A stretch of DNA of 64,000 nt, taken from Azolla caroliniana. Lineage: Eukaryota > Plantae > Polypodiophyta. How positions within the stretch are numbered: position 1 is the first letter of the stretch; each line of letters starts with the position of its first letter. The stretch spans positions 5,580,001-5,644,000 of the forward strand of contig JBHGNT010000016.1 of assembly GCA_043228905.1 (NCBI GenBank), in the 5' to 3' direction. A program made the translations under genes and the position numbers. The notes below the pieces were generated by a model. That model was not told the DNA's origin and made no database searches. It was given only the letters and a program-made list of their open reading frames with translations. This document shows positions 1 to 64,000 of the stretch, one piece after another.

Positions 1-1161
1 ACTTTGTCACACTTTACAAGCATGTAAATGTTCATTACATAGCTATTTGATTAGTGACCATGCTAAATGCTAAATTAAACATCACCATTATATAATTTAT
101 GTTCCTCATTAGTTATTTTCTATGTCTTTCTAGTAGTAACTAGCCCACCTTTGTATTTTTTTTCATGGACATGCCAAAGACCTAGGGTTGTTGCCATGCA
201 GTGTGAAACCATGGCCTTGTATAAAAACCTCATTTCATGAAGAATACCAGACATTTTCCTTAGGTCAAGTTTTAATTCCTTTGCATGAGTGAGAGAATTG
301 TTTTAACCTCTTTTTCTCTTTTATGTCTTACTCTTAATCTCTTCTTCATTCATAATTGGTGACCATATTGAAATTGAGAATTAATCAATCGCTTGGGAAA
401 AGAATTAGTAAGAACCCCATCTCCTTCCAAGCCTAATTGTCCTTAACATAACAGATCCAAGAAACTTCCTGTCGTCCTCAGTTTTAGTGGAAGGGTGAAA
501 TGTTCGCACTACTGCTGGGAATGGCACTTTTCAGAAGTTGAAGGCATTCCTTGCTTTTTTTTTAGAGGTTATTTGGCAGTAACCTTGTTTTCAAAGATAA
601 TAAGCACTGAAATTTTAGTAAGTATGAGTAAAAATGAAATGATGAGTGATTATTTTCTAAATTTCGATAACCTCTACAAAAGAAGAGGGGCAAGGAAATA
701 ACCATCACTGGGAAAACCTCACAAAGTATCATATTTAAAGTACACTAGAGCTTTTGTAAACAGAAATATTAAAATATATTGATCAAAAAATTTATGCTTC
801 TTACTATTTGAATTTCTTTCTAACAATTTCTTACAAAGTCAGTTTTTAATGAATTTTGTTTTCAAAAGCCCCAGTTGCATGTTCAGTATGGTATTTTGGG
901 GGGTTTAACGAATATTATTTCCTTCCCCTCTTTTTTTAGAGGTTATCTAACTTGAGACAAGAATCAATCATCATCACAGTTGTTAAAATTTCAGCCCTGT
1001 GTAACTCCAAATAAAGCACATGGTGAGAACAAGGAAATGGAGAGATAGTATGCTTCATAGTCTCACTAGGAAAGTACTCACCAACTTACTGAGACCCTAA
1101 GAACGGTCAGCTATACATAGGTAAATAGAGCTTACTGTATACCACCACTCAGCCACAAGCT

Positions 1162-1441
1162 GTAAGCCATAATTTTATTGACCAACTTACAAATTGTCAA
1201 ACATCATGAATTGCACCAATTGCAGAATGTAAGGATTGAACACATGACCTTTTGGTGTCTGTAGGACAGCAATGCAAAGTAAGTCGAGAGGAAGAAATGT
1301 CTAGACCTGATAGATGTAGCTCAGTTGCTAAGGCTGTCTAACAGAAACCAAAAGGTCATGTGTTCAACCCTTACATTCTGCAATTGGTGCAATTCATGAT
1401 ATTTGACTATTGGTACAAGGATAAATAAAATTATGGCTTAC
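1162..1441. repeat. Long imperfect inverted repeat built from two head-to-head copies of a tRNA-derived SINE-like sequence
   Basis: Left arm 1162-1270 (gtaagccataattttatt...catgaattgcaccaattgcagaatgtaagg...ggacagc) is the reverse complement of right arm 1333-1441. The right copy starts with GTAGCTCAGTTG (A box-like) and contains GTGTTCAACCC (B box-like). A related copy lies near 39040. Confidence 0.85.
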
Positions 1442-1599
1442 CACTAGGGTACAGGCACAAGACCAGAAAGGTAGCGATCTCCATAAACAGTCAAACTAAG
1501 GCACATTATATAAGAAAATATGGTACAGGAAGCTGATCAAAAACTGTGAATGTTCTCAAATTACTCAAAACCGGATTCAATTCCAGGGCTACATCCTGC

Positions 1600-2860
1600 T
1601 GAGGTTATTGAGGTTATTGGTCGTGAAAAAATTTGTCCTTGCCCTAGTTGAGGTTATTGATGGCCTCACTCTCCTGCGACACAATTATACAGGAGACAGT
1701 CTCTCTATCTCTCCATGTCAGCTTGCACTAGGAAGAGATCACCCTTAAAACTCATCCTAGTATCATTGGTTTGCAGTGGCTTGAGTTTCACAATCTAATG
1801 GTGGATTGGCGAGCTTGACCATCCACCCTGCCAAGAGTGTTGGGTGCCTCATCCTGCTTCCACTCCCATCTCTGGGTCCTTATTTTCATTCCTACAGAAT
1901 CTCTTGTTTCCTCGAAGTCTTATGCCCACCATTCCTCTTCAGGCTGATGCTTCTATTCACATAGGACTCTCCGAGACATTCCCACTCTTGTTTCTGTCCC
2001 TGGATTCATTCATGTTTTTTGTCTTAAGTATTATTTCTTCATGTCCCTCGCCTACCTTAATTCCTTCCTGTTTCCATGCAGCATCTTCAGGCTTATGCGC
2101 TCACCACTCTGGTTTTGACCAAGGAACGTAGCTGGATTTATGCTTTTGTGGCGACTCCGTTTTTCTGTGATGCTTGACACTTTTCGTTATATATCATCCT
2201 CAACATGCCCACCCACCCTTTGGAGCCCATTATGTCAACCTCACTCCTAACAAAATATAGCAATTTTTCCAATGTGTCTAAATGAGGGGCCCGAATCACT
2301 TTCTCTCCATTTGGACCAATCTACAAGCTTTCAGAGCCCATGCCCATCGTCCTCTGCACATACATTAGCAAAAATCTTGGAAAAGGCTTCATCCACCACT
2401 CTAAGGCCCTTCCCCAGCCACCCATCTTGTTTCCCAAAAAGAAATACAGATCACTACAGCTTTGTTTCAACTATGTGATCAAAACAAAATCTATATACCA
2501 GCAAATCTCCTTCTACACTTAGCATTGTAGATTGATACGCATAGACTTTTTTTCTTTTTCTTTTTAGCACTTACTGCCAAGCACTCTGTTGCATCCCAAC
2601 GGCCCGATCGAGTTTGCCAATGATTGGTATTCCTTACCACTGTGATCCATGAGCTTCTCAACTGTATCCAGACTTGGAGAGTCTTTTCCGAGATCAACCT
2701 ATATGGCATCTGCAACCAGGTTCATATTGAACCTGGCTGAGTGGAAGACTACCTTTCAAAACCCTCTATGGAAATTTTGAATACACACTCATGACATGTG
2801 GGCTTACTAATGTCCCAACAATCTTTCAACACATGATCAGCGACATTTTCTGGCATTCCT
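1600..2860 (+). mobile_element. Highly degenerate Ty3/Gypsy (chromovirus-like) protease/RT remnant
   Basis: 2680-2850 translates with frameshifts to an RT-like string (F.EINLYG..NQVHI..EWKTTF..YGNFEY.LM..GLTNVP.IFQHM..DIF) that parallels the RT at 42686-43366. Boundaries are approximate. Confidence 0.65.
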
Positions 2861-3225
2861 ACTCAAATTATAGTGTTGTAGACTAATTAAGTAATGCATA
2901 TCTTACACTAATGAAGGCTAGCATGGAAAGAAACACAAGCTAAGGATTAGATAGAAAAGAATTCTCTTTCAATGATAAAAAGCTCGCGCCACTTGGACCA
3001 CAAACCTATTTTAAGAATTTTCATGGCTCATAATGGAAATGAACTTACTTTGCAGCCCCTATGCATAATGTCCATGAAAACAATCATCTTAATCAATATA
3101 ATATTCACAGAGAAAGTATTGTATAGCTATTTCCAAGTTAAATAATAGCATTGATAACTTTGAGGAACTTGATTTACTTCAAATTTTAGATGTGGAGTAT
3201 AACAATGACCAATCACTTATGATAC

Positions 3226-6200
3226 CTGGGCCAATGATGGATTTGCAGTCCCTGAAAAAATCCGAAGACGTGTTGTATCACGAAAGTCACCCAAATTCAC
3301 ATATTTCAAATCTTTTGGATGGAGGAGTCCTTGAGGTTCTGAGTGTTTTATATTTTTCAATGATGGTAATGATTTTTCATTAAATACACCTGGATTGACA
3401 AGAGTGCATCTCTGCAAAAGAAATAATATTTTCAAAATAAATATAAAACACCTGGATACTCACATCTAGATATGTCTCGCAACATATTGTATGAACACAT
3501 TATAATGCTCTTAGTATAACCGATTTAGAGGGATAGCTTGAGATGCAAGGGCAAAGTACTTTTTGGATCCTCCTCTGGAAAGATTTCACATTCTTGCATA
3601 ACATGTTGAAAGAAAGAAAGAATCATATAATGAGTCCATTTGCCATCTAAAGATCTTTATCTCTTTGAGAACTCCAAATCTCCACTAGTTATCCAGCATA
3701 ATATACTTTATCATAGTGATCTTCAATTTAGCAAAGGAACAAAAATTGACCCATTCACTGTAATCCATAATAGATGGTTCTCATTTTACTTCGCCATAAT
3801 GACAGACAATTCATTCACCATAATAATGGATAAAACTGTTGGCAACTCCAGAACTGCACTCTCTTTCATCTTTATTATCTCTCTTCTATATTCTCTTTCT
3901 ACCAAGATTCTTCTCTCTAGAATCTGCAACTCTTTAAATGCCTTCTCCATCTAGAATTTGCAACGCTTTAAATGCATTCTCTCTCTTTCACTTTTCCAAG
4001 ATATTCCCTTATATTCCTCATTTATTATACCTGTTTGGTAGTACAAGAGTCACTTAACTACCAAACAACCATTTCACCCATGTTCCCTAATTTTGTATAA
4101 ATAGGCTATACCAAGATCTTTTGTAAGAACTTTTATTTTTTATGTTACTTGTAAGCAGGCTCTACTCTTTGCAACTATCTTTGCTACTGCTGTCTAGCAG
4201 CCTTCTCACAGCTTGGCTGTGTGTCTATTTTTTCTAACTGTTCCATTGCTGCTATTAACAGCTTTTCTCACATGGTATCAGAGCAGTGAGGTCTCCATAA
4301 CCTCAGCCTGTTTTTTTTTGCCAAAGAGCACACAGACCTATCTTCTTTTCTCCCACCCTTAAGAGGAATTTTTTCTTTTCATTGCAGCCTCCCTCCCAAC
4401 CCTATAGAGGAGGTTCTCTTCGCAGCCACCCTAAAGTGCTCAAGCTTCTAATGAAACGCTTCTCCATGCAAAAAGTAAAGGCAAGTGGACACAAAATGGC
4501 AACTCCTACAACAAACCCAATCCAAGACCACCAAACAACTCAGCCTACAAGGAGCTCACTTGTCATTATTGTGGCTACAAAGGTCACATTCAGCCCAATT
4601 ATCAGAAAAAGAAAAGGGACAATGCTAAGAAATCTTCTAACGAAAGTCAACCTACACCAAAATCAAACTCAGCCCACTCAGCCAAAGAAACAGTTTTCCT
4701 TGGCATTGAGGAACATTCTTCACATTTGGCTGGACCAACTACAAAGGTCACATTCAGCCCAATTGTCGGAAAAAGAAAAGGGACAATGCTAAGAAATCTT
4801 CTAACGAAAGTCAACCTACACCAAAATCAAACTCAGCCCACTCAGCCAAAGAAACAGTTCTCCTTGGCATTGAGGAACATTCTTCACATTTGGCTGGACC
4901 AACTACAAAGGTCACATTCAGCCCAATTGTCGAAAAAGAAAAGGGACAATGCTAAGAAATCTTCTACCGAAAGTCAACCTACACCGTTTTCCTTGGCATT
5001 GAGGAACATTCTTCACATTCTTCACATTTGGTTGGACCAACTACCTCAACCATTGATAAGTGGTTAGTAGACAGTGGTGCCAAACATGACTTATGACAAA
5101 TCCGTTCTACATGATGCAAAGCCTAGCTCCTCCCAAATGTGCAGAGGAGATGCCTCAAGCATTGAGGCTTTGTGTGTGGGTAATGTGTTTCTTAACACTT
5201 CTTCAAATGACGAACCTGTCGTTCTTCAAGATGTGCTACATGTGCCTCGCATCTCTGCCAACTTACCTTCGGTCTACCAAATCATTAAGCAAGGTTATGG
5301 ACTCTACTTTGATAGCTCAGTTTTGGAAGTCATTGACACCAACAACCAACGAATTGTAGCTAGTGGCACGCAAAAAGTTCCGACAGCCCCTTGGAAAAAT
5401 CCAAATCTCATCTTCTTCATGTTCTTCAAGGCTTTCACACCATGGTAGGACAAGAAAATCCCACGTTGTGGCATGCTAGGTTTGGTCATTTCAACTACGA
5501 TTCTCTTCAAAAGCTCTCCTCTTCACAGCTAGTTGCGGGTCTTCCTATTTTCAAAATTCCCCATACCCCATGTGTGGCTTGTCTTCATGCCAAGCAGCAT
5601 CGAGAGCCTTTCTCTTATCAAGCCACTCACCATGCAACATCTATCTTGGAGTTAGTGCACATGGATCATTGTGGTCCCATGAAAAGCACTACTCTTGGTG
5701 GTGCACCCTACTTCATGCTTATCATTGATAATTTCTCCCGTAAGGTTTGGGTTTATTTTCTTGTAGCTCCTGTCGAGAACGAGACATCAAAGCAAGTTCA
5801 AAAGATCAGGTCCAACAATGGTGGAGAATTTATCTTCCAAGCTTTCCATTGTTTTTGCTCTCAACAAGGCATTGCTCGCCAATTTTCTACACCCAATACT
5901 CCTCAACAAAATGGTGTTGTGGAGATGAAGAATCGGACAGTCCAAGAGATGGTTCATACAATGCTATCTCAATCTGATCTTCCTTTCTCATTTTGGGGTG
6001 ACGCTGTCAACACAGCAGTCTACATCATCAACTGCTGCCCAACAAAGCAGTTGCTCCAATGACCCCTCTAGAAGCATTTACAGATGTAAATCCCTCAGTT
6101 TCTCATTTTAAAGTTTTTTGGTTATGATGCTTATGTTCACATTTCCGATCATAAAAGGACTAAATTTGAGTCCAAAACCAAGAAATGCAAGTTTCTTGGT

Positions 6201-9200
6201 TATTGCACACAATCTAAAGCTTACAGGTTATGGGATTTAGAATCAAAGTTCCTAGTCATCTCTAGGGATTTTCATTTTGTGGAATCTAAGCTGGATGACT
6301 CTAGGCTTTCACCTGAGTTCACGGTTGAAATCCAGGTACTCCAGAATCTCCTACTTCAGGCGAAGATGTCTCACCTTCATGCCCCCAATCTCCTCCCACT
6401 CCTACTCAACATCTAACTTCGCCAACAATTCAAACCTCACCCTCAACTCCAATCGTTTCCCTTCTCTCTACACACCAGGTTCCACCACTTCCCAAGTGGA
6501 TTCAAGCCACCATTCGTGATTCCCATCTCTTCAATGCTGAACTTCATGAGTATACATCTGGTTCTCCGACCAACATGAAAAAAACACGCAGGTTACAACG
6601 GCCTCTTCACTCATGCAACTTTGCCTTACAGTGTGCACTGTTGTGCAATCACAAGAAACCACTACAGCAAAAGAGGCCCTTGTTCTTCCAAAGTGAAAAG
6701 CAACAATGGAAGTTGAACTTAATTCCATTGAGCGGAATCATACATGGGAGCTGGTTCCTCGGCCTCAACATAGGCAAGTCATTCGATTGAAATGGATTTT
6801 CAAGACCAAGTACCATGCTGATGGTACTCTAGATAAGCATAAGGGACGTCTAGTTGCAAAAGGCTACTCACAAGTGGAAGGAGTGGACTACGAGGAAACT
6901 TTTGCTCCAACAACAAGGTACACCTCTATTCGATGTGCGCTTGCACTTGCTGCTCACAACAAATGGCCCATCTTTCAAATGGATGTCAAGTTAGCCTTCC
7001 TTATGGTCACTTGAAAGAGGAAGTTTATGTAGAACAACCTCCAGGTTTCGAGATTTCAGCGCGGAAAAACATGGTCTACAGGTTAGACAAAGCCTTGTAT
7101 GGCTTAAAGCAAGCTCCCAAAGCTTGGCATGACAAAATTGATACCTTCTTTCTCTCCCCTTGGGTTTCAGCACTATTATGCTGACAGCAATCTCTATGTC
7201 TTTTCCCAAGATAATTTGTTATGCTTTGGTCATATTATATGTTGATGATCTTCTAATTACAGGGTCCCTTACTTCTAAAATCGAGGACCTCCACGTTGAC
7301 CTTAAAACCACATTCGAAATGATTGATCTAGGACTTCTCCATTACTTCATAGGTACGGAGGTCTGTCATCACATGGTGATATCTTCCTCAACCAACATAG
7401 GTATCTCAGGCAGCTCCTTGAGACCTATAGCATGTCAAATTGCAAGCCACTCTCCTGTCCAATGGATCCAAACTCAAAGCTATCTCGTGAAGACGATTCT
7501 CTCATATTTGAAGATGTCATGAAATATAGAAGGTTAATTGGGTCTCTTCTTCACTTAACTTACACCAAGCCTAATTTGTCCTATAGTGTGAGTATTCTCA
7601 GCCAATTCTCAAGTGCTCCAAGACAAAGTCATTGGCAAGCAGCTATTCGAGTTCTTGGGTATTTGGCCAACACACTCGACTATGGTCTCTCTTTTAGAGG
7701 CAGCATTGAGCTTGTTGACTACTCCGACGCTGATTGGGCAGGTGATATTGATTCTAGAAGGTCCACATCTGGCTATTGTTTTATGTTAGACTCAGGCTTA
7801 ATTTCTCAGAAAATCAAAGAAGCAAAACTCAGTTTCTACTTAAGCAATGGAAGCTGAATATCGAGCACACTTGGATACTTGCTGTGAGTTGCTATGGTTA
7901 ATGCAATTGTTTCGTCACATTGGTGTTTTACAAGACTTTCCTATTTCAGTTTTCACCGACAGCCAAACTGCATGTGCATTGGCACATAGCTCAGCATTTC
8001 ATGGTAGAACAAAACATATTGAAGTGCACTACCATTTTGTTCATGAATTAGTGAAATCACAAGTTGTCCTACTCAAGAAAATGTGGCCGATTTGTTTACT
8101 AAGCCACTTCCAACCCAAGCCATTGATCAACTCAATGTTGGACCACCGTTCTGGAGCTGAGAGGAGGTGTTGGAGGGTGGCAGCTCCAGACCTGCACTCT
8201 CTTTCATCTTTATTATCTCTCTTCTACATTATCTCTCTACCTAAAGTCTTCTCTCTCTAGAATCTGCAACTCTTTAAATGCCTTCTCTCTCTTCCACTTC
8301 TTCCAAGATATTCCCTCTTATTCCTAGTACCTATTTGGTAGTACAAGAGTCACTTGACTACCAAACAACCATTTCACCCACGTTCCCCAATTTTGTATAA
8401 ATAGGCTATACGAGCCTCTTTGTAAGAACTTTATTTTTGCTGCTACTTGAAAACAGGCTCTACTCTTTGGCTATGTCTCTACTCTTTGCAACTATTTTTG
8501 CTACTGCTGTCTAACAGCCTTCTCGCAGCTTGGCTGTGTGTCTATTTTTTCTAACAATTATTCCGTTGCTGCTATTAACAGCTTTTCTCACAATACTATA
8601 GGGCTACTCCCATCTACTTTCTGCCAAAGAGAAAGGGTGGAGTTGTGGCCAGTAAGGAAGTGGATAGCGTAAGATTTGCAAGTCTCTAACAACTGAGTTC
8701 AAATGTGGATGCATCGAGAAACACTTGGTTTGTGGAGCAAGTCAAAGGATGAGCCCAAGGAATTCGTTCTCGAACTTAAGGGATATCATATGAGAAGACT
8801 CAAGGGGGTGAAACAAAGTGCTTACACATCGTATTTCTAATCCCTTAATCTATCAGAATTTATTGTCAATTCTCGAGGTTCGAGGATGCTGGATATGAGG
8901 TAGTCTTTTGCGAGTCATGAGCTCAAATCTACAATACCACCAGCCAAAGAGTTGGGTTCCCAATATTGATCCATGTGTTGTGTGTGGATGATCTAGTTCT
9001 CTCAGGAAATATTGAGATTGATTTGGATCCAATTACATAGAGGCTGAGATTTGAGTTCAAGATGATGGATCTAGGTTTGCTGCACTTCTCTCATGTTTAT
9101 GGAGGTCAACCTGAAAGTTGTAGAAGATTGGGAGAGACAGGATAAATATCAGACATTGGCCAACAGCCTCCCTTATATTTATGCAATACAAGAGCAAAAT

Positions 9201-10610
9201 TAGCTTATTGATGGGAGTGTTTTCAAAGTTCACAGCAAGTTTGGATGCATCCTCCAAGGTGCTGTTATCATTCTAATTGCGCATAGGATCCAGGGAACAA
9301 TAGGTCAACTATCGGATTCTGGTTTTTCCTTGGAGACTAGAATATTTTCTTGGACAAGGAAAAAGCTACCAAGTGTCTTCTCGTCCTCAATAAATGCAGA
9401 ATACAAGGAGGCATGCTATGCAAGACATGAAGAAATGTGGCTATCAATGCTTCTAGCAGAAATCAAGATGCCAACTAAGGGGAAGCCAACACAGATATCA
9501 TATGATAGCCAGACTTGCAATATTGAGATCCAACAAAAGACAGACTCAAATGATGCAAACATTTGGGCAACTGAATGGTTGGAAAGCTCAAAGAGAATAA
9601 TGCAAGAATCCATAAAGTCAAATGATTATGGAGTTCATCACATAAAAGATGAGACAAAATCCAAATTGAATCAGATGATGTGATTGGTGTATGTAAATTG
9701 CTTGAGAGCAGTTTTGGTGTGAAGAAAACCCAACGACCCTCACATCTGCAGTCAATAGAAAGGAGGTGCATTGAATATGGTAGATGGATTAACCATTGGT
9801 TCTAACAATCCATTTACGTAAACGAGCCTTAGAATATATCATGGGTTAGCTCTCATTTCACCCATCGAATTGTATCTATATATCCTCGCTTAGGAGCACA
9901 CGAGCTCGCTCTGTTAATAAAATGTTAATCTTTGTTTTCTACATTGTCAACTCTGCGCCAAATATCTTTCTATGCATCCTCTCATTTTCAGCAGGATACA
10001 GCAAGAGGCCATCATTATTTGCCACACTATGAATGGTTCATTTGCTATAATAATGGATAATTCATTCATTATAGCAGTAGGTGATTTATACGCCATAGGA
10101 ACGAATGGAGGGTCCATTCTCCATGGTAAATGGATAATTCATATGCAATAGAAATGGATGGTTTCTTTTCTAATAATGGATGGTTTCTTCCTCCCATAAT
10201 TGTGGTGAACAAACAATCCATTACCATTACCATTCTTATGGTGAAGGAACATTCACTATTATGATGAAAGAACCATCCATATATTATGGATGGAAGAATC
10301 ACATCCATATGTTAATGCCAAAGAACCATATCCATCAAATGACGAAATCATGTTCACCCTGGTTTTGTTTTGGCCATACTAATGGATGATTTGCTTCCCT
10401 TTTGTGAAGCCACAATACAGTCTACATGCAGGAAGAGAGAGAGAAAGCTACCGTAGAGATACACAAGCGTCGGTTTGCTGAGGTCCAAGATGGGCGCCAC
10501 CGCTGCTGACATGATGATCTGGAGAGAGGTAACAATCTGTGTGTGGAAGGAGAAGAAGATGATAAGGAAGAGGAAGAGGAAGATGGGAAAAACATGGCAG
10601 AGAAGGCCAT
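3226..10610 (-). CDS. PRS: Plastid ribose-phosphate pyrophosphokinase (PRPP synthetase, PRS1/2-like), 5' part: exon 1 10610-10452, exon 2 3411-3226. Further exons not seen, presumably left of the window.
   Basis: Exon 2 encodes ...DTTRLRIFSGTANPSLAQ, the N-terminal catalytic-domain motif of plant PRS, bounded by tgcag| and |gtatca. Exon 1 is a Ser-rich transit peptide of 53 codons ending ACG|gtag. It joins in phase 0 to give ...CIST-RCTLVN. Confidence 0.8.
3837..8592 (+). mobile_element. Ty1/Copia LTR retrotransposon with both LTRs, gag largely deleted and pol frameshifted, inside PRS intron 1
   Basis: 5' LTR 3837-4272 and 3' LTR 8168-8592 (TG...CA). PBS tggtatcagagc (tRNA-iMet) at 4273-4284. 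PPT tgagaggagg before the 3' LTR. Motifs: zinc knuckle CHYCGYKGH, GAG-pre-integrase LWHARFGH, integrase TPQQNGVVE, RT LYVDDLL, RNase H YSDADWAGD and TKHIEVHYHF. No clean TSD. Confidence 0.93.
4575..5045 (+). repeat. About 164-bp tandem triplication inside the Copia gag end
   Basis: ctacaaaggtcacattcagcccaatt recurs at 4575, 4739 and 4903 with near-identical following sequence. Confidence 0.9.
8593..9943 (+). mobile_element. Older, heavily deleted Copia remnant (RNase H fragment and probable 3' LTR ~9771-9943)
   Basis: ORF 9330-9683 reads SSSINAEYK...MWLSMLLAEI...QISYDSQ, a degenerate Copia RNase H. A purine tract gaaaggaggtg precedes a segment ending ...ttctaca. Confidence 0.55.
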
Positions 10611-11500
10611 GTCTCAGCCCTCTTTCTCTCCCCTCTCTCTGTCTCTGTCTCTGTCTCTGTCTANNNNNNNNNNNNNNNNNNNNNNNNNNNNNNNNNNNNN
10701 NNNNNNNNNNNNNNNNNNNNNNNNNNNNNNNNNNNNNNNNNNNNNNNNNNNNNNNNNNNNNNNAATCTTTGTTTTCTACATTGTCAACTCTGCGCCAAAT
10801 ATCTTTCTATGCATCCTCTCATTTTCAGCAGGATACAGCAAGAGGCCATCATTATTTGCCACACTATGAATGGTTCATTTGCTATAATAATGGATAATTC
10901 ATTCATTATAGCAGTAGGTGATTTATACGCCATAGGAACGAATGGAGGGTCCATTCTCCATGGTAAATGGATAATTCATATGCAATAGAAATGGATGGTT
11001 TCTTTTCTAATAATGGATGGTTTCTTCCTCCCATAATTGTGGTGAACAAACAATCCATTACCATTACCATTCTTATGGTGAAGGAACATTCACTATTATG
11101 ATGAAAGAACCATCCATATATTATGGATGGAAGAATCACATCCATATGTTAATGCCAAAGAACCATATCCATCAAATGACGAAATCATGTTCACCCTGGT
11201 TTTGTTTTGGCCATACTAATGGATGATTTGCTTCCCTTTCGTGAAGCCACAATACAGTCTACATGCAGGAAGAGAGAGAGAAAGCTACCGTAGAGATACA
11301 CAAGCGTCGGTTTGCTGAGGTCCAAGATGGGCGCCACCGCTGCTGACATGATGATCTGGAGAGAGGTAACAATCTGTGTGTGGAAGGAGAAGAAGATGAT
11401 AAGGAAGAGGAAGAGGAAGATGGGAAAAACATGGCAGAGAAGGCCATGTCTCAGCCCTCTTTCTCTCCCCTCTCTCTGTCTCTGTCTCTGTCTCTGTCTC
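9927..11500. repeat. Near-identical ~737-bp duplication (9927-10663 and 10764-11500) flanking a 100-N scaffold gap; contains a second copy of PRS exon 1 (11447-11289)
   Basis: Offset 837 bp. The only internal difference seen is T/C at 10403/11240. Ns occupy 10664-10763. Confidence 0.92.
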
Positions 11501-11829
11501 TGTCTGAATGATCTGCTACAGGCGCACAAACATATACATACATACAGACACACACATTGATGATGCTTTGATTTTCTGTGTTTAAAGAAGAAATCAAATT
11601 CTCTGAGAATTTCTGTTTGTTTTTTTTTTTTATCTCCCCCCAAATTAACACACAAAACACAATGTTTTCCTCCTTATCTTCTCTCTTCTTATCAATCACA
11701 TTTATCTTCTCCTTTCTTATCAATCGGATTTATCTTCTCTCTTCTTATCGATCGGAAGTTCCGGTCATTCAATAATGAGCATTTATAGGGGGGGCAAATC
11801 GGAAATTACAGTAAACGAGTCGGAGGGGT

Positions 11830-12250
11830 CCTCTTGGGATTTCTCTGCTCTTACCATTATCCGAGAATTAGGGTTTCAACTATATGGTTTGGTTTAGTGT
11901 GACCGAGGGGAGGTACCATTCATCGATAGCTTGCATTGACCCGTTATCTTCTTACGATCATTGTAGGTCTCTTGGTATGTGTATATGGATCCTTGGGAAT
12001 TCTCTCCTCTTACCATTATCCGAGAATTAGGGTTTCAACTCTATGGTTTGGTTTCGCGTGATTAGGAGGGGGGGGGGGGGGGGGGGGGGGGGGCGCATTC
12101 ATTGATAGCTTGCATTGACCATTATCTTCTTAGAATCGTTGTAGGCCTCTTGGTCTGTCTATATCGACTTTCATTCATTGATAGCTTGCATTGACCATTA
12201 TCTTCTTAGAATCGTTGTAGGCCTCTTGGTCTGTCTATATCGACTTTGCA
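11830..12250. repeat. Degenerate tandem duplications with a poly-G tract upstream of PRS
   Basis: ctcttaccattatccgagaattagggtttcaac occurs twice and cattgatagcttgcattgacc...gtagg three times. G run at ~12067-12093. Confidence 0.75.
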
Positions 12251-13902
12251 CTGCCCATGACAAACCCCTTGTTTTTTTGTTGACATGCACAAATGCACTT
12301 AAACCTCACAACCACGTTATACTGCTAGTTAAGGAGCTTCGATTATTTCGCACCCCGACGATCACAAGGCATTTCCGAAGCCACGTTCCGTCTTAGACAC
12401 TTTTGCTCTGAGTTCGTCTTGATGTCGGAGATATATTCTAATGTAAAACAGGAAAATAAGGAAATTGATAAGAAAAGAAAGAGACTGAGAGAGAATTGTC
12501 GATCTACCTGACCACCCTCAAGCCCTAAATGGGGCCCCATACCACCTTTATGGTCTTCGAATCGTACCTAGTACTAGCATGTGCTCGCTGCAAGAGTCTG
12601 TTCACCATGAGATCACGATTTTGACATAGTTGAATGATCCCCCAATGAGGTTGGTTAGGCCTCATATTTATGCCAAACGTAGGGCCCCCAAGCAAGTTCA
12701 CACTTGGCCTTCAAGGGTTGTCTCAATCCCTAGGATTAAAAGTAATCCTCCCTCTTTACATTCTCAAATAACCCTCGCACTCTTATCCTCATGTGTAGAA
12801 AACTACGATACAAACTTCCATATGTGAATGTCATTATTGGTAAATAGTATGTGTATCACCTAGGTTTCCTACTAACGTTGGCCTAGCCATTTCACACTTG
12901 TAAAACAACCAATGGACGTCACATTGACGAGTTTTCTATTTTAGATGCTTTAAATAATCATGTGAGGAATGTCATTATATTTGTATATGTGAATGTCATA
13001 AACAATGCAACAATATGTGCTTAAGCACAATATTAACACATTGCCTTCATACAATACGGTTTAACTTGGACACTAAAATTGCCATATTTTCCATAGAACA
13101 ATGAGTGAAAACAAAACCGCATTACAACCCGTGACACTATGTTTGTTGTCACAAAAAACAACAATATATTGGTTTGGGTGAAATTGTTTTCGGATCTAGG
13201 AATTGTTCTATGGAAGCTTGAAACTTTAGCTATCCATTGAATCAACATTAATAGCGCCAACACTACTCCGTGTTTCCGAATATTGGGCCTGTTTTTAACA
13301 CTCAAACCTTGGTTCATACACAACTTAAACAACTCAACATATTGATGAACACCATATTCAAATGGATTTAATGAGGTTAAATAAGGATTCAATATGACTG
13401 CATGAAAAAAAGCGAAGTAGTATTGTAAGAAAAGAGGATACAAAATGTGTCTTTGCTTAGAGATGCAGTGAGTCCTGTTAAGAGGCTACATGTGTGGAAA
13501 TAAAGTAGAGCACTTGTCTTTATTAAGCAAGACCTCTAATAAGTACCATTTTCAACAAAACATTGCCTTGTATTGCAAAGTAGTTGTTGATCTTAATCTC
13601 TAAACCTACTCCATTCATTCTAACCATCATGGTGATTGAATATGTTGAACACCACAAAAACCCCTCGTGTCCACAGTTCAATTCCATGCACTCATTGTCA
13701 ACTAACATCGGTGGTGTATATGGTATACCTCCATTTGATGCCACTTGTGCACATATGTATAGATGAACTGGGAAAATAAGTGCTCGCTCACATTCACGTG
13801 CCAACACATTGTGCCAAAACGTTTTATTTCATGGATATCGGTGGCAATAATAAGCTAATAAGCTATGGTACATTTGATACACGACTTGGCAAGACATCAT
13901 CC

Positions 13903-16900
13903 TCATGACATGATCTCCAATGCTTCCCTTGATCTCCCAAGGATCTTCAAAACTGATGCGGCAATATGCGCAGATGTAAGACCGGCTTGTGCTAGTTGAT
14001 CGGCCGGAGCTCCATGCTCAATATATGCATCCGGGAGAACAATTGGTCTCCACTGTCAAAAGATAGACCAAACATGAATTGTTAAAAAGACCCATCAATA
14101 ATACATATGTGCGTATGTGCATGTATATAGGCATGAATACATACATACATGTGTATATATGTACGTCTACATATGTGCATATGTGTCTACACGTATGTGC
14201 ATGCATGTCATGCATATCTACGCGCATATGTATGTATGTATGTATGTAAGTAGGTATACATACAGTATGTGGTATGTATGTACATGTATATTTGTATATA
14301 TGCATGTATGTATGTGTCTGTATATATGTATGTATGCATGGTATGTATATATGGATGGATGGATGTGTGTGTGTGTGTGTATGTATGCATGTATGTAAGA
14401 CTGTACGTATGTACAAGGCAGAGATGATGGGCGACGGAAGAGCTGTACCTTGACATTCCCGTCCAAGAGTCCATCCAAAGACATGAACTGAGCCACATGT
14501 GATCCAAAACCTCCCACTGATCCTTCCTCTGCAGTGAAGATGATCTCGTGATGCCGGGCTAGTTCCCGGATAAGCTCCCGATCGAGCGGCTTGCAGAACC
14601 GAGCATCGGCCACCGTCACGGAAAGCCCGTGATTCTCCAACTGACTCCGAGCCATGAGAAGGTTCTGGACGATGGTCCCATAGCCAAGGAGGGCAACTCT
14701 TGTTCCTTCAGCTAATATCCTTCCCTTGCCAATCTGGTTGGGAGCAACAACATCGCCACATATGGAATAAGGTCCATGAATCATCGATGACAAAACTGAG
14801 GTTTTTCTATCTCACAGTAGCTTTGCATTTATGGCATTTGCTTACCTCTAAAGGAATCCCCTTGTTTCCGAGAGGGAGTTCCGTGCCTATGCCATTGCCT
14901 CGAGGATATCGGAAGCAACTCGGGCGGTCATCGATGGCGGCTGCAGTGGCCACCATGTGGAAAAGCTCAGTTTCATCGGATGGTGCCATTACAATCATGT
15001 TCGGAAGGCACGCCATGTATGCGACATCAAAGGCTCCACAATGTGTCGGGCCATCCGCACCCACGAGCCCTGCCCTATCCATGGCAAACCGAACTGGCAA
15101 CTTTTGAAGATCTACATCATGAACCACCTGAAGAAACCCAACAAAAGTACCCATTTTCAGCCCTCTACTTGAGCAATCATGGGCAACATAGATGGCAGTT
15201 TACTACATCATATGCATATAAAGTGTTTGTGAGAAAGTTTAGGATACGTGATCGAATCCTTTGCACGAGCAGCCAAGGGCTTGGGGAACTAGGGATTAAG
15301 TTAGGATTTAGATTTTGGGTTTTAGAATAAGTTAGAATGAGAGATGAATCCTTGACTAGACGACTTGAAATATGTATCTACATCTTGGACCAAGCACCAA
15401 AGTTAAGAATCCTTTGGCATACAAGTTAAGGCTTAGGATTCAGGGACAAGTAGACTAGGGTAGGAAGAGAGATGAAACCTTTGCAGGCACCTTAAATATA
15501 TGTGACCAAATCATGGACCAGCTAGAGAAACAAACTAAGATACTTATTCAATCTTCTGGTTGAAAAATCATGTGCAATGCAACTATATGAGATTAATGTA
15601 TCACAACCATGGAAAATGTGCTTCCAGGAAGCACCCCCTCCTGTTAAGCTCGATACAAGAATATTACGATCGAGAGGTGAATATTTTGCATATGAACTAA
15701 ATGTGTTGCCCAAGACAGTAATCCAGAGAAAATCCTAAAGTGGAGAGCGGCCGAAAATTTAAACCTGATCATATGCTCTTTGGAGAAAGGAAGAATAGAT
15801 AGCACAGAAAGGTTTCAATCCTTCACAAGCTAAACCAGCTGCGAAAGTGACACCGTGTTGCTCTGCAATGCCTACATCAAAGCATCGTTCAGGAAACCGT
15901 TTCTGAAACATGTTGAGGCCAGTGCCACCCCCCATTGCAGCATGAATAGCAATTACTTTAGAATCAGCTTCGGCTTCAGCAATCAATGCCTCAGCAAAGT
16001 AAGTCGTATATGGCTGGGTTAGGCTTTTTCCCTTGAATTGCTTCCCGGTAGGAGGATCAAATTTAACCACTCCTGCATCCAGAAAGGTAAAAAAAAACAT
16101 CCATATGATTTATGTGTTCATGTTGACAGAAAGGAATTATTCAGGCAATACTAACCATGATACTTGTCGGAAGCTCTTTCAGCATACGGATATCCACGCC
16201 CTTTCTCGGTAACAACATGGATCAAGACTGGGCCAGATGTGTGTGTATCTTTCACTTCATTCAAAATCGTCACGAGGTCATCAATATTATGGCCATCGAC
16301 CGGACCAATGTAATAGAGTCCAAGCTCTTCAAACAAAGTGGATCCAGAGCCACTTATCATTCCTCGAGCATATTCATCAACTTTGGCTGCTAGCGAGTGC
16401 ATTGGGCCTCCAATTTGCTTGGTAACACCCTAACAAACATTCACATACATTGGTTAAACCTATCATTTTTTTTCTACCCTGAAAATGTAAGGGTTGGATC
16501 ATGTGAAATAAAATCTGAAAACCCAACCTTTGCCACTTCTCGAAGTTCTCTTAGTGGTTTGCTTGATTGCAATCTACTCAGAGCACTGCTTAAAGCACCC
16601 ACTGGCGGTGCTGGGCCATCCAATGTTGCCGTAGGCAAAGAAACTTGTTTGTTGTCATTCAATATGACAATCATATTTGAATCGAGATACCCAGCATTGT
16701 TCATTGCTTCATATGCTTGCCCAGCAGTCATTGCTCCATCGCCAATAATTGCGACAACATGGTTTCTCTTCCCTTTGAGATCTCTCCCAACAGCCATTCC
16801 TACAAAACCATGAAACCTCTTTCACTTTCCTATATAATGCATTTGAACCAAGAGAATACCACATGAAGAATCAATGATGGTTGTGGTCCAAGAAAGCATG

Positions 16901-19182
16901 GTTGAGTGATAGCACAAGAGTTTTATTTGGCACAAGACTATTGGGGCGGGGTTGGAATAGCTGTTTGAAGGTGTTGAAAAGATGCTATTGAACAAATTAA
17001 ACTGTGAAATAGCTGTTTGACGGTATTGAAAAGATGAGATAAGAATTATATAATTTTTTGACTACCCCCAATTTTATTCTGCTTTGAAACTTGAGATTTG
17101 CAACATGTTGTTATTAGATGAGCTCAGTGAACAATTATTGAATAATCCAAATTAGTGTATCACCCAACCATGCTTCCACATATTAGAAGTTTTGGGTTTT
17201 GGGTTCCATCTATTACATATACAAATAGACATCATTGAAGATATGGTGTTGGAAGGACTTACCTAAGCCAGCAGATATACTGGTTGAACTATGGCCAGCA
17301 CCAAAGGCATCATGATCACTTTCTGCCCGCTTTGTAAACCCTGATAGGCCATTCGTCTGTCGAAGTGTATTCATTCTTGATCTCCGCCCAGTCAAAATCT
17401 TGTGCGGATAGGCCTATGTGGAGGAAAAAGGCATTAATCACTAGATGCCGTGCCCTAGTGAGGAAAGGAACTCTATATGCAAAATAGTAAGAAAGAATGC
17501 ACCATAGGTTGCAAGCCTTATAGGTGTATGTTTCCAGACCGTAGTTGCCAAATCATAGCCATCCGAATCATGGCCCTATCTACACAAAATAACCCACATA
17601 TTTATCCAGACCACAGCTATCAGTACTGTGGCACTACCTATTTGTACCAAGGTCCTCTGTCCAGACCATATCTATCCAAACCATAGCCATCTGAAATGTG
17701 GTTATCCACAAGCTAAGGGTCATATCACTGGCCTCACTGACTCCTTAGTAGATGATTATGAGCATGCTTGTAACCTCAATTGAAAAATGGCCATCTTACT
17801 CTCATCCATATCCTCAAAATGCATCCCATGTGATAATGATATAGTGCATGTAAGTACAGGATCAAGAGTGTATATGGATGGATGTATGGACACAGTGTAT
17901 GAACACACATGTTTGTATTAATTATGTACATATAAAAATGCATCTATGTATGTATATATATGTATGTATGTATATATATATATATGTGTGTGGATGGATA
18001 GATGCATGCATGCATGAATTTACCTGGTGTCCTACATCCCATAGGAATTTGTCTTCGGGGGTGTTGAACACATAATGGAGAGCTACAGTGAGCTCGACAA
18101 CTCCCAAGCTTGAGCCAAGATGACCACCTGTTTTCGACACGGAGAAGATAATATCCGATCGCAACTCGTCGGAAAGCTGTTTCAATTCCTACACTCAAAA
18201 TAAACCCACAAATCGAGCTAAAGAACATATGAATGATCCACTTCAATACTTGAAAATATCTCTTTCTCACAAGGACTTATACATAGTCCATTTTATTGTT
18301 GAAAGAGCCAAAAAATAAAAGTGCACTCTTCCATAACACACCTTAAGCTTCAAGTTCTTCATGTGTAAAGGATAATTTATTGTATCCAGAAGAGGTGTAT
18401 CAGGCTTCTCTGCGTAATACTCTCCTTTCTCTGTCAAGGCTCCAACAATCAAGCCCTGATTTCATAAACAACAAAACAAATCCTCATTCCACATATACTG
18501 CACGGATAGATTAGGATTTCGAAAATATGGCGTTATTAAGGTTAAGGTTTAACTGAACAACATTAGATTTTTCTAATATTCATAGGGCTTCCACAATGAG
18601 GGTTTGAGAGGTTACATTTTGCATGATTAGAGTTTATAAATTAGGGCTTTTCTAATAGCAGGGTTTGTATGATTTATAGGGTTTCAAAAGTTAAAAGGTT
18701 TGCATGATTAGAAATTACAACATTAGGGTTTCTAAGGCTAGGATTTGTAACATTATGGCTCGCAACATTAGGGTTTTCAAGGTTAACCTAAAACTTGCAG
18801 ATTCTAAACTTAGAAACCCTAACATTAATCTTGCAAATCCTGAAATTAAATCCCTAATTCTTAATCTTGCAAATTCTGACATTGTAAACCCCTAGAATTA
18901 ATCGTGCAAACCCTAACAGTATAGATCCTAATCTTTGAATTTGCAGGACCTAATGGTGGAAGCCCGTAGCTTTTTTTCAAAAGACAAAAGGATTAGGGGG
19001 GTATATCCACAGACCTCCATATTCGACCGTCTGAAAGCCTTGGTGGGCGGTTGTTTCTTGAGCTGCAATGGCGATCCAAAGAGATGAGAGGAAGCCAGGG
19101 ATACAGAAGAGGAGGCGCCCACAAGAGGATGAAGGCAGGGCTGGGGAGAGAGAGGAATGGCGGGGCAATGAGAGGCAGCCAT
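13903..19182 (-). CDS. DXS: 1-deoxy-D-xylulose-5-phosphate synthase, plastid-targeted, 10 exons, 722 aa. Exons: 19182-19015, 18455-18342, 18188-18024, 17413-17263, 16799-16528, 16429-16156, 16072-15765, 15127-14846, 14733-14449, 14052-13903.
   Basis: All introns are GT-AG and phases sum to 2169 nt. Motifs: [47 protein letters not shown] (TPP binding), [37 protein letters not shown]-terminal transit peptide. Confidence 0.97.
14100..14410. repeat. Alternating purine-pyrimidine (TA/TG/CA) low-complexity tract in DXS intron 9; similar tract at 17870-18015
   Basis: Runs of tatg, catg and tgtg. Confidence 0.85.
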
Positions 19183-19559
19183 GGAAGAGACAGAGACAGA
19201 GACAGAGAGACTCTAAAAGAAATCAAGGAATGGCTATGGAGTTACAAGTTAGGACAGTGAGAGAGGAGGAGGAGGAGGAGGCAAAGTAAGTGATCGATGG
19301 ATTGAGCTCCAAAGGAGATAGATTAGATTAGATATATATATACATACATACATACATATATATATCTATCTATATGCAGAGTCTTTTCCCCTTTCAATTC
19401 TCCTCCAATCAGAGATCTCTGCTCTCTGTCAGGGAAGGATTGCCCCCCTTTACTTAGCCTTATCTATCTCTCTTGGTGAAAACCACACAATTATATTAAT
19501 AACTGTGTGTTAAAAACACTGCATTCATACATACTTAAGAGTTAGAATGGGTATCATCG

Positions 19560-22500
19560 GACCAAAGTATGGTCCTACATCTATAACCCCAAAGGCATAT
19601 TCCCCCCCCGATCGATCGAAACTCTCCGAATGAAGACCTCCTTCGTTCGCTACACGTGACAATTTAGAATGCGAAACTACATTTTTTAAAGATATAACGT
19701 CCTGCCACCATCCATGATCACATCTGTGTATTCTCTCCCATTCTTCATCGGCCTTAGATGATAGCCATCCCAACGACTCGATGGAGCAAATAATACAGAA
19801 GATTAGAGTAAGCACATGTAATAATAATAAGAAGAAGAATAAATGGTGCTTGACCCCGTAAACACCGATCAAACCCTAAACCTCCCTTTGTTTGTACATG
19901 TAAAGGACCTTGCATTGATGCAATATTTTGATGTTGTTGCCAGATAAACCCATAAATAAGTGGGATTCTGATATTGTTGCTAGATAAACCCATAAATAGG
20001 CGGGATGCGTAATAATTGTCGCGCTTCGACAAGCTCCAAAATTCTTTGAGATGAAGCCTCAACTATATCTCCCACCTCTTTGACCCCCAAACAAAACAAA
20101 CAATTAAACTTAGAGCGCAATCTCTCCTTTCCTGGCCAACATAATAACCGAAAGACACGGGTAATTCTTTTTGCAAAGAATTACATTGCTCTCTACTAGG
20201 TGATGGTTTCCATACACATAACAAGAGGGCTTCTTGCCATGAGATAACCAAGTGTTGAACATATGAAGAGCCCGAAATCTTAAGTGAAATACATCCATTC
20301 AATAATTGCCACCATAAAGCCTTAATCGTTGTCCTCCCATGTGTTAAACCCTTGTTCTCAATTAAATATTGAACAATAGATATCCATGGTTGTGAGTTCG
20401 AACACATGTTTTGCAATAATGAAAATCTACGAGCCATCATATGCATAGATAAGTCCAATATTCTAGCCCCCCCCCCCGCAGGGTTTCTAGATGATTCCAC
20501 ACAACCCATGTGATTCCCACCTTATCCCTCTTCTTCCACAACAAATATCGAAGAGGTTACAAACCAGAATGCAAAGTCGTCTTTGTCTATAGCAACAATG
20601 GCAAGTAATATAATATCATAGGTTCCATAATACATTGTACAACATTCAAGCGTACATGAAATGGCCAAGATTGTGACTTCCAATACATGAATTTGCCCCT
20701 TAACCTACTAGACATTCATTCAATCAATTGACCATTTGTAACATTCATTCCTAATGGATTGCCGAAGTATCGAAAAATAGAGCCTTTCTTCACCATGGAT
20801 CCTTGTCATCCTAAACATTCCAAATCCCTTTGAGTGCATGATATGAGACTAGACTTCCTCCAATTAATATGTAATCCAGTAGCCAATGCGAATTGGTTCC
20901 ATACAAGCATCCCCTTCTTGAGATTCTCTCGTGAGGCTTGTAGAAACATGAAAGAATCATCTGCCAAAGCTTGTGCTACTAATTGCCCTCCAAACGGAAG
21001 GTGTAGACCCACAATGTCACCATTTGTTGCAAGCCTTGCTAGCATCACTAACAAGGGATGGGTAATAATAGCAAACAACAATGGGTTAAGAGGGCATCCT
21101 TGACGAATGGATATTGTGAGGGCAATATCTGATGTAACTCCCCCATTAAGCATTACTCGAGACACCACACCTTGTCCTAATAAAAATATGAGTCGAGACA
21201 TACGGTCCAAAGCCCATTGTATGCATTAACCCAGAAACAAAGGACCAATTAACATGATCATAATGCTTTCTCCAAATCCAATTGCACCATAATCAATTCT
21301 TGATGAGTGTTTCTCGCATAATCCATGGTCATTTGAACATTCAACACATTATGCAATATATTCCTACTTGCAATAAAACCATATTAGGCAGGATGTATCA
21401 ACTTTGGTGAATACTTTTGTAATCTATTTGGCAAGACCTTTGTAAATACCTTATACAACCCCCCTATCAAAGAAATAGGTCCCCATTGATGAAATGACTC
21501 CGAAGATGCTACCTTTGGAACTAATTTAATTAGACCAACTTTCCAAGCTTGAGGCATGCAACCAAAATCCCAACAATGTTGAAACATCAAAGTTAAGGGC
21601 CCCTTTGAAATGTTTGAATATCGCTTAAAAACTTCATTTGTCAAGCCATCCCAGTCAGGGCTCTTACCACTAGGAACATGCCTTAAATTCGTATCCACCT
21701 CATCCTTAGTGAAATCCGCATCCAATTCATGACTAATGAGGTCATGCACAATACATACATCCAACCACATCATAAAACTCATGACATGCCCTACTCACCT
21801 CGTTTTGTCATTAACAATTGTGGGCCAATCAACTCCTTAAAGTAATGAACACAATGTTAATTATTCTAGTTACAAGATCCACTATCAATTCATCCTCTTG
21901 CTTCACATGTATCACATTCGATCGAGCATAAGTAGGATGTAACGCTTGGAAAAACAAATGAGATTGACATTGATTATCTATTCGCATAACGATAACTTTG
22001 GCATTGCAACTAAGAAATAATAACCTGCAATTGACTTTGGATATCCAAAAATTCCTCATCTAATGGTACATGTATCAATAATGCATTAAACCTGGAAAGA
22101 ACTTGTGAGAATTGTCAAAGAAGACCTCTTCTTCGTTGAGCATTAGTTGCTCCATATATACGATGAATGATCTTAATGTTTCGTAACGTGATATCCCATG
22201 CTTTAATTCCTTTAAGATTCACTTCTTGTGAAAAATTTACCAAAATTTGCTCCATGAGAGAATCAAAGTGAGGTTGAAGCAAAAGAGAAGAGTTAAAGCG
22301 TAATGGAGACTTTCCAAGTAAGGATTTATACATGTCAATTGCATGACAACAAACCTCCAAACAAATAGGAAAGTGATATGAAGTTCCTACATCTTATAGA
22401 ACTGTCATATGAAGTGATATCGGTAAAAAAGAATCACAGTGCACCACATACATTCTATCTAGCTGACTCCATGTTTGTCTATGTTGAGCAGATTGGAAAG

Positions 22501-23320
22501 TAAAACCTAGATCATTCCCATGCAACCATGTCCAAACATCCAACTTCAAAATCTCCATAGCCAATGAATCCCAAGCAAGGTGCTTAGGATCATCCATGAT
22601 TGAATGTTCCGTCGTAGATTGAGATGCATCAACACACATGTTTAGATCACCCATAAGTAATATTGGATGACCCACACATATGGTATGGAGTGAGCCCCAT
22701 AATGCAATACGTTGAGTGGCTTGGTTAGGGGCATAAATCCCAATCCCCCACACAACCTCGCCCAAAAACGTGATTTTTAGAACCAAAAACCAACCATAAG
22801 GATCATTATGCACCACTTGAGGATAATATTTATCCCGCACGATTAATACCACGCCTTAATAATGATTATTAAGATGTCATGCATAGAATGATGAATATCC
22901 ACGCAAATGAACTGTGGATCCTACTAGCTCATGACACTTATGTTCAACTGCACATAATACATCCCATACTTTACTTAACAAAGTTTCCCATAATATATAC
23001 TTCTTATGAGGAGAACATGCCCCTCTCACATTCCATGTTACCACTTTCATTCAATCAACAGTGTTATGGGTGCACTTGCTCCTTTAAAGCAACCGATGTC
23101 ATGAAACTAGTCAAAGCATGTTCCAATGTTGCATATGGATTCTCATGCACCACATCCTTAGGGGTGTCTATCGAAATCTTTTGTTTACCTCCCTCCACTT
23201 GACGAAAACCTCAAGAATTCAATGAATTTACAACCCGTCTCAATTAATCAAATTGAAGGTCAAGGGGTACCACTATTTTACCTTGCACAAAGGAATCATG
23301 TGAAGAACCAACCTCCAGCA
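19560..23320 (-). mobile_element. Degenerate L1-type LINE ORF2 (APE endonuclease + RT)
   Basis: Endonuclease motifs IYAPN, MGDLN, LDRMYV (22394-22852). RT motifs KSPDWDGL..E, GPISL...YKVFTKVL.NRL, IRQGCPLNPLLF, LADDS (20806-21782), and AGGGARILDL. Many stops and frameshifts. Confidence 0.88.
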
Positions 23321-23934
23321 GTACCTTATGTATATATATATACTTAAAGAAATTAAATATTTCTCATGTTGTCTTTGAATGATCATCCAAACACTACAAT
23401 GGCACATTCATTAACTTGTACTCATATTGTTGATGAGAGTGAACGTGAAGACAAGTGGAGGAATTAACATTCATATGACCTCCTATAATGCCTTATACAC
23501 TATATTTTTTAGGAATGGATGTGTGCTTGTGTTACCTTTGGTTTGTTGTTGGTTGGTATTGATATCAACTCATGATGCCACAACATTGAAAAAAATCGTT
23601 AACATGCATCGTCATTGCCAATGAGGTTGAAGGATGGTTTATTTCAATTAGTTCATGATACCACGTAGTTGGTAGTGACGAGAAACACAAACTTGTATTA
23701 ATATTGCAAATGAAAAAAACCACAGTATCCATCGTGGAATCAAATGTCCCAATCAAATCGTAGAATGATAAATCGTCATTATTTGGAAAAGACACTACCA
23801 CATGAACAGAATCACCCTAGCATATTTCTATGAAAATAGATGATTGTGACTTTCCCAATAGCTAAACATGTGGTGTTTTATTTGCAACTCATTATTACGT
23901 TGTTTCCATGAATAATAAATTTAGTTGATGATTG

Positions 23935-24165
23935 ACATCTGGCAATGATGTCACAAACTTGGATAATTATTGTTACTGAGGTTGGATTAAAGGATCTATT
24001 GCGTGATCATATCTCTATTCTATGCATTTTCATGATCAATCAAGATCGACATCTAGCAATGATGTCACAAACTTGGATAATTATTGTTACTGAGGTTGGA
24101 TTAAAGGATCAATTGCGTGATCATATCTCTATTCTATGCATTTTCGTGATCAATCAAGATCGATA
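23935..24165. repeat. Two-copy 114-bp tandem repeat
   Basis: gacatct(g/a)gcaatgatgtcacaaacttgg...caatcaagatcga repeated with few substitutions. Confidence 0.9.
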
Positions 24166-24859
24166 CATATACCACCGATTAAATAAAAAATGGTTAACTT
24201 AAATTAGTCTTTATAGATTAGGGTGAGCCAATACATAGACTATTAGAGGAAATAAAACTCCATTTTGTACAATATCACACTCACTAATCAATAGATGAAA
24301 TAAATTATGGGCTTATATTGAATTTGTAGGCAAGGGTATAGACTATAGCCAAGAGAGTGATGAGAAATTACAACTTCATTATGTACCTTCAATAATTGAT
24401 TACATTACCACATGTTATTACCAAGAGACCACACGAGGAGTGAAAGCAATGGATACTGTAGATATTTACCACATGCAGATACTACGTAAATCTCAATAGT
24501 GTTTCAAAGAAATATATTCCTATTTTGCAATTTCTTGCCCTCAAAATTTTAAAGTATGATTTCCCTCATGTCGATGACACACAAATGTAGGGATATTTTC
24601 AAAAATATCTCTCACAGTGGGTCGTGTACAAAAGGTACCCTAATGGGCATGTTGACAATCATCATCAATACTGAGGTGGCTTTTGTTCCTATCCAATCAT
24701 TGGATTTGAATGTTTTGTCACAAACATGTTGCTTACTAATGGAGATTTGAGTTTTATGTATCAAAGAACATTGGTTGGTTCCGTCTTTTTTAAGATGGAA
24801 GAGTTAGAGGCTTACTTTTTACCAAATTCCCGTGTGAGTCATGGATGATGATCATGCTT

Positions 24860-24864
<5 letters not shown>

Positions 24865-24935
<71 letters not shown>
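24865..24935. repeat. (TC)n microsatellite. Other (GA)n tracts lie at ~28932-28979, 39213-39255, 39526-39607 and 40110-40207, and a (CTT)n-rich tract at 55679-55821.
   Basis: Read directly from the sequence. Confidence 0.95.
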
Positions 24936-24937
<2 letters not shown>

Positions 24938-25619
24938 TGAGATGTTAGAAGAGTGTCAACATGTGAACCTTACAATCTCTTGCTCTCTCTCTCTCATGTG
25001 ATAAGCTTGCACACATGCACAAATTTCCCATAACCATGTTATTAACCCAACAACAAAGCCATTCATGTGTTGTGACCGTATTGAAATTTGGAAACTAAAT
25101 CATTCAAACTTCAACGCATTAAAATATTATTGACAATTATGTTTGAGGTCTTTAATACTTTAAATATTATAATCTAGATTGTAGGGCGTGCCGCGTAACA
25201 GACACATGTATACATATACTTTGTTCTATACGGAAATCAATGTTCAAATATTGGTGCAAATAAGAGTAAACACAATATTACATGTTGAAATTGATATGAT
25301 ACAAAATAATGTGTTCGAGAGATATTCATATAAACACAAAGGTTGAACTAGTCGATTATCTATTCTACCATTATTTCATCCATTGGGGATTAATACGTCA
25401 ACACTAAACAATTGTTTAGTGTTATCACTGATATGAGTTCAAATGGACTTTAGGCATGGTCCATTGTTCAATAAATTGAAATGCTTAGTGAGCTTTGCAT
25501 GTGTTCATTGAATATTATAAATCCACATCAACCTAGTGGATTCACAAACATGACAATATCTCTATGAATTCATTCATAAATAATCTAATCCCCGTTTTCC
25601 ACCACCGACAGTATTCACT

Positions 25620-25890
25620 CAACTCCCATCAATGCCAAAGCTCAAGTTGTGATGGACTTGGTTAGCCCAATAACACACAAACTCTCTAGAAACAATGTTA
25701 TAGGTGGGTCTTCTCCAATCAAACTGTGCACAAGCGTCGTTATTGCAGGAGATATGGAGTGAAGCTATAGCCATGTTAAAGAGCCAATATGATGGCATCA
25801 TGAGCGGATTCGATGGAGCCGAAAGACAATGATTAGCCTTCATCCAACAATGGTCGCCCTCTCCCTTTCTTGAATTAGTGGGCCTCCACA
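25620..25890 (+). mobile_element. Possible LINE ORF2 C-terminal fragment
   Basis: One frame reads LLQEIWSEAIAMLKSQYD...LAFIQQWSPSPF, resembling plant L1 C-termini. No diagnostic catalytic motif. Confidence 0.3.
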
Positions 25891-28063
25891 TAAAATGAAA
25901 CTATCAAGTTCCTTCTAGGATTCGTATATAACATTCTCAATTCTAATATTTTATAACTAACGGAATAAGTTTTTGGGAAAAAAATCCTAATCCTTGAAGT
26001 ATGCTCATTCCAAACTTACAATCAATAAATGGCCATTCTTAACATCATTTTGGCCTTTATTAATGGTACCATCATAGTATTTTAGTTTGATAAACTCCCG
26101 TATTGTCACATGTTGAAAGACCAAAGCATTATTTGTAATGTCCTTATCGGACTATGGGAACACGTTGTTGAGATTAATAATAATTCAAATAATGACTTGA
26201 CTGGTTTCCTTTTCAAGAAAGTTTAACAAGCAAAGTCTCAGCTACAAGATTGTGTTTGTCCCCAAGAACAAGGCCTTGTATTGCACAATGAAACAATGCC
26301 TTCTTGACTTTTCTCAATGTATTTTAGCAAAAAAAAATCAGAAATATCCCCCAACGTTTCCTTATTGTTTCCTTGATGCCCTTGAAGTCTTATTATTTCT
26401 CCATACACCCTTTAGTCAGCCCTTGCCAGAGAATGCTATTTGAGATATTACATGGTCAATTCATCCCCACCTCCTAATTACATTGTTATTTGAGCAAATA
26501 TTTGGTCACTTTATCCCAAATTTCTCTTTTTCTTCTTCTAGGGTATCATAGGAAACTTGTTTTATTTATACATAAATTTTAACAAATGCAATCAACTTAA
26601 ATGCTTTGAAAGATGTATGCCCGAACTAAATGAGTTTACATTCGTGTTGACCCACAATAATAGAGAGAGAAATTTTTTATAGACATTAACTTTATGTGTG
26701 TTCATGAGGTCTTTCTTCTTCATATCATCTAGATTTGTTACAAACAAACCCCAAATTTATTGTTTGTTTTAGTAAAATTATGCATGCGAGGTTGGGATAC
26801 TTGTGATCGATACTGTAACATGGACACGAAGGTGATTATACTTTTATAAAGACATAATATAATGTTTTAATTGTATGAGATTGCTTTAATAATCGCAAAC
26901 ATATTGATCTAACATCCACCTTGATAATGACCATATGTGGCATCTCTTAATATCACAAAATGGCAATGTGTTGTAAAAGGGAGCTACATGACATCAAATC
27001 ATGTTACTGATGAGCACACAATTCCAACTCACAGTGACGTTTGTTACTCATCTTTTAATTTGCGTTACAATGAGTCAATGTCGTCCTGCCATTGAAATAT
27101 CAATCATTGGATGCAAACGATTCAATGGGGACAGTGAAGTATCATCCTTGCAATGACACCATTTTATGATGAATTGAAACCATGTGACTTGAGCAATGTG
27201 TCCCAACATTATGTGCTAAATAAAAGAATGAATACAAACCACAAAAACATTACTTTTAGTACATGGAATAATTAGATTTCGAGTCTAGATTATGATCGAT
27301 TGTGTTGTTGTCGACCTCCCTTCCATGCATTAATATTTATTTAGTGCAACAAATTTATATGGACCCAGTTTTAAAATAATAGTTTGGAAGATTTCAATAG
27401 TGTCGGAGGCTTTAGATCAAAATCAATTTTCCTATGGGTGCTTTATGGTACGACCACAACTTATAAAAATGTCCAACTTCCTTTTAACATGTTCTGATCA
27501 TATAATTTACCCTAAATTTCATTAAATTAGCTCTATGACAAGTTTATCAAGTTCTTGGTGCATAAAAAACCTCTAAGTATGCTTAATTTAACCTTAAATA
27601 GAGATTTGAGGCATGACAACATTACACTTACCCTCATGTTTCCATCAATGAGGCATTTTCCCTACCATTGCCTTTTGCGAGAAAAATGTCATCTACTCAC
27701 TTGAGAATAAAATTGTCCAAGGGCACAAGGCAACACCTAAGACAAAAACATGCCCTTCTACTTATTTAAAAATGATGAGTAGTCTAAAGGTTAAGTTGTT
27801 CAAGAGTAGATATGTATCGAGAGAGAGAGAGAGTACAATGGTAAGGCTATGGAATTGTTAACATGGAGGTACAAGGTTTGAATCTTGCCTTGTGCATGTT
27901 GCATGTAACATACATTTAATGCTTTTGTATCCAATGGTAGACATGGAGTGAAACATATGTACGAAAGTTGAAGGGAGTACTAATGTGGCAATTTTCTTTA
28001 TTAGAGCAAGTGGAAATTCAACATGTTCCACTACCCATGTAGTGTAGTTAGTGGGTAACCATT

Positions 28064-40187: not shown

Positions 40188-43100
40188 GAGAGAGAGAGAG
40201 AGAGAGAAAGGGTGAGAGAATGATGATAAAAGATATATATTATGTGAAGAGAGCATACAATAGTAGTTAGGAGGCTTAAGACTAGCGTTGAACCGATTTG
40301 GTTCGAAATAATGCCTTGTGCCTCCTTTTATAGTGTTCTCAGGAGTACTCCTGAAGTTTCTAGAATGTTCCAGAGAAATCTGGAATATACATCAATTTTC
40401 TATAATAAAACATAAATGAAAATAATACTCTATGTATTACAATGTATGGTCTAATGGTCAAGAGCTCGATCCATGTAGCATAAGGTCATGGGTTTGAGTC
40501 TTGCCATATCATGACACTATCCCCCCTTTAAAATGATGAGTGTCACGAGTCGTTTTGGATTGAGGACCCGGTTTGTCTGGATATTGACGATGGAAGTCTT
40601 CAAGAAGAGCACGAGCATTTGTCACATTCTCTATCGGTTCCCAAGTACGCTCGTTGGGACTATATCCTAGCCAATTGACTAGATAGTAGAGCTTGTTGCG
40701 AACAATCTTAGAATCAAGGATGGCGGCAACCTCGTACTCAGGTCCATCTTCAAGCTTGATTGGGGGTGGAGGCTGTATAATACGTCCTGGGATGGTGCTC
40801 TCTTGATAGGGTTCGAGAAGAGAACTATGAAACACCGGATGTATCCGAAGTTGCAGAGGTAGATCGAGACGAAAAGCAACATCATTAATCTTTCCTATAA
40901 TACGGAAATGACCTAATCGCCGATAATCCAACTTCTCGCATGGGTGAGTAGTCTTGATGTGTTGTCATAGTAGCCATACCCGATCTCCAATGTTAAAACT
41001 GGATGGAAGTCGATGACGATCCGCGTAAACCTTGTGTGTTTGTTGAGCTTGTTGGAGATGAGTAGATAAATCGGCTTGTATCTTGCGTAACCGCTCTAAA
41101 CGATCCTTTGCGCAAGGATTTGTGGACAACTCTGGGGTTTCAAATACACACCACCGGGGGTGAGAACCCGTATAAGCATAAATGGCGTAACTTTAGTCGA
41201 TGCGTGGACTGAATTATTGTAGGCAAATTCGGCGAAGTGGAGAATATTTACCCAGTCATCCTGATGATAGCTTAGAAAGCACCGAAGATATTGCTCCAGT
41301 GTTTGATTTGTTCGTTCTGCTTGGCCATTTGTTTGTGGGTGGTAGGGGGAGGAGAGGTTACAAGTGACCTTGAGCATTTTAAAAAGGTGCTTCCAGAATT
41401 TCGATACGAACTGGGGTCCACGGTCGCTAATGATACTATAGGGAAGGCCATGATGCCGACATACTTCACACATGATAATTTCAACGGTTTCTTCACTGGA
41501 TATTTCCTTAGTACATGGCAAGAAATGAGCCATCTTCGTATATTGATCTACGACTATTAGAATTGCATTGACTTAGAGACTGGAAGATTTGTGATGAAGT
41601 CTAGAGCAATGGATTGCCACGACTTGCTTGGAATTGGTAATGGTTCTAATAAACCATATGGATGATGCCTTGGCATTTTCGCTCTGCAACATGTATCACA
41701 AGTCCGAACAAAATCTTCGACAAATTGTCGAATATAGGGCCACCAAAATGATCGTTGTACTAAATCTAATGTTTTGTACTACCAAAATGCCCAACTGTAT
41801 ATGTGTCATGATAGTTTTGGACTACTCGAAGGCGGCAAGAACCATTAGGAACATACAAGAGTTCATTAAAGAATAGTAATCTATCATGGTATTTGAATTG
41901 TCGATAGTCTGTACCTGGTGGTTGCGACTGTGAACAAGATGCACGAGAGGGATCAATTTGTGCTAGAATGGCTTGGGCGAAAGCATCGGTCTTCAAGTCC
42001 TCACCTATAGTATCGATAATGTGGGAATCCATGGGCATGCCAAAGACTTGTGTTGCTTGCAATTGTGTCGATCCCAAGATTACTTGCTTTTGGTTATCAA
42101 AAGCTGGCTCACCGGGACGCGGTGCTAGGTACGAACGTTGTGATAATGCATCTGCCTTCCCTTGGTGCTTCCCCGGACGATATGTAATTTTGAAGTCGAA
42201 ACGCGTGAGGAAGTGGGCCCACCGAGCTTGACGTCGATTTAACACACGAGCGTCCTAAAAGTAGGCAAGGTTTTTGTGGTCACTAAATACGGTGACTTGA
42301 TGAGAGGATCCCTCTAGAAAATGCCTCCATTGCGTAAAAGAGTCCACTATTGCCAATAGCTCCTTATCATGAATTTCGTAGTTGATTTTGGCGGCGTCAA
42401 ACTTGCGTGAGTGAAAAGCCACAGGATGTAGCTTCTCATCATTACCCCGTTGTGACAGAATGCTCCCCAATGCGAAATCCGATGCGTCTGCTTCCATAAT
42501 GAATGGTTGTTCCGGATCGACATGAGCTAGAATTGGAGCCAATATAAATGCCTTTTTAAGACTCTCGAAAGCCATGTCCGTTTCTTTAGACCAAACGAAT
42601 GATTGTCCCTTCTTGGTAAGTTGTGTGAGAGGCAGAATGAGCTTTGAGTAATCTTGTATGAACTTTCGGTAAAAATTGGCAAAGCCTAAAAGCATTGCAC
42701 ATCTCGCATCGAATGCGGAGTTTGCCACTCTACCACAGTTTTGACCTTAGCTGGGTCCATGGAGATGCCTTCCGAGGAAATGACATAGCCCAAAAATTCC
42801 ACTTGGTTGCACCCAAAACTACATTTTTCCAGCTTTGCATAAAGATCATGTTCTCGAAGTCGTTTTAGTACTGATAGTACATGAGACTCACGCTCTTCTT
42901 GGGTCTTCGAATAAACCAATAGATCATCCAAATAGATGATCAAATAAACATCCAAGATATCTCGGAATATATCATTTGCCATGTGCTGGAAGACTGATGG
43001 TGCATTAGTGAGGCTGAACGGCATGACTGTATACTCGAAGTGCCCATATCTGGTGCGAAACGCGGTCTTCCATTCATCTCCTGGTTGGATCCGTACGAGG

Positions 43101-46100
43101 TTATAGGTTCCCCATAAGTTGATCTTCGTGAAGAACCTGGCACCATTGATCCGTTCTAAAAGACTTGAGATAAGGGGAAGTGCATACCTATTTCTGATTG
43201 TAACCTTATTCAAGCCATGGTAATCTACAACGAGACGAAGTGATCCATCCTTTTTCTTGACGAAGAAAATGGGTGCGCTGGTTGGAGATTTCGAATGCCG
43301 AATGAAACCATTTTCCAAATTCTCCTCTATATAGGCTCGTAGGACTTCTAGCTTGGTTGGTGACAAATTGTAGATTGGTCCCCATGGTGGCTCTTTCCCT
43401 GGTTGTAAATCGATGGGGCAGTCATACGGTCAATGGTGAGGAAGCGTATTGGCTTGTACTTTATCGAACACATCAACATAATGATGATACTTCTTTAGAA
43501 GTTGAACGGTGGACTCCTCTTTAATGGTGTTTGAGGGCATTACTGATATTGCGAAGAGAAACATTTCTTCCTTGCGTCCTTCCCGCAACTGATGTAGCGA
43601 AATGGTTGCAATCTCATGAGTAGACCCTCAGGCTTTTCGATACTGGATTTCTCTTGTTCTCCAATCTATGTTTGGGTTATGTAATTCGAACCATGGTAAT
43701 CCTAAAACAATGGGGTGTTCTGGGATGCTAATTATATTAAATGATACTACACATGTTAGATTATTTAGGACAATATTAGCGGGCTTTGACTCTTCTATGA
43801 TATTTCCGGAAGCAATGGGACGACCATCAATGACTACTACAGAGGCTGGACGCGGGAGTTTTTTGAGTGATATCTGATGAGCTTGGGAAAATTTCCTATC
43901 CATGAAGCAAGAATTAGCTTCGAAATCTAGAAGTGCTAAGACATGTATTGGAGGGGTATTTTTAGTACTAACTGTTACTTGGGCTACGAACACATTGCTA
44001 ACTTGCTTAGAGGGAATGGAACCACTAATGGGCTGCAAAGATCTAGGGCTGTCCAACCAAACGGCTCCTATTTTGGTTGAACTTAGTCGTTTAACTCTTC
44101 TTCTAACTGACTAAGGACATCAAATTTGTTCGCTAGATTTGGGCTATTAGTACTATTAGGACTATCAGATATCCCTACTGAAATAGACTCAGGTTCAGTA
44201 CAATTAGAATTAGCAACTATTTGGTTTACCTGCCTTCTTGGCCTATAGGGACAGTTTACACTGATATGCCCTGGTCCACCGCAATAAAGACATAGTCGGT
44301 TTGCTCGGCGTCGTTGCTTTTCTTCTTCCGATAGCGGTCCGCGATGACGTGTGGTGTCAATTTCCATCGGAGTTGGAGTACTTACTGGAGGTGCATTATA
44401 TGACTCCCTTGGAAAAGGTTTCACTACCACTGAGGCGTAAGTAGGCTCAAATCTTGCCCTTGGCATCTGGAACTGACGTTCTGAACGTCGTTCGAAGAGG
44501 CGATTGTCACATCTCACTGCGTGACTGATTGCTTTTGTTAATGACTTTGGTTCTTCGGGAAAGGTCAAGAGTAAATCTTTGACATCGTTACGTAGACCAT
44601 AACGAAATTGCTCCATTAACGCTTGATCATCCCAGGGGATATCGGAGGCAAGTAGACGAAAATCTGCAGCGTATGTGGAGGTTGGACGATCGCCTTGACG
44701 TAGTCGTCGGATTTTGTTGATTGTTGTCCTTATGCTGTCTGTATCTCTATAACAGGCTTTAAACTCACTTATAAATTCTTCAAAATTGTTTAGTAATGGA
44801 GATTCTTTTTCTAACAGCGGAGCGAACCATGACAACGTTGAGCCACTTAACAATGTGCCTACTAAACCCACTTGTGATGCATCGGTGGGATATCGGGAAG
44901 GATGCATTTGAATAACTAGTTATACCTGATTAAGGAACCCTCTAAATTGCGATTGCGTTCCATCGAATTTCATGGGAAGGCCGATCTTGGGTTCTTTATG
45001 AATCCCTTGTGTTCTGGGTCCTTATTGTTGCATCGCTACGATGGTTGCTTCGAGTTGTTGCACACGTAACATCAGCTCCCCGTGTTGTTGTTGTTTTTCT
45101 AGCACTATTTGTTGAAGATCCCCCAACAAACGATGATTTTCTTGTTCTAGTGCTACAAATTTCTCCTTTAAGCACTGGAGCTCCGAGAAAACATATTGGT
45201 ATTCTTGAGCACTAACAATTTCCATTTTACTAGGGAGGATAAGAGGATTAGTATGAAAGGAAGAAAGGGGTTAGAAGATGAGGGAAACAAAAAAGAAGAC
45301 CGGAAAAAGGGGATATGTAAGAAGATAAAAGGAAGAGGAGGAAAGGAGGAAATGGAAGGAGGACAGAAGGCAAATAGATTCAAACTGTAAGGATCAGTAC
45401 TAAGACATATAAGGAATTAGTACTAAAAGATAAGGATTAGTACTAAGAGAGGTGTAGAACGCTCGAGATAAGGAAAGAGTGAGAGCGAGAGAGAGATAGA
45501 GAGAGAAAGGGTGAGAGAATGATGATAAAAGATATATATTATGTGAAGAGAGTATACAATAATAGCTAGGAGGCTTAAGACTGGCGTTGAACCGATTTGG
45601 TTCGAAATAATGCCTTGTGCCTCCTTTTATAGTGTTCTCAAGAGTACTCCTGAAGTTTCTAGAATGTTCTAGACAAATATGGAATATACATCAATTTTCT
45701 ATAATAAAATATAAATGAAAATAATATTTTATGTATTACAATGTATGGTCTAATGGTCAAGAGCTCGACCCATGTAGTATAAGGTCATGGGTTCAAGGCT
45801 TGCCATATCATATGACATAATATAGTTTTGTAGTTAGGTGCAACATGTGTAGTATAATGTGTGAAGCATGAGCCTCCACATTTGTCCCTGTCATGATTAC
45901 ATTGGCATTGCAAAAAGGCCTCATTTATAGAGGAATCTACTAATGCATCATGTAGCAAGTGTCTCGCATCCCATCTACCAAACCATTTTTCTATAGCTTG
46001 CATCCAACCAAAACACAAAATTTTGCTTTTATGCGTCTTTTGGATCTTTTTGCTTGCTTTCCATACAATTCTAGGAAGTCGATGTGAGGGACTTTTTTGA

Positions 46101-46715
46101 TCCCTAAGCATGTATTCAACAACCCTTTCCATGGCCATGATCTCAATAGGAAGCGATCCCGTCTCAAGGAGGAGGGTGTAGGGTGTTTGTTTCTTAACTT
46201 GCAGAAACTTTGTAAGAAAATGTTTTTGGACATTTTCAAACTCTTTCCACATAGATTTAGGGATGCTACCGCCCCATACTTCCACCCCATAGAGAAGAAT
46301 CGATGTTACCAAAGTGTCGAAAAGATATTTCTTAAGGACCCAACACTTAATATCTCCAAGATTGCATGTGTTCTCAAATGCATAGTATGCTTGCTTACCC
46401 GCCTCTAAGCAGCGTCTAGCACATTCATTCCATCTATGATTTGAAGGAACTTCAAGGCCAAGATATTTGAAGCTTTCCACACATCCAAGTGGCTCATTGT
46501 TGTACATAATGCATGGTTTATCTCTTTTTTGGCTCTTCACAAGCATAATCTTTGTTTTACAGCTATTGACACTTAATTTAGTATGCATGCAAATTTTTTC
46601 CAATGCCTTCATAAGCTTTTGTGCATCTCCTAAAGTATTTGCAAAAAGCACTACATCATTTGCATATAGCAAAAGCATAATCATTACATTCCCAATAGCA
46701 ACTTCGTCAACACAT
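39608..46715 (-). mobile_element. 5'-truncated non-L1 LINE (RTE/RTEX- or L2-like RT C-terminal half), split by the chromovirus into 46715-45823 and 40032-39608, ending at a (TC)n tail
   Basis: Motifs LLLYANDVVLF, FKYLG, LLYGVEVWG, RLP. Removing the Gypsy insert and one TSD restores the frame NYKTI-FFAKRGNC...RLSSHALRCEIGRW...RLCTVC (C-terminal Cys motif). Confidence 0.85.
40033..45817 (-). mobile_element. Full-length but mutated Ty3/Gypsy chromovirus (Tcn1-like): gag, PR, RT, RNase H, integrase, chromodomain
   Basis: LTRs 45817-45386 and 40516-40033 (TGT...ACA). TSD gaata/taata. PPT ggggggatag. Gag CLYCGGPGH, RT YLDDLL, RNase H EADASDFALG, integrase SDRGPQF and HPQTNGQAER, chromodomain YEVAAILDSK...YLVNWLGY...TWEP. 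Stops and frameshifts present; roughly 20 substitutions between the LTRs. Confidence 0.96.
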
Positions 46716-48289
46716 GGGTGGGAATGGTAGGGGGTTCTAGATGGCCAAACCACCATCACCCATACGTGTTATAGTTCATCCTCAACCACACTCAATAACA
46801 TTGTTTTGTTTGATTAAGCTCATGGTCTCTTTAATGTGAGACAAGGAATTCAGGCACAAGCTAAGATAATCATTAATATTAGTTTGCAAACCTTATTTTG
46901 GTATTGTTTGTTGTATAATTGCCTTGCTCGACGATGTAAGAATGATGAAATAACAACAATGTATTTGGTTTGATCTTGGTCTGCAATTTTAAGTGAAGTG
47001 AACATTTATTGGCTTTTATACTTATCCTCGTTACAAAAGGGTTTCGGGTTCATAAAATGTCTATTAGACCAAGTAACTCCTAAAATATTCATGTACATGG
47101 CAAAGCATGACAAAATAAAAATATGTTGCTATAACATTACCATAAAAATGTGGTAATTCACTATTAGTTTTTGGATGTGATCATATAACTTGGAAAAGAA
47201 GGCACATTGGTTACAACTTACTCTCATATTGGATACCAAGAAAGAAGTTTGAGCTAAATGTGCAATAAAAGCCGAAGGGCCACCAATAGTGGATCTAAAG
47301 AGGCAACTTCTATCTTTTGGTTAGGCTCTTAGACCTTAGAACCCCACCAACAAAAAATGTGTTGAATTCTAAAGCAAATAACCAATTAGTGATATCAATA
47401 TGAAGCATTGAATGAATCAACAAAAATGACTATATAATGGATTTAATGTCACTTCAATACTTGAAAGCACAAGAAGAGAACACCACTAACACATATTCAC
47501 TGCTCACAAACATGGAGGCATGAAGAGTTAGATCTACTATACAATGTGGGAAACAAGAAGCTGTGTTTTCATAGGGTTCCTTTGGTGCCACCATATCATT
47601 ACTAGAGTGTGTAATAGGTAAACCAATAAGAAACATTAGGATGAAATTGTTTTATATAATATAATAGTTTTCTAATGCCCAAGACTTTATAACATGGTAA
47701 AATGGATGTGATACATCAAACCACGTCTTCTCCAATAAATGTCAACGCAAAGCATGGTAATTATGTTGACAATCTACCCTTGCCATTGTTCAATAGCTTA
47801 CGCATTGAAGACTAGCATACTTGCATCATTGCCACACTTAAAAACAACCATGTTGGCAATTCCTCATTGTGCTTTCAAACTAATATTTTCATCTTCTTTG
47901 CAACTCATAATAGGAGCAAATATTGGAGGTGTCAGTCTATATATGTGGAGGGATGTAAATATAATAAAATAAAATAGAAAATTTATCATTCACAATGAGA
48001 CCAATTTCAACATATCTTGTATATGACTTTTTTCCTTAAAATATGGGTTACTACTATGTAGTAAAAACTCTAGAAACTCTCAATATGAAAATAATGCATG
48101 CATATATGTGCGCACACGTCTCGGTGATAATTTGAGTATGACACTCACGTTATCATGCCCACTTAACAAATCATGTTTTTCACAAATTATGTTATAGGTT
48201 GAGCATTCAATAAGTGAGTTTCATACTCCACTAGGTTTTCATTACATACCTTGAATATTTTCATGTCTAAATGGTGATGATGCCTCAAT

Positions 48290-48440
48290 ACCTAACTTGT
48301 GTGAGTGAGTTTGAAGAAGAGTTAATGCTCTCTGAGAGCCAAGGCTCACGGGAGTAGTGAGATGCAATTGGATACATTTTGAAATTTGTTTTCCTTGCAT
48401 TGGGGCCAATATTCTGGGTTAATATTTGCCCCGATACCTA
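48290..48440 (-). mobile_element. Small LINE-derived fragment homologous to 57135-57260
   Basis: gagtttgaagaag(a/t)gttaa.gctct.tga.a.ccaaggc.ca.ggg.gtagt.agatgca.ttggata is shared between the two loci. Confidence 0.55.
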
Positions 48441-49091
48441 ATTGAAGAGTGACGCCCCACAACTAACAATCAATAGGTAACAAGAATATATAATTGATAT
48501 TACATAAGTATTTGGATGCAGGTAGATCTCTTAATTCTTTTATAAACACCAAAACGCCTTGCAGAAATCAAACTATCTGAGTCCAAGGATATGATATACA
48601 AGCAAAGCAATAATTAAACACAAAATGTGCCACCGAGTTGAGCATCTCACGCTCCTACCTTGTGAGAATCACTACTATACAACACGCGAATTTGCTTTTG
48701 TTCTCTTCATGGACAACCTTCCGTTTATTTCCTCTTCAAGCTTTCGTTTATGCTTTATATATATATTGTTCAATCTATATGATATAAGCACATTTTACAC
48801 CAGCCACTCTTGGGTGAGAACATAAAATATTTTGCAATGAATTGACAAACTGTACAGTGGAGCCAAAAATGGTTTCATTGAGAAAAAATCATCTTTTGTT
48901 TTGATGTGAACCCAAATTATCTGAAAGAATGCTTTATGAGTATCTGTTAATCCCTTGGAAGCACCTGACGAACTCCAACAGAGCCAATATCCACAACTTA
49001 TTGAGAATCTTGATATATAGTATATATCTATATAAATGTGACAGATAAGGGGCTACCTATCATGACTTATTTTCAGTCTTCCTCTTGTCTT

Positions 49092-52000
49092 TCACCTGCT
49101 TGCATTCACTAGATTGGCACCTTCAAGATTTGCACCTTCCAGAATCTGCCATGAAACATCTTAGAACAAAACAATCAGAAAACAGATGAAAGATTTCATA
49201 TGAGAAATGAAAGTACACAAATGTTGGAGTGCATGCCCCTCAGTGTTAGTAAGAGACAAAGCCATATTCATTAAAATTGAGATGGTTGAGTCCTATGTTT
49301 GGAGACCGTGAGGTTGTGAGGTTGTCAGTTCGATACACAGATGTAGCATGTAGTTTAGGAGAAGTGACCTAAAAATGTGTGGAAGGATTTGAGGTCATGA
49401 ATTTGTTTGATATCCTAATAACTCACTAAGGAGAAAAAAAGGGAATGAGAAACGTTAAAAAGAATCATAAAATTTCAAAATCGGTTTATATAAAGAGAGA
49501 TTTTTGAGAGATGATAAAAAGTTGGTAGATGTTAACTTAAATTTGTGCCAGAGCATTAAAGGTTCCTTCATTTATAAAATGACAGGAATGTTGATTTTAA
49601 TATCATAAATGATAGGAAGTTGAACGAAATAAAGAAAAAAATGCCAGAGTTTAAAAGGTTCAGTCATTTATAAAATGACAGGAGTGTTGATTTAATTGGT
49701 TGTGTGTAATGGGACAAAGGAAGAGATTGCATTTTTAATCAAACAGTTAGATCATCATGGCACATAAACATGATAAAAATGCAATATAGAAGAAGAGCGA
49801 GCATACTGAATCAAAACAGTTACATATTTATGATATAAATATGAGAAAAATGTGGGATTGAGGAAGATAAAACATACCGAATCCCGTAGATTAGCATCTC
49901 GTAGATACACACGTTGAAGATTCGCTTCTCGGAGGTTTGTACCAATTAATATCGCTCCCTAATAATAGATTATTCACGTCAAATTTCAAATAAAATAAAA
50001 AAGTTACACCTAGAAAATATATTGACAATGACCATTACGTTTATAACCTCCAAAATATATTAACAATAAACATCACGATAACCTCCAAAATATATTGACA
50101 ATGAACATTATGTTTATAACCTCCATCAGTGTTATACTAAAAGTTGTGTTTCAAAATCTCATCCATCACATATAAATCCAGGATGCATAAAAAACATAAA
50201 AGATAAATCGGTAAAATTTGAGAAATAGACATATAATATCATGTTCATTTCAATTAAGCAAAAAGAAAGACACCTTCAAATTAGCTCCTTCTAAATTTGC
50301 ACGATAAAGGTTGGCATTTGTAAGGTCAGCTCCCTGTCAAAATAGAAAACGGTAAGTAGTATCCCATCGCTGTGGAAATACAAAATATATTTATGCAGAA
50401 TAGATTTGAAAGAGAAATGGTTATATTACCTGAAGATGAGCTGACCTAAGATTAGCCTCACAAAAACTACATTCAACTAAGCAAGCATCTGAATTAGGTA
50501 TAGAAAAATAGATTAGAAAATGCCTTCATAAAACACTGGTGATTATATTTATTTCATGAAGACCACTGAGGAGATGATGCACTCCTTGATATCATTGAAA
50601 CTAAGGATCTGTCGCTCTTAGTGCAACCAAATATTAGCACAAGTCTATAATAGATAAACATATCTCACTTTGAATATTAACAACAGGAAAGACTATATAC
50701 ACACAATAATATCTCCCGAAAGGAATATATATATATATATATTTACACACATACATACTATAATATCTCCAGAAGGGATGTGTTCGGAAAGCACAGAGAA
50801 ACCCTTCAAGATTATTTTCGTGAGTCAACTATGACGTACAGAATAAATCCTGACTTAGCTGATGAGAATTACATTCTTAAAAGCTGTATCTATTGATCGT
50901 TTCACGGCTCTACAGCCATATATTCAGCCCACTTTGTTTCTCTCAGTGTATATGATGTAAGCTTTTTCACATAATGGTTTTTTGTACATAATCAGCCACT
51001 TGTTCCTTTAGAGGAAAAAACAAATCCCAAGCTTCACAAACACATGTACAATGGGGTATATGAAAATGACTGTATTGACACCCTCTCTAAATGGTTGCGA
51101 CTCAAAACCATGGTATGGTAGTACACTATCAGTAGTGAAGCCTAGAGCTTTCTGTAGTTCTTTAAAGAAGATGAAGGCATAAATAACAGACCTTGTAGGT
51201 TTGCACTCTGCAGGTTTGCACCTGCTAATAGCGCTCCACGAAGACTGGTTTTGTAAAATATACATCTGCAAAAACATTTAACCTCTTCATAATCTTAGAC
51301 AACAAAAAGAAAATGTTTTTTGAGACATTAAACTATGACTCTTAAATCTATATCCAACTACGAAAATAGATCAGAGATAAATGCGTATCTAAATCCTGGA
51401 TCTCAAATAATTTGGCATGTAAAGACTTTGTACCAGCCAAAAAGAAAGTATATATTATATATTTATGAATCAAGCTAAAATGAATGCACTTGATTAAAAC
51501 AAACAATCTAGTTCCTATCAGTACATAGTTCAGCACAGATTATGATTTTTTACTCGCGAAGAGTTGCATTATGGAAGTTTGAGCCATCTGCCTCTGCTTC
51601 CTGCCATCATTACAAACAACTGAATGTAAACCTGCTGCTTTAGACAGTTTGCATCCATAAACTTTTCAATAGTGAAGATATTTTGCATGGCTTACTGTAA
51701 ATTTAGCAGATTGAAGATTGGCTCTCGAAAAAAAAGTATTGACCAGTCGAGCAAAACTGAAATCTGCTTGAGATAAATCCTGCAAACAGTGGTATAATCA
51801 GGTTTTCTTCTAAGAGGCCTCACTGGCATGAAAAACAAAAACACTCAGCAACACTCTAAAAAACTTCTTTCATGAACCACCATGATCTCTTACCAAATAT
51901 CCTTGAGAAAAATTTCCCACCATTTGTAGATCATTATTCTATTGATTACAAGTGTTTCAATTCATATAGTTGGACAATGCATAATTTTTTTATACAGATA

Positions 52001-55000
52001 ATAATATTAAATCAATATAAATATTTCACATGGACACACATACATAAGTTACAATTGTACCCTTTACTTTTGTAATCCCAGCTCCAAAAACAATATATTT
52101 TAAAAGATAATGTATTCTAACTGCAGTAAAAATGGAATTTTCTTCTTTATGAGAGGTCCCTTGATTCCATTAAAGGAAACGCTTGGCATACTCCACAAGA
52201 AAGAATACTGCATTATTTTGATAGGTTTGGGATCCCAAACCACTAAAAGGAAATGTATGGATAAGAATCTTTCAATATCTCACTCAAATATATATGCATA
52301 TGTCAATATTCAAACGGTTTCATGTATATCCAACATTTTTATTCGCAACTTCCATCACAAAAAAGTATAAGCATTTGCTGCTCTTACCTAGAACCTACAC
52401 CGAAAGCCTCACTCATCAAGGGAAATAACTCAATTGGTGTCTCTTGTACCTGTTTTCTTGCTACCACCCTCAAAAAGAGGATGTCCAGACAATATCTGCT
52501 CTTTATCCAATCTTCAGTTTCACAGGCAGGTCACTTTAGCTCTTTGAAGTAAGTAGAGATTGACTCAATTTGGGAAATTTGATCACGTTAATTGCAAAAT
52601 ATGCCATGAAAATTATAATAACTTCTGGATAGTGAGTCGCTGCACAATGTTGGTGTGAATTCTTAAAATTTCATGCATACCCTTTTTCCAAACAATGAAG
52701 GTGAAGAACAAAGGATTACAGTATGTTGTTAAAACAGATATAGAAAGCCATACTTCCTACTTACCAATTTTGAAAGATCTTGGCCAGACAAGTTGACTCC
52801 ACGAAATCGTGCATGCTCTGACTGTATGAACTTTAGTACTTCTTTCCTTGTTAGTTCAGGCTTATCTTCATCATCTTCTTTTTTTGTTACGGCAACATTG
52901 ATACTTTCAATCAGACCCTGCTCAAAACAGGGATGAAAAACATGTGCAAGGCAACACGACAATATTTGAGAAATGTATATAATCAATTATATGCTTTCAG
53001 CAAACTAAACATTTTTAAACGTACTGCCAATTGATAGTATTCCGCTTCTAGTTGTAGTTCCTGGTAGGAAGGAAAATCTAACATGGGCAAAACACCATCC
53101 CGCAACCAGTTTAACACATGGCGAAAATGCTTCCCATCTCTATCAATAAAGACAATTCCCTGATGCAAAGAAACAAGCTTAAATATATCAGCTATTCAGG
53201 CAGTTCTTGAACCTCAAACTCCCAATTTCAAGACATATGTTCAAAACATGCAAATCACCATGTCGTACTATGATCATTATATAAAGTGAATTGAAGTAGT
53301 CAAAAACACTATAAATTATAACTATATTACAAATTTATCCCTCTGTATGGATTTCACAAGGAAAATGCAATCCACTTCTGCACTCAATCAGATGAATGCA
53401 ATTATTGTAGTTACTTCAACGCTCTCTCAAAAATCAAGCATAGAACTTTCTAAGTTGCGAGAAAAATGAAAACCTTGGAATCCCTGTGAAGCCGATGACG
53501 ACCACTAAACATGGCAGCAAGCATAGAGTCTGAATCTCGTTGAGTTAATGTATCAATTGTTGTTGCAAAAAGCTTTCCCCCTATAGATCACAAAGCATTC
53601 TATATTACTAAAAAATGGAGAGAAAAAGCCTTCATTTAGGCAGGAAATAGAGAACAGAAGTAATGGAGATGGAAAAGCCTTCCTTTAGGAAAGGATTGGA
53701 AGAACACAAGCACACAATGGATTCTTACAAGTTGCACAGAGTTTTTATTACTATATATTTATATGTGTGTATGTATGTATATATAATATATATTGATAGA
53801 TAGATAGATAGATAGATATATCCATCCTTTTTCGCAAGATAAATATGGATGAGACTCCCTAACATGAGGTTTCAAGACTCTACATTAAAAAGCACAAGAA
53901 ACATAATACTTTAATTTCACATAAAGTTGAATGCTCAGAGTACTGAATCAGAATCAGAGACTCACTTTAAACTAGAAACTTGATAGACCTATGTATATCC
54001 CATATGTCCAAGTACAAAACTGGAACTCCGGGCTGATATACATATTTAAAAATAAATGAAAGTAGAAAAAATAGTACACCATATGAACAACGGACACTAC
54101 AATCTATTGCTCCAATTAAGAATCCATTAAATCTAACGATGAGCTCTTTGTTGGAGACAAGTACAATGTCATGGTGTCAGGGGATGCTAGATCACTTTTA
54201 TAATTGGTCAATGTGGGGTGGACCCTAATCAGTTGAAACATTTGTCGGTGGATATAAATGTGAATGGGGATAATACAAAGTCATATTCTTAGAAGATTAA
54301 ACATGAAAACTGTGGGAAGATAGTTGTGGCAAAAACACGTGGGTTCACCACACTTTCTGGAAACCATAGACAAGGAATAAAGGAAGGATTGTTCACACTA
54401 AGTAACACAAATAGACTTTCATGATTCATCGTAAATTACAGTTTCATGAGAATTCATTAGAGTGCTCTTATGAATCTAATCTCAAATTGAAATTTTTGTT
54501 GTGTATACAAATTCTGGTTAGCCTTATAACTTTGCGGCTTCAATGGAGTTTTCTAATTCATCATAAATTACGGTTTCATGATAATTCAATTGGGGTACTG
54601 TTGTGAGTCAGCTCTCATTTGTGATTCGTGTTGTGTGACAGATTAAAATCCTTCTTACAAAGTTTTCGCTGATGATAACAGAGAGAAAAAATGTAAAGAC
54701 ACAAAGCTTGTGGCACTGATCGTGTGATGTGTCTCCTTGTATCATATAAATTGTGCGGATGAAAACTGAGTTGATGTCCAACCTATATTCTAGTGTTTGA
54801 TTTCTCCTTTCTGCTTTACAAAGGTTAATTTTATCAAACCATTACAAACTGTTGAAGTGGATGAACCTCTCAATATCAAAATGTCCAATCCTTACCTTAC
54901 AGGGTAAAACAACATTCCCTATTACTCAACTCAGCTTTTTGGTTTGTGGGTAGAGTTTAAATATTCTGCATTGACTGATGATCATTGATTATGATGATGA

Positions 55001-55545
55001 GGCATTGGCCCTTTATGATGTGGTCTTCAAATTGTGTTCACACCACAAAATCTCATGACTGACAATTATCTGGTAGAGCTATCCCTAGTCATTGGACGTG
55101 AAATACCATTGTAGTAACTTTACACGACGCAAATCATCCCATCAGATCTTCTTTTCATGGATGCCTTATTTGAATAACAAGGTGCAATAGTGTCAACATA
55201 AGAATGTCATTCAGCAGTGGCTCTTAGAATTCAAGTATTAACAAAGGAATCGGGAATCAAGTAATTCTACAACTAAAATGAAGTTCGATTTACGACAAGA
55301 AAAACAGTTTTTTTGGAAGTGTACAGAGTTTCCTGTGTTGTCTCGGATCGAGATACACCCAAGAAATACCAGTGACACCTCCTGTTCACTTTCGTCCTCT
55401 TGATTTCGCACCATACTCTTATCGAAAATCCAAAAAGTAAAACCATAAAGACGGATCAACCTCAGAAGATGGAGACAAGAGAGACCAAAAACTCACCAAC
55501 ATTCAACTCAAGCACGGAGGGGAAACCATTCTGCTCGCTGTCCAT
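49092..55545 (-). CDS. FIP2: FIP2-like BTB/POZ (KCTD-type) + pentapeptide-repeat protein, 11 exons, 300 aa. Exons: 55545-55497, 53580-53474, 53159-53025, 52917-52765, 51779-51696, 51600-51554, 51265-51192, 50488-50430, 50333-50274, 49958-49878, 49145-49092.
   Basis: All introns GT-AG, 903 nt in frame. BTB motifs LNVGGKLFATTIDTL..RDSDSMLAAMFSGRH and FIDRDGKHFRHVLNWLRDG are followed by A(N/D)LxxA pentapeptide repeats. Confidence 0.93.
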
Positions 55546-56100
55546 GGAGCTCGGCCAATTCCTCTCTGCTGTGAAGGTCTCTCGTGGTGGTGTTTACGCC
55601 ACAGAAGGTTTCTCCCACAGAGGGAGATCGGCCATTACAAACAGGGGAAAGCTTTGAAGCACTATATATATTTACATGCTTCTTCTTCTTTCTTTCTTTC
55701 TTTCTTCTTCTTCTTCTTCTTCTTCTTTCTTCTTTTTCTTCTTCTTCTTCCTTCTTCTTCTTCTTTCTTCTTTTTCTTCTTCTTACTTCTTTCTTTCTTT
55801 CTTTCTTCTTTCTTTCTTCTTCACATCAACCATTTTGAAGTACTTTTGAAAAATATGTGTCTGTAGGGAGCTCCTTGGGGGGTAGACTTATTTATTTATA
55901 TCTGGGCTCGGGCCATGGATGGCTTGGCTCTTCGCTGTGTGATCAGGACCCTCGTCTTGACTAGAGAGTCGTGGAGCTCTTGGCATCGGTTCATTGGCGT
56001 GTCGCTTCTAGTCAATGGAATAACGGTTCACCTTGATTGTAAAGACTGACACAGTTAGTTTCTATCAAATGATTGTTGCGTGGCGCAATAGAAATAATTA

Positions 56101-56690
56101 GAAGATATATGTATGCACACACGAGAGATAGATAGATTATATTATCATCTTCGGAGGTCAAATATGACCTATGAGACCAAGAGAGAGAGAGAGAGAGATC
56201 CTATTATTGTCTTCAAAGGGTCAAATATGACCTATGAGACCAAAAATATTACATTTCATGTGATACATTATGTGAAAGTGAATAGCAACTCTCAATGTTC
56301 AAGAACTTTACCAATGAATTGTTGCAATCGAGAATGCACATTGTGGTTGTGAGAGAAATCCGAAGATATATGTATGTGCGCACAAGAGAGAGAGAGAGAG
56401 AAAGAGAGAGAGATTCTATTATTGTCTTCGGAAGGTCAAATATGACCTATGAGACCAAAAATATTACATTTCACATGATACATGATGTGAAAGTGAGTAG
56501 CGACTCTCGATGTTCAAGAACTTTACCAATGAAGGTTGCAATCGAGAGTGCACATTGTGGTTGTGAGAGAAATCCGTGTAAGGATTGGGTTTGGTCAAAG
56601 ATGTGTGGAAAGCGTGGTCGATTATGATCAAAGGCATAACATTGTATCAAAGTGTGATACTCATACTATCGAACTTATGTAAGGCAAATT
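56101..56690 (-). mobile_element. Three stacked 3'-end copies of the LINE at 39608-40032, each abutting a GA-rich tract
   Basis: ttattgtcttcggaaggtcaaatatgacctatgagaccaaaaatattacatttc... recurs at ~56136, ~56198 and ~56412 and matches 39608-39870. Confidence 0.85.
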
Positions 56691-56696
56691 GGGGGA

Positions 56697-56780
56697 TCCG
56701 ATCCATCGGATTCGAACCAACGACCTAAGGATTTCTATTAACGCTACAGTCCTCCGCTCTACCAACTGAGCTAAGGTCAA
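56697..56780 (-). pseudogene. trnY-GUA: Decayed tRNA-Tyr(GTA) with an 11-nt intron
   Basis: TTGACCTTAGCTCAGTTGGTAGAGCGGAGGACTGTAG-cgttaatagaa-ATCCTTAGGTCGTTGGTTCGAATCCGATGGATCGGA. The acceptor and T stems carry several transitions giving G-U and C-A pairs. No T-run terminator follows. Confidence 0.85.
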
Positions 56781-56856
56781 ATGAATGCTTTAAATTAAAT
56801 TAGATTCGTCATCATCTAGGCCGATTTTAGCTTCCAGGAAGAACCATATCAACATA

Positions 56857-57510
56857 TCATCTCGCATTTGACTCCTTCCTAAGAAGGGGTGTTATTGCCC
56901 TGTAGCAATAAAACTCTCGATGTGGAAGTAATGCACGCACACATGTGCTCGCCATTCTTGATGGAGAGTTTGAGTAAGACGCTTTTAAATAGTCTTGCTT
57001 GTCTAACAAGTTGTTGAACTTATCGCGGCTTACCTTATAGGTTGAGCATGTGAGAAGTACGTTGTGTTCATCCTCCACTGTGTTTTCATTGCATGCCTTT
57101 GCTTATCCTCGTACATGGGTGATGATGCTACCTCAACACTTGCGAGCGAGTTTGAAGAAGTGTTAAGGCTCTTTGATATCCAAGGCACATGGGGGTAGTA
57201 AGATGCAGTTGGATATCTTATGCAATGTAATATTCCAATGTTGACATTTTTGCATCTTGCCATTTCATCCTTAGAATTCTCGAATAATCTATAGTTAGAA
57301 CATTGCATACTTCATAGCATCACCTGAGAGTTCTAGTAGAGCTTTTACTCCCCATACTTTTTACCATTTCATAATGCCAAGCACCCAACAAAGAAGAGAT
57401 GGTTTTGCTTTTATTGTTTTTTTGTAGCCTGTTCCTATATTTAGAACCTATTTGGGCATAACCTTGACTTTTAATGATATACTCGCATTCTCTTTGCATG
57501 TGTAACATTG
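56857..57510 (-). mobile_element. Degenerate LINE C-terminal fragment
   Basis: EDEHNVLLTCSTY (Cys/His motif tail) plus homology with 48290-48440. Confidence 0.5.
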
Positions 57511-58877
57511 TTATGGTTTGAGCACGTGTTGAGGATTTAACTCCTACTTATCAATGTAAGAACAAAATTTGGATTAGATGCCCTAAGTGAGATAACACAG
57601 CCGCACTCTTTCATTCTATAAAGCAACACATGGACCACCATAGAATTGAATAACATCGATCTTTTTTTCTACCCTCAATTATCACATTGGTTGCATTAAT
57701 TCTAAAAAACACATCTTAATAATTCTAGCTCGTAAGAAGTTTGGACTTATAACATAATTATTCCACCTATTTGTTGATGGAACATTTATACTGAGATATT
57801 TGAAACTTCGCACCACTTGTATAATCAGTTCTCCCTTGTATGTTAAAGTGGGGTAGTGCCTTGGCCCTATTGCATTTATTGCTCAATTGGTTTGTTATAC
57901 TATCATATGATGTGGTGTAGTGAAGCGATGAAAGTTTCATTATAAGTTGGAATTCGGGTCAAAGTGATCAACGAAGGAAAATGTAGAAGAAGAACATCTA
58001 CACATCATCAAAACATAGCTTGAATGATAAGAGTCGAGCATTGGAGCAATTGGGTCAAGGTTTCAATATTTTGGCAATCTCTATTAATATTTATCTTTCA
58101 TTTGTAATTATATTTGAAAGCTTTATTAGTTTTGGTTTTCCTCACCCTCAAATCACCTCTAATTGAGGTCTATTATATAGTTGCCCATAGGTTAGGAAAG
58201 CATGTGTGCATGAGACCACTTGGCTTTGTTACGACGCAATTACTACTTGTAAGGAGTTAAAGTCTACCGCGAATTGACTAGTTGTTTATGTTGTTGGTAG
58301 TTGTTATATCATTTGACTTACTTGTAAGTTTCTCTAAATAGTGTCAACCGCCACAACCCGACTTTTAGTATTTTCCTAGATGCATACAATACATAATTAT
58401 TATTGTTGTTGACTAATGAGGCCATAATTACTAATTACTAGAAAACTCGAGAATATTCCCCAAAAGAAAGAATTATGCTTGTCATTTGGGTAACATGCAT
58501 GTTTCACCACTTGGCTAGTATATATAATACCACAATATTATCAAATGTACAATGTGTTGAAATCAAGGCCATGCACCAAGGCGATCATGGGTTTAATTCG
58601 TGTTATACACAACACCTCCTATGAGTACGATAGTGGAAACATTAGCTTCATGACATGGGCAATTATTAATCTCCATGAGTGTACTAAGACACCATTTCTG
58701 CGGGGCTGGTTTTATTTTGAAGGGGGTCACATAAATGCCAGAAAGCGTCACCCGATGCGTGTTAAAGATTAATGAGATTTCTATACATAAATCCAACGCC
58801 AAAATAGACACCCGTTAAGTCGAGAGGAAGGAGCAATTTGAACTCCCCAATCTCATTCTTGATTTTGTCTAGACTCT

Positions 58878-59521
58878 ACACTCTTCTTCCTTGTCATTAT
58901 CTTGTCCGCCACTGCCACTATGGTGTATATATATCTTCTAAGACCTCCTTTACAATTCAATACAAAGATATCTTAATCTATAATGTCTTCCTTTATAGTT
59001 TAATACAATGCTAAGTCCACTCTTCTTCCTTGTCATTATCTTGTTTGCCACTACCACTATGGTGTATATATATCTTCTAAGACCTCCTTTACAAGTAAAT
59101 ACAAAGATATCTTGATCTATAATGTCTTCCTTTATAGTTCAATACAATGCTAAGTCCGAATATAATGTCCGTTGTCCACCACTCTATTTATTCCTCCACT
59201 TAAATCTTATGGTCCAAGTAGGAATCAAACCCTTGACCTCTCACTCTTAGCACAAGCTCTTACCAATTACATATATCGTATATGTATATATGTACATTAC
59301 ATTGTACACATATATATACATGTCTTCTAAGACCTCCTTTACAATTCAATACAAAGATCTCTTAATCTATAATGTCCTCCTTTATTAGTTGAATACAATC
59401 ATACTAAGACCAAATATAATGTCCATTGTCCATCATTCTATTTATTCCTTCACTTAATCTTATGGTCCAATTAGGATTCGAACCCTTGACCTCTCACTCT
59501 TAGCACAAGCTCTTACCAATT
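58878..59521. repeat. Tandem duplications upstream of the PPR gene. Two units end in a tRNA-Ile-like fragment on the minus strand (59210-59270, 59463-59521).
   Basis: Repeated cttctaagacctcctttacaa...atacaaagat units. The minus strand reads aattggtaagagcttgtgctaagagtgagaggtcaagggttcgaatcct. Confidence 0.8.
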
Positions 59522-59624
59522 AGAAGAGACAGAGAAAAAAAAACAAAAGAAAGAGAAAGAGAGAAAGATGGATGTATAAAGAGATGGAAGAAAAAGACAG
59601 ACTGAGAGGCTTCCCATCTCCTTG

Positions 59625-62150
59625 ATGCCAAATTATAGCACTTTGGGCGACGAAGCCATAGCTATTCTGGAGAAGAAACATCACAATGGCTTCTCCCTGT
59701 GCAAAAACCTGCTTTACAATTCAATACAGAGATCTAATATCAACCTCTCGCAAGCTCAGAGACTTCATTCTCTCTTCATCTCTCATGAATCTTTGACTTC
59801 TTCTTCTTCTTCTTCTCTGGCTGATGTTTTTATTGGCTTGTTTGGGTCTTTTAATAGGCTTCTTGAAGCTAACCTTTTGTTCCATCAGGTGAAGAAGAAG
59901 ACTTTATTCACATGGGAAGCTATGATTTCTTCTCATTCTGTGGAGGCAGAGCATTTGAGAGCTCTTTACCTGTATCAGGAGATGGAACAAAGTGACGATG
60001 GGTTTCTTTTCCCAGGTAAGAAAATATTGTCTTGTGTTTTGAAATCATGTAGTAATGGTAGATTTTCAAGTGAAGGGATGCTTATCCATGATAAGGTTAT
60101 CAGAGAGAATCTTGAAAGTGAAATCTACATTGGAAGTAGCTTGATTGATATGTATGCTAAATGTGGTCATACATATGAAGCTCAGAAAGTGTTTGATAAA
60201 TTGCCCGATCGGAATGAAGTTACGTGGAATACATTGATTTCAGGTTATGCCCAATTTGGTCATGATTTATCTGCTATGAATCTATTCGTAAAAATGCATC
60301 AGAATGGTGTAAAGGCTGGGAAAGTGACATTTCTGTGCCTGCTAAAGTTATGTTGTAGCAAATCACGATCCATTTATTCCGGTAGATTGTTACATAATCT
60401 TATTATTGAAGGTGGGTTCGAATCCGAGATTGCCATAGGAAGCGCATTGGTGGATATGTATTCTAAGTGTGGAAATATAGAAGAAGCTCACTCTACATTC
60501 GTCAAAATCTCTAACAAGAACAAAGTAACTTGGGGAGCTATGATTTCAGCTTATGCTCAACACGGGTATGGTCATCTCGCTATTGAAAGTTTTAATGAGA
60601 TGCAACAAATGGGTATTAAGCCAGACGAGGTTCTGTTCTCATGTGTATTGAAAGGTTTGGCTGATATAGGATTGATTGAAAAGGGTATGCAAACACACAA
60701 TCAAATCATAGTTTATGGGCTTGATGGAGATTTAGTTCTTGGAACTGCCCTCATTGACATGTATATTAATTGTAGAGATCCATCTTCAGCATATAGTGTG
60801 TTTAAAGCGTTGCCTTGTCAAAATGTGATTACTTGGAGTGCAATAATTTCAGGATATGTTGAGCATGGCCATATACCTGATGCTCTACAACTTTTTGAGG
60901 AAATGCATAAACATGGCATAAAACCAGATATGGTAGCATTTCTTTGTCTCTTGCAAGCGTGTACTACTACCCCCCCTAGGTACTTACCTGATGGTATGAT
61001 TATACATTTCTATGTTATAGAAATGGGGCTGGAAACTGATTCAAAGCTTGAAAATGGCCTTGTTGACATGTATTCAAAATGTGGGATGCTCAAAGATACC
61101 CAGAAAATGTGTGACTTGTTGCCATTTCAAAGAGCCGATGTGTTGAATAAGAAGATTTCAGCATATGCTCAACTAGGACAGGATGATTTGGTTCTTAAAC
61201 TGTTTGGAAGAATGCAATATGATGACTTGAACCAGGGAATAGATACAGTTTTACTCGTGTTGAAATCATGTGCTACTGAAGAAGACTTATGGATTGGTCG
61301 AAAAATCCATAAATGGATAGCAAAGAAAAAATTGGAGTTGGATCTGACTTTGGGTAATACTCTTCTCAATATGTATGTTAAATGTGGTGCTTTGGAAGAA
61401 GCCCATGAAGTATTCAATGAGATGAGAATTAAGGATGTAGTTTCATGGGGTATCATAATTGCAGGTTATGCTGAATGCGACCATGGAAACCATGCTCTCC
61501 GCCTCTTTAAGAGAATGCAAGACGAAGGCCTAGAACCTGATAATGTCGCGTTTTCATGTGTTTTGAGAGCATGTGGATCGATGGGGTCAATCGAACAAGG
61601 AAAGATCGTCCATGACCAGTTCCTTAGAAGTGGGCTTGTGTTAGATTCAGTTGCTGGAAACATCATTGTTGACATGTATGCAAAATGTGGTAGCCTACAA
61701 GATGCTTGGAAAATGTTTTATGCTTTACCTGAACGAACCAAGGTCTCTTGGAACTCTATAATCTCTGCTTGCGCTCATCATGGGATGTACCATTTAGTAG
61801 AACATTGCCTTGTTGAAATGGAACAAAAAGGTTTAAAACCAAGTGATGCGACATATAACTGTATATTCACTGCATGCAGTCATGCTGGGCAAGTTGAAGA
61901 AGGTAGAAAGTTCTTTAATTCTATGGTCGAAGATGATCATGTTACACCCTCAACAGAGCACTTTAATTGTGTATCAGATATTTTTGCCCGAGCAGGGTGT
62001 CTTCAAGAGGCTGAAGAGCTTCTTCAAATCCTTCCGGTTCTACCTAGTGCAACTAGTCAGACATCGTTGCTGACAGCATGCAAAATCCATAGTAATTTAC
62101 GTGTCGGATTTGGATGCTATGGAGACCCCCTTGCGCAGTCAATAAGATGA
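59625..62150 (+). CDS. PLS-class pentatricopeptide repeat protein (organellar RNA-editing type), ending in a truncated E domain with no DYW
   Basis: Intronless 841-codon ORF with repeated P-L-S triplets (GSSLIDMYAKCG..EA..VF..L..R..VTWN.LISGYAQ.G). C-terminal CSHAGQVEEG...PSTEHFNCVSDIFARAG.L.EA...LL.ACKIH.N. Confidence 0.93.
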   Translation: MPNYSTLGDEAIAILEKKHHNGFSLCKNLLYNSIQRSNINLSQAQRLHSLFISHESLTSSSSSSLADVFIGLFGSFNRLLEANLLFHQVKKKTLFTWEAMISSHSVEAEHLRALYLYQEMEQSDDGFLFPGKKILSCVLKSCSNGRFSSEGMLIHDKVIRENLESEIYIGSSLIDMYAKCGHTYEAQKVFDKLPDRNEVTWNTLISGYAQFGHDLSAMNLFVKMHQNGVKAGKVTFLCLLKLCCSKSRSIYSGRLLHNLIIEGGFESEIAIGSALVDMYSKCGNIEEAHSTFVKISNKNKVTWGAMISAYAQHGYGHLAIESFNEMQQMGIKPDEVLFSCVLKGLADIGLIEKGMQTHNQIIVYGLDGDLVLGTALIDMYINCRDPSSAYSVFKALPCQNVITWSAIISGYVEHGHIPDALQLFEEMHKHGIKPDMVAFLCLLQACTTTPPRYLPDGMIIHFYVIEMGLETDSKLENGLVDMYSKCGMLKDTQKMCDLLPFQRADVLNKKISAYAQLGQDDLVLKLFGRMQYDDLNQGIDTVLLVLKSCATEEDLWIGRKIHKWIAKKKLELDLTLGNTLLNMYVKCGALEEAHEVFNEMRIKDVVSWGIIIAGYAECDHGNHALRLFKRMQDEGLEPDNVAFSCVLRACGSMGSIEQGKIVHDQFLRSGLVLDSVAGNIIVDMYAKCGSLQDAWKMFYALPERTKVSWNSIISACAHHGMYHLVEHCLVEMEQKGLKPSDATYNCIFTACSHAGQVEEGRKFFNSMVEDDHVTPSTEHFNCVSDIFARAGCLQEAEELLQILPVLPSATSQTSLLTACKIHSNLRVGFGCYGDPLAQSIR

Positions 62151-62279
62151 CATGAAAGAAACATGCTTTTTAGATGAATCTTGAAACAAGGACATCTCTG
62201 GAGATCTTGCCTAAAATCCGTTGCATTTCATCAAGTAATAATGCTTTTGCATCAAACTATGGATTACATGGTTGGAAAG

Positions 62280-62750
62280 CACCTGACTAGAAAAGCATAG
62301 TCACAATCATGTGCATTGGGTAGCAAAGTATGTGAGAAAATCAAGTCGATGAACTGCAAATCATATAACTCGTGGGCTCTCTTCTCTGACTAGAAGCATA
62401 GTCACAACCATGCACATCTAGTGTCAAAAATTTGACAAGATCAAGATCAAGGGAAATGATTCAATTTCGTATTAACGATTTTTGCCAGACATAAATTTAA
62501 GAGTCAGAATGACGAGTGGTTTGCTTGTGTCCACAAAAAAGAGCGCATCTCCACAAGTGAGAAAATCAAATTGATGAACTACAAACCATAGAGCTGGTGG
62601 GCTCTTTGACTTGAAGCATGGTCACAATCATGTGCATCTGGTAGCAAAACTGTGACAGTATCAAGATCAAGGGAAATAATTAAATTTCGTAACAACGATT
62701 TTCGCCAAACGTAAATCTAAGAGTTGAATGACAAGTGGTTTTGCTCAGAC
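62280..62750. repeat. Degenerate tandem repeats downstream of the PPR gene
   Basis: gact(a/t)gaagcat(a/g)gtcacaa(t/c)catg(t/c)gcat occurs three times. tcaagatcaagggaaat and gtgagaaaatcaa each occur twice. Confidence 0.75.
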
Positions 62751-64000
62751 CCATAAAGGCCCACAAGGGAAGTGTCTCCACAGGTTCCACAAACACAAAC
62801 TTGTTTTTGGTTGAGAGACTTATTGAGTTCTTCCATTGTGTAGAGCCCTTATTGGTGATGAGTGCGCTCGGCCTATGCACAAGGAAACAAACATTTCACT
62901 TGTGGAGAGCTCTGCCTATGCAAAGGGGCACAAAGGGGTGCCTTCATAGGTTCCATGAGGAAACAAACATTTCTCCTGGAGCTCCTTGCCAACAACACCT
63001 TCTTGTTGAGCCAAGTGGAAGATTAAACTCACCGTTGGCTTACTAATTTAACGTATGAGTATATGCTTACAAATAAGCTAAGGTTAAGTTTATTTTCAAG
63101 GAGTTTCATAGATTATGAGGAAGGTGGTTATAATTTCGGTAAGTTACAATAGGCTTTTCACAAATTTAACCAAATTATACAATGTATGAGCCACTTTACA
63201 TAGGGTGAAATGAAATTTAAACTAAGAAATACTTGGGGGGATTTGATTCGAATTATTGATTCTATGATCGATGGCTTTGTTGCCTCGGTCATTGTAGGCC
63301 ACCCTTGCCTCCCTTGTTGCAAAACCGCCAATCAATAATTAGAGATCAATCAATTAGTGGGTTTCAAACCCTTGACCTCTCCAAGGGCAATTATTAGAGA
63401 TCACCGTTTGAGCTAAGCCTTTGTTGTTGTCTTAACCTAAACCCTAAACCTTTGTTCTTCTTCTTTCCTTTGGTAACCTATTCGACCAAATCTTGACACT
63501 TTCTAAAACTTGCCCTTTTAATGTTTTTCTCCCTTCACACTATTGCATCATGATAATGCATCAAGGAACATTAAGAGATCGTTCGTTTAATAAGTGATAC
63601 ATACATGATCAAACAGAATGTGGAGAATGGAACCCAAATATATGTTATTTATTAAATTCTATACATGTCTTTTAAAATGTAGGCTGCTCTCTTTGGAAGC
63701 ATCTTATATGTTTTAAAGACAATTGCATCAAGAGCATCCTTAAAAGAGTTTGGTTTAAAACCACACCTTTGGCCTTAAAGAGAATCCTAATACAAGCATA
63801 TTACATTAACAACTTAAAGCTTAGTGGGTTTTCAAACAAGAGGAAATCTCTTTAATAATCTCAAGATAAGATTAATCCAAACATCAAGACGGCACAATCC
63901 TTTATTCTAGAGTATTTTCACCATGGATGGTCATGGCACTACTTTCTTATGACTAAATACACATTATGCACATAATTTTATTGAGGTAATACTCGTTACC

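What the first reader, a model, noticed from the sequence alone, without database searches (positions are those of the whole stretch)
45744..45817. Chromovirus LTRs start with an antisense tRNA-like (Pol III A/B box) module, conserved in two diverged families
Seen: both LTRs of the 40033-45817 element carry, in the first ~70 nt of U3 and opposite to the element's direction, TGGTCTAATGG (A box-like)...AAGGTCATGGGTTCAAGGC (B box-like), closed by tatgg/ccata pairing (45744-45808; 40445-40510). The diverged solo LTR has at the same position and orientation a clearer tRNA-like 68-mer (28154->28087: GGCTATCTAAATGGTTAGG...CATGTATTACAAGGTCTTGGGTTCAAGCCCAGGTGAAGCCA), sharing catgta.ta.aaggtc.tgggttcaag. 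Known: Cassandra TRIMs carry 5S rRNA Pol III units in their LTRs, and TFIIIC-bound B boxes act as chromatin barriers. Inference: these LTRs carry a built-in tRNA-like unit that could insulate the element from heterochromatin, or drive outward (5' LTR) and anti-integrase (3' LTR) Pol III transcripts. I do not know this as a described feature of autonomous chromoviruses.
Basis: partly seen in the sequence, partly recalled or inferred. Interest (0 to 1): 0.8.

Follow-up and report, generated by a model that had tools for sequence, protein, structure and literature searches.

The report
Retrotransposon LTRs carry outward tRNA promoter
A lineage of self-priming, protein-coding retrotransposons in a land plant (probably a fern) keeps the two promoter boxes of a tRNA gene, facing outward, at the tip of each terminal repeat while the DNA around them has diverged, so these boxes likely recruit the RNA polymerase III machinery and would shield the element's own promoter from its chromosomal surroundings.

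Summary
Both LTRs of the chromovirus at 40033-45817 and the solo LTR at 28065-28908 carry an antisense A box, tRNA variable loop and B box at tRNA spacing. Eight related lineages, nearly saturated at four-fold sites (0.41), have it at the U3 tip. Identity is 0.79 (B box), 0.82 (variable loop) and 0.61 (A box), against 0.33-0.42 in flanks and the anticodon arm. A profile built without each lineage ranks its module first in 8 of 8; 0 of 48 outgroup LTR starts score. The cloverleaf, anticodon and terminator are not kept, so it is not a tRNA. These elements self-prime, with compensatory changes, and have a separate TATA promoter 115 nt inside, so no tRNA primer explains it. Best reading (0.5): a captured tRNA/SINE head kept as a TFIIIC/Pol III boundary. 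Binding, transcription and barrier activity are untested. Closest known are Helenus and Cassandra, which are non-autonomous and (Helenus LTRs seen) sense. Ten literature searches found no description in autonomous elements. The scan noted tRNA-type boxes in LTRs of two other, probably fungal, genomes (unchecked notes).

The parts
40033..45817 (-). Tcn1-like Ty3/gypsy chromovirus; this copy is frameshifted (gag, RT, RNase H, integrase, SH3, chromodomain in separate frames)
   Evidence: target duplication 4 of 5
45386..45817 (-). 5' LTR (432 nt)
40033..40516 (-). 3' LTR (484 nt); the pol frame ends a few bases inside it
45746..45756 (+). A box of the module, 5' LTR, pointing out of the element
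45782..45799 (+). variable-loop equivalent (45782-45786) and B box (45791-45799), 5' LTR
40447..40457 (+). A box of the module, 3' LTR, pointing antisense into the chromodomain
40483..40500 (+). variable-loop equivalent and B box (40492-40500), 3' LTR
45626..45631 (-). TATA box of the LTR's predicted Pol II promoter, 115 nt inside the A box (3' LTR copy at 40332)
   Evidence: function inferred
45587..45597 (-). predicted 5' end of the genomic RNA (self-priming 11-mer), 34 nt after TATA (3' LTR copy at 40298)
   Evidence: in L007, L013, L025 this site and the PBS change together
45374..45385 (-). self-priming PBS, decayed in this copy (no perfect complement of 7 nt or more)
40517..40529 (-). 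polypurine tract
28065..28908 (+). solo LTR of a second family, 392 of 434 aligned bases identical to the LTR of L006, interrupted by a 408-nt insert at 28178-28585
28099..28151 (-). module of the solo LTR: A box 28151-28141, B box 28107-28099

Best explanation
The LTRs of this retrotransposon lineage keep, at the outer tip of U3 and facing away from their own promoter, the A box, variable loop and B box of a tRNA gene that was likely captured once as a SINE head, and these boxes likely bind TFIIIC and Pol III to form a boundary that would shield the LTR's predicted Pol II promoter 115 nt further in. Shown here: presence, position and orientation in 8 lineages; selective conservation of the boxes; loss of cloverleaf, anticodon and terminator; a separate TATA and a self-priming site. 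Inferred: SINE origin, single capture, TFIIIC binding, Pol III firing outward, and the benefit (blocking read-through transcription or silent chromatin from the insertion site). Because U3 of the 3' LTR is copied to both ends, every new insertion would get the site at its upstream edge. The constraint shows between replicating lineages; the dead window copy decays there.
For: Box-only conservation over 8 lineages: B box 0.79, variable loop 0.82, A box 0.61, anticodon arm 0.38, flanks 0.33 and 0.42, four-fold sites of pol 0.41 and Pol protein 0.64. Control for anchoring bias: 0 of 300 shuffled-and-anchored sets reach the A, B or variable-loop values, and the variable loop was not part of the anchor. 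Leave-one-lineage-out profile ranks the held-out module first in its whole locus in 8 of 8 (scores 17.7-41.9). The same profile puts the window's two real tRNA genes 6th and 9th in 64 kb. No T4 run inside the module in 0 of 8 lineages against 3.2 expected, P 0.012, as expected if Pol III reads through it. SINE-like heads in the window keep the same three blocks. Self-priming removes the need for a tRNA primer. The module is covered like the rest of U3 by thousands of contigs from 4 organism labels. TFIIIC sites act as boundaries in fission yeast (PMC4502379, abstract) and block Pol II read-through in budding yeast (PMC4228148, abstract).
Against: No binding, methylation or Pol III transcript data. 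The barrier precedents are from yeasts, not plants. The A box is looser (2 mismatches in L012 and L025) and a B box alone can suffice for yeast boundaries (recalled), so keeping A box, spacing and no T4 fits transcription as well as a barrier. The T stem (27 of 40, P 0.012) and anticodon stem (17 of 40, P 0.043) pair slightly above shuffles; the T-stem excess is gone without the G53-C61 pair (19 of 32, P 0.12). The L002 family forms a strong hairpin over the module (z -4.2), L025 a weaker one (z -2.6 on the genomic strand), the other six do not. Single origin is weakly supported at the base: 93 SH-aLRT in the quick tree, 42.7/89 with L025 and 91/96 without L025 and L014. In L008 a second site scores 26.9 against 28.6 for the module (not identified). 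In the window copy 5 of 16 LTR-LTR differences in 298 nt fall in the first 50 nt.
Confidence: 0.5

Rival explanations
1. The module is a Pol III promoter whose RNA is the point: short antisense RNAs from the 3' LTR into the chromodomain and from the 5' LTR into the flank would limit copy number or feed small-RNA pathways.
For: A box, B box and spacing all kept; no T4 inside the module. In several loci the first T4 lies 12-52 nt after the B box, in some within the reverse of the polypurine tract.
Against: The first T4 lies anywhere from +1 to +531 nt, or is absent in the stretch scanned (L006), so no common RNA exists. No conserved fold.
Confidence: 0.2
2. The function lies in the genomic RNA: its U3 carries the complement of tRNA D, variable and T loops and anneals host tRNAs to help packaging, dimer formation or strand transfer, as the Ty3 bipartite PBS does.
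For: The orientation is the one needed, and U3 right after the polypurine tract is in the genomic RNA. In Ty3 the tRNA T and D arms pair with U3 (PMC5371799, passages). The L002 family matches the window's tRNA-Lys over 15 contiguous bases at the variable loop and T arm (read).
Against: These elements self-prime, so no primer tRNA is tethered. The lineages do not follow one tRNA: T-stem halves and anticodon positions differ, and the 3' T-stem half no longer complements the 5' half, so the match to any real tRNA stops at the boxes. I had no host tRNA set to test against.
Confidence: 0.12
3. The site is a landing pad or activator: TFIIIB/TFIIIC at the LTR draws integration upstream of the module or opens chromatin for the LTR's TATA promoter, with no barrier role.
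For: Ty3-type elements target Pol III genes (search listings). An unchecked scan note (e1-10420520) reports this for another genome. The one insert in the solo LTR starts 27 nt upstream of the A box.
Against: That insert has no visible target duplication and contains a group II intron end, so it is not a retrotransposon; n = 1. No genome was available to count insertions.
Confidence: 0.1
4. A neutral relic of an old SINE insertion, or repeated independent SINE insertions.
For: SINE-like heads with the same blocks exist in the window. An unchecked scan note (e1-9852194) found a neutrally decaying tRNA relic in a fungal LTR. The window copy decays in the module.
Against: Boxes at 0.79-0.82 against 0.41 at four-fold sites, with a CpG kept in the B box of 5 of 8 lineage representatives. 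Same place and strand in all 14 loci with the module. No SINE body, tail or duplication is shared.
Confidence: 0.05

Closest known systems
Helenus (TRIMp3; Kojima 2024, PMC10886601; parts 1-4 of 6, searched passages and two supplement passages read)
   Same: tRNA-derived sequence inside the LTR; A and B boxes kept, tRNA function lost; SINE insertion proposed as origin; one family in a non-seed plant.
   Different: Helenus is non-autonomous, 311-1263 bp, tRNA-primed, and the four Helenus LTRs I saw in the supplement carry the boxes in sense, where they could drive the element's own RNA. Here the elements are about 5.8 kb, relatives encode intact 1150-1208 aa Pol, they self-prime, have a TATA box, and the boxes point away. 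The paper argues autonomous partners must use Pol II and are unlikely to share long LTR stretches with TRIMp3.
Cassandra and Ajax TRIMs (as described in PMC10886601)
   Same: Pol III promoter from a small-RNA gene fixed in plant LTRs.
   Different: 5S-derived, non-autonomous, and for Cassandra shown to transcribe the element itself.
Tcn1 clade chromoviruses, Tf1/Sushi group (PMC6317226 and PMC2864245, passages)
   Same: Ty3/gypsy order with a chromodomain bearing aromatic cage residues; no tRNA PBS; self-priming; non-seed plant host.
   Different: No tRNA-like LTR module appears in the passages read. PMC2864245 found no Tcn1 clones in ferns by PCR and no priming mechanism for SM-Tcn1; here self-priming shows by compensatory change and the host is probably a fern.
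TFIIIC-bound tDNA/B-box boundaries of yeasts (PMC4502379, PMC4228148, abstracts)
   Same: A/B or B boxes acting as DNA sites, independent of an RNA product.
   Different: Those are fixed host loci; here the site would be carried by a mobile element for its own benefit. Not tested in plants here.
Ty3 bipartite PBS (PMC5371799, passages); tRNA-like sequence in HIV-1 U3-R (recalled; one search found only a citing paper)
   Same: tRNA-complementary sequence in U3 of the genomic RNA.
   Different: Those elements prime with that tRNA; these self-prime and do not track one tRNA.

Membership tests
Helenus / TRIMp3 | tRNA-derived A and B boxes in the LTR | tested here: met
Helenus / TRIMp3 | non-autonomous, about 1.3 kb or shorter | tested here: not met
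   5.8 kb with gag-pol; intact Pol in relatives
Helenus / TRIMp3 | tRNA-complementary PBS | tested here: not met
   PBS is complementary to the element's own predicted 5' end
Helenus / TRIMp3 | boxes oriented to transcribe the element | tested here: not met
   antisense in 16 of 16 LTR starts; sense strand 5 or more mismatches in 15 of 16
Tcn1 chromovirus | Ty3/gypsy domain order ending in a chromodomain | tested here: met
Tcn1 chromovirus | aromatic cage in the chromodomain | tested here: met
   Y, W, Y present by eye; cage positions recalled
Tcn1 chromovirus | self-priming, no tRNA PBS | tested here: met
   12, 12 and 9 nt perfect complements in L007, L013, L025 and 7 nt in L002, 32-38 nt after TATA; decayed in the window copy
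Tcn1 chromovirus | groups with named Tcn1 references in an RT-RH-INT tree | not tested
   no named references fetched; the REXdb supplement files were too large to read
tRNA gene | cloverleaf and detection by tRNA models | tested here: not met
type 2 Pol III promoter / TFIIIC boundary | A and B boxes at tRNA spacing, no internal T4 | tested here: met
type 2 Pol III promoter / TFIIIC boundary | TFIIIC binding, Pol III transcription, barrier activity | not testable with these tools
   needs ChIP, 5'-triphosphate RNA and reporter assays

The most novel reading that the evidence does not exclude
Autonomous retrotransposons can carry their own portable chromatin insulator: a captured tRNA promoter that puts TFIIIC at the outer edge of every new LTR. 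A chromodomain-bearing element could then land in silent chromatin and keep its promoter working, and solo LTRs would scatter thousands of TFIIIC sites through large fern genomes.
Probability: 0.3. Interest if true: 0.82.

Novelty: new variant of a known kind. Interest (0 to 1): 0.62.

Why it matters
Pol III promoters in LTRs are described only for short non-autonomous elements, where they make the element's RNA. Here a protein-coding, self-priming lineage with its own TATA promoter has kept an outward-facing one through near-saturating divergence, so it must serve something else. If it is a boundary, it is a cis-acting way for a transposon to escape its chromatin surroundings, and it makes the question of whether plant tRNA promoters act as insulators testable with two point mutations in a compact natural cassette. 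It would also be a large source of false tRNA or SINE calls, and of candidate TFIIIC sites, in these genomes.

Tried and rejected
No whole genome is held, so copies could not be counted and nested insertions could not be mapped. ARAGORN and Rfam do not call the module a tRNA. Viral contigs gave 3 loci without the module. Sequencing runs: no RNA holder listed. Three poly(A) RNA runs of a related organism label gave 24-26 reads each on 741 nt from about 12 million records read, with no pile-up of starts or ends; no verdict, and poly(A) libraries miss Pol III RNAs. Cloverleaf: acceptor 23 of 56 and D stem 20 of 32 pairs, at shuffle level. An integrase-attachment role was rejected because the distance from the tip varies from 25 to 58 nt. 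The careful 84-row tree did not finish; the quick tree was used and a 39-row tree with bootstrap was added. The L008 leave-one-out value was an indexing error, corrected. The last lines failed; the terminator scan was redone. PMC3286476 (passages) was not relevant. The ESM Atlas gave only Streptophyta for the host PPR protein.

Full report
What is there. The element spans 40033-45817 on the minus strand, with LTRs at 45386-45817 and 40033-40516, a polypurine tract at 40517-40529 and a 5-bp target duplication matching 4 of 5. Pfam finds gag, RT, RNase H, integrase, SH3 and chromodomain in separate frames, so this copy is dead. The solo LTR at 28065-28908 is 90% identical (392 of 434 aligned bases) to the LTR of locus L006, which follows a related pol, and holds a 408-nt insert. 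The host is a land plant. The best identities among named relatives of the window's PPR protein are fern proteins (48% and 44%), which is weak support for a fern.

The observation. All three LTRs have, antisense at the U3 tip, an A box and a B box 44-45 nt apart, each module with one mismatch to recalled consensus motifs. None of 1600 shuffles does as well; of 912 window tiles three do, two of them real tRNA genes and one a SINE-like head (the tiling cut the LTR modules themselves). ARAGORN and Rfam do not call them tRNAs.

Is it a family trait? Logan contigs of four DNA runs under four organism labels laid 3049-6031 records on the 5' LTR, with summed depth over the module comparable to the rest of U3. 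A sequence model of the module hit 14 of 100 loci searched (L101 left out), always antisense just after the polypurine tract. Twelve of the 14 were in the model and match by construction; L007 and L020 were not. Three further clade members (L009, L011, L014) end within about 26 nt of the LTR start and cannot be judged. None of 48 outgroup LTR starts with 150 nt or more scored above 5.1, against 17.7-41.9 for held-out clade members; about five of the outgroup starts were probably mis-called. The carriers form one group in both trees, with weak support at the base: 93 SH-aLRT, and 42.7/89 with L025 or 91/96 without L025 and L014.

What is conserved. I took one representative of each of 8 lineages (L002, L008, L006, L005, L010, L012, L013, L025), leaving out near-copies. 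Mean pairwise identity is 0.79 for the B box, 0.82 for the five variable-loop positions, 0.61 for the A box, 0.38 for the anticodon arm, and 0.42 and 0.33 for the flanks. Four-fold sites of pol are at 0.41 and the protein at 0.64. Anchoring on the best match inflates identity, so I shuffled and re-anchored: 0 of 300 sets reached the A, B or variable-loop values, and the variable loop was never part of the anchor. A profile trained without the held-out lineage and its nearest kin ranked the held-out module first in its whole locus in 8 of 8 (for L008 the margin is only 1.7). Trained on LTR modules alone, it ranks the window's two tRNA genes 6th and 9th in 64 kb. Between distant lineages, blastn of the first 420 nt aligns mainly the stretch around TATA and the self-priming site.

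What is not conserved. Acceptor and D stems pair at shuffle level; the T and anticodon stems are slightly above it (P 0.012 and 0.043), and the T-stem excess disappears without the G53-C61 pair that belongs to the B box (P 0.12). RNAalifold predicts 0 pairs. Only the L002 family folds strongly (z -4.2). The anticodon position varies. The first T4 after the B box lies at +1 to +531 or is missing. No T4 occurs inside the module in any of the 8 (3.2 expected, P 0.012).

How the element replicates. Directly after the LTR, L007, L013 and L025 carry 12, 12 and 9 bases perfectly complementary to a site 32-35 nt after a TATA box, and the two sites change together between lineages. This is Tf1-type self-priming, predicted for most Tcn1 elements (PMC6317226, passages). 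It places the transcription start about 220 nt into the LTR, so the module lies wholly in U3, 115 nt outside the TATA box, and cannot drive the genomic RNA. It also removes the usual reason for tRNA-complementary sequence in U3, the bipartite PBS of Ty3 (PMC5371799, passages).

Mechanism. The pattern (boxes and spacing kept, fold and product lost, no internal terminator) is that of a SINE head or a TFIIIC site, and SINE-like heads in the same window keep the same blocks. I infer one capture of a tRNA-derived head, kept because TFIIIC and probably Pol III bind there. The most likely benefit is a boundary that protects the 5' LTR promoter from read-through or silent chromatin at the insertion site, by analogy with yeast (PMC4502379, PMC4228148; abstracts only). 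I put this at 0.5, an antisense RNA product at 0.2, tRNA annealing on the genomic RNA at 0.12, landing pad or activator at 0.1 and a neutral relic at 0.05. No step after conservation is shown. The window copy itself decays in the module (5 of 16 LTR-LTR differences in the first 50 of 298 nt), so the constraint acts on replicating lineages, not on this insertion.

Known and new. Helenus, Ajax and Cassandra are the precedent for small-RNA promoters in LTRs (PMC10886601; parts 1-4 of 6, passages, two supplement passages). They are short and non-autonomous, and the four Helenus LTRs seen are sense. That paper notes that 'not a few' Repbase LTRs resemble tRNA but analysed only TRIMs under 1000 bp, so similar autonomous families may sit unremarked in Repbase, which I could not search. 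Ten full-text searches found no description of an antisense A/B-box module in autonomous chromovirus LTRs; the library lacks most subscription papers, and two REXdb supplement files that could hold Tcn1 LTRs were too large to read. Membership in Tcn1 is by features only. Two unchecked scan notes report tRNA-type boxes in LTRs of other, probably fungal, genomes, one read as functional and one as neutral; neither was tested here and neither is support.

Verdict. A real, selected, lineage-wide cis element with an untested function: a new variant of the small-RNA-promoter-in-LTR theme. Interest 0.62.

Noticed in passing
window 59457-59524 and 59204-59279 (-): Two tandem tRNA-derived SINE-like heads with a shared body of about 200 nt, about 55 nt before the PPR reading frame at 59580; they share the variable-loop and B-box blocks with the LTR module and could be kin to its donor.
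   Followed up: partly
window 1162-1441: Inverted repeat (109-nt arms, 88%) whose arms contain a tRNA-like head (A box 1317, B box 1362, and a truncated mirror at 1230-1255); two inverted SINE copies or the end of another element.
   Followed up: partly
window 27831-27884 (+): A further decayed A/B-box head after a GA microsatellite, about 180 nt left of the solo LTR.
   Followed up: no
window 28178-28585: Insert in the solo LTR with the 3' end of a group II intron (28405-28518, 42 bits, above the Rfam cut-off) followed by what looks like a tRNA 3' exon; resembles plastid trnA DNA (recalled, untested).
   Followed up: partly
L007:4489-4660, L013:4304-4465, L025:1368-1512: Self-priming site and PBS co-vary between lineages, direct sequence evidence for Tf1-type priming in plant Tcn1-like elements; outgroup L095 shows the same design with another sequence.
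   Followed up: yes
window 30982-31054 (-) and 56697-56780 (-): A tRNA-Lys(CTT) gene and an intron-containing tRNA (38.5 bits, missed by ARAGORN in bacterial mode).
   Followed up: no
window 45818-46768 and 39980-40032: The element sits inside an RT-bearing high-copy repeat, probably a LINE; loose ends of contigs at 45819 match the left flank and confirm the insertion site.
   Followed up: partly
window 40512-40964 and PPR gene 59580-62150: If the host is a fern, a Tcn1-like lineage is abundant in a group where PCR screens found none (PMC2864245).
   Followed up: partly
L084-L101: Eukaryotic chromovirus contigs inside 'bacterial' and 'archaeal' genome records, most likely binning contamination.
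   Followed up: no
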